From Dehalococcoidia bacterium (GTDB lineage: Bacteria; Chloroflexota; Dehalococcoidia; Plut-88900): a DNA stretch of 64,000 nt. Position 1 is the stretch's first letter. Each line of letters begins with the position of its first letter. Of this stretch, positions 1 through 64,000 are shown one piece after another. The notes below the pieces were generated by a model. The model ran no database searches. It was not told the DNA's origin and saw only the letters and a program-made list of their open reading frames with translations. A program made the position numbers and the translations under genes. Location of the stretch: contig CBDFLQ010000007.1 in NCBI GenBank assembly GCA_965249275.1, positions 384,001-448,000 of the forward strand, in the 5' to 3' direction.

Positions 1-2
1 GT

Positions 3-2174
3 TTCGATGCGGAAGAGAACCTCGTCGAGAGCCCGGTAAACCTCCCCGAAGACCTGGTCACCGGGACCGATAACTGGTATGCCAGCACGTGCCGGCAGTG
101 CCCCGCAGGCTGCGGCAACATTGTTCGGGTCATGGAAGGCCGAGCCAAGAAGATCGAGGGTAACCCCAACCATCCCCTGAGCCGAGGCAAGCTCTGTGTA
201 AGAGGACAGGCAGGAGTCCAGGCCCTTTACCACCCCGACAGGATAGCCGGGCCTATGCGCCGCTCCGGTCCCCGAGGCTCCAGCCAATATGAACGTATAT
301 CTTGGAATGACGCCGAGGCGGAAATAGTCCCACGCCTCCAAAACACCCAGGCCGACCGCGTGCTCCTGGCCACCGAGCCCCTCAGGGGTAGACTGGCAAT
401 GGTCACCAAGCGGTTTGTCGAAGCCCTTGGCATCCGACATCACTCATTTGAAACTCTGGAGCGCTCCACTAACCTGAAAGCGGCAATGCGACAGGTCTTC
501 GGTGTGGAGCAATTGCCGGAATTCGATCTGGAAAACACGAACTTCCTCCTCGGTTTCGGCGCAGACTTGCTTGAAACTTGGCTTTCCACAGTCCGGTACA
601 ACCGCGGTTACGGCCATTTCCGGCAGGGCAACCACCGAGAGCGCGGGACATTCGTACATGTCGATAGCCGCTTCTCCATGACCGCCGCCAACGCCGACAA
701 GTGGGTACCCGTCAAACCCGGCATGGAGGGCATATTAGCCCTCGGCTTAGCCTACGTAATTATCAGAGAAGAGCTCGGCGACAAGGCCGCAGCCGATGCC
801 ATGACCGGAGGCCGGGGCTTCGAAGCCCTCGCCCCCTTCGCGCCCAACCTAACCGCCGAAATGACAGGGGTGTCGGAGAACGAGGCCATTGCTCTCGCCC
901 GACGTTTCGCCGAAGAGCAGCCGAGTCTCGCCATCGGAGGCGGCTCCGCCGGTGCGCACACCAACGGTGTCTACAACCTGGCGGCTATATATTCTCTCAA
1001 CGTGCTCGTAGGAAACCTGGGAGTGGACGGCGGACTTCACTTCAATCCCTCGCCATTGTCTCCGGGCGCCGGCGACTCTATTCCCGACTCCACGTTCAAG
1101 GACTGGCAGGATATCGCCAGCGATATGGGGAACGTGGAACTCCTTATGGTTAGGAATGTGGATCCCGTCCACGGCCTGCCAGAGGACTTGGGCTTCCAGG
1201 AAGCCATTGCGAAAGTGCCCTACGTAGTTAGTTTCTCCAGCTTCATGGACGACACCACATCCCAAGCCGACCTCATCCTGCCCGACAGCACTTATCTCGA
1301 ATCCTGGGGCGACGATGTTCCCGACCCGGGCCCCGGCTACGAAATGGTCACATTCCAGCAGCCTGTAGTAGCTCCGTTCCAGGATACCCGGTCCTTCGGG
1401 GATGCTTTAATTGGCATCTCCAGCCGTCTCGGCGGCTCGGTGGCCTCCGCTCTGCCTTGGACAAGTTTCAAGGAAGTTGTCCAGGAAAGCGCCCAAGAGC
1501 TATTCGCTCTCAACCGCGGCAACCTTACCCTCGATGGCAGCTTCGAGGCCTTTTGGAACGGGCTGCTACAGCGTGGCGTTTGGTATGACCAAGACTCCAG
1601 GCCCAGTACGAAGGTTGACCCCCAGCCCCTCCCCACGGAAGTCAACGCTCCCGTATTTCAAAATGCCCCCCATGAGGAGGGCATGAATCTCATCGTCTAC
1701 CAGACCAACTCCATGCTTGACGGAAAGCTGGCCCACCTTCCGTGGCTTCAGGCTACACCCGACCCCATCACCACCGTGGTCTGGGATACATGGGTAGACC
1801 TCAGCCGCGAGGACGCACGTAGGATGGAAGTGAAGTCGAACGACATCGTAGAGGTCAGGTCCCAGTACGGTGCAATCGAAGCCCCGGTTTATGTAAACAG
1901 AGGAACGCCCCCAGGCACGGTATGCATCCCCGTTTCCCAGGGTCACTCGGCCTTCGGGCGCTACGCCGAGAACCGGGGCACTAACGTTATGTCGATTCTT
2001 GCGCCTCTCACCGACCCCAACACCGGGGCCCTTGCCTACAACGCTACCAGGGTCAAAGTCACCAAGACTGACCGGCAGAGGACTTTGCCCAAGTTCGAAG
2101 GCGTAGTCGAAGCATTGCCCGCCGTAACCACCGAGCTCATTCAGATTGCAAACGGAAAGGACGGCTCTCACTAG
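3..2174 (+). CDS. Molybdopterin oxidoreductase-family subunit (ActB1/QrcB-like) of an alternative complex III, 5'-truncated by the window edge
   Basis: Frame is open from base 3 (FDAEEN...WYASTCRQCPAGCG...EGNPNHPLSRGKLCVRG), giving the N-terminal [4Fe-4S] motif. It also has ADLILP..YLESWGD and a C-terminal domain IV, and is followed by NrfC/NrfD-like genes. Confidence 0.9.
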   Translation, partial: FDAEENLVESPVNLPEDLVTGTDNWYASTCRQCPAGCGNIVRVMEGRAKKIEGNPNHPLSRGKLCVRGQAGVQALYHPDRIAGPMRRSGPRGSSQYERISWNDAEAEIVPRLQNTQADRVLLATEPLRGRLAMVTKRFVEALGIRHHSFETLERSTNLKAAMRQVFGVEQLPEFDLENTNFLLGFGADLLETWLSTVRYNRGYGHFRQGNHRERGTFVHVDSRFSMTAANADKWVPVKPGMEGILALGLAYVIIREELGDKAAADAMTGGRGFEALAPFAPNLTAEMTGVSENEAIALARRFAEEQPSLAIGGGSAGAHTNGVYNLAAIYSLNVLVGNLGVDGGLHFNPSPLSPGAGDSIPDSTFKDWQDIASDMGNVELLMVRNVDPVHGLPEDLGFQEAIAKVPYVVSFSSFMDDTTSQADLILPDSTYLESWGDDVPDPGPGYEMVTFQQPVVAPFQDTRSFGDALIGISSRLGGSVASALPWTSFKEVVQESAQELFALNRGNLTLDGSFEAFWNGLLQRGVWYDQDSRPSTKVDPQPLPTEVNAPVFQNAPHEEGMNLIVYQTNSMLDGKLAHLPWLQATPDPITTVVWDTWVDLSREDARRMEVKSNDIVEVRSQYGAIEAPVYVNRGTPPGTVCIPVSQGHSAFGRYAENRGTNVMSILAPLTDPNTGALAYNATRVKVTKTDRQRTLPKFEGVVEALPAVTTELIQIANGKDGSH

Positions 2175-2194
2175 CCGTACCCAGGAGGTAATCC

Positions 2195-2902
2195 TTGGCA
2201 GACCAAAACAAATTCAAGTGGGGTATGGTTATCGACGTCGACCGGTGCACCGGTTGTGAGGCATGCGTAGTAGCTTGCCAAGCCGAGAACAATATTCCTC
2301 TAAATGAAGAGGACAGGTTCCACCAGGGACGCGCCATAGAATGGATTCGGATCGAGCGCTACTGGGAGGGTGAATACCCTGACGTCAAGGCCAAGTTCCT
2401 TCCCGTCCTTTGCCAGCACTGCGACAACGCTCCTTGCGAGCCCGTCTGTCCCGTCTATGCCACCTACCACAACGACCAGGGCATGAACGTCCAGGTCTAC
2501 AACAGGTGTGTAGGCACCCGATACTGTGCAAACAACGATCCCTACCAGGTGCGATTCTTCAACTTCTGGGAGCCCGAATGGCCCGAGTCCCTGGAAAATC
2601 AGCTAAACCCGGATGTTACCGTCCGCACTCGAGGGCTGATGGAGAAGTGCTCCTTCTGTGTCCAGCGCATTCGGCGCACGGAGCGCGACCTCAAAAACGA
2701 TGGCCGAGATCTCAGGGACGGCGAATTGCAGCCTGCCTGCGCCCAGACCTGCCCAACCGACGCATTGGTATTCGGAAACATGAAAGACCCGGAAAGCCGT
2801 GTCTCTAAGCTCGCAAAGAGCGACAGACACTACAAGTTGCTCGAAAACTTGGGCACGGAGCCCAACGTGATTTATCTGAAGAAAGTGGAGCGTGATGGCT
2901 AG
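2195..2902 (+). CDS. Fe-S electron-transfer subunit (ActB2/QrcC/NrfC-like)
   Basis: Motifs CTGCEACVVAC, CQHCDNAPCEPVCP, CVGTRYCANNDPY, NPDVTVRTRGLMEKCSFC and PACAQTCP; AGGAGG RBS before a TTG start. Confidence 0.92.
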   Translation: MADQNKFKWGMVIDVDRCTGCEACVVACQAENNIPLNEEDRFHQGRAIEWIRIERYWEGEYPDVKAKFLPVLCQHCDNAPCEPVCPVYATYHNDQGMNVQVYNRCVGTRYCANNDPYQVRFFNFWEPEWPESLENQLNPDVTVRTRGLMEKCSFCVQRIRRTERDLKNDGRDLRDGELQPACAQTCPTDALVFGNMKDPESRVSKLAKSDRHYKLLENLGTEPNVIYLKKVERDG

Positions 2903-4334
2903 CGGCGAACACGAAGAGCTCCACTCTTTAGTCGAGATTCCGCGGCCGACGTCGCAGCAGGTCAACGACGACCTTCTCTCCCAGACTAACACCTTGGGTC
3001 AGCGGTTCAAGACTGCAACCCCCATATTCGGCGTTCTGGTGGCCGTGGGAATCATCGGCTTCATCATCAAGGCCCTGGACGGCTTTGACGACCGCAAGGA
3101 CTGGGGTTACTACGCCGCCATTTTCGCCTTCCTGTTCACCACTTGTCAGAGCGCTCTGCTTGTATCCGCAACCATGAGGCTGGCTAAGACTCACTGGCGC
3201 CGCCCCCTCGCCCGTGTATCCGAGCTCTTCGCCATCGTCGGTGTATTCAACCTCCTTATATTCCTTCCCCTCCTATGGACAATACCCGAGGCCGAAGGCC
3301 GCAACAGCATTTGGTTCGAGTGGCCTTGGGGCGCCCCCCACCTCCTTGATGCCCTCGCCATGATCTTCCTGGTCCTTAACGGCCTTGCCCTTCTTTGGGC
3401 TTCCTCCCTTCCTGACATAGCGCTTTACGGGCGTAGGTACGGAGGCGTTCGTGGCGCTCTTGCCCGGCTCATGTCCAGGGGTTGGAAAGGCACTCCCCTC
3501 CAGTGGACCGTTCTCAAGAGCGGCCAGATTGCCCTCGGCACTTTCTACTTTATATTCCTTATAGGAGTCGTCTTCATCATATCTTCCGACTTCTCGATGG
3601 CTTTAGTGCCTGGCTGGATCGACGCCATATTCCCCGCTTTCCAGGCCATCACCTGTATCCAGGCGGGTATCGCAACCACCATGCTCACCCTTTACCTGGT
3701 GCGACGCTTCGGCGGCCACGAGAAGTACATTTACATGGAAGTATTCTGGGCGTTGAGCAAGATCCTGATAGCCTTCACCCTGCTCTGGATATATTTCTGG
3801 TTCGCCGGATTCATAACTTTCTGGTATGGCCGCAAACCGGTGGAGGAGAACGTCCTCCAGCTACTCATGATCGGGCCCTACCGCTTTGCTTTCTACTTGG
3901 CCGTGTTCCTGAGTTTCGTGGTGCCCTTCCTGATCCTCATGTGGAATTGGGTGCGCAAGACACCTGCGGGCCCGTCCATAGCCTCGGCGGTCATCATCTG
4001 TGGCGTATTCTTCGATAAGCTGCGGCTGTACGTTGCCTCTTATTCCTTCACAAATGACGAGTTGGCAGCCGCTCTCCATCACGAGTCGGAATTCGTCAAC
4101 ACGACCTTTCCGGCCACCGGCGCCGATATTCCCCACTTCTTCGTGACTAACTGGCCGGACTATACCGACATTATGGTTATCCTCGGTGGCTTGGCCATGC
4201 CCTTCTTTGTCTATCTGATCGCCACCAAGCTTCTTCCGGTCATTTCCATCTGGGAAACTAAGGAAGGCTACCTATTGAGTTCGGTTAAGACCATTCTGAA
4301 ACGCCGGTACCTGGTACTGGCCAAGCCTGATTGA
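2895..4334 (+). CDS. NrfD/PsrC-fold membrane subunit, ActF-like
   Basis: About 10 TM helices and WRRPLARVSE motif; paralogous to the next gene but lacks its conserved His motifs. Confidence 0.8.
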   Translation: MASGEHEELHSLVEIPRPTSQQVNDDLLSQTNTLGQRFKTATPIFGVLVAVGIIGFIIKALDGFDDRKDWGYYAAIFAFLFTTCQSALLVSATMRLAKTHWRRPLARVSELFAIVGVFNLLIFLPLLWTIPEAEGRNSIWFEWPWGAPHLLDALAMIFLVLNGLALLWASSLPDIALYGRRYGGVRGALARLMSRGWKGTPLQWTVLKSGQIALGTFYFIFLIGVVFIISSDFSMALVPGWIDAIFPAFQAITCIQAGIATTMLTLYLVRRFGGHEKYIYMEVFWALSKILIAFTLLWIYFWFAGFITFWYGRKPVEENVLQLLMIGPYRFAFYLAVFLSFVVPFLILMWNWVRKTPAGPSIASAVIICGVFFDKLRLYVASYSFTNDELAAALHHESEFVNTTFPATGADIPHFFVTNWPDYTDIMVILGGLAMPFFVYLIATKLLPVISIWETKEGYLLSSVKTILKRRYLVLAKPD

Positions 4335-4369
4335 CAATCCCAACGCAAAGAGGTTAGCGGAGACTCTTA

Positions 4370-5746
4370 ATGCAAGAACGAGTCCCTGTTCCCGATTCCG
4401 AAATAAATCGAGAACTCCTAAGCCCCATAGAAACTCACCCTAAGTGGTTTTTCATTACTGTGGCAGTTCTGGCCCTGATCGTGGCCACCGCGGGCGGGGC
4501 GTTGGGCTGGATGATAAATCAGGGTCTGGGCGTCACTGGCCTTAATCGGCCGGTGATGTGGGGCTTCTTCATCTCCAATTTCGTATTCTGGGTCGGCATC
4601 AGCCACGCTGGCGTTATGATCTCCTCGATCCTCAGGCTCAGCCAGGCAGAATGGCGCAGGCCCGTAACCCGTGCCGCCGAGGTCCTCACTATCTTCTCCC
4701 TGATGACCGCTGCCCTCTTCCCACTGATGCACGCTGGGCGGCCTTGGCGCATAGCCTACTGGATCTTCCCCTATGACTTCGCCCGCGGCATCTGGCCTAA
4801 CATACGCTCTCCCCTGGTATGGGACCCGGCCGCTATATTCACCTATCTGACTGGAGCCACTCTATTCGTTTTAATAGCCCTGGTCCCGGACCTCGCCGTA
4901 ATGCGAGACCGCAACAAGGGTGTAAGGAAGCAGATATACGGATTCTTGTCCCTCGGGTTCCGGGGCACGCCACGTCAGTGGAGGCTCCAGGCCATCGCCG
5001 GAATCCTGCTCTCTGCGTTGATACTGCCAGTGTTCGTCTCAGTGCACAGCATTGTGTCCTGGGACTTCGGTATGGCTGTATCCGTCGCGAGCTGGCACAC
5101 GACTGTGATGGCCCCCTACTTCGTGATCGGTGCCGTGCACTCGGGTGTATCGGCCGTAGTTACGATGATGGCTCTGCTGCGCTGGGTCTTCAAGTGGGAC
5201 AAGTTCATCCGTCCCGAACACTTCGACGGCCTGGGCCGTCTCCTCATCGTCGTCGGCACCGGCTGGTTCTATTTCTTCATCCTGGAGTTCATATTCGGCC
5301 TCTACAGCCAGGAAACTTCCGAGGTCACGCTCAGAAATATGCTGCTCTATGAGTGGCCGTGGAACTTCATGTTCTTCACATTCCTGGCGACCTCATACTT
5401 CATCCCGATACCGATGTGGCTGTTCAGGGGAGTGAGACGCAACGTGTTGCTGATGTTCCTCACCTCCATCCTCGTCAACATCGGCATGTGGCTGGAGAGG
5501 TTCTTGATCATCGTTCCGGGCCTGATGAGAAAACAGGAGTTCACTTTCGTCTGGGCCAACTACAGGCCGAGTGTCGTTGAGATATTGCTCGTTGTCGGGT
5601 CCTTTGCGTTTGTGACCATGATGGTGCTGCTCTTCTCCAAGGTCTTCCCTCTCATTCCTCTGTTCGACCAGAAGGAGGGCAAGATACTGGAGGCCACCAC
5701 CAGGGTAGGCAGGCGGAATGTTCCGTCCATTGTCAGAGAAGAGTAA
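4370..5746 (+). CDS. actC: NrfD-family quinol-binding subunit ActC
   Basis: GLGVTGLNRPVMWG, NFVFWVGISHAG, WRRPVTRAAE, HAGRPW, RSPLVWD, VSVHSIVSWDF and NIGMWLERF motifs. Confidence 0.9.
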   Translation: MQERVPVPDSEINRELLSPIETHPKWFFITVAVLALIVATAGGALGWMINQGLGVTGLNRPVMWGFFISNFVFWVGISHAGVMISSILRLSQAEWRRPVTRAAEVLTIFSLMTAALFPLMHAGRPWRIAYWIFPYDFARGIWPNIRSPLVWDPAAIFTYLTGATLFVLIALVPDLAVMRDRNKGVRKQIYGFLSLGFRGTPRQWRLQAIAGILLSALILPVFVSVHSIVSWDFGMAVSVASWHTTVMAPYFVIGAVHSGVSAVVTMMALLRWVFKWDKFIRPEHFDGLGRLLIVVGTGWFYFFILEFIFGLYSQETSEVTLRNMLLYEWPWNFMFFTFLATSYFIPIPMWLFRGVRRNVLLMFLTSILVNIGMWLERFLIIVPGLMRKQEFTFVWANYRPSVVEILLVVGSFAFVTMMVLLFSKVFPLIPLFDQKEGKILEATTRVGRRNVPSIVREE

Positions 5747-5755
5747 GGTGAAGCC

Positions 5756-6289
5756 ATGACCACATTTGTACCTAAAAAGAGCGTCTTGGGGGTCTTCCCC
5801 AACGCCGACACCGCGGCGGATGCTGTGGAGGGACTCCAGTCGAATAAGTTCGACGACAAGGAGTTCGAGATAATGTCGGGCACCCCGTATCCCGAGGGCG
5901 CCTTCGGTGAGAAGAAGTCGTCCCACCGGCTGTACGTCTTCCCCTTCATCGGGGCGGCCATCGGCTTTACGGTGGCCATACTGCTTACCACCGCCACGCA
6001 GGTCTCCTACCCTCTCGTCACAGGTGGTAAGCCAATCCTCTCCATCCCTCCCATGGCAATCATCACCTACGAAGGGACAATGCTCGGGGCCATCATCTTC
6101 ACGGTTCTCGGCATCGTCTTCGAGTCCCGCCTGCCGAGAAGTAAGCTGGGCCTCTATGACGAGCGCATTATGGAAGGCCACGTCGGAGTCCTGGTAACCG
6201 CCCCCGAGGACCGGATCCCCGTGGCACAGAACGTGCTGAAGGAGGCAGGCGCAGAAACCATCAAGGAAGGCGAACCCGTCGGGGTCTGA
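5756..6289 (+). CDS. actD: ActD (DUF3341) subunit of alternative complex III
   Basis: TPYP, YPLVTGGKP, 'PP..IITYE.TML' motifs with two TM helices, directly after actC. Confidence 0.88.
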   Translation: MTTFVPKKSVLGVFPNADTAADAVEGLQSNKFDDKEFEIMSGTPYPEGAFGEKKSSHRLYVFPFIGAAIGFTVAILLTTATQVSYPLVTGGKPILSIPPMAIITYEGTMLGAIIFTVLGIVFESRLPRSKLGLYDERIMEGHVGVLVTAPEDRIPVAQNVLKEAGAETIKEGEPVGV

Positions 6290-6310
6290 CGAAGGGTAAC
6301 CAGGAGCGTT

Positions 6311-7351
6311 ATGGAGTTTCACATCGGTATGGGGCGTAGCGAAACGATCCACGAGATCGGCCCATTGGCGCGCATCGCTGAGGACGCTGGATTCACTCAT
6401 ATCAACTTTCCAGATCAGCCACCACTCAACCGAGATGTGTTTCTGAACATGGCTATGGCAGCCCAAAGCACTACCAGGATATCGATGGGTCCAGGCATCG
6501 TTACCCCATATACCTATCATCCAGCTGTGATCGCCAATGCCACCGCAACCGTAGACGAGTTGTCGGGGGGGCGGGCGTTTGTCGGCATAGGTGCGGGGGG
6601 CAGCGCGGTAATGAGCATGGGCCTCAAACCGCGGCCCATGAGCGAGCTGCGCGAGGCGGCCCGGTTCATCAAGAATTTCATGTCCGGCAAGGAAGCGGAA
6701 TTCAAGGGCGGAAAGACCCACTCAGAATGGATCAAGCGTCCTGTCCCAATGTACATTGCGATCGACGGACCCCGAGGCCACGAGATCGCCGGTGAATTCG
6801 CCGATGGCGCATACGTCCAAAGCGTTCACCCCGACGTGTTCGAATGGAGAAAATCCCTAATTGAGCGGTCAGCCGTAAAGGCAGGCCGGGATCCCTCTAG
6901 AATCAAAATCATACCCTCGACCATCGTCTACATCACAGACAATCGCGAAAGTGCCCGCCGGGAGGTAGCCCCACAAGTTGCTTCCAAGCTCAGACGGGCC
7001 TTCCCCATGTGGAGAAGCAGTCACCCCGACATGGTGGCCCTGCGGGAGCAACTTGAAAAAAACGACCCCGGGCTTGTGGATGAGATAATCCAGGTCGGAG
7101 ACCGTATTAACGAAGTTTTTGACGAGCACCAGCACGAGAAAATCGACTCACCCCAGGCCGAGCCGGTGACTTGGAGGCTGATTGACTACTATATGCTCGT
7201 CGGGAGTGAGGACGAGGTCTGTGAACGGATACAGGACCTTAGGAATCGGGGGCTGGCCGGACTTATGCCCCTTATCTACACCATACAGGACAAGCAAACG
7301 ATGATGCAGGAGATCGGCGCCCGGATCATCTCTCGATTCGGAAACAACTAA
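6311..7351 (+). CDS. Luciferase-like (LLM) oxidoreductase, Mer-like, possibly F420-dependent
   Basis: AEDAGF, TTRISMGPGIVTPYTYHPAVIANATATVDELSGGRAFVGIGAG, PVPMYIA..GP and AGEFADG motifs. Confidence 0.9.
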   Translation: MEFHIGMGRSETIHEIGPLARIAEDAGFTHINFPDQPPLNRDVFLNMAMAAQSTTRISMGPGIVTPYTYHPAVIANATATVDELSGGRAFVGIGAGGSAVMSMGLKPRPMSELREAARFIKNFMSGKEAEFKGGKTHSEWIKRPVPMYIAIDGPRGHEIAGEFADGAYVQSVHPDVFEWRKSLIERSAVKAGRDPSRIKIIPSTIVYITDNRESARREVAPQVASKLRRAFPMWRSSHPDMVALREQLEKNDPGLVDEIIQVGDRINEVFDEHQHEKIDSPQAEPVTWRLIDYYMLVGSEDEVCERIQDLRNRGLAGLMPLIYTIQDKQTMMQEIGARIISRFGNN

Positions 7352-7353
7352 GC

Positions 7354-7926
7354 ATGAGAGCGTTAGCCGCAATAAGAAAATCGGGCTTCAAGTGGCCCCT
7401 GCTATTGGTCGTACTCGGGACCATTGCCCTCGCCTGCTCTACGGGCAGCTACCCCGTGGACATTTTCACGGAGATGCACTACCAGCAGTCCTACCGCTCC
7501 CAGGAACCTCCGCGGCTCTTGACTGCCGAGGGCGCAGTCCCCTTCACCGATGAATCGATGGCCCTTCGCCCCGCCGAGCCTGCATCCCAAGGTGAAGCCC
7601 TGATTCCAAACCCGATTGAAGCGTCTGCTGATAATCTGGTCCGCGCCCAGCAGGTATTTACCCGCAACTGCTCCATGTGCCACGGGGTCTCCGGCGCGAG
7701 CGACAGTTTCATATCCGTAACCTTCACCTCCATGGGCATCAAGCCGCCTGCCAACTTCGCAGAGGCCGGATCCATAACGCCCGATGGCAGTTCCGATGGT
7801 CTGGCTTTCTGGATAATCACGGACGGGCTCGGAAACATGCCTTCCTTCCGTCACCTCCTCTCCTATGAGGACCGGTGGGGAGTCATTCACTACCTGCGTC
7901 TCCTCTCCCAACAGGCCGGACAGTAG
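7354..7926 (+). CDS. actE: Monoheme cytochrome c lipoprotein ActE
   Basis: Lipobox LAC, 'EMHYQQSYRSQE', heme motif CSMCH and axial Met in GNMPSF. Confidence 0.88.
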   Translation: MRALAAIRKSGFKWPLLLVVLGTIALACSTGSYPVDIFTEMHYQQSYRSQEPPRLLTAEGAVPFTDESMALRPAEPASQGEALIPNPIEASADNLVRAQQVFTRNCSMCHGVSGASDSFISVTFTSMGIKPPANFAEAGSITPDGSSDGLAFWIITDGLGNMPSFRHLLSYEDRWGVIHYLRLLSQQAGQ

Positions 7927-7931
7927 CCCCC

Positions 7932-8513
7932 ATGTCCCGCTTCCAGGGAACGCACACCGGCGGCGTCCGGTTCCCGACCACTTTTAACGCCGCCCTCAGG
8001 ATAACCCCGTTCTTAACGGCCATCTTGGCCATCCTAATTGTTCTGTCCGCAGCCGCTTGTGCCACGGAGCCCCCAACCCTGGAAGAGCGCGCCCAATCTA
8101 TTGACCAACATCTCATGTGCCCCGTTTGTCCCGCGGAGACCATCGACCAGTCCCAGGCAGACGTCGCCATACAGATGCGCGAGCTGGTCCGCGAGAAACT
8201 GCGAGCCGGGGAATCCGAAGACCAGATATTCAATTTCTTCGTCGACCGTTATGACAAGGGAGTCCTTGCCGAGCCTCCCGCAGAAGGTTTTAATATCCTC
8301 GTTTGGGTTATCCCACCCGTAGCCTTCCTTTTAGGTCTAGCTCTCATATGGCTCGGGTTCCGACAATTGACTCGCTCCCCGCGTCTCTATACGCCGAGTT
8401 CCAGCAATGACTGGCAAGCCGATTCTGCAAGTTATCTGAGGGAGATCGACGAAGAGTTCGAAGCCTTCCGGCGCACCGCAAACCCTGGCACAGCTCCCGG
8501 ACACAATCTGTAA
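7932..8513 (+). CDS. ccmH: Cytochrome c biogenesis protein CcmH
   Basis: LMCPVC, ETIDQS, MRELVREKL..G..EDQI..FFVDRY..VLAEPP and a C-terminal TM helix. Confidence 0.9.
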   Translation: MSRFQGTHTGGVRFPTTFNAALRITPFLTAILAILIVLSAAACATEPPTLEERAQSIDQHLMCPVCPAETIDQSQADVAIQMRELVREKLRAGESEDQIFNFFVDRYDKGVLAEPPAEGFNILVWVIPPVAFLLGLALIWLGFRQLTRSPRLYTPSSSNDWQADSASYLREIDEEFEAFRRTANPGTAPGHNL

Positions 8514-8528
8514 AAGGGAGGTTTAACC

Positions 8529-10529
8529 TTGGCCGAGCTAGGAACCCTATCCCTCTTTTTCGCCCTCATACTAGCCCTCTACGCTTGCGTAGGATCAGTC
8601 TTTGGCGTCCGGAGAAGCCTCCCTGAACTGGTTACCAGCGCCCGATACAGCGCCTATCTAACACCTCTTCCCGTGGCTATATCCGTACTTGCCTTGGTGG
8701 GCGCATTCTTGTCTCGGGACTTCGATGTCAAGTACGTAGCCGAGCACAGCAACGCGGCTATGTCCCGCGCCTACGCCTGGGTCGCCTTTTACTCCGGCAA
8801 TGAGGGGTCAATCCTATTTCTCGCTGCAGCCCTCTCCATCGTTGCCGCTATCGCCCTTGCCTTGGCCCCGAGGCTCCACCAAGCCAGTCTCGCCTACACC
8901 TGCGCAATTATCACGGGAGTCCTCGCCTTCTTCCTGGCCGTGCTCGTCTTCCTCGCGAATCCTTTCGAGACTACCGCCGTCGCCGTCCCCGACGGACGGG
9001 GTATGAACCCCCTTCTCACCCATCCGGGCATGTTCGTCCATCCCCCTATGTTGATGACCGGCCTAGTAACTGTCTCCATACCCTTCGCTTTCGCAATAGG
9101 TTCCTTGCTGGCAGGTAGGACCGGAGACGAGTGGGTCGATACCGGCAGGACGTGGGCCCTCGTCTCCTGGGGCATCCTCGGCGCTGGCCTGCTGCTCGGC
9201 GGCTGGTGGGCATACACGATACTGGGGTGGGGTGGATTCTGGGCATGGGACCCGGTGGAGAACGCCGGCTTTATGCCGTGGCTCGTACTGACCGCCTTTG
9301 TGCATTCGATAATGGTGCAGAAGAGGCGGGGCATGTTCAGGGTGTGGAATATTGCCTTGATCAACGTGGCCTTCACATCCTCACTCCTTGGTATGTTCAT
9401 CAACCGTGGTGGCCCGACGCCCTCCGTCCACTCCTTCGCCGAATCTGTCCTCGGATGGGTGTTCCTCGGGTTCATGGTTGTTACCGCACTATTCTCCTTC
9501 GGTGTACTGTTCCGCCGCATGTCGCTCCTACGCAACGCACAGCAACTGGAATCCAAGCTTTCCAGGGAGACTGCGTTCCTGGTCAACAATCTGCTCTTCC
9601 TAGCTATCGCCTTCGTTATCATCTGGGGGCAGGTCTTTCCCGTTATCTCGGACACGGTGACCGGTGTATCCATCACCGTCGGGGAGCCTTTCTACAACCG
9701 GGTCAACGGGCCCCTGCTCCTGGCAGTTGTGTTCCTCATGGGTATCGGGCCACTCATACCCTGGCGCCGGGGATCATTGACCCAGCTCCGTACAGCTCTG
9801 TTAATCCCCTTCGCCACCGCCCTTGCCGTTGACCTCATCCTCATCGGGTTCGGTATTACCAAGCCGTTCCCCCTCCTTGCTGTTGGGCTTTCGGTCGCGG
9901 TTGCGGTGGGAATCTTCAGAGAGTGGTACCGTGGAACCAGGGCCCGACACCGCGGTGGCGAATCCTATCCTGTGGCCTTCCTCCGCCTTATATCGGCAAA
10001 CCGACCCCGCTATGGAGGCTATGTTGTCCACCTCGCCATCGTGATGATGGCCCTCGCAATAGTCGGCACCTATTTCTTTGATACACAGAAGGACGTCCGA
10101 CTGGCCGAAGGTCAAAGCGCTGAGGCCGCCGGATACACGATCACATATCTCGAAACCGAGCAGAGGGACTTCCCAGACCACACCGAACGCATAGCAAGCG
10201 TGGAAATCTCGAACGAAGACGGTGAGTCACTAGGAATCTTCAAGCCCGAGCAGTCCTTCTATCCGGCTTTCAGCCTGAGGCCCGCCCGCGCCGCAATCCG
10301 CTCCACCCCTCTGGAGGATGTCTACATCATTCCCAACGATTTCTTCCCCGACGGTACGGTCGGATTCCGAATATTGGTTAACCCTCTTGTCATGTGGATG
10401 TGGGTAGCCGGACCTGTAATGGTGCTCGGCACCCTCATTGCTCTCTGGCCGGGAAGGCGCGCAAGTCGGGCCCCGGCGCCTGTTCCGACGCCATCCATTA
10501 ACCCGGCGTACGCGTCGGCATCGAAGTGA
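8529..10529 (+). CDS. ccmF: Heme lyase CcmF
   Basis: GNEGS, GRGMNPLL, HPP, WAY..LGWGGFWAWDPVEN and SVHSFA motifs. Confidence 0.95.
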   Translation: MAELGTLSLFFALILALYACVGSVFGVRRSLPELVTSARYSAYLTPLPVAISVLALVGAFLSRDFDVKYVAEHSNAAMSRAYAWVAFYSGNEGSILFLAAALSIVAAIALALAPRLHQASLAYTCAIITGVLAFFLAVLVFLANPFETTAVAVPDGRGMNPLLTHPGMFVHPPMLMTGLVTVSIPFAFAIGSLLAGRTGDEWVDTGRTWALVSWGILGAGLLLGGWWAYTILGWGGFWAWDPVENAGFMPWLVLTAFVHSIMVQKRRGMFRVWNIALINVAFTSSLLGMFINRGGPTPSVHSFAESVLGWVFLGFMVVTALFSFGVLFRRMSLLRNAQQLESKLSRETAFLVNNLLFLAIAFVIIWGQVFPVISDTVTGVSITVGEPFYNRVNGPLLLAVVFLMGIGPLIPWRRGSLTQLRTALLIPFATALAVDLILIGFGITKPFPLLAVGLSVAVAVGIFREWYRGTRARHRGGESYPVAFLRLISANRPRYGGYVVHLAIVMMALAIVGTYFFDTQKDVRLAEGQSAEAAGYTITYLETEQRDFPDHTERIASVEISNEDGESLGIFKPEQSFYPAFSLRPARAAIRSTPLEDVYIIPNDFFPDGTVGFRILVNPLVMWMWVAGPVMVLGTLIALWPGRRASRAPAPVPTPSINPAYASASK

Positions 10530-10542
10530 GGAAGGCCGCCTC

Positions 10543-11016
10543 GTGGTCATAGCCATAGGCGTCCTTCTGGCCTTAGTGTGTCTGGCGGTAGCGGCTATTC
10601 CTTTTCTCAAGTACCGGCACTCTCGCCAAACTGTAGACCCTCTTCAGGTGATTTCCGAGCTTCAGAACCAGCGTCAACGCCTCTACAAGGAACTCCTCAC
10701 ATTGGAAGAAAATAGCAAAACGGGCGCCGTCCCCGAGCCCGAGTTCAACGCCGTTTCCCTGACTCTCCGCCGCCGCGCCGCAGAGAATCTCTGGATTCAA
10801 CGCCGTTGGGAGGAGCGATTGACCGACCTGGACCTGGCCATAGAGCAGTTGATCTCTTTGCAAAAGCAAGGCGTTTCTTCCTTGCAGGACGCTAAGCCCC
10901 CTGAGCAGGGCCATAATGCCAAACCATGTCCCGAATGCGGGGCCCATGTGCCCATGAACACCCCCATTTGCCCCAAGTGCGGCGCCCAGCCGGAGAAAGT
11001 GCAGTCGGCCCTCTAG
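10543..11016 (+). CDS. Membrane-anchored zinc-ribbon protein with a CcmI-like N-terminus
   Basis: N-terminal TM helix, helical region and C-terminal CPECG...CPKCG; lies in the ccm cluster. Start moved to the GTG at 10543. Confidence 0.7.
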   Translation: MVIAIGVLLALVCLAVAAIPFLKYRHSRQTVDPLQVISELQNQRQRLYKELLTLEENSKTGAVPEPEFNAVSLTLRRRAAENLWIQRRWEERLTDLDLAIEQLISLQKQGVSSLQDAKPPEQGHNAKPCPECGAHVPMNTPICPKCGAQPEKVQSAL

Positions 11017-11033
11017 CGCCGGAAGTCATTGCG

Positions 11034-12248
11034 ATGCCCAGATATATTAAAATTCTGTTTGTAGCCTTCGCCCTGATCCTGGCGATGCTCGCAATTGCTG
11101 TAGTTCCCGCCGCGGCTGATGAACACTTCATCAGCGGTCGGGTAGTCAACCAGACTCCCGGCGCCGAGCCTCCCTCAGGCCTCCAGGTAGTCCTCACGAT
11201 CTTCGAAGAAGGGACACCCATAGAACAACTCACGGCGACAACCGATGCAGATGGCGCATTCGCTTTCGAGGACATCCCTCGGGTCCTGGGTCTCCGCTAC
11301 CTTCTGCAGCTTCAGTACGATGGAGGCCAATATCAGACCGAGCTAGACCCTGCCTCATCGGAGCCCGTACAGATTGTCGTCTACGACTCCACGTCCGACC
11401 TCGCTTCCCTCTCCGTGCTCGACGATACCATCATGGTGACCCGGGAGCCGGGGCAGTACGAGCAGTTAACCGTCCGGCAGGTTGTCCGAGTCCGAAACGA
11501 GACCCTACAAACCTTCGTACCTTCCTTCGGGGATCCCGGTGCCGGCATGATGAACTTCCTCCGAGTCTCCATGCCCGCCGGTTTCTCCGAGATGACCATC
11601 AGGAGCGACCTCCAGGGTGGTCAGGTGATACCCGTAGACCGGGGTGTGGGCATCACCACCGCCGTTCCTCCCGGCATTCACGCCATAGTATTCTCCTACG
11701 CCGCCCCCTATGACCGGTCCGACCTCATTTTCGAACCCCTCTATCCGCAGGGCGCAGACATGGTGCGTGTCCTGGTGCGAGAGGACGTAGGTCTGCTAAT
11801 CGGCGTCGACCTCCGAGAAGAAGCCCCCGTCACCGTCTCCGGCAGCAGCTTCAGGGTCTACAGCATCGGGCCCGTCCCCATTGGCAACCGAGTCACCCTC
11901 GGATTCACCGATCTTCCCCAGGCCCCCTGGACCACCACCATCGCCGATGCCTTCACGACCCAGTGGAAAATTACAGCCATCATACCCGGCGTTACCGCGT
12001 TGATTTTCCTGGTACTTCTCGGTTACGCCTGGAGGCTCCAGAAGCGAGACCCGCGTCCCGTGGACGCCGCCATTCTTACCGCCAACATACAAAGCCAGCC
12101 CGACCAGATGGAGCTTGTCCGACAAATCGCCGGACTGGACGAACGGCGTGACCTGGGAGAGACACAGGATCCCGGCTACGAGCAACGCAGGTCTCTCTTA
12201 AAACGTAGGCTTCTTTCCCGAGCGCTAAAGGACGCCTCCTCGGCCTGA
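11034..12248 (+). CDS. Exported beta-rich membrane-anchored protein (carboxypeptidase regulatory-like domain)
   Basis: Signal peptide ending AAA, 'ISGRVVN', 'TTDADGAFAF' and a C-terminal TM helix. Confidence 0.7.
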   Translation: MPRYIKILFVAFALILAMLAIAVVPAAADEHFISGRVVNQTPGAEPPSGLQVVLTIFEEGTPIEQLTATTDADGAFAFEDIPRVLGLRYLLQLQYDGGQYQTELDPASSEPVQIVVYDSTSDLASLSVLDDTIMVTREPGQYEQLTVRQVVRVRNETLQTFVPSFGDPGAGMMNFLRVSMPAGFSEMTIRSDLQGGQVIPVDRGVGITTAVPPGIHAIVFSYAAPYDRSDLIFEPLYPQGADMVRVLVREDVGLLIGVDLREEAPVTVSGSSFRVYSIGPVPIGNRVTLGFTDLPQAPWTTTIADAFTTQWKITAIIPGVTALIFLVLLGYAWRLQKRDPRPVDAAILTANIQSQPDQMELVRQIAGLDERRDLGETQDPGYEQRRSLLKRRLLSRALKDASSA

Positions 12249-12294
12249 TTCTCCGGCACCCTAGACCCGTCCAGAACACGAAAGGTCATTCACA

Positions 12295-12813
12295 GTGTGG
12301 GACCTCTTCGACATCCTGACCCTCATAGTACGATCTGTCCACGCCGTTTCCTCTGTCTTGTGGATTGGCGGCAGTATCTTCTACCTCATTGTCCTCAGGC
12401 CCGCGCTCCGGGATGCAGAGAAATCGGGAGCCCCGCCAGGCAGGATAGTATCCCGTTTGGTCGCTCTCCATTTCAGGGAGTGGGTCCACGTATCGATGAT
12501 AGCGCTGCTGGTGAGCGGGGCCATTCTCACCTTCGACCGGCTCACCGAGCCCACGGTGTCGGCCCTCTACATCGGGGCCCTTGCAGCCAAGATCGGCATA
12601 GCATTCTGGCTCTTCGGCATCGGCACGGCCACCTACAGGAAGAAACTGATAGAACGGAAGCACGAGGCCGGTGACCCGGAGAAAGGGAAAAGAAACATCG
12701 CCTTCCGTTGGCTGCAACCTCTCGTTTCCCCATCGATGATCGTGTACGGGGGCCTCGTAGTCATCCTCCTCAGCGATTTGCTAAACGCCACCTTCATCAA
12801 GGGCATCTCCTGA
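12295..12813 (+). CDS. CopD-like/DUF4149-type membrane protein
   Basis: 'VHAVSSVLWIGGSIF...VLRP' motif and four TM helices. Confidence 0.6.
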   Translation: MWDLFDILTLIVRSVHAVSSVLWIGGSIFYLIVLRPALRDAEKSGAPPGRIVSRLVALHFREWVHVSMIALLVSGAILTFDRLTEPTVSALYIGALAAKIGIAFWLFGIGTATYRKKLIERKHEAGDPEKGKRNIAFRWLQPLVSPSMIVYGGLVVILLSDLLNATFIKGIS

Positions 12814-12842
12814 CGCACCATCCCTGCCCTCGACCCCATTCC

Positions 12843-12871
12843 TTGAATCCCCGCGTCTTACCATCTATCAT
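12843..12871 (+). promoter_or_regulatory. Sigma70-type promoter for ccmABCDE
   Basis: TTGAAT-17 nt-TATCAT directly upstream of ccmA. Confidence 0.55.
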
Positions 12872-12881
12872 TTAGTAGTTA

Positions 12882-13619
12882 GTGACGCCCATCACAACCA
12901 TGAGTGCCAACGCGACACCACAATCCCCCGCCATCCAGACACGAGACCTCACCCGAAAATACGGTCGTGTCACCGCCATAAACAGTCTGGACATCACCAT
13001 TGAGGCGGGAGATAAGGTAGTTCTTGTAGGGCCGAATGGCTCCGGCAAGACGACGCTGATCAAGCTCCTTTCCACCCTCATCAAACCCACGTCCGGTGAC
13101 CTGTTCATCCACGGCTACGACGTCGCCAAGCACGACGCCGGTATCAGGTCCACAATTGGGGTCGTCCTCCACGAGCCCCTCCTTTATGGTCGGCTCACCG
13201 CCGCCGAAAACCTCCGCTTCTACGCAAGAATGTTCCACGTTCCTGATGCTGAACAGAGAATCGATGCCCTGGCCGAACAGCTCGACCTCACCGATCTCCT
13301 CAAGACCCGAGTCGACGTGCTATCCCACGGCCAGCGCAAGCGCGTCTCCATGCTCAGGGCCGTCCTCCACAACCCGGGAATCCTCCTCCTGGATGAGCCT
13401 GACTCAGGCCTTGACAGTGCCGCCCTCCAACGCCTCTTTGACTTCTGTAACAGCCAACCGCGCACCGTCATTATGTCGACACACAATATCGATAACGGCC
13501 TCCGAATAGCTGATCGAGCTCTCTTCCTGAAGAGAGGACGAGTAGTAATGGACTCCGGCGTGGAAGCGCTAGAGAAAGACGTTTTAGACACTCGATACCA
13601 GGCCCTGGCCGTCGGCTAA
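12882..13619 (+). CDS. ccmA: Heme exporter ATPase CcmA
   Basis: Walker A GPNGSGKTT, LSHGQRKR and LLLDEP; precedes ccmB and ccmC. Confidence 0.9.
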   Translation: MTPITTMSANATPQSPAIQTRDLTRKYGRVTAINSLDITIEAGDKVVLVGPNGSGKTTLIKLLSTLIKPTSGDLFIHGYDVAKHDAGIRSTIGVVLHEPLLYGRLTAAENLRFYARMFHVPDAEQRIDALAEQLDLTDLLKTRVDVLSHGQRKRVSMLRAVLHNPGILLLDEPDSGLDSAALQRLFDFCNSQPRTVIMSTHNIDNGLRIADRALFLKRGRVVMDSGVEALEKDVLDTRYQALAVG

Positions 13620-13629
13620 TCTGCGAATC

Positions 13630-14301
13630 ATGTCCTACTGGCAAGCCATAGCAGCAATAGTGAAGAAGGACCTCTTGGTCGAGGTGCGGGGCAAGGAGGT
13701 CGTCCTTGCCGTCAGTTTCTTCGTTCTGCTCATGGTCTTCACCTTCAACTTCGCCTTCAGGCCCGGGTCGGTGCCCACTGAAGTCATGACCCCCGGCGTC
13801 CTCTGGTTCACCTTCCTGTTCGCGGGCATGCTCAGCTTCCAGCGCGTCGTCAGCTCAGAGCAGGAGAACGGTTGCCTGGACGGCCTCATGCTATGCCCCT
13901 ACGGCCGGGACGTGATCTTCATCTCCAAGACCATAAGCAGCTTCCTATTCGTAATGATGGTCGAGTCCATAGCCATCCCCATTTTCGCAGTGGTCTTTAA
14001 CCTATCCAGCGTTCCCATTCAACTTATCCTGATAATCCCCGTGGCCACTCTCGGCATAGCGATAGTCGGCACTTTCCTCGCGGCCCTGTCCATGAACACC
14101 CGACTCCGAGAAGTGATGCTGCCCGTGCTGATGATTCCCCTGGTCGTGCCTGCGGTCATCGGCGCGGTGGAGTCCACCGGAGACGCCTTCGAAGGCGCAG
14201 GCTGGGCCGCCGTTCAGCCTTGGATTTACGTTCTTATCGTCTTCGACGTAGTATTCCTGGTAGTCGGCTTTCTTACATTCGAGCACGTGCTGGAAGAATA
14301 G
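13630..14301 (+). CDS. ccmB: Heme exporter CcmB
   Basis: KKDLLVEVR, PGVLW, EQENGCLDGL and REVMLPVL motifs. Confidence 0.92.
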   Translation: MSYWQAIAAIVKKDLLVEVRGKEVVLAVSFFVLLMVFTFNFAFRPGSVPTEVMTPGVLWFTFLFAGMLSFQRVVSSEQENGCLDGLMLCPYGRDVIFISKTISSFLFVMMVESIAIPIFAVVFNLSSVPIQLILIIPVATLGIAIVGTFLAALSMNTRLREVMLPVLMIPLVVPAVIGAVESTGDAFEGAGWAAVQPWIYVLIVFDVVFLVVGFLTFEHVLEE

Positions 14302-14310
14302 GCATCACGT

Positions 14311-15012
14311 ATGGAACAAACTATAAATGCCCCCTCTCGCCGACGCAGATTCACTTGGATGGACGGTCTGTTCGCCCTGATCACCGTCCTTATGACCATA
14401 AATATCTACTTGATTTTCCTCTGGGTCCCGAAAGAGGCCGTTCAGGGCAACGTTCAGCGCCTCTTCTACTTCCATCTACCCGTGGCATGGATTGCCTATC
14501 TGGCCTTCTTCCTGGTGTTCATATTCAGCATCCTACACCTTCGGAAACGCAGTGCCCGGTGGGACAGGTGGGCCTATTCTTCCGCCGAGTTGGGAGTTGT
14601 ATTCACCTCCGCAACCATAGTTTCGGGCATAATCTGGGCCAAGCCGATCTTCGGCGTCTGGTGGACTTGGGACGCCCGGCTCACGACAACCGCTCTCCTA
14701 TGGCTCATATACGTCGGCTATCTCATGGTTGGAGCTTACTCAGAGTCCTCTGAGAGGTCCTCCCGACTGCGGGCCGTCGTAGGCATCATGGGATTCGTGG
14801 TAGTCCCGATTAACTATCTTTCCGTCTACCTCTGGGACACTGTGCACGTGGAGCCGATAATAGGCGGCGGTGAGGAGGCATTCCTTAGTTCCGAGATGTA
14901 TACCACGTTGATGTTCAGCCTCGTCACCTTCACCTTGCTGTTCTTTGTCCTGCTGAAAACTAGAGTAATGCTGAGAAAGAGCGAAGAGACCGCCGCCGGT
15001 CTCGACTCCTGA
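14311..15012 (+). CDS. ccmC: Heme chaperone loader CcmC
   Basis: FYFHLP, WWD motif GIIWAKPIFGVWWTWDARLT and a second His in TVH. Confidence 0.93.
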   Translation: MEQTINAPSRRRRFTWMDGLFALITVLMTINIYLIFLWVPKEAVQGNVQRLFYFHLPVAWIAYLAFFLVFIFSILHLRKRSARWDRWAYSSAELGVVFTSATIVSGIIWAKPIFGVWWTWDARLTTTALLWLIYVGYLMVGAYSESSERSSRLRAVVGIMGFVVVPINYLSVYLWDTVHVEPIIGGGEEAFLSSEMYTTLMFSLVTFTLLFFVLLKTRVMLRKSEETAAGLDS

Positions 15013-15027
15013 TCCGAAAGAGACGTT

Positions 15028-15180
15028 ATGGAAGACAATTTCGGATATCTCGTCGCCGGTTTCGCAATAGGCTGGGGCATTTTCATGGGCTTGGCATACT
15101 GGATCTACAGGCGCGTTGCCCGCGTCGGCCAGGACATCGAAGAGATGAAACGGGCTCGCGTCCCCCGCAGCGACGATTAA
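15028..15180 (+). CDS. ccmD: CcmD-family small membrane protein (50 aa, below the ORF-track cutoff)
   Basis: MEDNFGYLVAGFAIGWGIFMGLAYWIYRRVARVGQDIEEMKRARVPRSDD*: one TM helix plus a charged tail, between ccmC and ccmE. Confidence 0.85.
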   Translation: MEDNFGYLVAGFAIGWGIFMGLAYWIYRRVARVGQDIEEMKRARVPRSDD

Positions 15181-15183
15181 CCT

Positions 15184-15651
15184 ATGGCTTCAGACTCCCG
15201 CATAGATCCCGCCATCGAGGCGTATACCCCGTGGCTATCCCCGCGCAAGAAGACCATCGTCGGGGGGATAGTCCTCATTCTGGCCCTCGCTACCATCATT
15301 TCTCTCATTGCCTTCAACGTCGGGCAGGCCTTCCTGGAAGTGAGCGAGGTACAGCAGAGAGGCTCGATGATCCATGGGCAGGACATCAAAATCAACGGCA
15401 TCATCGTCCCCGGCTCCATCGAATACGGCGACCAGGAAGACGTGTCCTTCCAGGTGCTGGACGCCAAGAAGAAGTCTGGCGAACCGCTGGATGTGACATT
15501 CGCGGGCGTACCTCCCGGACAATTCGACGTCCCATCGGTAGAGGTCGTCCTGGAGGGCAGCCTGGAACCCGACAACATATTCCACGCCACCAGCATCATA
15601 ACCAGGGAGTCCCGACAGTACATACCGGTCACCGAGCAAGAACCCAACTGA
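15184..15651 (+). CDS. ccmE: CcmE heme chaperone with atypical C-terminal motif
   Basis: N-terminal TM helix and OB-fold motifs (NG.IVPGSI, VTFAGVPPGQF, VVLEG, FHATSII); position after ccmD. Confidence 0.85.
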   Translation: MASDSRIDPAIEAYTPWLSPRKKTIVGGIVLILALATIISLIAFNVGQAFLEVSEVQQRGSMIHGQDIKINGIIVPGSIEYGDQEDVSFQVLDAKKKSGEPLDVTFAGVPPGQFDVPSVEVVLEGSLEPDNIFHATSIITRESRQYIPVTEQEPN

Positions 15652-15677
15652 ACAAACAGGAAGAGAGCTATACCCCC

Positions 15678-16820
15678 ATGAAAGCAGTACAGCTGATCAC
15701 GAGCGGCGACTACCAGTCCCACTATCTCATCGATGACCATGAGTCCTGGAAGGAAGAAGTGCAAGTCCATGAAGGCTACGGGCTCGACAGGTTCGAATAC
15801 CGGGATATCCCCCGCCCCGAGCCCGGTCTCGGTCAGGTCGTTGTCCAGATCAAGGCCTGCGGCCTGAACCATTTGGACGCATGGGCCGCCAAGGCTCCCA
15901 GGGCTGCAATCAGGGAGAAACCGGTAACTCCCGGGGCGGATATGGCTGGTGTCGTAGATCAAATAGGACCGGGAGTCACTAATGTATCTGTAGGGGACAG
16001 GGTAATGGTCTACCCCGGAGTAAAGTGCAACAGTTGCCGATATTGCCTTGCAGGCCGCGACAACCTCTGCCCCAACAAGCCTGGTTTCGGGAGCGGTTGG
16101 GACGGCGGGCTCGCCGAGTACGCGCTGGTACCCGAGCAGAGCATCATCCCCGTCCCCGACAACGTATCCCTCATCGACGCCGCCTCCATGCCCATAATCT
16201 TCATGACCGTCTGGCATATGCTGGTCACCAGGGCCCGAGTCCAACCGGGCGACACCGTGCTTGTCAACGCTGCGGGAAGCGGCGTGGGTATCGCCGGAAT
16301 TCAGATAGCCAAGCTTTTCCACGCCCGGGTGATAGCCAGCGCCGGCTCCGACCCCAAGCTCGAGAAGGCCCGGAAGCTCGGGGCAGACGACGTCATCAAC
16401 TACACCACCTCCTCAATTAAGGAAGATGTAAAGCGGCTCACAGACGGTTACGGCGTCGACATCGTAGTAGACAGCCTCTCAGGCAACCTGGCGGAGGAGA
16501 GCATCGAGGCCCTCGCAGTCGGCGGCCGGTTCGTTAACTGCGGCTGCACGCTGGGCAACTGGGCAACGGTCAACGTAGCCCGCATGCTGTTCAAGGAGAC
16601 CTCGGTACTGGGCTCGGTGATGGGCACCCACCGAGAACTGGTCGAGTGTCTGCGCCTGGTCTCGGAAGGGAAGCTACGCGCTGTAATCGACCAGGTGTAT
16701 CCCCTGTCGCAAGTCAAAGATGCAGTATCTTACCTGCTAGAGCGCCGGGTATTCGGCAAAGTGATGGTAGTCCCCGACAGCCAGTACCCGCCCTCCGAGC
16801 CCTACTCCACCCTGGACTAG
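15678..16820 (+). CDS. Medium-chain dehydrogenase/reductase (zinc-binding, quinone reductase-like)
   Basis: ACGLNHLD, PGADMAGVV, structural Zn motif CNSCRYC...C, AAGSGVG and VFGKVMV. Real start is MKAVQL at 15678. Confidence 0.9.
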   Translation: MKAVQLITSGDYQSHYLIDDHESWKEEVQVHEGYGLDRFEYRDIPRPEPGLGQVVVQIKACGLNHLDAWAAKAPRAAIREKPVTPGADMAGVVDQIGPGVTNVSVGDRVMVYPGVKCNSCRYCLAGRDNLCPNKPGFGSGWDGGLAEYALVPEQSIIPVPDNVSLIDAASMPIIFMTVWHMLVTRARVQPGDTVLVNAAGSGVGIAGIQIAKLFHARVIASAGSDPKLEKARKLGADDVINYTTSSIKEDVKRLTDGYGVDIVVDSLSGNLAEESIEALAVGGRFVNCGCTLGNWATVNVARMLFKETSVLGSVMGTHRELVECLRLVSEGKLRAVIDQVYPLSQVKDAVSYLLERRVFGKVMVVPDSQYPPSEPYSTLD

Positions 16821-16839
16821 CTCCGAAGCCTCACGCGTC

Positions 16840-18141
16840 TTACATGAGACGCGTGGGCATGGGTGTATTCCCATTCTTGAACCGGTCCACGGAGAAATGC
16901 TGCCAGGGGATGGAAGACTTTCCATCGACTATCAGGTCTGCGGTCAGCTTTCCCGCCACCGGGCCCAGGCCAAATCCGTGGCCACTGTACCCCATCGAGA
17001 GGAATAGGCCCTCGGGTTTGCCGGCAGGACCGAGCACCGGCACCAGGTCCGGAGTGGTGTCTATATACCCCGCCCAACTTCTTTCGATTTTAAGCTGGCG
17101 CAGCTTGGGTATCAATTTGCCCGCCGCATTAAACTGACGCGTTACCTTATTCAGAGCCTTTCTCGGCTCCTTGCCGACCGGCGCTACAATCGTGGACCGT
17201 TTGCCCTGCAGGGAAGCCAGGAAGAGCTTCACGTCGTGTTTCAACAGCTCCATGTCCACCCGCATGGTTATGCTCTTGCGCTGCTTTATGAGCCTGGGAA
17301 GCCACACTCTCAGGTCTCGAAGATCGTGCAACGATAGTTCATGATAGACATCCTGCCGTCGATAACCGTTGCTGACCCGGACCGGCCCTGAGGCCGTCTG
17401 CCTAAAGCAGTAGTAGCCGCCTCTCACGAATTGCTCGATTATCGGCGGGGCTGGTCCGGTCTCACCCTGCGAAAGCGTCACTATCTGTACAGGAATGTGA
17501 ACGCCCAGCCGATCGGCGAGACGGTATGCCCAGACGCCCGCTGCAAGCACCACGACGCCGGTCTCAATCTCTCCCTGCGTAGTCTCGACTGACGAGACAC
17601 GGCCCCCGGTGACGCCTATGTTGGTTGCCACGCAGCCGGTACGGATCTCGGCGCCGTTTTCCCGGGCCGCATTGGCAAAACCGTTCACCACCTTGGTCGG
17701 GTTCACGTGACCTTCGTCAGCGGAGTAGGCCATCGCCTCAAGGTGGCCTTCCACCACCGGGAACCGGGTCCTGACCTGCTCTATAGTCAGCATCTCCAGT
17801 TGGATGCCCCCGTCGCGCGCAGCCTCCACCATCTCCTCGAAATAAGGCATGTCCTCTGCCGACTCGGCTGGAAGCAGTCGGCCCTTCTTGACGAACTCGA
17901 TCTCGTAGCCGATGTCTTCGCTGAGGCCGTCGTAGATGGCAAGGCTTTCCCGAGCCAGCTCGAACTCCCCTGCCTGCTTGCCCAGCAGTCCCACCGCCGC
18001 AACGGTCCGCCCGGAGGCCTCGTAGGCCACGTCGTCCTTCTCAAGCACCACCACGCGTTTGCCCCTCTTGGACAGGTTGTAGGCTATGGAGCAGCCCGTT
18101 ATTCCGCCGCCTATTACTACGGCATCAGCTTTGGTTAACAT
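16840..18141 (-). CDS. FAD-dependent oxidoreductase, DAO/sarcosine oxidase beta family
   Basis: VIGGGITG, EASGR, EGHVNP, WAGYIDTTPD and SGHGFGLGP motifs. Confidence 0.9.
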   Translation of the reverse strand: MLTKADAVVIGGGITGCSIAYNLSKRGKRVVVLEKDDVAYEASGRTVAAVGLLGKQAGEFELARESLAIYDGLSEDIGYEIEFVKKGRLLPAESAEDMPYFEEMVEAARDGGIQLEMLTIEQVRTRFPVVEGHLEAMAYSADEGHVNPTKVVNGFANAARENGAEIRTGCVATNIGVTGGRVSSVETTQGEIETGVVVLAAGVWAYRLADRLGVHIPVQIVTLSQGETGPAPPIIEQFVRGGYYCFRQTASGPVRVSNGYRRQDVYHELSLHDLRDLRVWLPRLIKQRKSITMRVDMELLKHDVKLFLASLQGKRSTIVAPVGKEPRKALNKVTRQFNAAGKLIPKLRQLKIERSWAGYIDTTPDLVPVLGPAGKPEGLFLSMGYSGHGFGLGPVAGKLTADLIVDGKSSIPWQHFSVDRFKNGNTPMPTRLM

Positions 18142-18662
18142 TCGAGCCCTTTCTCAACTCTGCCCGCAAGTTGGACTGTCATCGGGACTTCCACGCAGCC
18201 GTTGTTGTGCAATGGGCAATACGCACAGTCCTTTTCCAGCTTGGGGATCGGGACGGTGGCCCTGGCGAACCCCATCCCTTCAAACGCACCCGTAGCGTAG
18301 GTCTGGGTCAGCGTGTGAAGAGTATCGTAGCCCTTCTCCCTGGCCGCCTCCTGGCATCGCTTGATCAGCTTGGATGCGATGCCCCGGCGCTGGAATCGCT
18401 CCTCGACGGCCAGCGACCTGAGCTCAGCTATACCGTCGTACTCCATGAGAGATGCGCAGCCTGCGAACTCGCCCTCGGTAGCGGCTATGAAGAACCGGCC
18501 CTCGGACACCAGAGACCGAACTTCATCCTCACCCACCGGCAGGAGAAAACCCTCCGCCGCTTCCCCCGAGTGCCGAAACCGATAAAGCTCTATCAGGCGG
18601 CTTATCGGCGCTACGTGCTCGGGGCCCGCTTTTGATATCCGAACGGACTTGGTTACTGTCAT
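18135..18662 (-). CDS. GNAT N-acetyltransferase, short ArgA-like
   Basis: AELRSLAV...QRRGIASKL and a C-terminal KDCAYCP...C motif like short-form N-acetylglutamate synthases. Confidence 0.8.
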   Translation of the reverse strand: MTVTKSVRISKAGPEHVAPISRLIELYRFRHSGEAAEGFLLPVGEDEVRSLVSEGRFFIAATEGEFAGCASLMEYDGIAELRSLAVEERFQRRGIASKLIKRCQEAAREKGYDTLHTLTQTYATGAFEGMGFARATVPIPKLEKDCAYCPLHNNGCVEVPMTVQLAGRVEKGLEC

Positions 18663-18682
18663 GTCTAAAGCCTAAGTCCGTC

Positions 18683-19999
18683 TCACATCAAACGTGGCGG
18701 AACCGGTGTCTTCTCCTCTGCAAACCGACTCGGTCTGAAGGAATTGATGTCTACCGATGTCCTTCCATCGATGATCAGGTCTGCCAGCAACTTCCCAACT
18801 ATCGGCCCAACCGCAAAGCCATGTCCACTGAAGCCCGTCGCCAGGTAAAACCCCTCAATCCCCTTCACCGGCCCGATGATAGGCAGAAAGTCGGGCGTCA
18901 TGTCCACGTAACCACCCCACGTCCGAGTCAAGCGCAGTCCCTTCATTTCCGGCACCAGCTGTCCCACCAGCTTCAGTTTGCGTGCTATGTTCTCGGGTTG
19001 GGGTATCGGCTCGGTCCCGACAGGGGCAGGGTTGCTGTGCCCTGTCCCCGTCACCTTCTTGACTAGCGCTGCAAAATCCAGCTTGAGGATGTCCCGGTTC
19101 AACTTCAATGAAACGTCTCCCCGGTACTTGAGTAACCGGGGAATCCAGACCGCCAGGTCCCGCAGGTCATGCAGCGACAGGTCGTGATAGACGTCCAGCT
19201 TGCGGTAGCCGCCCGTGACCCGGAACGTCCCCGAGGCCGTCTGCCGAGACCCGTAGGTCGGACCTCTCAGGAAGCAGTCGAAGAGGCGGGGCGCGGGTTC
19301 CGTCTCCCCCTGCACGACCTTGATCAGCTGTATAGGCAGCTTAACACCCAGCCGGTCGGCGAGACGGTAGCCCCAAACACCAGCCGCGTCCAGGACCACG
19401 GGAGTAGAAATCTCTCCACGATTCGTTACCACTGAAGCGACCTTACCCGCCCTAGTGACTACCTCAGTTGCGAGGCAGCCCGTAACTATCTGCGCGCCGT
19501 ACTCGCGGGCAGATCTGGCGAAAGAATCCACCACTTTCACAGGGTTTACGTGGCCCTCGTGCGGGGACCACGCAGCCCTGATGAAGGGGCCTTGCAGAAA
19601 GGGCCACTTGGCCCGGGCCTGGGCCGCATCGTACCACTGGATTTCGACACCCGATTTCTCCGCCCCCTTGATCATCTCCTCGAACAGCGGGATGTCTTCC
19701 TCGGTGTTGGCGATAACCAGCCTGCCGCCGTTGATCAGCTCTATATCCGTGCCCAGCTCGTCGTTCAGACCGAACCAGATCTCCATGCTGGCCTGGGCGA
19801 GGGCGAACTCGTCGGGGTGGTGTTTCCCAACCAGGCCGACAGCCGCCATCGTACGGCCGGAGGCCTCGTGTGCGATATCATCCTTCTCGAGGACCGCCAC
19901 CCGCCAGCCGCGCTTGGCCAGCCGGTACGCCGTGGAGCAACCGGTGATTCCAGCGCCGACGATTACCGCGTCGGCTTCGGTCGGAAATCCACTATCCAT
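18683..19999 (-). CDS. FAD-dependent oxidoreductase, DAO family; paralog of 16840-18141
   Basis: VGAGITG, EASGRT, EGHVNP, WGGYVDMTPD and SGHGFAVGP; shares the 'DVYH.LSLHDLRDL.VW.PRL' segment. Confidence 0.9.
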   Translation of the reverse strand: MDSGFPTEADAVIVGAGITGCSTAYRLAKRGWRVAVLEKDDIAHEASGRTMAAVGLVGKHHPDEFALAQASMEIWFGLNDELGTDIELINGGRLVIANTEEDIPLFEEMIKGAEKSGVEIQWYDAAQARAKWPFLQGPFIRAAWSPHEGHVNPVKVVDSFARSAREYGAQIVTGCLATEVVTRAGKVASVVTNRGEISTPVVLDAAGVWGYRLADRLGVKLPIQLIKVVQGETEPAPRLFDCFLRGPTYGSRQTASGTFRVTGGYRKLDVYHDLSLHDLRDLAVWIPRLLKYRGDVSLKLNRDILKLDFAALVKKVTGTGHSNPAPVGTEPIPQPENIARKLKLVGQLVPEMKGLRLTRTWGGYVDMTPDFLPIIGPVKGIEGFYLATGFSGHGFAVGPIVGKLLADLIIDGRTSVDINSFRPSRFAEEKTPVPPRLM

Positions 20000-20108
20000 T
20001 CGGTGACTTTAACAGCACGACTTACCCCATTCAAGACCGTGTACTGGTTTGCCAAGCGATGCCCCTCAACCCCATCCCCTCAAACGTGTACTCTCGATGC
20101 CTTTCACT

Positions 20109-20299
20109 CTGTCATCCCCAGGTCCCGCGCTGCAAGCCCACCGAGGCAGGAGGAATCTCGGACTCGCCTCCTCCCGAGGGGAGCCCGTCCGCCTAAGGCG
20201 GATCATTCCGGCCGCCGAGAACCGGCTATAAGTGCGCCGAGGCGTGAATCCATCCCTGGGTAGGGCCGCTCACCCTGAGCACCGTCGAAGGGTCGAGCG
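20109..20299. repeat. Cluster of REP-like palindromic elements
   Basis: CTGTCATCCC...GGAATCT, TCCGCCTAAGGCGGA (20188-20202), TCATTCCGG...GAATCCA and CCGCTCACCCTGAGCACCGTCGAAGGG resemble common REP-type short repeats. The TCCGCCTnAGGCGGA core recurs at 39890-39904. Confidence 0.6.
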
Positions 20300-20361
20300 A
20301 GGGGAGGGGCCCACGTTGTCAGTCCGTCGTGGTCGTCCCCCCCAAAAGTGACACGAACCCC

Positions 20362-20391
20362 TTGACCAGAGTTGTACACATGTACTATATT
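20362..20391 (+). promoter_or_regulatory. Sigma70 promoter overlapped by a putative LexA (SOS) box
   Basis: TTGACC-18 nt-TATATT, with palindrome GTAC-ACAT-GTAC (20374-20385) resembling the GAAC-N4-GTTC box of Firmicutes/Chloroflexi LexA. Confidence 0.55.
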
Positions 20392-20580
20392 CACACCCGA
20401 CTAGCTCGTCACTCACCCTAAACCCAAGGAGGAACCATAACCCAGGGGGAACCACGGCCCCGGCCCCCGAGGACTCAACGTCCCAGCCCATCCCAAAGGG
20501 CGGCCCATGCCGCCCCACGGCTCAAGCGAAAGCCGCCATCTCCTCTACCAAAGGCCCCGGCTCACCTTCCCCCCGCAACC

Positions 20581-20982
20581 CAGGCGATGGAAGGCCCACA
20601 GACTATACGCGGCAGGCCCCGTCCAACGACGCCCCTGCCGATTCAACGCTTCCCATTACCGGATGCGTTTACCCCGGCCCATTGCGCGCCGGTTTTCCCG
20701 GTAGGTCAACCGACCCCCGGTTTAGCAAGGCCCTCGTGTCCTTGTTTGTCCCGCCGTCCCTGCCATCCGTCTCTACGACCGATGCACCGGGACGCCGGTT
20801 CTGAAAGTCCGCCTCAAGCGGCATGTTCCCCGTCAGCGGTCCGGTCATGTGCCGCTGCCGGTGGGATCGGCCCCACACAACCCTGACCGCGGCCGACAAC
20901 GTGTGGGGATAAGCCAGCCCGGCGCCGATGGCCCGGCAACAACCCCCGGCCTGGATTCTAGTCACGGACCTTCCATCGCCTG
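20581..20982 (-). ncRNA. Candidate large structured non-coding RNA (~402 nt), family unassigned
   Basis: Terminal helix CAGGCGAUGGAAGGUCCGUGACUA / UAGUCUGUGGGCCUUCCAUCGCCUG closes with G-U wobbles only on the minus strand. About nine internal hairpins, including GCAA and GUAA tetraloops. Overlapping ORFs look non-protein-like. Confidence 0.7.
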
Positions 20983-21147
20983 CCCCCTCCCAAACAAAAC
21001 CGAGACACCATCACCACATTTCAATAGAACCTGGGAAGCGTAGATCATCGCTCCTCATGGAAGGAGGTTCTCCAACTATCGGATATGTACGCACAATTTT
21101 GCCCATCCTTGACCCGACACCACCCCTGTGCTACAAAGGGGCCGCTT

Positions 21148-22584
21148 ATGGACAACCCATCCGTCCCCCGCCCCGACATCGACGCTATTCTCAATCCCGG
21201 CTCCATCGCCGTCGTCGGTGCGTCAACCCACCCCGCAAAGCAGGGCCACACCTACGTAAGCGCTCTCCGCGAGTTTGGCTTTCAGGGCCAGGTCTACCCC
21301 ATCAATCCGAAGGCCGAGGAGGTGGCTGGGTACACCTGCTACCCCTCCCTCAAGGACGTGCCCGGCCCCGTGGACTACGTCATCTCCGCCGTGCCCGCTC
21401 CCCTTCTTCCTCAAGTCATGAAGGATGCCCGCGGCAAGCAGGTCAAGGGAATCCACCTGTTCACTGCACGAATGGCCGAGATGGCCACCGAGGAGGGACT
21501 CGCGCTGGAAGCCGGCATCATCAGGTCAGCAAGGGAGCTCGGGGCACGGATAATCGGGCCCAACTGCATGGGTCTGTACAATCCCGGTCACGGCATCTCC
21601 TTCAGACAAAACCTTCCGAAGCAGCCCGGCCACGTGGGATTCCTCAGCCAGAGCGGCGGCAACACGGTGGAGTTCGTCTACCGCGCCTCGCTGCGTGGCG
21701 TCTTCTTCAGCAAGGCCGTGAGCTACGGCAACGCCGCCGACCTCAACGAGTGCGACCTACTGGAGTATTTCACCCACGACCCCGAGACCTCGATCATCGC
21801 CTGCTACATTGAGGGCATCAGGGGCGGGCCCCGCTTCTTTGAAGTCCTTTCGCAAGCGGCATCGGTAAAGCCCGTCGTGTTGCTGAAGGGGGGTCGAGGG
21901 AAAGCCGGGACACGGGCGGTCGCCTCTCATACCGCCTCCCTAGCCGGGTCCACACAAATATGGCGCTCTGCCGTGACCCAGGCCGGGGCAATCTGGGCCG
22001 AGACCATAGAGGAGATGACCGATATCGCAGTGGCGCTGCGCTTTATGGAGCGGCCTCGGGGCCCGAGGGTCGGGATCATCTGTGGTGGAGGTGGCAACAC
22101 CGTACACAGCGCCGACATCTGCGAAGCCGCAGGACTCACGGTCGAACCTCTGCCCGAGTCCGCGCGCTCGGGTTTCAAGGAACATCTTCCCGACACCTGG
22201 TTCCACACCAACAACCCCTTTGATTTATCGGGCATTATGTCGAGCGACGACCACGGCATGACCATGCCCCTCGCCGTGCGTCTCATGGCCGAAAGCGGGG
22301 CCTTCGACCTGATCCTCATAGACCCCGACATAGATTTCCACTTCGACCATCAACTGGCTCGGGGGCGGGTTTTCCGCCTTATGGAGATCCTCACCAAGCT
22401 GCCCAAAGAGATCAAGATCCCCGTAGCAATGATCATCCGTCCCGGTGACGCGTTGGAAGAGTGGCGCTGGCGCGCCGTCACCGAGCTTCAACAAATGGCC
22501 TGGGAAGCGGGAGTCCCGGTGTACAACTCGATGCCTCGGGCCGCCGCCTGCATCACGAAAGTATTGGCCAGTCCCGGGCACTGA
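21148..22584 (+). CDS. Acyl-CoA synthetase (NDP-forming) alpha subunit, CoA-binding
   Basis: SIAVVGAS, YPINP, IIGPNCMG, SQSGG, SYGN.ADL and phospho-His motif ASHTAS. Confidence 0.9.
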   Translation: MDNPSVPRPDIDAILNPGSIAVVGASTHPAKQGHTYVSALREFGFQGQVYPINPKAEEVAGYTCYPSLKDVPGPVDYVISAVPAPLLPQVMKDARGKQVKGIHLFTARMAEMATEEGLALEAGIIRSARELGARIIGPNCMGLYNPGHGISFRQNLPKQPGHVGFLSQSGGNTVEFVYRASLRGVFFSKAVSYGNAADLNECDLLEYFTHDPETSIIACYIEGIRGGPRFFEVLSQAASVKPVVLLKGGRGKAGTRAVASHTASLAGSTQIWRSAVTQAGAIWAETIEEMTDIAVALRFMERPRGPRVGIICGGGGNTVHSADICEAAGLTVEPLPESARSGFKEHLPDTWFHTNNPFDLSGIMSSDDHGMTMPLAVRLMAESGAFDLILIDPDIDFHFDHQLARGRVFRLMEILTKLPKEIKIPVAMIIRPGDALEEWRWRAVTELQQMAWEAGVPVYNSMPRAAACITKVLASPGH

Positions 22585-22619
22585 CCTAGTGGGGACAAAT
22601 CGTCCCTCTCTCCGATTCC

Positions 22620-24341
22620 CTAGCGACGCCCGAATTCCTTTTCAAGCAGGCTGGAACTCAAGTGCACCAGCGTTGGCCTGCCGTGAGGACAGGTGTGGGG
22701 GCTCGCCGCCTGCTCCAGCAGACGCACAACCTCTTCCATCGACGCCTGTTGCAGCACGTCCCCGGCACGTATGGCGCTATGGCAGGCTATGGATGCAGCC
22801 AGCCGCTCCTCGCTTTGCTCTGGGGAGGCGGGATCGAGCAGGGAGTCCAGGACGTCCAGGAAAGCTCGGTCCGGGGCTCGGGCCGAAAGCATGGCCGGGA
22901 CTGCTCTGAGCACGTACGCTCCATCTCCGAACGGTTCGACGTCAAACCCGTGTCCTCGAAGCAGTTCCTCCACCTGGGTCAGGCTTTCTCTTTGCACAGG
23001 TGAAAGGTCGACGGTAGCAGGAGCCAGCATTCCCTGTACCTGCACTCGCTTCTCCGACCGTTCTTTCAGCACCCTTTCGAAGAGCACCCGTTCGTGGGCA
23101 GCGTGCTGGTCGACCAGGTACATTCCGTCCGGGCCCTCAGCCACTATGTAAGTGTTGCTGACCTGACCGACCACCCTCAGAAGCGGCAGCGTGCTCTTCG
23201 TTAACATCGTGGGAGCAGCAGGTGTATCGTGCGCCGGGACCCGGGGCCCCGATGCCCAACCTAGAAGGTCCGACCCCAGGGGTGTCTTCCTGAAAGAAGT
23301 GTCGGGAGTTGCGCCAGGGACATTGGTGGCTAGGGCTGCAGAATGCACGGGGCTCGATTCGACCAGCGCCTGTCTTACCACCCGCTGAACCAGGCTAAAC
23401 ATCTCCCGGTCTTTCCTGAACCTCACCTCAGTCTTGGAGGGATTCACGTTGACGTCAACATCCGCCGGGGATACCTCGATTAGGAGAACGGCCACGGGCC
23501 TGCGCCCGACCATCAGCAGGTTCTGGTATGCCTCTTCCACTGCGTAGTTGAGCCTCCTGTCCTGGATCCACCGACCGTTCAGGACAAGGGTCACGTATCC
23601 CGTCTGGGCTCGGCTCACCGTTGGCGGGCCTGCCAACCCCTCGACTCTTCCAACGCCATTCTCCTCGCCCGACAACTCCAGCATCGCCGCGGCAGTGTCC
23701 GCTCCATAGACGCTGGAGACCGCTTCGCGTAAGCCACCAGCGCCGGTGGTTGAAAGTGCTTTACGGCCATCGATGGTCAGGCTGAATCTGACCGAGGGCC
23801 GGGCCATCGAGTACCGGGTGACCAGATTGCCGATGCGCCCATTTTCCGTGGCCACGGATTTCATGAACTTCAGCCTGGCTGGGACGTTTTGGAAGAGGTG
23901 GGTTACCCGCACGGTGGTGCCCCGAGGCCTGCCCACCGCTTCCCTTTTCATAAACTCGCCAGCCTGAAGGCGGACCCGGGTCCCGGCCTGCTCACTCTCA
24001 ACTCTCGTCAGCAGTTCCATGTCGGAAACGGAGGCGATGCTAGGCAGGGCCTCACCCCGGAACCCGAGGGTGGCGATCTTCTCAAGGTCGCCGCTGGAGG
24101 TGAGTTTGCTGGTTGCGTGCCTCAGGAAAGCTGTCTCCACGTCGGCGGACGGGATGCCTGCACCGTCGTCCACCACCCGTATGAGCTTCAGCCCCCCACC
24201 CGACACCTCCACTGCGATCTGCGAAGCCCCTGCGTCCAAGCTGTTTTCGACAAGCTCCTTCACCACGGAGGCCGGTCTTTCCACCACCTCCCCGGCAGCG
24301 ATCTGGGCAGCAGTCTCAGGAGTGAGTACCCTAATTGCCAT
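22620..24341 (-). CDS. mutL: DNA mismatch repair endonuclease MutL
   Basis: IAAGEVVERPASVVKELVENSLDA, GFRGEAL, DQHAAHER, ACH and CPHGRP motifs. Confidence 0.97.
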   Translation of the reverse strand: MAIRVLTPETAAQIAAGEVVERPASVVKELVENSLDAGASQIAVEVSGGGLKLIRVVDDGAGIPSADVETAFLRHATSKLTSSGDLEKIATLGFRGEALPSIASVSDMELLTRVESEQAGTRVRLQAGEFMKREAVGRPRGTTVRVTHLFQNVPARLKFMKSVATENGRIGNLVTRYSMARPSVRFSLTIDGRKALSTTGAGGLREAVSSVYGADTAAAMLELSGEENGVGRVEGLAGPPTVSRAQTGYVTLVLNGRWIQDRRLNYAVEEAYQNLLMVGRRPVAVLLIEVSPADVDVNVNPSKTEVRFRKDREMFSLVQRVVRQALVESSPVHSAALATNVPGATPDTSFRKTPLGSDLLGWASGPRVPAHDTPAAPTMLTKSTLPLLRVVGQVSNTYIVAEGPDGMYLVDQHAAHERVLFERVLKERSEKRVQVQGMLAPATVDLSPVQRESLTQVEELLRGHGFDVEPFGDGAYVLRAVPAMLSARAPDRAFLDVLDSLLDPASPEQSEERLAASIACHSAIRAGDVLQQASMEEVVRLLEQAASPHTCPHGRPTLVHLSSSLLEKEFGRR

Positions 24342-24350
24342 GGCTCGAAC

Positions 24351-26945
24351 CTACTCCGCGCCCCGGCCTTTCTTGGCCTCTTCCTGCAGTTCGTAAAGCT
24401 TGAGTATGGCGTCCCGCGGGGTCATGGATGCGATGTCGATTTCGGCGAGCTCCTTTACCACAGGAGAGGAGTCGGCGGGAAGCGTGAAGAAGGACATTTG
24501 CCACGGCCCCGAGTCCTCGCTCTGCGGGGCAACACCCGGCGAGGGCTTCGCGCCGTTTTCCAAATGTTCCAGCACTCGGGATGCCCGGTCTATCACGGTT
24601 CTCGGGATCCCGGCCAGCTGTGCCACGTGAATCCCGTAGCTCTTGTCAGCGCCGCCCGGGACCACCTTGTGCAGGAAGACGGCCTTCCCATCTTCCTCAG
24701 CCACCGACACGTTGAAGTTCACTATCCGTGGAAAGGTGTCGGCGAGTTTGACCAACTCGTGGTAATGGGTGGCAAAGATGGTCTTGGCTGAGGCCCGGGG
24801 GTCAGTGTGGATGTGCTCGATTACCGCCTGGGCGATGGATAGGCCGTCATAGGTGCTCGTGCCCCTGCCGATCTCGTCCAGGATGATCAGGGACTTGGGT
24901 GTCGCCAAATGGAGGATCCTGGCCGTTTCCAGCATCTCGATCATAAAGGTCGAGCGGCCCGTCGAGAGGTCATCCTGCAAGCCGACCCTCGTGAATATAC
25001 GGTCCACCAATCCGATGTGAGCGTTCTCCGCAGGGACAAAGCTCCCGATCTGTGACATCAGGGTTATCAGGGCTGCCTGCCTCATGTACGTGGATTTCCC
25101 CGACATGTTGGGCCCCGTAAGCACGATGATCTGCTGCTCCTCGCCCGTCAGGTGCAAGTCGTTGGGGACGAACACGCCCTCTCCGACCACCCTTTCCACC
25201 ACCGGGTGCCTACCCCCGACTATGCTGATGACCCCGTCATCCGATAGCTCTGGGCGCACGTAGCCGTACAGGGAAGCCACCTCGGCGAGGCTGCTGAACA
25301 GGTCGACCAGGGCAAGGGTCCCGGCCAGATCGTGGATCTTGACAACCGAACTCGCCACCTGGGCGCACAGATGCCGGTATATGGCCTGCTCCAGCTCCTC
25401 CACCTTCTCCTGCGCCCCGAGAATCAAGGCCTCGAACTCTTTGAGCTCCGGTGTGACATAGCGCTCGCCGTTCACCAGGGTCTGCTTGCGGATGTACCCC
25501 GCCGGGACCTGGGGCAGGTGGGATCTGCTGACCTCCACGTAGTAGCCGAAAACCCTGTTATAGCCCACCCGCAGCGACTTGATCCCCGTCTTCCGGCGCT
25601 CGTCTCGCTCCAGCGCCGCGATAAAGCCCCTCGCCTCCGACGAGGCGTTCCTCATCTTGTCCAGCTCCGCGTCAAAGCCCACGCGGACCACCCCGCCTCC
25701 CCCCACCGTCGTCGACGGTTCGTCCATCAACGTCCGCGAAATGAGATCTACTACGTCCGTGCAATCGGGCATTGAGTCCAGGACCCAGGACACCCCGTTC
25801 AGCCCTGCATCCTGGATGGTCTGTTTGATCTCGGGGCCCAGTTCCAGGCCTCTCTTCAGAGCCATCAATTCCTTGGGGTTGGCGATTCCACGTTGCACGC
25901 GCACCGCCGTGCGCTCCACGTCTCCCACCTTGGACAGCAACTTCGTTACTCGTGTCCGGCAAACCCCGTCGGCGTAGAAGGCATGCACCGAGTCCAGTCT
26001 CCGGTCCAGGGCCTCCAGGTCGAACAAGGGCTGCCCGATCCACTCTTTCAGGAGTCGGGCGCCCATCGGCGTGCTGGTGCGGTCCAGCACCCACAACAGA
26101 GAGCCCTCCACCTCATCCCGCCAGGCGCTGCGGAAGAGTTCCAGGTTTCGCCGCGTCTGCGGGTCCAGGACCACCGTCTTGTCCAGAGAATAGGTTGAAG
26201 GGCCGGCCAAGGCCCCCGCCGCCGCCTTCTGAGTCGCCCTCAAGTAATCGACCAGCCCTCCCGCAGCCCGGATGGCCAGCGGCAGGCCCTCGCAGCCAAA
26301 GGACTCCAGGCTGGTCACGCTGAAATGCTCCAGCAATATCCGCTCCGCTTCATCGCTGTCGGATGTTACCGGCCCGGCGCATGTCACGGGGGCCGAGGGC
26401 CAAGCAGGCTCGGGACTAACGCTCTCCGGTAGGAGCAGCTCGGATGGCGCGAGGCGATCAAGCTCGGGGGCGAGAGCGGCTTCGGGGAGCTGGGCTACCC
26501 GGAACTCGCCGGTGCTTATGTCGGTGTAGGCAATCCCGGCCTCGGGCCCTTCCGGCACCACCGACACCAGGTAGTTGTTCCTCTTGTGGTCCAGGATTTC
26601 CGGCTCGACTACCGTACCGGGTGTGACCACCCTGACCACTTCCCGGTCCACAAGGCCGCGGGCGAGGTTGGCGTCACCCACCTGCTCGCAGATGGCTACC
26701 TTAAAGCCTCGGTTAACAAGCTTTGCAAGGTAGCCGTCCAGCGCATGGTGGGGCAGTCCTGCCATCGGGAAGCGCTTGCCGCGGCCCATCTCCCTCGACG
26801 TCAGGGTGATGGCCAACTCCTTAGAAACTATGCGGGCGTCCTCGTCGAAGGTCTCGTAAAAGTCGCCCAAGCGGAAGAAGACCAGTACGTCGGGGTACTG
26901 TTTCTTGATGCTCAGGTATTGTCGTCGGATGGGTGTGGAAGCCAA
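24351..26945 (-). CDS. mutS: DNA mismatch repair protein MutS
   Basis: FRLGDFYETF, TGPNMSGKSTY, STFMIEM, DEIGRGTS, THYHEL and SYGIHVA motifs. Confidence 0.97.
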   Translation of the reverse strand: MASTPIRRQYLSIKKQYPDVLVFFRLGDFYETFDEDARIVSKELAITLTSREMGRGKRFPMAGLPHHALDGYLAKLVNRGFKVAICEQVGDANLARGLVDREVVRVVTPGTVVEPEILDHKRNNYLVSVVPEGPEAGIAYTDISTGEFRVAQLPEAALAPELDRLAPSELLLPESVSPEPAWPSAPVTCAGPVTSDSDEAERILLEHFSVTSLESFGCEGLPLAIRAAGGLVDYLRATQKAAAGALAGPSTYSLDKTVVLDPQTRRNLELFRSAWRDEVEGSLLWVLDRTSTPMGARLLKEWIGQPLFDLEALDRRLDSVHAFYADGVCRTRVTKLLSKVGDVERTAVRVQRGIANPKELMALKRGLELGPEIKQTIQDAGLNGVSWVLDSMPDCTDVVDLISRTLMDEPSTTVGGGGVVRVGFDAELDKMRNASSEARGFIAALERDERRKTGIKSLRVGYNRVFGYYVEVSRSHLPQVPAGYIRKQTLVNGERYVTPELKEFEALILGAQEKVEELEQAIYRHLCAQVASSVVKIHDLAGTLALVDLFSSLAEVASLYGYVRPELSDDGVISIVGGRHPVVERVVGEGVFVPNDLHLTGEEQQIIVLTGPNMSGKSTYMRQAALITLMSQIGSFVPAENAHIGLVDRIFTRVGLQDDLSTGRSTFMIEMLETARILHLATPKSLIILDEIGRGTSTYDGLSIAQAVIEHIHTDPRASAKTIFATHYHELVKLADTFPRIVNFNVSVAEEDGKAVFLHKVVPGGADKSYGIHVAQLAGIPRTVIDRASRVLEHLENGAKPSPGVAPQSEDSGPWQMSFFTLPADSSPVVKELAEIDIASMTPRDAILKLYELQEEAKKGRGAE

Positions 26946-27063
26946 GGGGACTCCTTTAGGCTATTGTACCCGGAACATTCCCTGTCACAAGGGACTTACC
27001 GGAGTGGCTTCCCATCCAGGAATAGGTTGTTTCGCAGCGCAGCGAGCGGGGAGATTCAGAGGC

Positions 27064-27234
27064 TCAACCCCTGCTCTTGCTGAAGAACGCCACAAGGAAG
27101 AAAGCGCATCCCAAAAAGAAAGTAACGCTCGCTGCGATACCTACAGGGTCTCGGGCCAGCAGGCTTTGAGTGATGAACAAAAAGCTGCAAACCAGAAAGA
27201 CGATCCAGCCCGCAAGCTGAAAGGACCTCTGCAA
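27064..27234 (-). CDS. Small two-TM hypothetical membrane protein (~56 aa)
   Basis: LQRSFQLAGWIVFLVCSFLFITQSLLARDPVGIAASVTFFLGCAFFLVAFFSKSRG; TTG start 8 nt after the upstream stop codon. Confidence 0.55.
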   Translation of the reverse strand: MQRSFQLAGWIVFLVCSFLFITQSLLARDPVGIAASVTFFLGCAFFLVAFFSKSRG

Positions 27235-27242
27235 TGCGGGGC

Positions 27243-29915
27243 CTAACCGACGACAGCGGCCAGCTTGGCCACCCTGGCCCGAGCCCCGCTCCGGGGCACG
27301 ACCGCCGACGGGGCATGATTGAGGCTCTGCACTAGGGTGTCGGTGTGGGGAATAGAGAGCTGCATGAAGCCGGTGGGGACGTATTCGCACACCTGGGCCA
27401 CAGCCTCCGAGGCGCCGGTCTGAGTTATGACTTCAATCTCGTCCCCGCTATTTATGCCGTTTGACGCGGCATCCTCCGTGTTAATCATGGCCCTGGTTCG
27501 GCCATCAAGCTCCACCACTCCCTTGATTTCCCGCAGGGTGCCGCTCAACACGAAAATCGGGTAGTCGGGGTCAGCGTTTACTGTGTAGGGTCCAGTCTCG
27601 AAGGCCGACAGCAGGCCCTTGCCCCTTGTGATGCCGTCTGAGTGCAGTACCGGGGTGCCGGGGTGCGAGGCGTCGGGGCACGGCCATTGGAGGCCGACCA
27701 CGCCCAACCGGTCGTAGCTGATTCCGCCGTAGGCCGGGACCTGGGAGCTTATCTCTTCCATCACCTTCGCAGGGCTTTCGTGGTCGAACCCCGATGCGCC
27801 CATCCTCGCCGCCAGAGCGCCCACCACCTCCGACACTGTCATCGACTCCCCAATGCGCTCCACAACTCTGTTAAGTCTCTGCACCCGGCGTTCTGCGTTG
27901 GTAAATGTTCCGTCCTTCTCTGCGAAGCTTGCCGCAGGGAGCACCACATCCGCCGCCCTCGCTACGTCGGAGAAGAACAAATCGTGGACCACCAGGAAAT
28001 CGAGGGAAGACAGGGCCTCGGCGTCCAGGTCGGGCGCCTCTCTCTGGCTGTCAAGGGAAACGAACAGCGCCCGCAATCCGCTTTCGCCACCACTTTGCAC
28101 CATCTCCCCATAGCTGAGTCCCGCTCCCGAGGGAGCATCGGAGCCGCCCGCAAGGGACACATAGCCCGGAAGCATCAAGGGTACGCAACCCATGTCGGTG
28201 GTGCCTTGACTGTTCGCATCCGACCTCAACGGGTTCACCCCCGCCGACGCCTTGCCAACGTTGCCCGTGATCAAACCCAGGTTTGCCGCGGCCCGAGCAA
28301 TAGCAGCACCCGGCTCCACGGACCGCGATGTACTGAAGAACAACGCCGCAGGCTTCTGACCAGCGTAAGCCCGAGCAGCTTCAACCAGTAGACCCTGCTC
28401 GACTCCAGTTAACTCGGCTAGGCCCTCTAATGTCGGGCCTGCCAGCGAGCCAGTCAGCGCGTCCATACCTTCACATTGACCATCGATGAATTCCTGATCC
28501 TGAAGGCCCTCATCCAACATAACCTTGGCCAGTGCGGCCAGTGCGGCTGCGCCGGTCCCGGGCAAGTGACGCAGCCAGATCGTGGCCTCAAGGGCCAGCT
28601 CAGTCTCTACCGGATCGATGACTATAAGAGTCGCTCCCCGGTTGACGGCCTCCTTGACCTGAATGGCGGCCACGGGGTGGTCCCAGGTCAGGTCGCTGCC
28701 GTAGACCAGGATGCAGCGGGCATCCCTCATCTCGCGGAAGCCGTTGGTCATTGCGCCCACGCCAAGGGTCTCTCCCAGGGCCGAGACACTCTCCGCATCA
28801 CACGTGGTATCCGTGTGGTCGATATTGTTCGAACCCATCACCGACCGCGTGAACTTCTGGAGCAGGTAGTTCTCTTCGTTGGTGGCGCGTGGCGAAGCCA
28901 GAGCGCCGAAGGCCGACCCCTTGTGCTCGGCGAGTTTGCCGGCGATCAGGTCCAGGGCCTCGTCCCACGTGGCCTCGACAAGCTCTCCGTCTTTCTTGAT
29001 ATAGGGCGTCGAGATCCGGTCCTTGTTGTGGACGAACTTGTAGCCGAACTTGCCTTTACCGCAGGCGTTGCCCTGGTTCGCGGGGCCGCTCAGGTCAGGT
29101 ATGGCGCGTATAACCCGGCCCTTCTTGACCAGCAGTTCAAGTTGGCATCCCACGCTGCAGTTGGAGCAGATTGTGGTAACCGATTTCTCCGGCGCGCCCG
29201 ACCATTTGTGGTCTTTCTCGGTGATTGCCCCGACCGGGCAGACGTCGACGCACGCCCCGCAGAAGGTACACCCGGAGTCCGACAGGGAACCACCAAGGGA
29301 CGTGCCTATGAGAGTCCGGTCGCCGCGTTCGATGAAAGTGATGGCATTGACGCCCTCTATCTCGTTGCAGGCCCTCACGCAGCGCCCACAGACGATGCAC
29401 AGGTTCATGTCGTGGTCTATGAAGGGGTTGGACGTGTTCAGGGGCTCGTGCCGGTACTCGTAGGGCAGGTCCGAGTCCTTCATCTGCAGGTGGTAGACCA
29501 CGTCCTGCAGCTCGCACCGCTCGTTCTGCGGGCAGAGCACGCACCGGTCAACGACGTTGGCATGGCGCAGGCAGATGTCCTGCGGGCCGCAGTGGTCTAT
29601 CCGCGGGCAGGTCAGGCAGCCGTGGGGATGCTCCGACAGAATCAGGTCCATGATATTGTGCCTGATCCCGTCTATCGCCTTCCCCTTCGTTGTCACAACC
29701 ATCCCGTCCATTGCGCCCGTGGTACACGACGCCGGCGTCCCGCGCATCCTCTCGACCTGCACCACGCACATCCGGCACGCTCCGAACGCCTTCAGGGTCG
29801 GGTGCCAGCAGAGGTACGGGATATAAATTCCCGCTTCCCGAGCGGCCTCGATGATCGTCTGGCCCTTCCTGGCCTTGATCTCCCGTCCGTCTACGGTAAG
29901 CGTTATTTCGTCCAC
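27243..29915 (-). CDS. FdhF/NuoG-like alpha subunit (2Fe-2S and 4Fe-4S domains plus molybdopterin-oxidoreductase fold)
   Basis: IPYLC, GACRMC, EHPHGC, CIVCGRCVRAC, CTFCGACVDVCP, CSNCSVGC, NEENYLLQKF and EKDGTFTNAERR; GTG start with GAGGT RBS. Confidence 0.88.
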   Translation of the reverse strand: MDEITLTVDGREIKARKGQTIIEAAREAGIYIPYLCWHPTLKAFGACRMCVVQVERMRGTPASCTTGAMDGMVVTTKGKAIDGIRHNIMDLILSEHPHGCLTCPRIDHCGPQDICLRHANVVDRCVLCPQNERCELQDVVYHLQMKDSDLPYEYRHEPLNTSNPFIDHDMNLCIVCGRCVRACNEIEGVNAITFIERGDRTLIGTSLGGSLSDSGCTFCGACVDVCPVGAITEKDHKWSGAPEKSVTTICSNCSVGCQLELLVKKGRVIRAIPDLSGPANQGNACGKGKFGYKFVHNKDRISTPYIKKDGELVEATWDEALDLIAGKLAEHKGSAFGALASPRATNEENYLLQKFTRSVMGSNNIDHTDTTCDAESVSALGETLGVGAMTNGFREMRDARCILVYGSDLTWDHPVAAIQVKEAVNRGATLIVIDPVETELALEATIWLRHLPGTGAAALAALAKVMLDEGLQDQEFIDGQCEGMDALTGSLAGPTLEGLAELTGVEQGLLVEAARAYAGQKPAALFFSTSRSVEPGAAIARAAANLGLITGNVGKASAGVNPLRSDANSQGTTDMGCVPLMLPGYVSLAGGSDAPSGAGLSYGEMVQSGGESGLRALFVSLDSQREAPDLDAEALSSLDFLVVHDLFFSDVARAADVVLPAASFAEKDGTFTNAERRVQRLNRVVERIGESMTVSEVVGALAARMGASGFDHESPAKVMEEISSQVPAYGGISYDRLGVVGLQWPCPDASHPGTPVLHSDGITRGKGLLSAFETGPYTVNADPDYPIFVLSGTLREIKGVVELDGRTRAMINTEDAASNGINSGDEIEVITQTGASEAVAQVCEYVPTGFMQLSIPHTDTLVQSLNHAPSAVVPRSGARARVAKLAAVVG

Positions 29916-29926
29916 TACTGTTACCT

Positions 29927-31621
29927 CTAACCGGGTGTGCTCAGGGCCGAGCATCGGCCTGCGGGGCACACCTTATGGATAATATGAGCTTCCAGCTCGC
30001 TGGCGAAATACTTCACCGCCGACTTTATGGGGTTCACCGAAAGCTGACCGTGGCCGCAGAGGGAGGTTAGCAGGGTGTCGCCCATCGCGAGCATCTTATC
30101 TACATCGCCCTCCTTAGCCCTGCCCTCCGTCATGGTCTGAAACATATCGAGAATGTGCTTGGTACCGAGGCGGCACGGGAAACACTTGCCGCACGACTCC
30201 TCGTTGTTGAAGTCGGCCAGTATCGAGGCCATCTCCACGGGGCACGAGCTCTCGTCGCCGACAATTATCCCACCCGACCCCAGGATCGCCCCTCTTCCCG
30301 CCATCTCGTCAAAGTCCAGGGTCACGTCAATCTCCGATGGCCCGAGGAACCCGCCCAGCGGCCCGCCGGTCTGGAGGAGCTTGATCTCCTTGCCGGGGCT
30401 CACGCCCCCGGCCACGTCGTCGATGACCTGACGCAAGGTCAGGCCGAAAGGCACCTCGGCCATCTGGGGCCTGGCGACGTTGCCGGTGAGGCAAACTATG
30501 GCCGTACCCTTGCTTCTCTCCGTCCCGATTCCCGCGAACCACTCGCCGCCCCGCCTCAGTATCTCCGGCACGTAGGCGTATGTCTTCACGTTGTTTATGT
30601 TGCTCGGCTTGCCCCACAGCCCCACCTGCGCCGGGAAGGGAGGCCTGGACCGCGGCATCGCCCGCTTCCCTTCGATGGATTCCATCAGTGCGGTCTCTTC
30701 CCCCGCCACGTAGGACTCGCCGGTCAGGGAAACAGCTATGTCAAAGTCGAAGCCGCTGCCCAGGATGTTCTTTCCAAGCAGCCCGTCCCTGTAGGCCTGG
30801 TCAATCGCCGTCTGCGTGGTGCGGATAACGTCTCGGTGCACACACCGGATGAAGACGTATCCCTTGCTGGCGGCGGTCGCATAGCCTGCGATGGTCATCC
30901 CTTCCAGTACGGTGTGAGGATCGCTTTCAAGGAGGCCCTTGTCGTTGTAGGCGCCCGGGTCTCCTTCCTCGGCGTTGCAGAGGATGTACTTGGTCGGACC
31001 CGGGGCCCCGGCCAGGAACCTCCATTTCATTGCTGCCGGGAACGCCGCCCCACCCCTCCCCCTCAGTCCCGACTTCAACACATCTTCGATCACTTCAGGG
31101 GGAGCCATACCCGAGAGGCACCGGTCGAGTCCGGAGTAGCCACCGTTGGCTATGTACTGGTCGATTTCCGATGGATTGATGGTGCCGCAATTCCGCATGG
31201 CAACCCGGACCTGCGGCTTGAGGTCGGGGAGATCGAAGAGCATGGGGAGCCCGTCCACCGACTCATCGCCACGCACGGCAAGAGCTAGGTCGGGCCTGGG
31301 GTTTCCGCCGACCAGATAGTCTCTGACTAACGTTTCAGCAATCTCCGGGGTAACGTTTGCGTAGGTAATACGGGGTCTGCCAGGTGCGATTATGTCGACT
31401 AACACCTCTGCATAGCAGAGCCCGATGCAGCCGACCTGGTGCACCCGCGCCTCGACACCACTCTCGGCGATGGCCTTTTCGAAAGCCTCCACCACTTGCA
31501 GACCACCCGCCGCCCGTCCACAGGTCGCGGTCCCGACGAATATCCGTGCAGGGCTGCCCTTCATCAGGGCCTCCCAGCTGGAGTCGGCGCGTTGTTTGAG
31601 CTGTTTGTAGGCTTCCGTCAT
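29927..31621 (-). CDS. NuoF/HndC-like FMN- and NAD(P)H-binding subunit with an N-terminal 2Fe-2S domain
   Basis: GCIGLC, SGLRGRGGAAFP, NAEEGDPG, GEETALMESIEG and ESCGKCFPCRLG...LCGHG motifs. Confidence 0.92.
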   Translation of the reverse strand: MTEAYKQLKQRADSSWEALMKGSPARIFVGTATCGRAAGGLQVVEAFEKAIAESGVEARVHQVGCIGLCYAEVLVDIIAPGRPRITYANVTPEIAETLVRDYLVGGNPRPDLALAVRGDESVDGLPMLFDLPDLKPQVRVAMRNCGTINPSEIDQYIANGGYSGLDRCLSGMAPPEVIEDVLKSGLRGRGGAAFPAAMKWRFLAGAPGPTKYILCNAEEGDPGAYNDKGLLESDPHTVLEGMTIAGYATAASKGYVFIRCVHRDVIRTTQTAIDQAYRDGLLGKNILGSGFDFDIAVSLTGESYVAGEETALMESIEGKRAMPRSRPPFPAQVGLWGKPSNINNVKTYAYVPEILRRGGEWFAGIGTERSKGTAIVCLTGNVARPQMAEVPFGLTLRQVIDDVAGGVSPGKEIKLLQTGGPLGGFLGPSEIDVTLDFDEMAGRGAILGSGGIIVGDESSCPVEMASILADFNNEESCGKCFPCRLGTKHILDMFQTMTEGRAKEGDVDKMLAMGDTLLTSLCGHGQLSVNPIKSAVKYFASELEAHIIHKVCPAGRCSALSTPG

Positions 31622-32085
31622 CGGGCCTTCTTTATGATCTCGACTGCGGCCTCGGGAGTGAGGTCACCGTATATCTTATCGTCGACGATGGCTACGGGTC
31701 CGTGGGCGCAGGCGGCGGCGCAGGACGTTCGCTTCCAGGTAAACTCTCCGTCGGTCGTCGTGCCCTCCTCTTCCATCCCCAGCTCCTTCTTTACTGCCGA
31801 CATGACTTCCAGCGAGCCCCGCACGTGGCAGGACGGGCCCCAGCACACCTCCACGGTATGGGTGCCGGGAGGCGTGAAGCGGAAGTGGGTGTAGAAGGTG
31901 GCTACGCCGAAAACGTCGTTGACCGAGGCATCTGTAAAGTCGGCGATGAGGGGAATAGACTCGGAAGGCAGGAAACCGAACTCTTCCTGGACGTGAATGA
32001 GGGATGAGAGAACGGTGATTTCCTCTTTGACCTGTCGATCAAGGGCCTGAGTGACTCTATCTGTCGTAGAGGCCGTTGGCGTCAT
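31618..32085 (-). CDS. NuoE-like 2Fe-2S subunit
   Basis: GVATFYTHF, VCWGPSCHVRG and SCAAACAHGP motifs. Confidence 0.92.
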   Translation of the reverse strand: MTPTASTTDRVTQALDRQVKEEITVLSSLIHVQEEFGFLPSESIPLIADFTDASVNDVFGVATFYTHFRFTPPGTHTVEVCWGPSCHVRGSLEVMSAVKKELGMEEEGTTTDGEFTWKRTSCAAACAHGPVAIVDDKIYGDLTPEAAVEIIKKAR

Positions 32086-32163
32086 GTGAGGTAGTGTCTG
32101 CTCGAAGTGTGAGGCTGCGACCTATTATGCCCTACACGCGCTTGCCGTTCAAGCGGGGCAAGC

Positions 32164-33486
32164 CTATCCGCTCCGGTCCTCCAGCACCAGATTGGCAATC
32201 CGCTGTCCCAGGCGCACGGAGTAGTTGGTGCCTCGGTCCTCAGGGTAGATCTGGGTAGTGTTCGCGAGGTAGAGGTCTTTAATAGGAGTGCGGTGCGCCG
32301 GTATCTTCTCGCCGTAGTTCGTCGTCACTATGGGCTGCGCCGCCTCCTCACGGTGGTAGTAGTATTCCTCTATCCACGACTCTTCAAATTCGGGGTTGAG
32401 GCGTTTCAGGTGAGGCAGGTACTCGGCCATCAGCTCTTCCCGGCTCATCGAGTACATCGGGCTTTCCTTGCCCAGGTAGTTGCTCAGATAGACGAGGTGC
32501 TTATCGCCATAGTGTGACTTGTCGATGAAGTTAGTGTGCTCGATCACTGCGAGGAAGGGTGTCTTGTATCCGCTGATGTTCATCCAATATATGCGGGAGA
32601 GGGAATGCTTCAGCACCATAACGACCAGGATCGCGGCGTGGTATTTGATCCTCTGCAACGTCTCCGTATATTCCTCCGGGAGCTCGGGGACGAGCCTCGG
32701 GAACACGTAAGAAGGCGTAGTCGAGATAACCAGATCGAACTCCTCGTATGCCTCCTCGCCCCCCGGCTGCCGGATCTCCAGCCCCGTGGCTCGGTTGTCC
32801 TTTACCCTCACACGGGTCACAGGTGTAGAGATGTGCACTTCCCCTCCCATCCCCTCAATACGCTCCGTGAGCACTTCGAACACTTCTCCGAAGCTGCCCA
32901 TCGGGTAGCCCAGCCTCTCCTTCTGCATGCTCTTATCCCGGGAGGCGACCCTCAGGTAGATCTTGCCCCACAGCCAGGCCATGCTGACGTCGTCGGCGCT
33001 CGCCCCGAACTTTCCGCGTAAGAGAGGGCCCCAGACCACATCGTAGGCCTGCTGACCGGCCCACTTCACTATCCACTCCTTGGCCGTGACCCCTTCGAAT
33101 TTCTTCCAGTTGGACGTCTTCTGAAGATAGAGGGTTACAAGCCCCAGCCGGATGCGATTGATGAGGCTCAAGGGCTTGAACTTGAGCAGATCGAAGGGAG
33201 TGACGAAGTTGTAGATGGTGCCGTCGTGGTAAAAACCGACTTTGGACTCTATCCAGGCCAGCTTCTCTCCGAGGCCCAGCTCGTGGATCAGGTCCACCAT
33301 GTGGGTGTCGCTCTTGAACAGATGATGGTAGCCGCGCTCCAGGCGGCCGTTGCCAACGTCGAAGGTCGCGGCCTGGCCCCCTACAAAAGGAGCCGCTTCA
33401 TAGACCTTCACCGAGTGGCCCTTCTTAAGCAGCTCGTATGCTGCGGCGAGGCCAGCCGCCCCGGCCCCTATTACACCTATTTTCAA
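32164..33486 (-). CDS. FAD-dependent oxidoreductase (protoporphyrinogen oxidase/amine oxidase-like)
   Basis: VIGAGAAGL, LERGYHHLF and QIYPEDRGTNYSV; this type is commonly found in glycosylation loci. Confidence 0.85.
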   Translation of the reverse strand: MKIGVIGAGAAGLAAAYELLKKGHSVKVYEAAPFVGGQAATFDVGNGRLERGYHHLFKSDTHMVDLIHELGLGEKLAWIESKVGFYHDGTIYNFVTPFDLLKFKPLSLINRIRLGLVTLYLQKTSNWKKFEGVTAKEWIVKWAGQQAYDVVWGPLLRGKFGASADDVSMAWLWGKIYLRVASRDKSMQKERLGYPMGSFGEVFEVLTERIEGMGGEVHISTPVTRVRVKDNRATGLEIRQPGGEEAYEEFDLVISTTPSYVFPRLVPELPEEYTETLQRIKYHAAILVVMVLKHSLSRIYWMNISGYKTPFLAVIEHTNFIDKSHYGDKHLVYLSNYLGKESPMYSMSREELMAEYLPHLKRLNPEFEESWIEEYYYHREEAAQPIVTTNYGEKIPAHRTPIKDLYLANTTQIYPEDRGTNYSVRLGQRIANLVLEDRSG

Positions 33487-34556
33487 TCCTCGGGATCTCC
33501 TTCAATAGATATCGGCCCCCCAGCGCCTGCGCCCGCAGTGGCAGGCCCCCCTCGCACCAGTTCCATCAGAGAGCGGTGTTCAAACCACAGATACATTATG
33601 CCCGCTACGACAACCGGAAGCCACAGCACCACGTGAAGCGTAGCCGCGTACGCCACAGAAACCTCGGGGCTGTACCCGAAGGACACTAGGGTGATCTTTA
33701 TTGCCCATTCGAATGTGCCGACGTTGCCGGGTGCGGCTGGAAGTGCTCCCACGAGGTTCGAGGTAGCCGTCACCACCATAGCCAGCGCGAAGGATACGTC
33801 GAAGTCGTTCCCGAAGGACAGCGTGATCAGGTAGTACATCAAGGATTCCATGATCCACACGGGCAGCGACATTATGAAGATGACCAGCACCTTCTTGGCG
33901 CTGTCCAGGGAACCCAGCCCTTCAATAAAGGTCTCCGCCAACCCCCGGACCCCGACCCTGAACCGGGCCGGCACGAATACCAGAAGCAGTTCTATCGCCC
34001 GATTCGTCAGGCTGGGTCTCACCGTAAGGGCTACGAATACCACTATCGCCCCAACGAACACCACCAGCACCGCGGCGCTTCCCGCAACCCGTTCCCATGA
34101 CCACTCTCCGGCGTCGTTCTTCAGCAGGTCGGCCAGGGGCAGGAAAGGCCAAACTACCAGGATGAAGAATATGAGGGTTAGCCCATCGAATACCCGGTCC
34201 ACCCCCACGGTTCCCAGCGCCGAGCTGGCGCTCATTCGCTCGCGTGTCGACAGGTAGTACGACCGCGCCACCTCTCCGAGTCGCACAGGCATGATATTGT
34301 TGGCCATGTACCCGACTATCGTCACTGGGTAGAGCCGGGATATCGAGACATCGGCCAGGTGTTTCATCAGGTATTGCCAACGAAGTGTCCTGAACCACAA
34401 CGACCCGAAATAGACCACGATGGCCGGAGCTACGTACAGATAGTTCGCGCCCCTAAGGGCGTCAAACGTTTCCGAGTAGTCGATGCGGAAGAGGAAGAGG
34501 GCGAGGAAAAGGGCGCTTACGGCCAGCCCCAGCCAGACCTTTTTAGACCTTAGCAA
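33483..34556 (-). CDS. Lysylphosphatidylglycerol synthase TM/flippase-like protein (TIGR00374-type)
   Basis: RTLRWQ, GYMANNIMPVRLGEVAR, DRVFD and PAAPGNVGTFE motifs. Confidence 0.85.
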   Translation of the reverse strand: MLRSKKVWLGLAVSALFLALFLFRIDYSETFDALRGANYLYVAPAIVVYFGSLWFRTLRWQYLMKHLADVSISRLYPVTIVGYMANNIMPVRLGEVARSYYLSTRERMSASSALGTVGVDRVFDGLTLIFFILVVWPFLPLADLLKNDAGEWSWERVAGSAAVLVVFVGAIVVFVALTVRPSLTNRAIELLLVFVPARFRVGVRGLAETFIEGLGSLDSAKKVLVIFIMSLPVWIMESLMYYLITLSFGNDFDVSFALAMVVTATSNLVGALPAAPGNVGTFEWAIKITLVSFGYSPEVSVAYAATLHVVLWLPVVVAGIMYLWFEHRSLMELVRGGPATAGAGAGGPISIEGDPED

Positions 34557-34701
34557 TGACTGGTACGCCTTGAGTTGGAAGTGATTTCATAGTCGACGGG
34601 CGTGCCCCTAGGCCAGCCCTGTTAAAACGATGTGATGACAATGTTGCTTCAATTATAGGAAGGCCGTCTCTTGTGGGCAACTTGCAGGCATAGACACCTG
34701 T

Positions 34702-37443
34702 CTATTGCTCTTCTTCCGATTCAAACGGTACAGGCCCCAGACGGAAGAAGACTATGGAATCTTCCGAGCCCACGGGCTTGTCCTCTGTCAGTTCCCGATA
34801 CAGGAAGAAGTCCCACCACTGCCGCCAAGCATCGCCGCTGCCCAGTGCCCCGACGAAGTTATCAAGGGGTAAGGGGTCCGACCCGCTCTTGTAGGTGGCG
34901 AACTCGGGGAACCACGCCCGATGACCAATCCGTTCACCTTCACCGAAAGCGTCCAGGAACTCCGCCGAGGCTGCCTCGTTCCTGTAGTGCATCACTATGA
35001 CCTCGGCTTCGGGCTCGGCGTTCAGGGATGCACAAGTGGAATCGGAGGTGTTGGCGTCATAGCACGGCCAATGCACCTTTTCGTAGTCGCGCAGATACCA
35101 TCTCCACGGGTAACCGAACCCACTGGTCCTGTCGATGATGATGGGCAAGTCATAGCCTAGCCCCGTCTCAATTGCTCTCTCCTCGATGTTGGCCATAGTC
35201 CGCGTTATGTCGGGTGTGGTCTGGGTGTAGACCAGCATCTCGATGGGATAGTCACCCGTCCCCGGCCTACCCACCCCATACGCCGCCTCCACCCCCACCC
35301 GCACCGAATGGAACCCGACCAACCCCACCGCCAATACCGCCACAACAGCCACCGTCAACCGTGCATCGAAGCGCGGCTTCCAATCGACTCGGGCCAACGC
35401 CTTGCCCACAAACCTAGCCGCGACCAGTGTGATGGGCAGTGCAGTGTGCACCATCAGCCACGGCATCTTCTCCCCCGCCGCCGAGTACAGGACCAGCGTC
35501 GAAGCGAGCCAATAGATCAGGAAGACGTCAATCTTGTTCTCGGGGGTCAAGGACTTGTATGCGATCACTGAAAGGGCTGCGAAGAGTACGAGGGCATTAA
35601 GCGGCTCCTGAGCCGCCGCTATCGAGTTGAAGAAATCGACGCTCGTAGCGTCGAACAGCCGCGGAGCCGCCCAGTTGAACGCAAGCAGAAGAAGAGCGGC
35701 CACGTTGGCTATCAACAACCTGCTCCGCAGAAACCCCTTGTCGAAGATTGCTCCGTACGTAACCAGGACAAACGCAGCCCCAAGCAGCATCATCGCCCCG
35801 ATGATAAACCGGGTATCCGGATTCTCCGGCATCCAGTAGGTGTACAGGACCAGGCCCCCGGCAATTGCCCAGAATATTCCCTGGTAGAGCAGCAAGCCCG
35901 GCTTCAGCGCCGCCTTCTGCCTCAAGAGCAGCCACCCCCCACCTATAAGCACGATTACGAGGGCCAGAAACTCATAGGTCGCGGTCATAATCAGGTAGTA
36001 ATACCAGGGCTGTGCTCCCCGCCTCACCTCTTGCTGCGCTACCCAGTACCCCAACGACTGCCACAGCCCGCTCCCCAGCCCCTGGCCCGTGTTCGTAAAG
36101 AATGTCGTGAACAGGACTGCAAATATCGACCAGAAGATGACGCTGGATATCAGGAACTTCTTGCGGTCCCACTTTAGCCCTATGAATATGCTCGCTGCGA
36201 AGAGATAGATAACGATGCCCACCGCTATCGCCAGGCTCACGTTGCCGGAGGGCGCTCCGTCGGGGATGCCCGGCACATGGCCTTCGCTCCCGCCGCCAAA
36301 TCCGTTTGGGTTGGCGAGGGTAAGGCCGAGAGGCTCCTGAAGAATACCCGCCGCCGCACCCATCAGGGGCAGTGCGAGCAGGACAGGCAACAGCCACGGT
36401 GTTCTTCGGAGGTCCCCCATCAACCTCGTGGTATCGATAAACCGTCCAAAGTCCAACCATCGATTAAGTCGGGACCTTTGCAGCATCCACAACCAGGGCA
36501 GGACTCCCACGTAGACCCCTATAACCACGCCCAGGGAAACAAGGCTGAAGGTCGGGTTTACCCTGCCGAAAACGTCGTATATGTCGAAGGACCATAGGAT
36601 GGCAGCTACAACCCAGGCCGAAGCGAGGGTGAAGACCAGCGGGTAGGGCGCAATCCGAGGCCAGAGCCATCTTGCCGCGTCGGAAACTCCATTGAGGGTT
36701 TGCCGGAGTATCCGTGGGCGCCACTCTCTGCCTCTCTCATTCTCAGACTCTTTCTCGGTTTCCCACCCCTCGCGCCCTGCCTTTAACGACAGCAGGAGAA
36801 AGAATCCACCCATGATGACCATCAGGATGAACGTGCTCTCCTTGGTTGCGAATGCCATGCCAAACAGAGCAGCAGCACCGTACAGATACCTGGCCTTTCG
36901 ACCCGAGGTGTACTTCCAGAGGCAGATGGCCAAGCCGAGGGTCCAGACGGCCATGTAGGCGTCGTTACGGGCGAACCGGGTGAAATACAGGATGGAAGGG
37001 GAGAGGAGGAGCATGAGGCTCGCAATCATGCAGGCCCAGCGGCCCAAAAAGCTCCGCAGGAAAAATGGCAGCCCAACGAGCACGACTCCGAACACCGCCG
37101 CCAACCCCCGAGCCGTTACCTCGCTCTCTCCGAACAGGTTGAAGAACAGGTTAAGGCCGAAGAACTGGAACGGGCCGTGGGTCAGAGGGTTGTGCTGGTA
37201 CGCGTTCAAAAAGCCCAACGCGAAGAAGGCGTGGATGCTCTCATCGTGGTGTATGGCCCGGGTGCCGAGATCCCAGAACCTCGTCAAAACCGCCAGTGCC
37301 ACTACCCCGACATAAAAGGCGACTTCCCAACCTGGGAGTCCCTTAAGCCACATCCCCAGGCGCGCACTCATCGCGGTCAGGCGACTTCTCGGCTCATCGG
37401 CGGACATGACGGCGTTCGCTTCTACCTGGCTTGGCCCAGTCAA
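34702..37443 (-). CDS. GT-C fold membrane glycosyltransferase, TIGR03663/Agl23-like
   Basis: RFWDLG.RAIHHDESIH, HNPLTHGPFQF, YFTRFARND, FATKE, QPWYYY, AGEKMPWL, EMLVYTQT and PWRWYLRDY motifs. Confidence 0.85.
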   Translation of the reverse strand: MTGPSQVEANAVMSADEPRSRLTAMSARLGMWLKGLPGWEVAFYVGVVALAVLTRFWDLGTRAIHHDESIHAFFALGFLNAYQHNPLTHGPFQFFGLNLFFNLFGESEVTARGLAAVFGVVLVGLPFFLRSFLGRWACMIASLMLLLSPSILYFTRFARNDAYMAVWTLGLAICLWKYTSGRKARYLYGAAALFGMAFATKESTFILMVIMGGFFLLLSLKAGREGWETEKESENERGREWRPRILRQTLNGVSDAARWLWPRIAPYPLVFTLASAWVVAAILWSFDIYDVFGRVNPTFSLVSLGVVIGVYVGVLPWLWMLQRSRLNRWLDFGRFIDTTRLMGDLRRTPWLLPVLLALPLMGAAAGILQEPLGLTLANPNGFGGGSEGHVPGIPDGAPSGNVSLAIAVGIVIYLFAASIFIGLKWDRKKFLISSVIFWSIFAVLFTTFFTNTGQGLGSGLWQSLGYWVAQQEVRRGAQPWYYYLIMTATYEFLALVIVLIGGGWLLLRQKAALKPGLLLYQGIFWAIAGGLVLYTYWMPENPDTRFIIGAMMLLGAAFVLVTYGAIFDKGFLRSRLLIANVAALLLLAFNWAAPRLFDATSVDFFNSIAAAQEPLNALVLFAALSVIAYKSLTPENKIDVFLIYWLASTLVLYSAAGEKMPWLMVHTALPITLVAARFVGKALARVDWKPRFDARLTVAVVAVLAVGLVGFHSVRVGVEAAYGVGRPGTGDYPIEMLVYTQTTPDITRTMANIEERAIETGLGYDLPIIIDRTSGFGYPWRWYLRDYEKVHWPCYDANTSDSTCASLNAEPEAEVIVMHYRNEAASAEFLDAFGEGERIGHRAWFPEFATYKSGSDPLPLDNFVGALGSGDAWRQWWDFFLYRELTEDKPVGSEDSIVFFRLGPVPFESEEEQ

Positions 37444-39833
37444 TTCTCTCTCACTTTGTATATGGTGATTTGCCCGCTCTCGAATACGCGGTCCATAAAC
37501 TCGTCGAAGGTGGCTGTCGTGTCCAGGCCATACAAGTCACGCTCCAACCTGCCCACGTAGACGTATTCGACGCCGTATTTCTCGAGCAACCCCTCAACCA
37601 CCGAGACATCGGCCTCCGTATAGATCGCTCTCACGTCCTCGGCCCTCTCCCGGAACCCGCGCCGGCTCCCTCGCCACTGTTCCTCGTGCCCTGCCCAACC
37701 GAGAACTGCCGGCACACCGGTGCGCCCCGAGATTCGCGCATAGTCGAGCCTGTAGTCTCCGCCGGGAGTGCCCCGGTCATCGACGGCCACGGCCTCTACC
37801 ATCACCGACTCCGGACCCGAATCTTCTGAAATGAACACCAGGGCTCGGGTCTCCGGGGACTCGGGGCCGCCGAGGAACGCCAGACCGTTAAGAGTCGGCT
37901 CTGCCGAAAAGGAGTTCGTCTTGTTGTTCAAAGCACCCAAAGTAAACATCGCCGATGCAACGATCAACAATCCTACCAGCACCGTCGCTGTCGTGCCCAC
38001 CACCGCTTTGCTGATTCTCGACCAGTCCCATCCCGAGGCCAAGTAGTAGACGCCAAACGCCGACGCCGCGGCTAGCAGTATCCAAGCCTGGTAGTAGAAC
38101 TTGAACACCGTGTTCATCCTGTTGCCGAAAACGTCCACGATTCGAAAAAGTTCCGGGCCGAGTGTCGCAAGCAGGCCCGCGAATAACAGGATGAGGGCAA
38201 AGGTAGTTGCGGCCCGGTTCTCGTTCTTAGCGTTCAGTCCGAGCCTGAGAATCAGCCAAAGGGCCAACCCTAGAATCAACAGAAGAGGAAATGTCCCAAG
38301 GATCCGTGCCCCGATCTCGTCCAGACTTCCCAAGACATCTCCCTCCACAAGGCTTTTTGACAGTACGATTGCCGCCCAAATCGCAAAGGGGGCCAGCACC
38401 AGCAACGTCCCGGAGTGCCACACTCGTCCAGTGTCGGACCTGGAACGGAGGTAGCGGAAGGTCAAGGCCAGCAGGAATGGAACGCTTATGAGCAGGAAGA
38501 GCCCCACAACCAGGAAGTAATGGATGTATCGGGTGTGGACTCCCTCCACGGGGAGCACCCAGGGGAAGAGGGGCGAGGGCCTGTCTCCGAGATAGAAGGG
38601 CAGGTACAGGACTACCACCGCAGCCACCAAGGCCCCGGCGAACAACCCCCAGCTCTTCATCTGTTCGCGACCCCACCCCACCCCCGACCAGTGATTCGCG
38701 ATCAACGTAGTCCCCAGGAACAACCCGAGTCCCAGCGGTAAATCCCAGCTGTTCAGGAATCCCAACCCTCCGATACAGAGCGCTATTACCGCGAACCCAA
38801 CCTTATTGTCCCGTACCCATCGCAGTCCAAACGTCTCTCCCGATGCGAGGGTTCGCAGACCCAGGCCCAACGCGAGAATCAGGAACGGCAGCGACATCAC
38901 GTGCGGGTGGAGGTCTCCGAGGATGAAGCTGAAGCTTGGAAACTCCGTGATCGCGGGCGTCGAGCCGCCTTCTGCGGCCTGGATGACCCGAGTCGTGCGC
39001 CACCACCACCAAAAGTCTCGGGAAAACCATGAGGAGGTCTCCGGCGCCGTCGTCGCCCCCTCCACCCCGATCCATGACCACACACCCTCGCCCCCCACCC
39101 CCCATGCCCGTACCATCTCCGCCACCGACTGCAGGTTCCCTATCCCCACAACCAGCAACGCTGCCAGCAGCCCGACGGCTACCGGTATCTCGCGCCCATC
39201 CCCATTTTTCCGTCGATGTATCCCTACCATCTCCGACACCAGTCCAAACGCCCCGACCGCCGATAGAGAGAACAGCAGGGCAATCGCAAGGTTGTACGCC
39301 ACCGCCGCCTCGACGCCCGTTACTTTGGCCAATACTCCGTGCATAACGTAGCCAAAGTAGTAGTAGCTCACCGAGTGTCCGCTCAGCCACGGGTCTTGTG
39401 GGGGCATGGACTCGGCCCTGATAACCGAGTTGAGCAGGGCAAAGTCCATCGGCTGTTCCGTGTGGCTGATTGCGGGGTCGTAGGCCCGAGCGGCGGCCCA
39501 CCCGGCGAAAGCCGCCAGGAACAGCACGTCCACGATGACTATCGTCCATCGCTGCTCTCGCACGTATTGCCGGAACTCGTCGAGTCTCCGGCAAACAACC
39601 AGGAACGAGGCCACCGCCAGGACTATCGCCAACCCCGACACCCAATAGCGGTTGAGAGGGATTATCCCAGTGAACCCCACCATCCACACCAGGAAGCTGA
39701 AAAGCAGTATCCCTACTGCTTTGGAGAAGGCATAACCGCCGTAGGGCAGGCGGGAGAACAGGACGAAGGTGACCGGCAGGGCAATGAGACCCAGGGCCTC
39801 GACTGCGAGCGCCCAGGAAATGAAGTCGATCAT
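37440..39833 (-). CDS. DUF2298 / Chlor_Arch_YYY membrane protein (TIGR03662-like)
   Basis: TEQPMD, PPQDPWLSG..VSYYYFG, ITEFPSFSF.LGDLHPH, NSWD, RMNTVFKFYYQ and GWAGHEEQWR motifs. Confidence 0.9.
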   Translation of the reverse strand: MIDFISWALAVEALGLIALPVTFVLFSRLPYGGYAFSKAVGILLFSFLVWMVGFTGIIPLNRYWVSGLAIVLAVASFLVVCRRLDEFRQYVREQRWTIVIVDVLFLAAFAGWAAARAYDPAISHTEQPMDFALLNSVIRAESMPPQDPWLSGHSVSYYYFGYVMHGVLAKVTGVEAAVAYNLAIALLFSLSAVGAFGLVSEMVGIHRRKNGDGREIPVAVGLLAALLVVGIGNLQSVAEMVRAWGVGGEGVWSWIGVEGATTAPETSSWFSRDFWWWWRTTRVIQAAEGGSTPAITEFPSFSFILGDLHPHVMSLPFLILALGLGLRTLASGETFGLRWVRDNKVGFAVIALCIGGLGFLNSWDLPLGLGLFLGTTLIANHWSGVGWGREQMKSWGLFAGALVAAVVVLYLPFYLGDRPSPLFPWVLPVEGVHTRYIHYFLVVGLFLLISVPFLLALTFRYLRSRSDTGRVWHSGTLLVLAPFAIWAAIVLSKSLVEGDVLGSLDEIGARILGTFPLLLILGLALWLILRLGLNAKNENRAATTFALILLFAGLLATLGPELFRIVDVFGNRMNTVFKFYYQAWILLAAASAFGVYYLASGWDWSRISKAVVGTTATVLVGLLIVASAMFTLGALNNKTNSFSAEPTLNGLAFLGGPESPETRALVFISEDSGPESVMVEAVAVDDRGTPGGDYRLDYARISGRTGVPAVLGWAGHEEQWRGSRRGFRERAEDVRAIYTEADVSVVEGLLEKYGVEYVYVGRLERDLYGLDTTATFDEFMDRVFESGQITIYKVREN

Positions 39834-39875
39834 GTCGGGCTAACCACGGTCATGGAATGCACACCCATATTATCC

Positions 39876-39918
39876 ATAAAGCCGATGCGTCCGCCTGAGG
39901 CGGACGCATCGGCTTTAT
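39876..39918. terminator. Perfect 20-bp inverted repeat, REP-like hairpin and probable terminator after ftsY
   Basis: ATAAAGCCGATGCGTCCGCC-TGA-GGCGGACGCATCGGCTTTAT. Confidence 0.65.
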
Positions 39919-39950
39919 ATAGCCCGTTGTCGGGCGCCGGGGGCAAGTCT

Positions 39951-40886
39951 CTATCCCAGCAAGGCCGACACAAATTCTTCCGCGTCAAAGGGGGCCATAT
40001 CGTCGAGGCCTTCGCCGGTGCCTATAAACCTGATGGGAATGCCCAGCTCGTCGCAGATGCTAAGGACTACGCCACCCTTCGCGGACCCATCCAGCTTGGC
40101 TAGGAAGATTCCCGTCACACCCGCCGCCTCGATGAACTGTCGGGCCTGGGCCACCGCATTCTGCCCGATCACCGCATCCAATACGAGCACCACTTCATGG
40201 GGTGCGGATGGGTCGAACCGGCTGATGACTCTCTTGATCTTCTGTAGCTCTTGCATCAGGTTGTACTTGGTGTGCAGCCGACCCGCGGTGTCCACTAGTA
40301 CAAGGTCGGCCTTACGGTTTCGGGCGCTGCTCAGCGCGTCGAAAGCCACCGCCCCAGGGTCCGACCCCTGCTGGTGAGCGACGACGTGGGCCCCCGACCT
40401 TTCACCCCACACCTCCAACTGCTCGATGGCCGCGGCCCGGAACGTGTCAGCCGCTGCAAGCACCACACTTTGCCCCTCGGAACAGTAGGCGTGGGCCATC
40501 TTGCCTATTGAAGTCGTCTTCCCGCCTCCGTTCACCCCGACCACCAACACCACACCCGGCCCACCGTTAACGGAGGATAGAAACTCTCGGTCGCCTGTGG
40601 CCTTGGACAGGATGGCCGCCATCTCCTCTCGCAGCGCAGCCCGGATATCGTCCGGATTGCCCAGTCTCTCGCTCTTGACCCGTTCCCGCAGGGTCTTGGA
40701 GATCCGGGTGGATGTCTTGACGCCTACGTCGGCCGATATCAGAGTCTCTTCGAGGTTCTCCCAGAACTCCTCGTCTATCTTGGGCGTGTTAAATACGCCG
40801 ACAATTCGCCGGAAAAAACCCTGCTTCGTACGCTTGAGGCTTTCCTCGGTCTTCTTTTCACGTCTTCTGAGTCTAAAAAATGGCAT
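39951..40886 (-). CDS. ftsY: SRP receptor FtsY
   Basis: GVNGGGKTTSIGK, AADTFRAAA, DTAGRLH and KLDGSAKGG motifs. Confidence 0.97.
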   Translation of the reverse strand: MPFFRLRRREKKTEESLKRTKQGFFRRIVGVFNTPKIDEEFWENLEETLISADVGVKTSTRISKTLRERVKSERLGNPDDIRAALREEMAAILSKATGDREFLSSVNGGPGVVLVVGVNGGGKTTSIGKMAHAYCSEGQSVVLAAADTFRAAAIEQLEVWGERSGAHVVAHQQGSDPGAVAFDALSSARNRKADLVLVDTAGRLHTKYNLMQELQKIKRVISRFDPSAPHEVVLVLDAVIGQNAVAQARQFIEAAGVTGIFLAKLDGSAKGGVVLSICDELGIPIRFIGTGEGLDDMAPFDAEEFVSALLG

Positions 40887-40946
40887 GTCTGCTCCTGAAT
40901 CGATGTTAACACTCGCTAAAAAACACGGTCAACATTTGCCCCCGAA

Positions 40947-40975
40947 TTGACACTCCCTTCCCCCGTTCTTATCCT
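40947..40975 (+). promoter_or_regulatory. Sigma70 promoter
   Basis: TTGACA-17 nt-TATCCT upstream of AGGAG RBS and the 41010 start. Confidence 0.6.
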
Positions 40976-41009
40976 TCCCTCAATCAGTCCCTCCCCCTAG
41001 GAGTTTGCC

Positions 41010-42134
41010 ATGCCCGAACCCACCCTCTGGACACCCTTATGCGATATGCTCGGAATCCGGTTCCCGGTACTACAGGCCGGCATGGTGCCGGGCGGCTCCC
41101 CCGAACTCGCCGCGGCCGTTTCCAACGCCGGGGGCCTTGGTGTGCTGGGTGCGTCCGGCTGGGAGCCCGAGGACATCCGCCAGAAGATTCGCTGGATCCG
41201 AAACCACACCAACAACCCATTCGGCGTCGATCTGCAGCTCCCCGTGTCCATGGCCGATGTCGACGACAACCGGGAAGAGGTCAAGGCCACTCTCCATTTC
41301 GACTATCCGAACCACGTCGCCTGGGTCAAGGACGCCGTCCAAAGGCACTCCGTCCCCGAGGCCAAGGCAGGAAAATCATTTGCATATAATCCCGCCTTCA
41401 TCCGACGTCAGGTCGAGGTGATTCTGGAAGAAGAAGTACCCGTGTTCGTCTCGGCCCTGGGGCCGCCCGGCTGGATGACCGAGGACGCTCATAAGCTCGG
41501 CATGAAGGTCATAGGCATGGCCGGCAGCCCACGGCACGCCCGCCGTCACGTCGATGCCGGAGTCGACATCGTAGTAGCCCAGGGCAACGAGGCAGGGGGA
41601 CACACTGGAAGAATCGCCACGATGGTGCTCGTGCCACAGGTCGTCGATGCTATATCTCCCGTCCCGGTGGTCGCCGCCGGGGGGATCGGGGATGGGCGGG
41701 GAATTGCCGCCGCTCTTTCTCTCGGGGCCCAGGGCGTCTGGTGCGGCACCCTATTCCTCTCTTCCGACGAAGCAGCCGTCCCCGACATCCACAAGCGCCG
41801 CATAGTCGAAGGCCGCTCCGAGGACTGGGTAATCAGCCGTCTCAGCTCCGGCAAGACGGCCCGCTATTTCAACAACGTCCTGGTCCAGGAATGGGCCGAC
41901 TCCGGCCTGCAGGCCCTCCCCATGCCACTGCAGGGCATGCTCATCGAAGACATGGAGCAGGGTGTGGTTGAAGGACATTTGGAGGAGTTGGAACTGAATT
42001 CCGGCGGACAGGTCGGGGGGCTGATCGGAAAGCGAAGGCCCGCGGCCCGCATAGTGGAAGACCTGGTGAGTGAGGCGTCCGAGGCCTTGGCCCGACTTAC
42101 CCGCTATTTCATCGGAGCAGAGGCCAGGAACTAA
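41010..42134 (+). CDS. Nitronate monooxygenase/FabK-family flavoprotein
   Basis: ELAAAVSNAGGLG, QGNEAGGH, AAGGIGDGRG and GVWCGT motifs. Confidence 0.9.
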   Translation: MPEPTLWTPLCDMLGIRFPVLQAGMVPGGSPELAAAVSNAGGLGVLGASGWEPEDIRQKIRWIRNHTNNPFGVDLQLPVSMADVDDNREEVKATLHFDYPNHVAWVKDAVQRHSVPEAKAGKSFAYNPAFIRRQVEVILEEEVPVFVSALGPPGWMTEDAHKLGMKVIGMAGSPRHARRHVDAGVDIVVAQGNEAGGHTGRIATMVLVPQVVDAISPVPVVAAGGIGDGRGIAAALSLGAQGVWCGTLFLSSDEAAVPDIHKRRIVEGRSEDWVISRLSSGKTARYFNNVLVQEWADSGLQALPMPLQGMLIEDMEQGVVEGHLEELELNSGGQVGGLIGKRRPAARIVEDLVSEASEALARLTRYFIGAEARN

Positions 42135-42160
42135 GACCTCGATCCACGGAGAGTCCTAAC

Positions 42161-42793
42161 ATGTACGTGCCCAAGCTCTATGCCGTAACAGACAAACAAC
42201 GCAGCTACGACTTCATACGGGACAACGGTTTCGGCATTCTATTTTCGCACCAGGGCGCGGGCCCCGTGGCTTCCCACCTGCCCTTCGTCCTTTCCGAGGA
42301 GCCCGACGGTCAAGACTTTCTCCTGGGTCACATGGCAAGGGCAAACGACCACTGGCGTCACGCCGACGGCAATGAGGTCATGGTGGTCTTTCACGGGCCT
42401 CACGCTTACATTTCCCCCACCTGGTACCGGGAATCCGACACCGTCCCTACATGGAACTATGCCGTTGTACACGTATACGGCACCTTCGAGGCACTGCACG
42501 ACAGAGAGGACACCGTGGATGTCGTTCAACAGGTGGTCGACTACTACGAGTCCTTCCTGCCGCAGCCCTGGAAAGCCGACTTCGATTCCCCCTACAACCG
42601 TAAAATGATCAAAGGGGTCACCGCCTTCAGGATCAGGATAGATCGAGTGGTGGGCAAGTGGAAGTTGGGTCAGAACCGTCCAGAATACATCCGACGCCGC
42701 GCCATCGACGCCTTAAGGACTTTCCCCGGCGACTATGAGCGCAACATCGCCGATATGATGGAGTCAGAGATAGACGCCAACGACAAGGGTTAA
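42161..42793 (+). CDS. PaiB-family FMN-binding protein
   Basis: ASHLPF, GHMARAN, GPHAYISPTWY, VPTWNY and KWKLGQN motifs. Confidence 0.9.
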   Translation: MYVPKLYAVTDKQRSYDFIRDNGFGILFSHQGAGPVASHLPFVLSEEPDGQDFLLGHMARANDHWRHADGNEVMVVFHGPHAYISPTWYRESDTVPTWNYAVVHVYGTFEALHDREDTVDVVQQVVDYYESFLPQPWKADFDSPYNRKMIKGVTAFRIRIDRVVGKWKLGQNRPEYIRRRAIDALRTFPGDYERNIADMMESEIDANDKG

Positions 42794-42876
42794 GCCCCGA
42801 CTTAAGATCGCCGCTCAGCAGCTACTTAAGCACCACTTCGGATCCTCAGAATATTCTCGCTATTCGGGTTCGTCCC

Positions 42877-43611
42877 TTACAACTTTTCTATAATGTAATC
42901 GTCTGTCAAGTAGGTAATTGTGTTGTAATCGGGACCCGGTGGTTCATCTAACCGCACGTTGTAAGAAATCTTCCAGGGGGCATCTACAATAGTTCCAACC
43001 GCCTCTGAGCGACCCTTCAGGTCGAAGACCTTGGTGTCGGTAGTAAGTCTAACCTTGACCCGATCTCCCAATTGGTATTTCTGTGCCGGTCGTTCACTAA
43101 ATGGCGTAGGAGCAAGTCCGGCTAATTTACACAATACCTCAGTTAACGACCAGAGTAGTTGGCTTCGAGCCCCTTCGTATAGAACCCCCGTACGTTTCTC
43201 AATGGACCGGCCTTCCTGCAACAATTCCGGATGCCACTTCAAGGTCTCAATCTCATGAAACGATGAGATTCGGTCCTTGAAAGTTTCATCGCCCAAGCTA
43301 AACGATCCTTCCGTATTGAGGTGGGCCGCGTCGTTTCTCATTCTTCCGACAATCTTCAGATCTTCCCAAAGATCACTATCTATGAAGTCCAAAGCACGGC
43401 ACATTTCTACTCGTTTACTGTAATCAGACAATGCATGACCGATATCGAAGATTGACAGTTCATCTAAGCACTTCAGCTTAGCTTCCAACACGTTCCTATG
43501 AGCACGATCGATCAGGGCCTGACCGATTATCAGTAATTCAAAGTCTGTGCCGTTACATATAGTCTCGAACGCAGATAGATGGAAGTTCATATCGTATCTT
43601 GACTTTGTCAT
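42877..43611 (-). CDS. Hypothetical protein with an MltR-like N-terminal domain and a small beta C-terminal domain
   Basis: 'YSKRVEMCRALDFI..DLWEDL.IVGRMRNDAAH' resembles the MltR/HEPN-type RN..AH signature; visibly more AT-rich than its neighbours. Confidence 0.55.
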   Translation of the reverse strand: MTKSRYDMNFHLSAFETICNGTDFELLIIGQALIDRAHRNVLEAKLKCLDELSIFDIGHALSDYSKRVEMCRALDFIDSDLWEDLKIVGRMRNDAAHLNTEGSFSLGDETFKDRISSFHEIETLKWHPELLQEGRSIEKRTGVLYEGARSQLLWSLTEVLCKLAGLAPTPFSERPAQKYQLGDRVKVRLTTDTKVFDLKGRSEAVGTIVDAPWKISYNVRLDEPPGPDYNTITYLTDDYIIEKL

Positions 43612-43629
43612 ATGAACTTCCAAGTAAGC

Positions 43630-44322
43630 CTACGACTCGGCGAAACGGTCCAGGGCTTGTTTGGCGGCTCTCCGTTGCGCTACCCGCTTGGATGTCCCCG
43701 TGCCCCTGCCCATTGAACGCCCACCGATGATCACCTTAGTGGCGAAAATCGGGTCACCGGTCTCTGACAACTGCTGTGTCGTCTCGTACCGGGGCTGGAC
43801 TTGAAGCCGCGCCTGGGTGAGCTCCTGAAGACGCGACTTATAGTCGGTCTCTCCGCCACCGTCGGATACGGTTTTAATCCTGGCCTTAAGCGCCTGGACG
43901 ACGAAACTGCGAGCCGCATCCAGACCGGCATCCAGCCAGACAGCGCCTATTATCGCTTCCAGGGCCCCTGCCAGGTTGCGCCGCTTAGTCCTCCCCCCCG
44001 ACTTCTCCTCCCCCCGCCCCAGCCGCAAATGCTTGCCGAGGTCCATCGCTTCCGCTGCCGAGGCCAGGGCCTGGGTCGAGACCAACTGGGCGCGCAGGAC
44101 CGTCATTTCACCTTCGGTGAGTTGCGGCCATTGTCCATACAGATCATCAGCAATTATGAACCCGAGGACGGAATCGCCCAGGAATTCCAAACGTTCGTTG
44201 GATTCCTGGGTGGCTTCCGGGTGCTCGTGTATGTAGGACGAGTGGGTCAGGGCCTGGACCAGCAGGTACTCATCGGCCAATGCCACTACTATGTCTGGTT
44301 CGACACCGTTGTTCGGGGACAT
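43630..44322 (-). CDS. rnc: Ribonuclease III
   Basis: ALTHSS, NERLEFLGD, EAIIGA and dsRBD DYKSRLQE motifs. Confidence 0.96.
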   Translation of the reverse strand: MSPNNGVEPDIVVALADEYLLVQALTHSSYIHEHPEATQESNERLEFLGDSVLGFIIADDLYGQWPQLTEGEMTVLRAQLVSTQALASAAEAMDLGKHLRLGRGEEKSGGRTKRRNLAGALEAIIGAVWLDAGLDAARSFVVQALKARIKTVSDGGGETDYKSRLQELTQARLQVQPRYETTQQLSETGDPIFATKVIIGGRSMGRGTGTSKRVAQRRAAKQALDRFAES

Positions 44323-44339
44323 ATTCTTCGGGTGGTGGG

Positions 44340-44960
44340 TTAGTCCCCGGGAGGAGTTGGACGCTTGATTTCCTGGAGGTTGGGCACGCCGTTGACAACG
44401 CCGAGCACGCTTTCAAACACCTCTCGGGCCTGCTCAGCCGGCGGGGGAGGCATCATCTTGACGAAAGCCGAGGCGCCAGTGTCGGTGAACATGGTGGGAA
44501 CACCGAAGACGCCGTAGTTGGCCTTGGCTTCCTCGTAGTCGGAGGCAATGGTCTTCAGGGCCTGGGGGTCGTTGATGTCCTCGAGGAACTTGTCGATGTC
44601 CAGCCCAGCGTCCTTCGCCACGGCCGTCAGGATTTCTAGCTTGTCTATAGCCTTCCGTTCCATGTGACGGGCATTGAGTAGGGCCACGTGGAACTTTCCG
44701 AATTTCTCGGCGCCCTGCTTCTTGGCGGCTTCTCCGGCCTTCAGGGCAAGGAGACCTTTGCTGGGGTAGGACTCATCCTGTTCCCACAATTTCCAGTCGG
44801 GGCCTTCCTTGGAGTTAACCTGCTCCAACGGGAAATTCTTCCACGTTATGTTGAGATCGTCTCCGTACGCCTTCTTTACGTCTTGCAGCCAAACTGCCGC
44901 AACCCGAACGTAGGGTCAGAGATAGTCGTAGAACACCGTGAGATTAACTTTTTCAGACAT
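44340..44960 (-). CDS. DsbA/FrnE-like thioredoxin-fold selenoprotein (Sec at codon 15), 206 aa
   Basis: ATG at 44960 gives MSEKVNLTVFYDYL(UGA)PYVRVAAVWLQDV...NITWKNFPLEQVN, continuing in frame into the 162-aa ORF with cis-Pro motif GVFGVPT. UGA sits at the nucleophilic CxxC position. Confidence 0.88.
44877..44912 (-). promoter_or_regulatory. Putative bacterial SECIS hairpin
   Basis: Begins 3 nt after the UGA: UACGUU-CGGG-UUGCGGC-AGUUUG-GCUGCAA-GACGUA, a two-stem hairpin. Confidence 0.7.
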
Positions 44961-45030
44961 GACGCCCCACCTTTCAGACTAGAATCAAGACCATTTTAAC
45001 ATCCGGCCACCCTATAATACACCCCAGATC

Positions 45031-46275
45031 ATGGACTACCTGAAGGCACTGCAATACCGGACCAGCCCCGACCTCTGGACCCTCATCACGCGCCTCGCCG
45101 TTCTGGCTGCGGACCGAGCGAGCCCCCTCTACATCGTCGGCGGCCGAGTCCGGGACCTCCTCCTTGAACGTCCCGCCTCGGACTTAGACCTGGTCGTCGA
45201 AGGCGATGCTCCGGAACTCGTGCGCGCCCTGGCCTTCGACCAGGGCGGTGAGGCCGTCGTGCACCCGAGATTTGGCACGGCTACCTACCGTAACGGCACA
45301 CTGCGATTCGACCTGGCCACCGCCCGCACCGAAACCTACCCGCGACCCGGCGTCCTACCCGACATCCGCCCCGGCCCCATAGAAGAGGACTTGGTGCGTC
45401 GGGACTTCACCGTCAACGCCATGGCCCTGCGCCTCAGCCCCCCCGATGCGGGAACGCTCCTGGACAGGTTTGGAAGTAGGCAGGACGTGGAAGACAGCCT
45501 GATCCGCGTCCTCCACCTTGGCAGCTTTGTAGACGACCCGACACGCATAATGCGCGCCATCAGATATGAACAGCGGCTCGGGTTCCAGATCGAATCCTCC
45601 ACCCTCGCCCTCCTGTCGAGGGACCTCCACCTGCTCCCGTCCGTCGGTGTCGACCGACTTCGCCGAGAGCTCGATCTATTCCTCATGGAACCCACCCCCG
45701 AGCTTCCTCTCCTGCGCGCCAACTCCCTCGGCGTTCTCCGCACCATCGATCCCGCCCTGCAGCCCGATGCCAGTCTCTCAGAGGTTTTTCAGTCGGCCCG
45801 CCGTCAGCTGGAGCAGGTTGAGCCCGCCATTTATGTCGCACTGCTCCTCTACCCAATCGAAACTGGTGAGGCCATGCAATTCCTTGACCGATACCGCTTT
45901 CCCAAGGAGTCGATTGGGGTGGTGAAGAGCACACTGACCCTGAGGGACTCGGAGGCAGGAATCTCGGTAGAGGGACTCAGGGACAGCCAGGTGTACGCTC
46001 ACTTCAAGGGATTCGACAGCGACTCCGTTAGTGCTTTTGGAATCGCTGCCGAGCATGAAATTGCCAGGGCCCGGGCCGCCGACTACCTCTCCCGGCTCGC
46101 CGACGTTCGGCCCGAGCTCACCGGCAAAGACCTGATCAACTTGGGCGTGCCTCGCGGTCCTAAGATAGGTCAGGTTCTGAATCGGCTGCTTGATGCTCGG
46201 CTGGACGGCCTGGCAGCTTCCAAGGAGGATGAGACCACCCTGGTCAAGAATTGGTTGACGGGGGAGAGGCGCTAG
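45031..46275 (+). CDS. tRNA nucleotidyltransferase (CCA-adding)/poly(A) polymerase family
   Basis: VGGRVRDLLL...DLDLVV, FGTA, DLATAR.E, RRDFTVNAMA and DDPTRIMRA motifs; TATAAT at 45013. Confidence 0.92.
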   Translation: MDYLKALQYRTSPDLWTLITRLAVLAADRASPLYIVGGRVRDLLLERPASDLDLVVEGDAPELVRALAFDQGGEAVVHPRFGTATYRNGTLRFDLATARTETYPRPGVLPDIRPGPIEEDLVRRDFTVNAMALRLSPPDAGTLLDRFGSRQDVEDSLIRVLHLGSFVDDPTRIMRAIRYEQRLGFQIESSTLALLSRDLHLLPSVGVDRLRRELDLFLMEPTPELPLLRANSLGVLRTIDPALQPDASLSEVFQSARRQLEQVEPAIYVALLLYPIETGEAMQFLDRYRFPKESIGVVKSTLTLRDSEAGISVEGLRDSQVYAHFKGFDSDSVSAFGIAAEHEIARARAADYLSRLADVRPELTGKDLINLGVPRGPKIGQVLNRLLDARLDGLAASKEDETTLVKNWLTGERR

Positions 46276-47119
46276 CTGACTTCTTCTCCAGCCTGCGCCC
46301 TTGGAAGAGGTACTGCTGGGCGTACCCCGCGTGCACCCCAAAATAGTCCAGGGCCCAGGTCCGGATCGCATCGTAAGAAGGGTTCTCTCCCACCGAATAC
46401 CACTCCTCCACTGCCCTCCTGACCCACCTGTCTATGGGAAAAGAGTCCAGCTTTTCCAGGGAGAATAGCAATACGCAGTCGGCGACCTTGTCCCCCACCC
46501 CGAACAGCGTCATCAGGTCCTTCTTTGCGTCATCGTAGTTGAGTTCCCGCAAGCCCTCCAGGTCGTAGACACCCCGACCGATCCGATCAGCAGTTTCGGC
46601 CAAGTACGGCGCTCTGAACCCCATTCCCATCAGCCTCAGGCCCGTCTCACCGAGTTCCATCACTTTCTCGGGGCCCGGGAAGGAGAACCGGACGTGGCCG
46701 TCCATCTCCAGTCGGTCCCCCATCTTGCCGCACAGCGACTCTATTGACTGGCTTATCCGGGGGATGTTCGAGGATATGGAGCAGATGAAGGAGACCAGGC
46801 ACTCCCACGGCTCCTGCCTCAGAAGCCGCAGCCCGAAGTACTGGGCGATAGCGTGGCGCATCCTGTCGTCTCGCCCTATGACCCGGTAGATCTCCGGCAG
46901 ATCATCGTCCAGTCTCAAATAGTAGGCCAGCCGGTTGACGATCTCCTCTTCGGGCAAAGGATAGCTGTTGAACTCGACGCCCAGGAGCGTCTGTCGAATC
47001 TTCAGGATGTTGCCGTAAATGACCCCGTAGTACCAATCGCCCTCGCGCCTCCACCTGAAGGCTTGACCGCACTCCAGCGTGTGGGTGAGATTGAATGGCT
47101 GGTCGATGGGGATCAGCAT
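46244..47119 (-). CDS. 8-oxoguanine DNA glycosylase (OGG1-like)
   Basis: TLECGQAFRW, GLRLLRQEPWECLVSFICS, HhH GVGDKVADC, FPID and AGYAQQYLF motifs. Confidence 0.93.
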   Translation of the reverse strand: MLIPIDQPFNLTHTLECGQAFRWRREGDWYYGVIYGNILKIRQTLLGVEFNSYPLPEEEIVNRLAYYLRLDDDLPEIYRVIGRDDRMRHAIAQYFGLRLLRQEPWECLVSFICSISSNIPRISQSIESLCGKMGDRLEMDGHVRFSFPGPEKVMELGETGLRLMGMGFRAPYLAETADRIGRGVYDLEGLRELNYDDAKKDLMTLFGVGDKVADCVLLFSLEKLDSFPIDRWVRRAVEEWYSVGENPSYDAIRTWALDYFGVHAGYAQQYLFQGRRLEKKSASASPPSTNS

Positions 47120-47173
47120 AAGGTGGAATTGTTGGGCCTTCCCGACCGTCCCCACCCCCGACCCCTCCCCAGG

Positions 47174-47851
47174 CTAGACGGGGTTGTAGATGGAAAGGGA
47201 CCCTTGCCTGAGCCCCGTGCCCGGACGGTAACGCCCCGCCCTGAGCTCGACGAGAAGGTCCTCGTCGGTGTGAATGTCCCGTTCGAAGACCGTCACGTTG
47301 CACCCAACTCCGTGATGGGAGTGGGCATCGCTACCTGCAGTGCAAGGCTTGCCCAGCATCTGGGCGACTCGGTAGGCGGTCTCGTTCTCTCTCTCGTTGT
47401 TACCGCCATTGAGCGCCTCGATTGCATCAACATATTCGAAGACGCTGTGGCGGCTCTTCCCTTCCAGAGACTCGGGCTTGGTGCCGTTGGGCCAAAGCAG
47501 GCTGCCTCGGTGGTCGTAGAAGCGGCGGAACGGGTGCATCGATACCATGTACCCACCGACCTCGTTGATCACCTCCCGCAGCTTGGCAACTTTGTGCATT
47601 CCGCTCACATAGTGGTGCAGACCGAAAGAGCCGATGTGCCCCATTTCGGTTTCGACTTCCAGAGCGTGAAAAACCACGATCTCCTGCGTGGCTGCGAATT
47701 CACGGAACTTAGACCATTCCCAGTTCGCACCATGCTCCGTGAAGCAGATCCCGTCCAGCCCCTGCTTTTTCGCCTCAAGGACCAGGTCCTGAGGTGAAAT
47801 GCTGCTGTCGCTTCCCCCGATCATCGTATGGGAATGTAGGTCTACAAGCAC
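47174..47851 (-). CDS. PHP-domain metallophosphoesterase
   Basis: DLHSHT, FTEH, HPFR and AGSDAH motifs. Confidence 0.88.
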   Translation of the reverse strand: MLVDLHSHTMIGGSDSSISPQDLVLEAKKQGLDGICFTEHGANWEWSKFREFAATQEIVVFHALEVETEMGHIGSFGLHHYVSGMHKVAKLREVINEVGGYMVSMHPFRRFYDHRGSLLWPNGTKPESLEGKSRHSVFEYVDAIEALNGGNNERENETAYRVAQMLGKPCTAGSDAHSHHGVGCNVTVFERDIHTDEDLLVELRAGRYRPGTGLRQGSLSIYNPV

Positions 47852-47943
47852 TTGGGCAGTTTTCTCAAATCCTCGCGCCCTGGCTCGGACGCAAACTGTG
47901 AATTATGGAACAAAGCCGCAGTCATTTTATCAGCCCGCCACGT

Positions 47944-48375
47944 TCACGACAACAGAAGCGGCATCAACCAGCCAAACATCCCCGCAAAGGCCAGGCCCAG
48001 TATGTACCCGTCTCGCCAGATCCATTTACGCGTCCACAAAGCCCCGAGCACGACTGCATTCAGAGTGAATGCACAAATCCCGATGGAAAAGGCCATGTTG
48101 GGACTACCTATCCCCGAGCCCGGTACCAACGCCTCCGCCCCGATGTACAGCGCCCCTATCATCCCACCCCCTAGTCCCCACGCTCCCATTACCACCAGCG
48201 GAAGCAGCGCCGAGGCCGGGATGGTGCCCGGCACCTTGCTCAAGGAACCGAACAAGGCGCTGGGTTTGTGGCCCGGCGCCGTGATGTTGATCGCCCAGAG
48301 CATGGTGAACAGGGTGCCGATGAAGAACCCGCACGCTGTGCCAATCAGTAAGGCCACGGTGTCAGCACGCCTCAC
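47944..48375 (-). CDS. Hypothetical four-TM membrane protein
   Basis: Hydrophobic ORF whose start overlaps the ispE stop codon. Confidence 0.6.
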   Translation of the reverse strand: MRRADTVALLIGTACGFFIGTLFTMLWAINITAPGHKPSALFGSLSKVPGTIPASALLPLVVMGAWGLGGGMIGALYIGAEALVPGSGIGSPNMAFSIGICAFTLNAVVLGALWTRKWIWRDGYILGLAFAGMFGWLMPLLLS

Positions 48376-49265
48376 TCATCTATCGATATTAGGGGCCCTT
48401 CACCCGGAGCCAAGGTCCTGACCAGGCGAGAGTCCAGTCCCTTTGCGTCGCATTCTCTGACAACCCTCTCACCCTCATAAGGCCCGTCAACCCGACAAAA
48501 CAGCGTTGGGCCCGCCCCCGAAAGATGGACCGGCCCGCCGGATGCCTCCTCCAGAATCGACCAGGACCCGTCGATGCCCGGGAAGATCTGATCAGCGACT
48601 CTATCGAAGACGTTGAAGAATGAGTCGTGACTTATTTCGGCGCCGGCCTCTATTCGTTTCACCAGATCGGCGGTCCTGCGGCCATCGGTGTGGTCGGTGT
48701 GGCTCAAGGTCTTGTAGGCGGTGGCGGTCTTGTTTTCGAGTCGATGGTCCGGGAAAGCGAGCACGAGCCAAAGGGTCGGAGGCGTCTTTACATTCGACAC
48801 CCGTTCTCCCCTCCCTTCCACCAAGGCTGTCCCCCCAGTTAAGAAAAACGGCACGTCCGACCCCAGTTGTGCCGCCAACTCTTTCAGTTCTTCTTCACCA
48901 AGCCCGAGGCTCCATAAACGGTCGAGACCCAGGAGAGTGGCCGCCGCGTCGCTGCTTCCGCCGCCCAGCCCCGCCGCCAAGGGAATCTGCTTATCGAGAT
49001 GGATCTCCGCCCCCGCCGAAACTCCCGAAGTCTCCCTGAGCAGCATGCCCGCTCGATAGACCAGGTTGTCCTGCGTCCCCAAGGCTTCTATTTCAGCCAA
49101 CACCTTGATTTCGTCAGAGGGGAGAAAGGTGAGCGTGTCGAAGAGGCTGATTGCTTGCATCACCGACGCAATTTCGTGGTAGCCGTCCGGCCGTTTGCCC
49201 AACACTTCAAGTGTCAGGTTTACCTTTGCCGGAGCCTGAACAGTAACCTTCGCCACTCCCGTCAC
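48372..49265 (-). CDS. ispE: 4-diphosphocytidyl-2-C-methyl-D-erythritol kinase
   Basis: APAKVNL.LEV...DGYH, IPLAAGLGGGSSDAA and GSDVPFF motifs. Confidence 0.95.
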   Translation of the reverse strand: MTGVAKVTVQAPAKVNLTLEVLGKRPDGYHEIASVMQAISLFDTLTFLPSDEIKVLAEIEALGTQDNLVYRAGMLLRETSGVSAGAEIHLDKQIPLAAGLGGGSSDAAATLLGLDRLWSLGLGEEELKELAAQLGSDVPFFLTGGTALVEGRGERVSNVKTPPTLWLVLAFPDHRLENKTATAYKTLSHTDHTDGRRTADLVKRIEAGAEISHDSFFNVFDRVADQIFPGIDGSWSILEEASGGPVHLSGAGPTLFCRVDGPYEGERVVRECDAKGLDSRLVRTLAPGEGPLISIDE

Positions 49266-50104
49266 CCCAACTCCTCCGACAATCTGTCCCACTCTTCAAT
49301 CGTGAGTGTCGAGGGTCTTCTTCGTCCATTGATGCCCACCCGCTCCAAGGCATCTTTCACGAAATCGCCCTCAGCATTCAGTCCTTTGACCAGGGAGTTA
49401 TGCAGCTGCTTCCTCGGGGCCCGGAACCCGGCTTTTGCAACTCTGAAGAAGCGGTCCGGGTCCGACACCAAAGGCTCGGGGTGAACGTCGATAGCCACCA
49501 CCACCGAGTCCACTTTCGGTTTGGGATGAAACTTGCCAGCCGGAATGTGTGCCACTATTCTCGGGGCGCCGTACACCTGCACAGCCAGGCTCAGCAGGCC
49601 TATCTTCCCGGGCTCCGCGACCATGCTTTCCCCGACCTCCCGCTGCACGGTAACTACCATCTTCACGGGCTTGTGGTCGGATTCCAGGAAGTGCCGGATT
49701 ATGGGCGAGGCGACGTAGTACGGCAGGTTCCCGGCAACCTTGTAACTGCCATCCTCACCCACCAGATCGCTCCCGTGCTCCCTGAGCAACTGCTCGGGTG
49801 TAAAGTCCCGGACATCGCCTAGTACAGTCCGTACGTTTGGGAATTCAGTCAACTCGGTCTGGAGGAGGGAGGCAAGGTGAGAGTCGATCTCTACGGCGAT
49901 GACCCGACCAAACCTCCGGGCCAAGGCTCTAGTCAGGACTCCCGTGCCCGGCCCGACCTCTATGACTACTTCGTCGGGGCTCGGGTCTGCGGCGTCTACG
50001 ATTTCCTCGATTATTGCCGCGTCTTTGAGAAAATGTTGGCCCAGGGACTTTTTTGCCCGCACACCGGTCACTTGAGCCCGTTTTCCCATCGCAGAAACCG
50101 ACAT
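49262..50104 (-). CDS. rsmA: 16S rRNA dimethyltransferase KsgA
   Basis: KKSLGQHFL, EVGPGTG, GNLPYY and PKPKVDS motifs. Confidence 0.96.
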   Translation of the reverse strand: MSVSAMGKRAQVTGVRAKKSLGQHFLKDAAIIEEIVDAADPSPDEVVIEVGPGTGVLTRALARRFGRVIAVEIDSHLASLLQTELTEFPNVRTVLGDVRDFTPEQLLREHGSDLVGEDGSYKVAGNLPYYVASPIIRHFLESDHKPVKMVVTVQREVGESMVAEPGKIGLLSLAVQVYGAPRIVAHIPAGKFHPKPKVDSVVVAIDVHPEPLVSDPDRFFRVAKAGFRAPRKQLHNSLVKGLNAEGDFVKDALERVGINGRRRPSTLTIEEWDRLSEELG

Positions 50105-50189
50105 GGCCTCACACTATACCGAAGCCAAGCCACTGTCTAATCAATCGTTGATGGTGAGCCCGAAAAATGGGAATGGGAGGGTGTCAACT

Positions 50190-50630
50190 CTACAAGTTCA
50201 GCGGAAGTACGCCCAACTGCTTGTAGATGTTCACGTTGTCCCGGTAAGCGCGGAGGGCCCGGAGCTTGCCATCCTTGAACTCGGCGATCTCCATGAACGT
50301 CCAGCCGACGCTCTTGCCGGTGCCCGGGATGCCCTTGAAGTCTCCCTGGTGAGTACCGGTCACCGTGGCCTCGGCGGCAGCCCAGTTCCCGGACGCTATT
50401 ATCATTTTCCCCGTAATCTGTGAGTCCGGGAATGCCTTCCACCATTCTTTCAGCGCCGCCACGAACAGGTCCCTGCCCTCCACGGGCGACGGTTTGGAAG
50501 CATCGTGGAACTGGAAGTCATCGGAGCAGAAGGCGCGGAATTTTGCGGGATCGTGGCTGTTAAAGCAGACGAAAACGTTTTCCAGAAGGGCTACGGTCTC
50601 AGCATCTCCGACAGACGGTACGTTACTCAA
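50190..50630 (-). CDS. SnoaL-like ester cyclase (NTF2 fold)
   Basis: AFPD and GTHQGDFKGIPGTGK motifs. Confidence 0.85.
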   Translation of the reverse strand: MSNVPSVGDAETVALLENVFVCFNSHDPAKFRAFCSDDFQFHDASKPSPVEGRDLFVAALKEWWKAFPDSQITGKMIIASGNWAAAEATVTGTHQGDFKGIPGTGKSVGWTFMEIAEFKDGKLRALRAYRDNVNIYKQLGVLPLNL

Positions 50631-50656
50631 GGTTATCTCCGTTCATTTAGGCAGGG

Positions 50657-51496
50657 CTACATGCCCAGCACTTTCTTGGCATTCTCCAGCATAATCAAGG
50701 GTCGGGCTTCATCCCAGAAGGGCGCTCCCTCGAAGTCCCGGACCCATCGCTCGGGGGTGAGGGCCGGGTAGTCCGACCCGAACAATACCTTGTGCTTTAT
50801 CAGTGTGCTGGCATACTGGATGAGAAGCGGGTTGAAGTACTTGGGTGACCAACCTGAGATGTCCATATATACGTTCGGTTTGTGCACCAGCACCGCCAAC
50901 TGCTCCTCCACCCAGGGGAAAGCCTGGTGGGCCATTACTATGGTCAACTCCGGCAAGTCGGCGGCTACGTCGTCGATGTATGGAATGGGCTTGGTGTATT
51001 TCAGGTGGACGCCCCCGCCCCCCGGCAGCCCAGCCCCGACTCCCGTGGTCCCGGTATGAAACATGGCTATCATACCCAACTCAGCAATTTTTTCGTAAAT
51101 CGGGTAGAACCTGCGGTCGTTGGGGTAGAACTCCTGGGTCATGGGTATGAACTTGATGCCCTTCATGCCCAGTTCCTTGCCCGCCCGCTCGACTTCCTTT
51201 ACCGCAAGCTTGCCCATCCACGGGTCGACCGATCCGAACCCGATGAATGTATCGGGGTATCGCCGGCTGATCGATGCAACCCAGTCGTTACTGTCCCATG
51301 CGTCACCCTGGGCTGTGCGGTCGTCGTTGGCCAGGACCACGGCCATGTAGTCCAGCTCCTTGTACTTGGCCGCCAGCTCTTCGAGCGTAAGCTCCGGGGG
51401 CGACTTGAAATACGTGGCCATTGCCGTGTGGAACCGAGTCGGCGGCGTCCCGGGCTCCTTGGGGGGATGGATGTGGAAGTCTATAGCTTTGGGCAC
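50657..51496 (-). CDS. Amidohydrolase_2 family protein
   Basis: IDFHIH, GFGSVDP, FHTG, MAH..FPW and LFGSDYP motifs. Confidence 0.9.
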   Translation of the reverse strand: MPKAIDFHIHPPKEPGTPPTRFHTAMATYFKSPPELTLEELAAKYKELDYMAVVLANDDRTAQGDAWDSNDWVASISRRYPDTFIGFGSVDPWMGKLAVKEVERAGKELGMKGIKFIPMTQEFYPNDRRFYPIYEKIAELGMIAMFHTGTTGVGAGLPGGGGVHLKYTKPIPYIDDVAADLPELTIVMAHQAFPWVEEQLAVLVHKPNVYMDISGWSPKYFNPLLIQYASTLIKHKVLFGSDYPALTPERWVRDFEGAPFWDEARPLIMLENAKKVLGM

Positions 51497-51523
51497 GGGC
51501 GGCCTCCTGGGGAGAAATTTAGA

Positions 51524-51790
51524 TCGTGCACCCCCCGTCGATCGAGTCCCCTCGGCCTGTTGTCCGCCGCCGAGCTCGGACCAGGCTACCCTACGGCACC
51601 CAGAATTGACCGCTTACCGTTGCTTCCTTCCGGACCTGGCGGGGTTCACAGTTTTCTGCCGCGTAGGACCCAATCTTCAGCGCCCGCCGAACGGGTACAG
51701 CGTCCAAAGGTCCAGGACCTCTAGGGGGAATTCAGTCCCGCTATAGCGGATTGCGGGTTCAGGGCACCGCTAGCTCCCCACCTAGCACGA
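51524..51790 (-). ncRNA. ffs: Large (Alu-domain-containing) bacterial SRP RNA
   Basis: 5' CGUGCUAGGUGGGGAGCUAGCGGUGCCCUGAACCCGCAAUCCGCUAUAGCGGG Alu domain, helix 8 CAGGUCCGGAAGGAAGCAACGG, and paired ends. Confidence 0.96.
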
Positions 51791-51799
51791 TCTGGATAC

Positions 51800-51828
51800 A
51801 TGTTATTTGACCCCCATTCCGGTGTCAA
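51800..51828 (-). promoter_or_regulatory. Promoter of SRP RNA
   Basis: Minus strand TTGACA-17 nt-TAACAT just upstream of the RNA 5' end. Confidence 0.8.
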
Positions 51829-52088
51829 TTAAAGGATGGATATATGAGAGCGGATACCGCGGTGGCTAAGCACTCCCCCAAAATTGAGCCGGAGTCCCAT
51901 TTGTGATAACCTAGCGCCCGTCGGGGCTTGGAACCATTGGCCCGGGAAAGCGATGTCGGACAAGCAATACTACGGTTATTTCCTCGCAATCCCTCCTCCA
52001 TACGGACCTTACCCGACAGGCGAAAGCCATCTACAGCTGAATCCGGCGTTGCGCCAGGTTCAGACTCATATCGTGATGGGGTAAGGCA

Positions 52089-53162
52089 TTGGCTAAGGCC
52101 GGAAGGCTAGCCGGTAGCGTCATAGGCGCAATAGTGGCCGCCCTCCTGGGGCTGGGCATCGGCCTTTCTCTTTCAAAAGCCGGCATCCTCGAAGGCTGGA
52201 ACACTTGGATAACCCTGGGCTCGAGCGTTCTGGGGTTCGGGTTCGGACTACTCGCCACCGCTCTTGTCATCATACCTGGAGTGCAAAAGATCGCCGGGCG
52301 CCTCTCATCCCTTAGGCCGGAAGTTGCCTTCTCGGGGACCGTAGGTGCCCTGGTCGGAGTAGTCCTCTCAGGCGTCTTGATCTACGCCTTTGCCGTAGCC
52401 TCTCTTGCCTACCCCTGGAATGCCATAACCCCCGTCCTTTTGGTGCTCACACTGACGGGCCTCGGGGGCTGGGCCGGTGCATCCAGGGCCACACAGGTGA
52501 TCTCCATGCTGGCCCGAGGCACAATCCCGGAAAGGGCGGCCGCCCCGGCTTCCGTTAACGGGGCCCAGAACGGGCGCTGCATCCTTGTCGACACGTCCGC
52601 GATCATCGATGGACGCATCGCCGAGATCACCCATACCGGTTTCGTAGACGGCGATCTTCTCATCCCCCGATTCGTTCTGGAAGAACTCCAGTACGTCGCA
52701 GATTCGCCAGACAGCCTCAAGCGCAATAGAGGCCGCAGGGGGCTCGACGTCCTCAACCGGCTCCAGAAAGACAGCAACGTGGAGGTCCAGATTACCGAGA
52801 TCGACGTCCCCGACCAGGACGGCGTCGACAGCAAGCTCGTGAGCCTGGCAAAACGCTCCGACTACTCACTCCTCACCACCGACTTCAACCTGAACAAGGT
52901 CGCCGAACTTCAGGGCATTAGGGTCCTCAACATCAACGACCTTGCCAACTCCCTTAAACCGACGCTCATACCCGGCGAGGAACTGAACCTCCACATTACC
53001 CAGGAGGGCAAGGAGGAGACCCAGGGAGTCGGGTTCCTGGACGACGGTACCATGGTAGTCGTCGAGGGAGGTCACAAATACCTGAACTCCCAGCTGCCGG
53101 TGGTAATCACGCGGGTGCTGCAGACCTCGGCGGGCCGGATAATCTTCGCCCACTTGAAATAG
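52089..53162 (+). CDS. PIN/TRAM-domain membrane protein (YacL-like)
   Basis: TM helices, DTSAIIDGRI, RGRRGLD, TTDFNLNKVA and QGVGFLDDGTMVVVE; upstream of ispD/ispF. Confidence 0.93.
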   Translation: MAKAGRLAGSVIGAIVAALLGLGIGLSLSKAGILEGWNTWITLGSSVLGFGFGLLATALVIIPGVQKIAGRLSSLRPEVAFSGTVGALVGVVLSGVLIYAFAVASLAYPWNAITPVLLVLTLTGLGGWAGASRATQVISMLARGTIPERAAAPASVNGAQNGRCILVDTSAIIDGRIAEITHTGFVDGDLLIPRFVLEELQYVADSPDSLKRNRGRRGLDVLNRLQKDSNVEVQITEIDVPDQDGVDSKLVSLAKRSDYSLLTTDFNLNKVAELQGIRVLNINDLANSLKPTLIPGEELNLHITQEGKEETQGVGFLDDGTMVVVEGGHKYLNSQLPVVITRVLQTSAGRIIFAHLK

Positions 53163-53167
53163 GGGCT

Positions 53168-53887
53168 GTGGTAGACCAGGAGCGGCACCCGGCACCCGAC
53201 CAGTCCGTCGGCGCTTTGGTCCTCGCAGCGGGGCGCAGCCAGCGAATGCAGGGTATCGACAAGACATTCGCCTCCATCTTGGGTAAGCCACTCATCCTCC
53301 ACACTATTTGCGTTTTTCTCGATTGCCCCGAAATTCGGAGAGTTGTACTTGTCCTGCCCGAGTCAAATATCGAAAAGGCCTGCGCCCTGCTTGAAGGACT
53401 CGATAATTCCGGGAAGCTCACCCTATGCGCCGGGGGTGAAAGGCGTCAGGATTCCGCGACCAAGGGCCTCGACGCCCTCGGCCCGTGTGGCTGGGTCGCC
53501 GTTCACGATGGCGCACGCCCCTGCCTTTCCCCTGACATTCTCCAGAACGCACTAGCCGATGCCCGACTGTACGGCAGCGCCGTCGTCGCCGTTCCAGTGA
53601 CCGACACCGTAAAGCGCGCCGATTCCGACACCTTCATATCTGCCACCGTGCCCCGCGAAGGTCTCTGGGCCGTGCAGACTCCCCAGGTATTCCCCTTCGC
53701 CGTGTTGCAGCGCGCCTACCGGGAAGTTAGCGAGAACGTTACCGACGACGCCTCGATGGTCGAGCATCTAGGCGTTAAGATAAAGCTCACCCCCGGTTCG
53801 CCGACCAACTTGAAAGTAACCAACCCCGAAGACCTGAAACTCGCTGAGATGATCCTCGCGTCCCGAGTCCCGGAATCTGACAAGTAG
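53168..53887 (+). CDS. ispD: 2-C-methyl-D-erythritol 4-phosphate cytidylyltransferase
   Basis: LAAGRSQRM, GGERRQDS, HDGARP, QTPQ and TDDAS motifs. Confidence 0.95.
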   Translation: MVDQERHPAPDQSVGALVLAAGRSQRMQGIDKTFASILGKPLILHTICVFLDCPEIRRVVLVLPESNIEKACALLEGLDNSGKLTLCAGGERRQDSATKGLDALGPCGWVAVHDGARPCLSPDILQNALADARLYGSAVVAVPVTDTVKRADSDTFISATVPREGLWAVQTPQVFPFAVLQRAYREVSENVTDDASMVEHLGVKIKLTPGSPTNLKVTNPEDLKLAEMILASRVPESDK

Positions 53888-53901
53888 ACAGCTAGAGAAC
53901 T

Positions 53902-54390
53902 ATGCGCATAGGAATGGGAATCGATGTTCACGCCCTTGTCGAAGGCCGACCCCTCATTCTGGGGGGCGTCACCGTACCGCATTCTCTCGGCCTGTCCGGC
54001 CACAGCGATGGAGACGCTCTCACTCACGCCGTGGTTGATGCTCTCCTGGGGGCGGCGGGGATGGGGGATATCGGGGGCCGGTTCCCGTCCTCCGACAACA
54101 CCTACAAGGACGCCGACAGCCTGACTTTCCTCTCCGCCATTGCCCCGGAACTCCTTGGGGCAGGTTGGAGCATCGAAAACGTGGATGCTACAATAATCGC
54201 CCAGCGGCCCGCCCTTTCCCCATTCGTCAAGGAGATGGCAGCAAACATGGCTCGGGCCCTGGCCATAGACCCAAACCAGATCAACGTAAAGGCCACAACC
54301 AGCGACCGGCTGGGAATAGCCGGCAGAGAAGAAGGGATAGCAGCTTTCGCCGTGGCTCTCCTGGAACAGCAGCAGCCCCCCGACCGGTAA
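53902..54390 (+). CDS. ispF: 2-C-methyl-D-erythritol 2,4-cyclodiphosphate synthase
   Basis: RIGMGIDVH, GHSDGD, GDIG..FP and NVKATT motifs. Confidence 0.96.
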   Translation: MRIGMGIDVHALVEGRPLILGGVTVPHSLGLSGHSDGDALTHAVVDALLGAAGMGDIGGRFPSSDNTYKDADSLTFLSAIAPELLGAGWSIENVDATIIAQRPALSPFVKEMAANMARALAIDPNQINVKATTSDRLGIAGREEGIAAFAVALLEQQQPPDR

Positions 54391-54395
54391 CGCCA

Positions 54396-55874
54396 ATGCA
54401 AATCTACAACACCCTGACCCGGACCAAAGAGGAGTTCGTCCCCCTGGGCGATCCCGTCAAGATGTACGTCTGCGGCATCACCCCCTACTCGGCCTCCCAC
54501 GTAGGCCATGCCATGAGCTACATCACCTTCGACGTGGTCCGCCGCTACCTTGAGTGGCGCGGCTACAATGTGCTTCACATCCAGAACTTCACAGACGTCG
54601 ACGACAAGATAATTGATCGTTCCGCATCCATCGGGTCTTCACCGAAGGACCTTGCCGAGGGCCTGATCCAGGACTATTTCAACGAGATGGATGCCCTTAA
54701 CATCAAGCGCGCCCACATCTACCCCCGCGCAACCGAGGAGATCGCCAAGATCCTCGAGATGACCGAGGGCTTGGTGGAAAACGGCGCCGCATACGCTGTT
54801 GACGGAGACGTCTACTACCGGATCAGCAGCTACTCAGACTATGGCAAGCTCAGCCACCGCACCCTCGAAGGCATGATGTCCGGGGCACGGATAGAGGTCG
54901 ACAACCGCAAAGAGCACCCGATGGACTTCGCCCTCTGGAAGTCCGCCAAACCCGGCGAACCTTCCTGGGACAGCCCCTGGGGCCCGGGCCGACCCGGCTG
55001 GCACATGGAATGCAGCGCCATGTCCCTCAAATACCTCGGGGAGAGATTTGACATCCACGGCGGCGGCCTTGACTTGATATTCCCACACCACGAAAACGAG
55101 ATAGCTCAAACCGAGGCCTTCACCGGAGTCTCCCCTTCCGTCCAGTACTGGCTCCACAATGGCCTTCTCCAACTGGATGATGAGAAGATGAGCAAGTCCC
55201 TCGGGAACCTGGTAACCGTCAATGAGGTCCTGGACGGTCATTCCGCCGACGCCCTACGCCTCTTCTTCCTCGGTTCCCACTACCGCAGCCCCCTCAGCTT
55301 CAGCGAGCGCGGTCTCGAAGCGATGGAGCGGGGCGCAACCCGCCTCCGGAACGCCGCACAGCAGGCCGACACAGGGCTAAGCAATGGAGTCCAGGTCTCC
55401 ACAGACGGCTACCGTGAGCGATTCATCGAGGCTATGGACGACGATTTCGGCACTTCCCAGGCCCTCGCCGCACTGTATGACCTAGCCCGCGACATAAATC
55501 GCGGCGCCGACTCCAGCTCGAACGTGGCAGATGCCGTAGCAATGCTTCGGGAGTTAGCCGGTGTCCTGGGGCTAACCCTCGAAGGCCAAACCGCCGGGTC
55601 CGGGGCAGATGACAAGAACTTGGCGGACCTGGTCGAGCAGGTGTCCTCCAATTTAATTGATGCCGGTCAGACAGAGATTGCAGGACAGCTTTCGGGTGCC
55701 GTGTCGGGCGAGAGCTCGGGGCCCGACGATTACGTCAAAGCCCTGATAGACGTGCGCGAAAAGCTCCGCAAGAGCCGGGAATTCTCGCTTGCAGACCAGA
55801 TTCGGGACTCCCTAACCGAGCGGGGCGTTGCCCTCAAAGACTCACCTACCGGCACCACCTGGGAGTTTGTCTAA
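54396..55874 (+). CDS. cysS: Cysteine--tRNA ligase
   Basis: [36 protein letters not shown] and KMSKS; start MQIYNTL at 54396. Confidence 0.97.
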
Positions 55875-55922
55875 CCGGAGCCCTTGGCCCGCTGACCACT
55901 ACCAACGCCACTCCATTATTCC

Positions 55923-56369
55923 ATGTACAGGGAAATAGAAGTTCCACCCAAGGTCACCCCGACCGACGACTCCGGCTATTTCGAAGAACTGACCAAGGCC
56001 ATCTTCCGCTCAGGATTCTCGTGGCGCGTGGTACGCAATAAATGGGCCAATTTCCGGGCGGGCTTCGACGATTTCCACATCTTCAAGGTCGCCGCCTACG
56101 GAATTGAGGACATGGAGCGCCTCTTCCAGGACGAGGGGATCGTCCGCAACCGCCGCAAGATCATCGCCACGGTGGAAAACGCCCGGAAGTGTCGGGTCAT
56201 AATCGCGGACCACGGCTCCTTCTACAACTACCTGCGGTCCATGGACGAGTTGGACTACCGGGCCAAGGTCAAAGCTCTCACCAAAGAGTTCTGGGGTCTC
56301 GGCAACACGGGCGCTTTCGTCTTCCTGCATTGCGTTAACGAAGACACCCCGACCTGGGAAGAGCGTTAG
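55923..56369 (+). CDS. 3-methyladenine DNA glycosylase I-like protein
   Basis: IFRSGFSW, F..F..F.I.KVA and GIVRNRRKI.A motifs. Confidence 0.85.
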   Translation: MYREIEVPPKVTPTDDSGYFEELTKAIFRSGFSWRVVRNKWANFRAGFDDFHIFKVAAYGIEDMERLFQDEGIVRNRRKIIATVENARKCRVIIADHGSFYNYLRSMDELDYRAKVKALTKEFWGLGNTGAFVFLHCVNEDTPTWEER

Positions 56370-56382
56370 CTTCTCAACTCCC

Positions 56383-56433
56383 AAAAAGAATCGGGCGGCT
56401 GGACAAACCAACCGCCCGATGATTCTCTCTTTT
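56383..56433. terminator. Probable bidirectional intrinsic terminator
   Basis: ATCGGGCGG...CCGCCCGAT hairpin flanked by A and T tracts, between convergent genes. Confidence 0.65.
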
Positions 56434-56444
56434 GCTCGCTACGG

Positions 56445-57554
56445 CTATGTGCCATCCAGCTTATCCCTCACCCACTGGTTAAACCGGAGCACGTGAGGCT
56501 CCGCCGGCCCGAGCACTCCCTGCTTGTGGGCCCTTGAGCGTATACCCTGGTGGGCAAGCTCACACACCCCGAAGTCCTGTTTGTTGAACAGGTCCCAGAA
56601 GTCGATAGTGTCGCTGCCATCGAAGCCGGGACTGTCCACCTGCTCCGCATCGAAGAAGAACTCGTTGGTTATTTTCGTTCTGTTCGGCCCATCCGGCCAC
56701 ATCACTATGGTCACCACGGATTCAGGCTGGAATGCCAGGACCACATTCGGATACAGGGATATGCTCCTGAAAAGTCCCATGTCCTCTTCCAAAAGTCCCT
56801 TTAGCATCGGACGTTTCGTCCTGCCATCGGCAGTCATGGTCGCCCTTTCATCCAGGAACCGCGTTCCCATTATTGAGTCCCGGCCCGTCAAGCCGGTCTT
56901 GTATATCGGCACCACTTCGCACAGTTCAGGATGAACGCTCGGGCAGTGGCCGCACTCGCTGGCGTTCTCCCAGATCTCTTTCCAGTTGGACTTTACGTCG
57001 TAGTGAAACACGTGCCCCGACTTGAGGCTCCCCAACCCATACCTGGGCAGAATAGGGTTGAGGTCTTCAAAATCTGCAATAAAGGGCTCGGGTTTGGGGT
57101 CCAGGTTGATGAAAATCAGTCCCTGCCAGACCTCGACCGGCACACGGTAGAGGGGGTAATTCTCCTTGGGCAGGTCGTCCATATACATCTCTTTCGGAAT
57201 CGCGACAAGGTCCCCGTTCATGCCGTAGGTCCAGCCGTGGTATCCGCAGGTCAGCGCCCCACCCGGCGCCCGACCCGCATCCTTGGTGCAAAGCCTCGAT
57301 CCCCGGTGCCGGCAGACGTTGTAGAAGGCATGGACCTGCATGTCCTGGTCCCGGGTAATGACTATGCTCTCGTCGCAGACGGTGCGGACAACATAGTCGC
57401 CGGGTTCCGGGAGGTTGCTGTCGTGGGCCACAAAGAGCCACGACTTGTAGAAGATGCGTTCCTTCTCAAGCTCATAGATCTCGGGATCCCAGTAGTAGCG
57501 GCTTGGAAGGGTCTTCCCTATCTCGGACGATTCCCTGACGATTTGACCTACCAT
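56445..57554 (-). CDS. Rieske non-heme iron oxygenase alpha subunit (choline/glycine-betaine monooxygenase-like)
   Basis: NVCRHRG...CGYHGW Rieske motif; NWK...EN..ECGHCPSVH iron site; QD...CE. Confidence 0.9.
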   Translation of the reverse strand: MVGQIVRESSEIGKTLPSRYYWDPEIYELEKERIFYKSWLFVAHDSNLPEPGDYVVRTVCDESIVITRDQDMQVHAFYNVCRHRGSRLCTKDAGRAPGGALTCGYHGWTYGMNGDLVAIPKEMYMDDLPKENYPLYRVPVEVWQGLIFINLDPKPEPFIADFEDLNPILPRYGLGSLKSGHVFHYDVKSNWKEIWENASECGHCPSVHPELCEVVPIYKTGLTGRDSIMGTRFLDERATMTADGRTKRPMLKGLLEEDMGLFRSISLYPNVVLAFQPESVVTIVMWPDGPNRTKITNEFFFDAEQVDSPGFDGSDTIDFWDLFNKQDFGVCELAHQGIRSRAHKQGVLGPAEPHVLRFNQWVRDKLDGT

Positions 57555-57579
57555 AGCGATTCCTCCATGTGAAACTGGT

Positions 57580-58419
57580 TCACAGTAAAATTCGCTCCAG
57601 GACTACATCGCTGCCCACCCGGGCCCCGGTCCGGGCCGCCGCATTGCCGTTGCGCTCCGCTATTTCCACGTATCCGGCGCTGCCTATTATAGGGAATAGG
57701 TCTTCTCCCTCGGCAAAAGTGCGTGCTAGCGCATTGATGGGACATTCATCAACCATGCCTCTCACCGTGCCTTCAGGCACTTGGTCAGCGCGTATGCTCG
57801 TTATCAGGTTCCCGAACCTGTCCACATGCATTACTTTGGCCACAATCCTACCCTGTTCGTCAACTTTTGCCGAAGGACGAGGATAAGCCAGCACCGACGT
57901 AATCGGCTCACCCATGTCTGCAAGCTCAACGTCCGGCAGTTGGGACGCGACCGGTGCGAATATGTCCCGACCGTGGAAGGTGTTGCTCACTTCCAGAAGC
58001 CAGTAGCGTGAATCCGTCAGCCGGACACCCTCGAATCCCTCCGGGAGGAGACACGGGTTGGCTTCTTCGTCTTCTTTGGACTCAGGTGCCTCGTCTTCAG
58101 TCCAGACATCGGCGAGTACGTGGCTGAAGACACCGTTGTCGGGGCCGACGAAGAACTGGCCCATCCCGCTCAGGCACAGTGCATTTCGCTCAGTCCCGAC
58201 CCCCGGGTCAACCACCACGAGATGGACCGTGTCCTTGGGAAAGTACTTGTACGACATCCCCAGCACAAAAGCCGCACTCTTTACGTTGCCGGGCTCAATT
58301 TCGTGGGTTATGTCTACTATTTGGACCTGCGGGCTGATCGCCAGCAAAACGCCCTTCATCATGCCGACGTAACCGTCGCTCTGCCCGAAGTCCGTGATAA
58401 GCGTTACTATCGAGGCCAA
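57580..58419 (-). CDS. SAM hydroxide adenosyltransferase (DUF62, fluorinase/chlorinase family)
   Basis: TLITDFG, VVDPGVGTER, GPDNG, SNTFHGRDIFAP and DRFGNLIT motifs. Confidence 0.92.
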   Translation of the reverse strand: MASIVTLITDFGQSDGYVGMMKGVLLAISPQVQIVDITHEIEPGNVKSAAFVLGMSYKYFPKDTVHLVVVDPGVGTERNALCLSGMGQFFVGPDNGVFSHVLADVWTEDEAPESKEDEEANPCLLPEGFEGVRLTDSRYWLLEVSNTFHGRDIFAPVASQLPDVELADMGEPITSVLAYPRPSAKVDEQGRIVAKVMHVDRFGNLITSIRADQVPEGTVRGMVDECPINALARTFAEGEDLFPIIGSAGYVEIAERNGNAAARTGARVGSDVVLERILL

Positions 58420-58474
58420 TTGATTAGCGCAGTTACTGCTCGATGACTAGTTCGGGCCGAGGGACGCAGGCCTG

Positions 58475-58690
58475 TCAGGAAAAGCGTACGCTGAGGAATG
58501 AGATGAGGATAAATACGGCGATCAGGCCGATGGTAACCTGAAAAAGGGTTTTCTCAAGCCCGCGGCGTGTGCGGAAACCCGTGCTGGCCCCGCCGAACAC
58601 CCCGCCCATCCCCTGCCCCTTCACCTGGAGCAGGATCACCGCAACCAGGGCCACCGAAATAATTATCTGGACTACGTTTAGCAATGACAT
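58475..58690 (-). CDS. secG: Preprotein translocase SecG
   Basis: ILLQ.KG.G.GG.FGG...RTRRGLEKTL with two TM helices. Confidence 0.92.
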   Translation of the reverse strand: MSLLNVVQIIISVALVAVILLQVKGQGMGGVFGGASTGFRTRRGLEKTLFQVTIGLIAVFILISFLSVRFS

Positions 58691-58725
58691 ATGGATTACG
58701 CCTTACGATCTCGCCCATTCGCGGG

Positions 58726-60237
58726 CTATTTCATACGCTCCCTGAGAAGCTCGTTCACCTTTGCCGGGTTCGCTTTGCCCCGGGTCGCCTTCATAACCTG
58801 GCCAACCAGGAACCCAATGGCCCGGGCGTTGCCTGCAGCGAAGTCGGACACTGCGTTCGGATTCTGGCTCAACACCTCTTCCACTACCGTGGCTATCTCC
58901 CCGGAATCCGTGATCTGCACCAGTCCTCTATCCTTAACGATGTCCGAAGCGGCCTTGCCGGTCTCGTACATCTCCTGGAATACGTCCTTGGCCATCTTCC
59001 CGGAAAGGGTGTTGTCATCTACCAGGTCGATTAGCTGGGAAAGGCCCGAGGTAGAAATCTTGGCTTGGCCTATGTCTTCTCCGGCTGAGTTAAGGTGCTG
59101 TGAGAAGTCTCCCAGCAGCCACACGCCCACCGACCTCGCCCTCTTCTCCGCTTTGCCGTTCTTGCTTTCGTTACTGCATCCGACAGCCTCTTCGAAAAAG
59201 TCAGCCATCGCCTTGTTGTTGACCAGGGTGTCGGCATCCTTGGGCTGGAGGCCAAATTCAGAAATGAATCTCTCGACTCGGGCGTCCGGCAGTTCGGGAA
59301 GCCGAGCCCTGATCTCATCGACCCATGCAGGGTCGATTTTCATTGCAGGTAGATCGGGTTCCGGAAAATACCTGTAGTCGTGGGCGTATTCCTTGCTCCG
59401 CTGGGACACCGTAATTCCCTTGTCTTCCACCCAGCCCCGGGTCTCCTGGTGAATCGGCAGCCCTTCCGAAGTGGCCCGCACTTGCCGCTCGAACTCGTAT
59501 CTGAGAGCCCGATACACGGCGCGGAAACTGTTCATGTTCTTAACTTCGACCTTCGATTGAAGGTCGGTCGAGCCTCGGGGCCTTATGCTGATGTTGGCAT
59601 CACAGCGGAAGCTGCCTTCTTCCATGTTGCCCGTCGAAACGCCCAGATATTGCAAAATGGTGCGCAGCTTTACGAGGTACTGACGCGCTTCCTCCGCTGA
59701 ACGCAGGTCGGGCTCCCCGACTATCTCCATGAGCGGCGTGCCTGACCGGTTCACGTCCACCCGAGACCAGCGCTCCCCGCCATCCCCGTCCACGTGAATT
59801 AGCTTCGCCGTGTCTTCTTCCAGGTGCACCCTGGTCAGCCTCGCGTTCCTGATTCCATCCTCAGTCTCCACGGAGAGCCAGCCCCCCCCGCAAAGAGGCA
59901 TGTCGAACTGGGAAATCTGGTATCCCTTCATCAGGTCCGGGTAAGGGTAGTTCTTCCGATCGAACTTCGTGTGCTCGGCAATGGTGCTGTTGAGTGCAAG
60001 GCCGGTCTTGATGGCGTATTCCACCGCCTTGCGATTGATGACAGGAAGGGTCCCCGGCATCCCGAGGCATACAGGGCAGACCCGGGAGTTGGGATCAGTG
60101 TCCGTGTAGGCTGACGCGCAGCCACAGAACATCTTGCTCCGGGTCTTGAGCTGAGAGTGTACTTCCAGTCCGATGACTGCCTCGAATTCGTCGAGAGGCA
60201 GTTCGTTGGTCGAGACAGCAGTTTTGGTAGTAGTCAA
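58726..60237 (-). CDS. gatB: Asp/Glu-tRNA amidotransferase subunit B
   Basis: VIGLEVH, FDRKNY.YPDL.KGYQISQ, HLEED and YRYFPEPDL motifs. Confidence 0.97.
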   Translation of the reverse strand: MTTTKTAVSTNELPLDEFEAVIGLEVHSQLKTRSKMFCGCASAYTDTDPNSRVCPVCLGMPGTLPVINRKAVEYAIKTGLALNSTIAEHTKFDRKNYPYPDLMKGYQISQFDMPLCGGGWLSVETEDGIRNARLTRVHLEEDTAKLIHVDGDGGERWSRVDVNRSGTPLMEIVGEPDLRSAEEARQYLVKLRTILQYLGVSTGNMEEGSFRCDANISIRPRGSTDLQSKVEVKNMNSFRAVYRALRYEFERQVRATSEGLPIHQETRGWVEDKGITVSQRSKEYAHDYRYFPEPDLPAMKIDPAWVDEIRARLPELPDARVERFISEFGLQPKDADTLVNNKAMADFFEEAVGCSNESKNGKAEKRARSVGVWLLGDFSQHLNSAGEDIGQAKISTSGLSQLIDLVDDNTLSGKMAKDVFQEMYETGKAASDIVKDRGLVQITDSGEIATVVEEVLSQNPNAVSDFAAGNARAIGFLVGQVMKATRGKANPAKVNELLRERMK

Positions 60238-60332
60238 CGTCTATCGCGGGGTAGAAACCTTGTTAATTCAGTATAGCATCGGCCCCCGACCCTAACAACG
60301 CGCACAGTCCCGCACCCTACCTGGGACTGACC

Positions 60333-60995
60333 TCAGCTCTTCCACGCCCCGTCTCCGATAAGCGGGACGAAACGGCACTGTGCCAGCCCCTTGACCCTCG
60401 GCTTGCCCTTTCGCCTTTCGATGAGTTTCAGGTCCTGCATGTCCCTGTCCCCTACGGGGAGCACCATCTTCCCGCCCACCACTAGCTGATCCATCAGCAC
60501 ATCAGGTATCCGCGGTGCCGCTGCCGACACCACAATCGCATCATACGGCGCAAGCTCCGGGTATCCCAATTGCTCCTCCACCGACTCCACCCGAACGTTC
60601 CTGAACCCAAGTTGGTCCAATCGCCCCTGGGCATCCCGCGCCAGTTCCGGTACTCGCTCCACGGTCACCACTCTAGCCGACAGCTGTGCCAGCAGGGCCG
60701 TCTGGTACCCGCTCCCCGTCCCAACCTCCAGCACTGACTCGCTTCCATTTAGGGACAATGCTTGCAGCATCAGGGCCACTATGTATGGCTGGGATATGGT
60801 CTGACCGAAGCCTATAGGCAGCGGGTGGTCCCTATAGACAAATTCCCGCGAGACCATCGGTACGAATGCCTCCCGGGGAGTGCGGGCAAAGGCGTCGAGG
60901 ACTCTACGGTCTTTTATTCTGGAGGCAAGGTCGTTCATCATCCCTTGTTGGGCGATGTCCAATGCACCCCAGTCCCCATTTTGAGCCACGTTCAC
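60333..60995 (-). CDS. pcm: Protein-L-isoaspartate O-methyltransferase
   Basis: GQTISQPYIVA, VLEVGTGSGYQ, APYDAI and RFVPL motifs. Confidence 0.95.
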   Translation of the reverse strand: MNVAQNGDWGALDIAQQGMMNDLASRIKDRRVLDAFARTPREAFVPMVSREFVYRDHPLPIGFGQTISQPYIVALMLQALSLNGSESVLEVGTGSGYQTALLAQLSARVVTVERVPELARDAQGRLDQLGFRNVRVESVEEQLGYPELAPYDAIVVSAAAPRIPDVLMDQLVVGGKMVLPVGDRDMQDLKLIERRKGKPRVKGLAQCRFVPLIGDGAWKS

Positions 60996-61101
60996 CTCAC
61001 CCCCTGGCCCGAGTCAGCGATTCAATTAGAGTGTACCAACGCAGGTCGGTATCCGCACCGGTGCTATAATCTCTCAACCAATCCCGTGCAGGAGCGTCGA
61101 T

Positions 61102-61854
61102 ATCGAGCCGGAGAGAATTAGGTCCATCCTGGAGCAGGTTAAGGGCGGGTCCCTGAGCGTTGACGAAGCGTTCGAGGGGCTCCGATTCCTGCCCTATCAG
61201 GACTTGGGATTTGCCAAGATAGACCATCATCGGAGCCTACGCAAAGGCGTCCCGGAAGTGGTCTTTGGCGAGGGTAAAACCGTCCCGCAGATCACGGCCA
61301 TCACCAAGGAGCTCGCCGACCAGGCTGGCCGGTTCATGGTTACCCGCACCTCAACCGAAGCCTTCGAGGCCGTATCCAAGCAAGTACCCGACGCCCGATA
61401 CAACGAGCCTGCAAGGATAATCTGGCTGGACCGCCGAGAGAACCTAGTCCTTAAACATGGCGTGACTATCGTCACCGCCGGCACCGCCGACCTCCCCGTC
61501 GCAGAAGAGGCGGCCGTCACCTGCCGGATCATGGGCCACGACCCTCTCACCCTCTACGACGTCGGTATAGCCGGCATTCACCGGTTGCTGTCTAACGTTG
61601 AGGTCTTGCAGAAAGCCAACGTCATCGTGGCGGTTGCGGGAATGGAGGGCGCGCTTCCTAGCGTTGTCGGCGGCCTGGTCCAGGCCCCTGTTATCGCAGT
61701 CCCGACAAGCGTGGGCTACGGCGTCGGCATTGGCGGCCTGGGCGCGCTGATGACAATGCTCAACAGCTGCTCCCAAGGCGTGGCCGTGGTCAATATCGAC
61801 AACGGATTCGGGGCCGGGTACCTGGCCGCGATTATCAACCAGACCCGGTCCTGA
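61102..61854 (+). CDS. larB: Nickel pincer cofactor biosynthesis protein LarB
   Basis: DHHRSLRKG.PEVV, GTADLPVAEEA, DVG.AG.HRL, AGMEGALPSV, PTSVGYG and VNIDNGFGA; the conserved N-terminus extends to 61102. Confidence 0.9.
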   Translation: MEPERIRSILEQVKGGSLSVDEAFEGLRFLPYQDLGFAKIDHHRSLRKGVPEVVFGEGKTVPQITAITKELADQAGRFMVTRTSTEAFEAVSKQVPDARYNEPARIIWLDRRENLVLKHGVTIVTAGTADLPVAEEAAVTCRIMGHDPLTLYDVGIAGIHRLLSNVEVLQKANVIVAVAGMEGALPSVVGGLVQAPVIAVPTSVGYGVGIGGLGALMTMLNSCSQGVAVVNIDNGFGAGYLAAIINQTRS

Positions 61855-61944
61855 TCACGGCGCTCCCCCCAAGGGACTCAACCAGGACCGCTTTCAGATT
61901 CGGTTTTCCCTGAACAGTAATGCGACCGGCGCTTGAGCGCCTCG

Positions 61945-62172
61945 TTATCCGGCCTTGCGGACTTCGAGTACTTCTCCCGGCGCCAAGGCCACGCGTCGTA
62001 CGTTAACGCCAAACTTCAGTAACCAGTACCACAGTGTGCCCTTGTTGACTTCCATGTCCTCCGCCATACCGGGCAGCCCCATGCGGTTGTACATCTCCGG
62101 CAGCAGTTCCTCCAGCGGCCGGTTGTAGCGTTCCTCGACGCGGCGCATCAGTTTACTCTTACGAGTAGCCAA
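61945..62172 (-). CDS. Small basic hypothetical protein, probable helix-turn-helix
   Basis: GGAGG RBS; 'GLPGMAEDMEVNKGTLWYWLLK' HTH-like pattern. Confidence 0.7.
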   Translation of the reverse strand: MATRKSKLMRRVEERYNRPLEELLPEMYNRMGLPGMAEDMEVNKGTLWYWLLKFGVNVRRVALAPGEVLEVRKAG

Positions 62173-62202
62173 AATAACCTCCCACCTCCTGAGGTTGGCT
62201 TC

Positions 62203-62231
62203 ACTCTAGCATCGCTTTAGAACCTGGTCAA
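62203..62231 (-). promoter_or_regulatory. Sigma70 promoter for the small HTH gene
   Basis: Minus strand TTGACC-17 nt-TAGAGT. Confidence 0.55.
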
Positions 62232-62289
62232 GATTTAGTCACAAAAGGTCTAGGTCAGTTACAGTACTGGCTATAGAAACATTCAGAAC

Positions 62290-62916
62290 TTGATTGAAGC
62301 TAAATCCGGGCAGGCTTGTTTATCATCCGACGTCCATGGCAGAATACCCCCGAGCGGCGACCCATTCTACCGATTACCCAACTATCCCAAGCCCAACGAG
62401 CATCGAAGAGTGCTGAACAAACAACCGCCTAACCCCATCCTGGCCACCCGCCAGAACCACGCCCTGGAGCACGCTACAATCGCCATTCTCCTCCAGCGCA
62501 GCGGCGTCAATACAAGGATCGCGGGTCGCGCGTCCGCAGGAGGGTTCCACCTTTACGGGAACCTGTCCACCCACGTGGTCGAGGATGCGGCCCGGGAGGC
62601 CCTCCGACGCCTGAAGAACGGCGAGGCAGAATTGGCCCTTTCGCCCTTCTGCGGCACTAACATCGCTGTCGCGGGGATATTGGCCGGAGTGGCTTCCATC
62701 CTGGCTATGGGCTCCGGAAACAGGTTTCTCAACCTGCCCCGAGTCATCCTTGCCACTATGGTCGCGGTGCTGGCCGCCCAGCCGTTGGGCAAGCTGGTGC
62801 AGAAGAGGCTGACCACTCACACGGACCTGAGCAGTATGGCAATCACCGCCGTGTCCAAGTCGGGCCTGGGCCCCTGGTCTTCCCACAGAATAGACACCGC
62901 TTTTACGTTAGAATAG
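62290..62916 (+). CDS. DUF6391-like protein (start uncertain, possibly near 62410)
   Basis: RQNHALEHATI, GFHLYG and GE.ELALSPFCGTN motifs followed by two TM helices. Confidence 0.7.
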   Translation: MIEAKSGQACLSSDVHGRIPPSGDPFYRLPNYPKPNEHRRVLNKQPPNPILATRQNHALEHATIAILLQRSGVNTRIAGRASAGGFHLYGNLSTHVVEDAAREALRRLKNGEAELALSPFCGTNIAVAGILAGVASILAMGSGNRFLNLPRVILATMVAVLAAQPLGKLVQKRLTTHTDLSSMAITAVSKSGLGPWSSHRIDTAFTLE

Positions 62917-62953
62917 GCCCGGGCGCCGAGTACCGGGCCACGAGACTGAGTCC

Positions 62954-63029
<76 letters not shown>

Positions 63030-63099
63030 GCCCCCAGCCCGCGCCATCCGTGTATAAAGCCCAATCTAGTCCAGAGTGAGACGAACAAGGAGTGTACTT

Positions 63100-63423
63100 A
63101 TGATCTACGAACTCAGGTCCTACTACGCGGCTCCCGGCAAGATGGACGCCCTTAACAGCAGGTTCCGGGACCACACTTGCGAAATCTTCGAAAGGCACGG
63201 CATGACGGTCGTGGGCTTCTGGACGCCCGAGGGCAAAGAGCAGGAGCTCCTGGTCTACATGCTTGGCTTTGAAGACGCCGAGCACATGAAGAAGTGCTGG
63301 GCATCCTTCGGTGCAGACGAAGAGTGGATTAAAGTCCGCGCCGACAGCGAGGTAGACGGCGAGCTCGTATCCAGCCTCGAAAGCTCGGTTTTCATACCCA
63401 CCGACTACTCGGCAATCAAATAG
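63100..63423 (+). CDS. NIPSNAP family protein
   Basis: MIYELRSY...PGKMDAL..RF, GFW, W..F..D.EW and PTDYS motifs; AAGGAG RBS. Confidence 0.9.
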   Translation: MIYELRSYYAAPGKMDALNSRFRDHTCEIFERHGMTVVGFWTPEGKEQELLVYMLGFEDAEHMKKCWASFGADEEWIKVRADSEVDGELVSSLESSVFIPTDYSAIK

Positions 63424-63448
63424 CCCACCGACCGAACAGCGCTAAAGC

Positions 63449-63485
63449 AAGAGAGGGGAACGGCAGAGCCGCTCCCCTCTCTTTT
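63449..63485. terminator. Intrinsic terminator
   Basis: AAGAGAGGGGA-A-CGGC-AGA-GCCG-C-TCCCCTCTCTTTT hairpin between convergent genes. Confidence 0.8.
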
Positions 63486-63535
63486 ATCCCGTCCGGCAAT
63501 GGGCCCCGGTCGGGTCTAGTTTCGTCTCTTGTTTC

Positions 63536-64000
63536 CTACTGGATGTCAGCGAGGAATGTTTCCATTCTCTCAGCCAGGGCGTCCAGGTTGCTACCCAGCC
63601 AAATCTCGTCAACCACGACGGCCTTTTCAAGCGCGTTGGGGGACGTGGGGAGGTTGTCCAAGAGAGTCTGGTCAACTCCCTCGAGGTCTGTGGTGACCAA
63701 CGGCAGGGCCTGAAGGTTCAGGGGTCCGTAGGTGATGTACTTGATCATCTCTACGTTGATGTGCGGCTCGGCCGACCAGGAGATGAACAGCTCTGCGAGT
63801 TCCTTGTTGGGAGAACCCTTCGGAATGTAGAACACGTCGGTCTGCATCAGGTGTCCGCAATCGAAGCAGTATTCGACGTTGTCGCCACCCTCTTCGATCT
63901 GGACGTTCCAGATGCGGCCATTCCAGGCTGTGCACATGTCCGCTTCGTCGTTTAGCAGGGCCGCCGGGCAGTCGGTGCCGGCAGTCCACCAGAACTGGAT
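63536..64000 (-). CDS. ABC transporter substrate-binding protein, PotD/polyamine family, 5'-truncated
   Basis: Open to the window edge: WWTAG....LL.DEADM..AWNGR, IPKGSPNKELA..FI and YGP.N motifs. Confidence 0.82.
   Translation of the reverse strand: MQFWWTAGTDCPAALLNDEADMCTAWNGRIWNVQIEEGGDNVEYCFDCGHLMQTDVFYIPKGSPNKELAELFISWSAEPHINVEMIKYITYGPLNLQALPLVTTDLEGVDQTLLDNLPTSPNALEKAVVVDEIWLGSNLDALAERMETFLADIQ

What the first reader, a model, noticed from the sequence alone, without database searches (positions are those of the whole stretch)
20581..20982. Unassigned ~400-nt ornate structured RNA on the minus strand
Seen: the ends form a 14-bp perfect inverted repeat (CAGGCGATGGAAGG). On the minus strand this extends to about 24 bp through G-U pairs and one bulge; on the plus strand those positions are C-A mismatches, which indicates the strand. 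The interior is almost fully made of hairpins: CCCCACAC/GUGUGGGG; CAGCGG/CCGCUG; CCGCU-UGA-GGCGG; CGUCCC..CAUC.GUC-GUAGA-GAC.GAUG..GGGACG; CAAGG/CCUUG; GGUC-GGUU-GACC; CCGG..GCAA..CCGG; AACGC..GUAA..GCGUU; CGGCAGG..CGUC-GUUG-GACG..CCUGCCG. Two loops are GNRA tetraloops, and short A-rich linkers (GGGAAAA, ACAAAC, GCUAAA) join the stems. Established: large multi-junction RNAs like this are usually ribozymes or RNP scaffolds. It lacks the layout of RNase P, tmRNA and 6S, and SRP RNA is elsewhere in the window. Inference: a possibly new large ncRNA class; a non-autonomous mobile element with terminal inverted repeats is the main alternative.
Basis: partly seen in the sequence, partly recalled or inferred. 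Interest (0 to 1): 0.9.

Follow-up and report, generated by a model that had tools for sequence, protein, structure and literature searches.

The report
Hairpin-rich core of a mobile repeat
The 400-base "ornate RNA" is the inner, inverted-repeat-closed part of one worn copy of a non-coding jumping element that occurs about 50 times per genome in one genus of Dehalococcoidia bacteria, so it is a new kind of small transposon rather than a new RNA gene.

Summary
The sequence features are real. The inverted repeat lies at 20581-20597 / 20966-20982. The fold is better than shuffles on both strands, with z -4.7 and -5.15. No Rfam family matches.

The segment is not a single-copy RNA gene. This genome holds 13 copies at 86-100% identity. 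The segment is one of 9 classes of inverted-repeat-closed "bodies"; I extracted 44 such bodies. Each body sits between a G/T-rich leader and a conserved ~250-nt module that carries a sigma-70-like promoter on the opposite (plus) strand.

The whole 0.74-0.87-kb unit is the thing that moves:
- Complete units have outer 27-nt inverted ends.
- 9 of 16 complete units have perfect 5-bp target duplications.
- Three related genomes have empty sites.
- The left end docks 5 nt upstream of a -35-like hexamer.

The window's own copy has lost both outer ends.

Evidence for a selected RNA fold is weak, and the strand is not settled.

Verdict: an undescribed, unusually large, modular MITE-like family restricted to one genus. 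Interest is moderate.

The parts
20581..20982 (-). Class-A 'body': the hairpin-rich segment closed by the inner inverted repeat.
   Evidence: There are 13 copies in this genome. 29 copies from 5 genus genomes were aligned. It is one of 9 body classes.
20966..20982 (.). Inner inverted-repeat arm on the leader side. Its core GGCGATGGAAG is shared by all body classes.
   Evidence: The motif occurs 57 + 59 times in the genome against about 10 expected per orientation. It occurs 51-88 times per genome in 9 of 9 genus genomes.
20581..20597 (.). Inner inverted-repeat arm on the module side. It is also the first bases of the constant module.
20983..21029 (-). G/T-rich leader with a 'short-type' left end (TTCTATTGAAATGTGG...). 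The outer left terminal repeat is missing in this copy.
   Evidence: Alignments. No outer left end was found for locus L001.
20337..20580 (-). Constant ~250-nt module, with 51 copies in this genome. In this copy it ends at GTGTCAC (20348-20354) without the outer right terminal repeat.
20362..20391 (+). Sigma-70-like promoter TTGACC-18-TATATT. It reads into the module and body and on towards the CoA-binding gene.
   Evidence: 10 of 12 matches. GTCAA is kept through the module alignment. The same site is found in a complete unit.
20426..20434 (.). Motif TTCCTCCTT on the minus strand (AAGGAGGAA on the plus strand), with few variants among copies. No start codon follows it on the plus strand.
   Evidence: alignment.
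20534..20545 (-). Near-invariant motif GAGGAGATGGCG. It can pair with the conserved CGTTGAGTCCTC further on, through G.U pairs on the minus strand only.
   Evidence: Both partners barely vary, so covariation cannot test the pairing.
20497..20516 (-). Variable hairpin of the module. Its sequence differs between copies but the hairpin is kept.
   Evidence: alignment, read by eye.
21076..21102 (-). Neighbour, not part of the unit: a solo 27-nt end of an IS481-like element. In genome G005 that element sits intact at the same place.
   Evidence: 4 mismatches to that element's terminal repeat.

Best explanation
The segment is the internal 'body' of a decayed copy of a genus-specific family of non-coding, non-autonomous transposable elements. 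The family is MITE-like but large, 0.74-0.87 kb.

A complete unit reads, in order:
- an outer left end, TGTACTCGTTCGGTAGATTAGTGACAC;
- a short spacer and a G/T-rich leader;
- the inner repeat GGCGATGGAAG..., a variable hairpin-rich body of 300-520 nt, and the inner repeat again;
- a conserved ~250-nt module whose sigma-70-like promoter points back through the unit;
- an outer right end, ...CTCTATGTGAACGGGATCA.

Shown:
- Units insert with 5-bp target duplications.
- The left end lies 5 nt upstream of a -35-like hexamer of an outward-reading promoter.
- Units are missing at the same site in related genomes.
- Orthologous sites can hold different body classes.

Inferred:
- A DDE (rve, IS481-like) transposase supplied in trans moves the units.
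- Recombination between copies then shuffles bodies and modules and erodes the ends. This would explain why the window's class-A copy has neither outer end.
- The many hairpins are the nested palindromes usual for such elements.
- If transcribed from the unit's own promoter (plus strand of the window), the unit forms a long structured leader in front of the neighbouring gene.
For: Copy number and spread:
- 13 copies of 86-100% identity in this genome.
- Full or partial copies in 8 of 8 other genus genomes, and in 0 of 32 genomes of other genera.
- The inner-repeat 11-mer occurs 51-88 times per genome in 9 of 9 genus genomes, against 0-9 for the control.
- A scan of 185,579 species genomes found 19 of 33 pattern matches in six 'MAG: Dehalococcoidia bacterium' chromosomes. 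The other 14 were single hits in 14 unrelated records.

Architecture:
- Homology runs from about 21029 to 20337.
- There are 51 modules.
- The 44 extracted bodies fall into 9 classes of 13, 9, 8, 4, 3, 2, 2, 2 and 1.

Mobility:
- A unit present in G000, G002 and G005 is absent at the orthologous site in G003, G001 and G004.
- The outer ends pair up at 738-864 nt in most of the left-right pairs.
- Of 16 left-right pairs examined, 9 have perfect 5-nt direct repeats, 2 have 4 of 5, and 5 have 2 or fewer. Two of the perfect ones share flanks, so 8 are independent.
- TTGA lies at +6..+9 outside the left end in 12 of 23 units. A full promoter-like site lies there in 14 of 23.

Candidate transposase:
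- A 1082-bp rve element with 12 copies shares 17 of 27 end positions with the unit's left end (counted by hand) and makes 5-bp duplications.

No coding role:
- The plus-strand ORF 20587-20886 has no Pfam match.
- It is broken by 1-nt and 22-nt indels in other copies.

Class switching at orthologous sites.
Against: - The window's own copy has no outer ends and no target duplication. Only 8 of 29 class-A copies keep the left end and 1 of 29 keeps a right end, so the spread of class A itself is not explained by transposition.
- No autonomous partner with matching ends was found. The 1082-bp element differs at 10 of 27 positions and was not found in G004-G007 with this query. None of 11 IS loci examined carries the ends within 8 mismatches.
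- At 740-865 nt the units exceed the usual MITE size.
- Paired columns change less than unpaired ones (10.5% against 25.2%). Double changes exceed shuffles: 9 pairs against 4.9 +/- 1.5, and 27 cells against 9.9. Some selection on pairing is therefore possible.
- RNA-library contigs of two studies cover the body and module, so it may be transcribed.
- Gene orientation counts rest on my own rough gene finder.
Confidence: 0.78

Rival explanations
1. The unit is a vehicle for a real structured RNA. The body closed by the inner repeat (minus strand) would be a functional ncRNA, perhaps cut out at its long closing helix, that rides on a mobile element and comes in exchangeable classes.
For: - Every one of the 44 extracted units has a body of about 300 nt or more closed by the same repeat; no empty inner hairpin was seen.
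- Hairpin modules are deleted or duplicated cleanly.
- Double changes exceed shuffles, and paired columns are more conserved.
- G.U outnumbers A.C two to one in strand-neutral helices.
- A terminator-like hairpin plus T-run lies on that strand in the module of a complete unit.
- RNA-library contigs cover the body at depth 10-15, against 3-4 for the flanking genes.
Against: - The only conserved promoter reads the opposite strand. No promoter-like site was found upstream of the body on the minus strand.
- Of 19 pairs that changed between orthologous copies, 13 are broken, with G.U 5 against A.C 6.
- The GUAA loop is not kept.
- The family is limited to one genus.
- No Rfam hit.
- A TnpB-type zinc ribbon was found in only 1 of 9 genus genomes above cut-off. 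Y1 transposase was found in 0 of 12 family genomes.
- Contig depth sums many copies and gives no strand.
Confidence: 0.12
2. The unit is a domesticated cis-regulatory cassette. Its own promoter would drive a long structured plus-strand leader that controls the downstream gene, and mobility would be only its origin.
For: - The gene on the leader side points away from the unit in 40 of 51 cases.
- The left end sits 5 nt from -35-like hexamers.
- The promoter hexamers are conserved in all three module types seen.
- Neighbours include paralogues of expanded catabolic families: 9 amidohydrolase genes among 100 neighbours, against 80 of 2401 genome-wide.
- Unit positions are kept among G000, G002 and G005.
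Against: - The gene on the module side also points away in 33 of 50 cases, so much of the bias may simply be docking at promoters.
- Native promoters remain beside the unit.
- Related genomes do without the unit at the same genes.
- No expression data with strand or ends are available.
Confidence: 0.2
3. The inner repeats are recombination sites of an invertible switch (inverton) placed between a promoter and a gene.
For: A shared repeat sequence at about 45 sites upstream of genes, with a promoter beside it.
Against: - All 13 class-A copies in this genome are collinear with leader and module.
- 0 of 44 bodies matches any other in reverse orientation.
- Class switching at orthologous sites affects leader and module too.
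Confidence: 0.02

Closest known systems
Bacterial MITEs, such as Correia elements of Neisseria and MITEAba12 of Acinetobacter (recalled; the MITEAba12 paper PMC6382973 was seen only in the listing)
   Same: Non-coding, multi-copy and intergenic. They have terminal inverted repeats, short target duplications and presence/absence between relatives. They can carry promoters that read into neighbouring genes, and they fold into hairpins as RNA.
   Different: These units are 740-865 nt, against roughly 100-300 nt. They are built of modules, including a second, internal inverted repeat that closes a variable body of 9 classes. They dock 5 nt upstream of -35-like hexamers in one orientation. Most copies of the window's class have lost the outer ends.
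Modular intergenic repeats such as BOX elements of Streptococcus pneumoniae and BIMEs of E. coli (recalled)
   Same: Mosaic build from conserved and variable modules, with a variable number of hairpin sub-units. Found near genes and strongly folded.
   Different: Those are about 100-300 nt and lack a demonstrated 5-bp duplication with 27-nt ends. No Y1/RAYT transposase is present here, 0 of 12 genomes.
IS481-family insertion sequences; here the 1082-bp rve element present in 12 copies
   Same: Ends begin TGTA. Duplications are 5 bp. 17 of 27 terminal positions are shared (hand count).
   Different: The unit encodes no transposase. Its ends differ at 10 of 27 positions. That element targets a different repeat, GTCATTCCGAGGC.
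Transposon-borne structured RNAs (HEARO / omega RNA of IscB and TnpB) (recalled)
   Same: Multi-copy, strongly folded, several hundred nt, carried by mobile DNA.
   Different: No Rfam hit, HEARO included. No adjacent nuclease gene. A TnpB zinc ribbon is above cut-off in only 1 of 9 genus genomes and absent from this one.

Membership tests
MITE / non-autonomous DDE transposon | No transposase or other conserved coding frame | tested here: met
   ORFs 20587-20886 (+) and 20270-20518 (-) have no Pfam match. Indels of 1, 3 and 22 nt among copies break frames.
MITE / non-autonomous DDE transposon | Terminal inverted repeats | tested here: met
   For the family, the outer ends pair up, mostly at 738-864 nt. 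This is not met for the window's own copy.
MITE / non-autonomous DDE transposon | Target-site duplication | tested here: met
   Of 16 pairs, 9 have perfect 5-nt repeats, 2 have 4 of 5, and 5 have 2 or fewer.
MITE / non-autonomous DDE transposon | Filled and empty orthologous sites | tested here: met
   The unit is present in G000, G002 and G005 and absent in G003, G001 and G004 at one site. G001 is empty at the window's own site.
MITE / non-autonomous DDE transposon | Small size (usually under about 600 nt) | tested here: not met
   Complete units are 739-902 nt, and two are longer.
MITE / non-autonomous DDE transposon | Autonomous partner with the same ends | tested here: inconclusive
   The nearest candidate is the 1082-bp rve element, with 17 of 27 positions and the same duplication length. 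No closer match was found beside 11 IS loci.
Known RNA families (Rfam 15, including OLE, ROOL, GOLLD, raiA, HEARO, RNase P, 6S, group II intron) | Match to the family covariance model | tested here: not met
   No hit at gathering score in the window except SRP RNA and one tRNA. No hit at E<=10 in 20200-21300.
Independent structured ncRNA gene | Compensatory base-pair changes beyond what relatedness gives | tested here: inconclusive
   9 pairs with double change against 4.9 +/- 1.5 in shuffles and 4-7 in slid controls. Of 19 changed pairs between orthologues, 13 are broken.
Independent structured ncRNA gene | Discrete transcript of defined strand and ends | not testable with these tools
   Only contigs of RNA libraries were available, so no strand and no ends.
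Inverton | Both orientations of the segment between the repeats | tested here: not met
   0 of 44 bodies is reversed. All 13 class-A copies are collinear.
REPIN / RAYT system | A Y1 (RAYT) transposase gene in the genome | tested here: not met
   PF01797 was found in 0 of 12 family genomes; the control search rang in 6 of 14.

The most novel reading that the evidence does not exclude
A promoter-docking mobile element carries its own promoter and a set of exchangeable structured RNA 'cassettes' closed by a shared inverted repeat. On this reading the bodies are expressed, perhaps released at the long closing helix, and act in trans or on the neighbouring gene. The genus would then keep about 50 mobile RNA genes of 9 or more classes that swap by recombination at fixed sites.
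Probability: 0.12. Interest if true: 0.75.

Novelty: new variant of a known kind. Interest (0 to 1): 0.4.

Why it matters
The result removes a false lead for a new ribozyme-like RNA class. In its place it describes an undescribed repeat family that fills about 1% of the genomes of a genus of Dehalococcoidia; the RNA runs that share words with the stretch include sponge metatranscriptomes.

Two properties are unusual for bacterial small transposons and can be tested:
- The insertion is orientation-specific and lies exactly 5 nt upstream of -35-like hexamers.
- A variable core closed by an internal repeat changes class at fixed sites.

If the unit's promoter is active, the family rewires the upstream regions of dozens of genes, many from expanded catabolic families. 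The family also explains why intergenic regions in these genomes look heavily structured, which will mislead other ncRNA screens.

Tried and rejected
- Rfam search at two thresholds: nothing in the region.
- Phage and plasmid collections, distant mode: no match.
- Coding reading of the plus-strand ORF that starts at the ATG inside the repeat: rejected, because there is no Pfam match and frames are broken in other copies.
- Group II intron and omega-RNA ideas: no Rfam match. TnpB zinc ribbon above cut-off in 1 of 9 genus genomes. Y1 transposase in 0 of 12.
- The 27-nt repeat next to the unit at 21076-21102 first looked like the unit's own end. It is a solo end of a different IS that sits intact at the same place in G005.
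- The two tandem IS copies between two units in L083 do not carry the inner repeat.
- Search for an autonomous partner among rve elements of the genus: none with the outer ends within 8 mismatches at the 11 loci examined of the 30 fetched.
- RNA evidence: only Logan contigs were served. Parts of the stretch without cover, and contig ends at 20980 and 20580, cannot be read as transcript ends, because repeats break assemblies there.
- Module consensus folding gave weak, strand-dependent structures that I do not rely on.
- Outer-left-end 16-mer outside the genus: 4 hits in 79 genomes of other genera against 5 control hits, which is chance level. Even so, two of the three places inspected show the same 5-nt spacing to a promoter-like site. 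This is left unresolved.
- Literature: two searches listed nothing on such elements in Dehalococcoidia or sponge Chloroflexi. I saw listings and abstract starts only, and read no paper and no supplement.

Full report
**What is there.** The arms lie at 20966-20982 and 20581-20597: 17 nt, 94% complementary. The minus strand folds to -212.3 kcal/mol (z -4.70 against 100 shuffles). The plus strand folds to -182.8 kcal/mol (z -5.15). Both strands are therefore unusually foldable, and energy does not choose between them. Rfam 15 gives nothing here at gathering score or at E<=10. The window's only hits are SRP RNA at 51524-51790 and a tRNA at 62954-63026. The segment lies in a 1.15-kb gap between two divergent genes: a DAO-type oxidoreductase (18683-19999, minus) and a CoA-binding ligase-like gene (21148-22584, plus).

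**It is a repeat, and the repeat is larger than the finding.** The window's genome (2.9 Mb, 7 contigs, 87% complete) holds 13 copies of 86-100% identity. With longer queries the homology runs from about 21029 to 20337, some 690 nt. The last 250 nt (20593-20337) also occur at dozens of further places. Aligning the 13 copies with flanks shows a fixed order: a G/T-rich leader, the repeat-closed body, then a constant module. The core of the inner repeat occurs 57 and 59 times in the two orientations, against about 10 expected. Most occurrences form convergent pairs 299-517 nt apart. I extracted 44 such bodies, and they fall into 9 sequence classes of 13, 9, 8, 4, 3, 2, 2, 2 and 1. The window's is the largest class. 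A second, diverged module type with the same layout exists at two places.

**Distribution.** Copies or end-matches occur in 8 of 8 other genomes of the genus and in 0 of 32 genomes of other genera of the family and class. The 11-mer of the inner repeat is found 51-88 times in each of the 9 genus genomes, against 0-9 for the control. A scan of one genome per species (185,579 species) for the paired repeat found 33 places. Of these, 19 lie in six chromosomes titled 'MAG: Dehalococcoidia bacterium', and 14 are single hits in 14 unrelated records, which I take as chance. Phage and plasmid collections have no match.

**The whole unit is what moves.** One unit (G000 contig C7, 735399-736184) is present with a different body in G002 and G005. 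It is cleanly missing in G003, G001 and G004, where the flanks abut. Complete units carry outer ends that are imperfect inverted repeats of each other. The left end reads TGTACTCGTTCGGTAGATTAGTGACAC. The reverse complement of the right end reads TGATCCCGTTCACATAGAGGGGTGACAT. In most left-right pairs these ends lie 738-864 nt apart. Of 16 left-right pairs, 9 are flanked by perfect 5-nt direct repeats (8 independent, since two share flanks). Two more have 4 of 5, and 5 have 2 or fewer.

Reading outward from the left end, the 5 duplicated bases are followed by TTGA in 12 of 23 units. They are followed by a full promoter-like site (at least 4 of 6 in both hexamers, spacer 16-18) in 14 of 23. None of the 16 right flanks shows this, by eye. 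In the empty sites the -35 hexamer is already there. So the element docks in one orientation, 5 nt upstream of promoters that read away from it. This fits the neighbour statistics. The gene beside the leader points away from the unit in 40 of 51 cases, and the gene beside the module does so in 33 of 50. Those genes were called by my own codon-usage ORF picker.

**Who moves it.** No Y1/RAYT transposase exists in the 12 family genomes. A TnpB-type zinc ribbon is above cut-off in only 1 of 9 genus genomes. The genome has three groups of rve (IS481-like) elements. One is 1082 bp long, has 12 copies, begins TGTA, shares 17 of 27 end positions with the unit's left end (my hand count), makes 5-bp duplications, and targets a small hairpin repeat. 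It is the nearest candidate, but not a proven partner. With this query it was not found in G004-G007. None of the 11 IS loci I examined carries the unit's ends within 8 mismatches.

**The window's copy.** Its leader is of the 'short' type without the outer left end. Its module stops at GTGTCAC and runs into another repeat family (20336-20200), without the outer right end. Among 29 class-A copies from five genomes, 8 keep a left end and 1 keeps a right end.

At the window's own site the relatives differ. G002 has the same class-A unit. G003 has a unit of another class. G005 has an intact IS, of which the window keeps a solo 27-nt end at 21076-21102. G001 has a short gap with no unit. At a second site G000 has class A while G002 and G005 have another class, and there the leader and module differ too. 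I infer that copy-to-copy recombination overwrites units in place and erodes their ends. This is not shown directly.

**Is it an RNA?**
- The only conserved promoter is on the plus strand of the window: TTGACC-18-TATATT at 20362-20391. The -35 is kept in the module alignment, and the same site is found in a complete unit.
The near-invariant motifs GAGGAGATGGCG and CGTTGAGTCCTC can pair through G.U pairs. Neither can be tested by covariation.
- In helices defined without G.U, G.U variants outnumber A.C variants: 77 to 38 cells, at 33 against 20 pairs.
- On the same structure, 9 pairs show double changes against 4.9 +/- 1.5 in shuffles (5 of 500 shuffles reach 9) and 4-7 in slid controls.
- Between orthologous copies of G000 and G001 (83.6% identical), paired columns changed at 10.5% and unpaired at 25.2%. 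Yet 13 of the 19 changed pairs are broken, and G.U (5) equals A.C (6).
- RNA-library contigs from two studies cover the body and module. One example is a 505-nt contig over 20580-20980 plus 104 nt of a variant module, at depth 10-15 against 3-4 for the flanking genes. These are contigs, without strand or ends, and they sum many copies.
- No body is found in reverse orientation among the 44, which argues against an invertible switch.

**Verdict.** I file the unit as MITE-like by mechanism: ends, duplications, empty sites, no coding. I note that it fails the size criterion and that no partner transposase is proven. What is new is the modular build with an internal, class-switching core and the promoter-docking insertion. 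I found no description of it in two literature searches, for which I saw listings only.

Noticed in passing
window 20200-20336, and about 80 other places in the genome: A further short repeat family directly follows the unit's GTGTCAC end. Many partial copies of 30-140 nt are scattered through the genome.
   Followed up: no
G000 C5:168421-168938 (a body with the second module type): This body contains about eight tandem copies of a ~15-nt hairpin of the form GGGC-N6-GCCC. The same small hairpin recurs singly in several other body classes.
   Followed up: no
G000, 12 copies, for example C7:510012-511093: A 1082-bp IS481-like element inserts with the duplication ATTCC into one specific small hairpin repeat (GTCATTCCGAGGC). 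That repeat often lies just upstream of 'short-type' units.
   Followed up: partly
L124 (G019) and L125 (G022), other families of the class: A near-identical copy of the unit's outer left end (26 of 27 in L124) again lies 5 nt from a promoter-like site. In L124, GTCAA..GTGTCAC follows about 690 nt later. The overall hit count outside the genus is at chance level.
   Followed up: partly
G000 genome-wide: 80 of 2401 called genes are paralogues (25-78% identity among the 9 compared) of one Amidohydro_2 family. 9 of the 100 genes next to units belong to it. Luciferase-like monooxygenase and DAO paralogues are also among the neighbours.
   Followed up: partly
window 51524-51790 (-) and 62954-63026 (+): Large bacterial SRP RNA (188 bits) and one tRNA. 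These are the only Rfam matches in the window.
   Followed up: no
loci L032 (G005) and L020 (G001): Orthologous class-A copies of G005 and G001 are 95.9% identical. The same site in G000 is only 84-85% identical to either, which is out of step with genome relatedness and hints at exchange or conversion between lineages.
   Followed up: no
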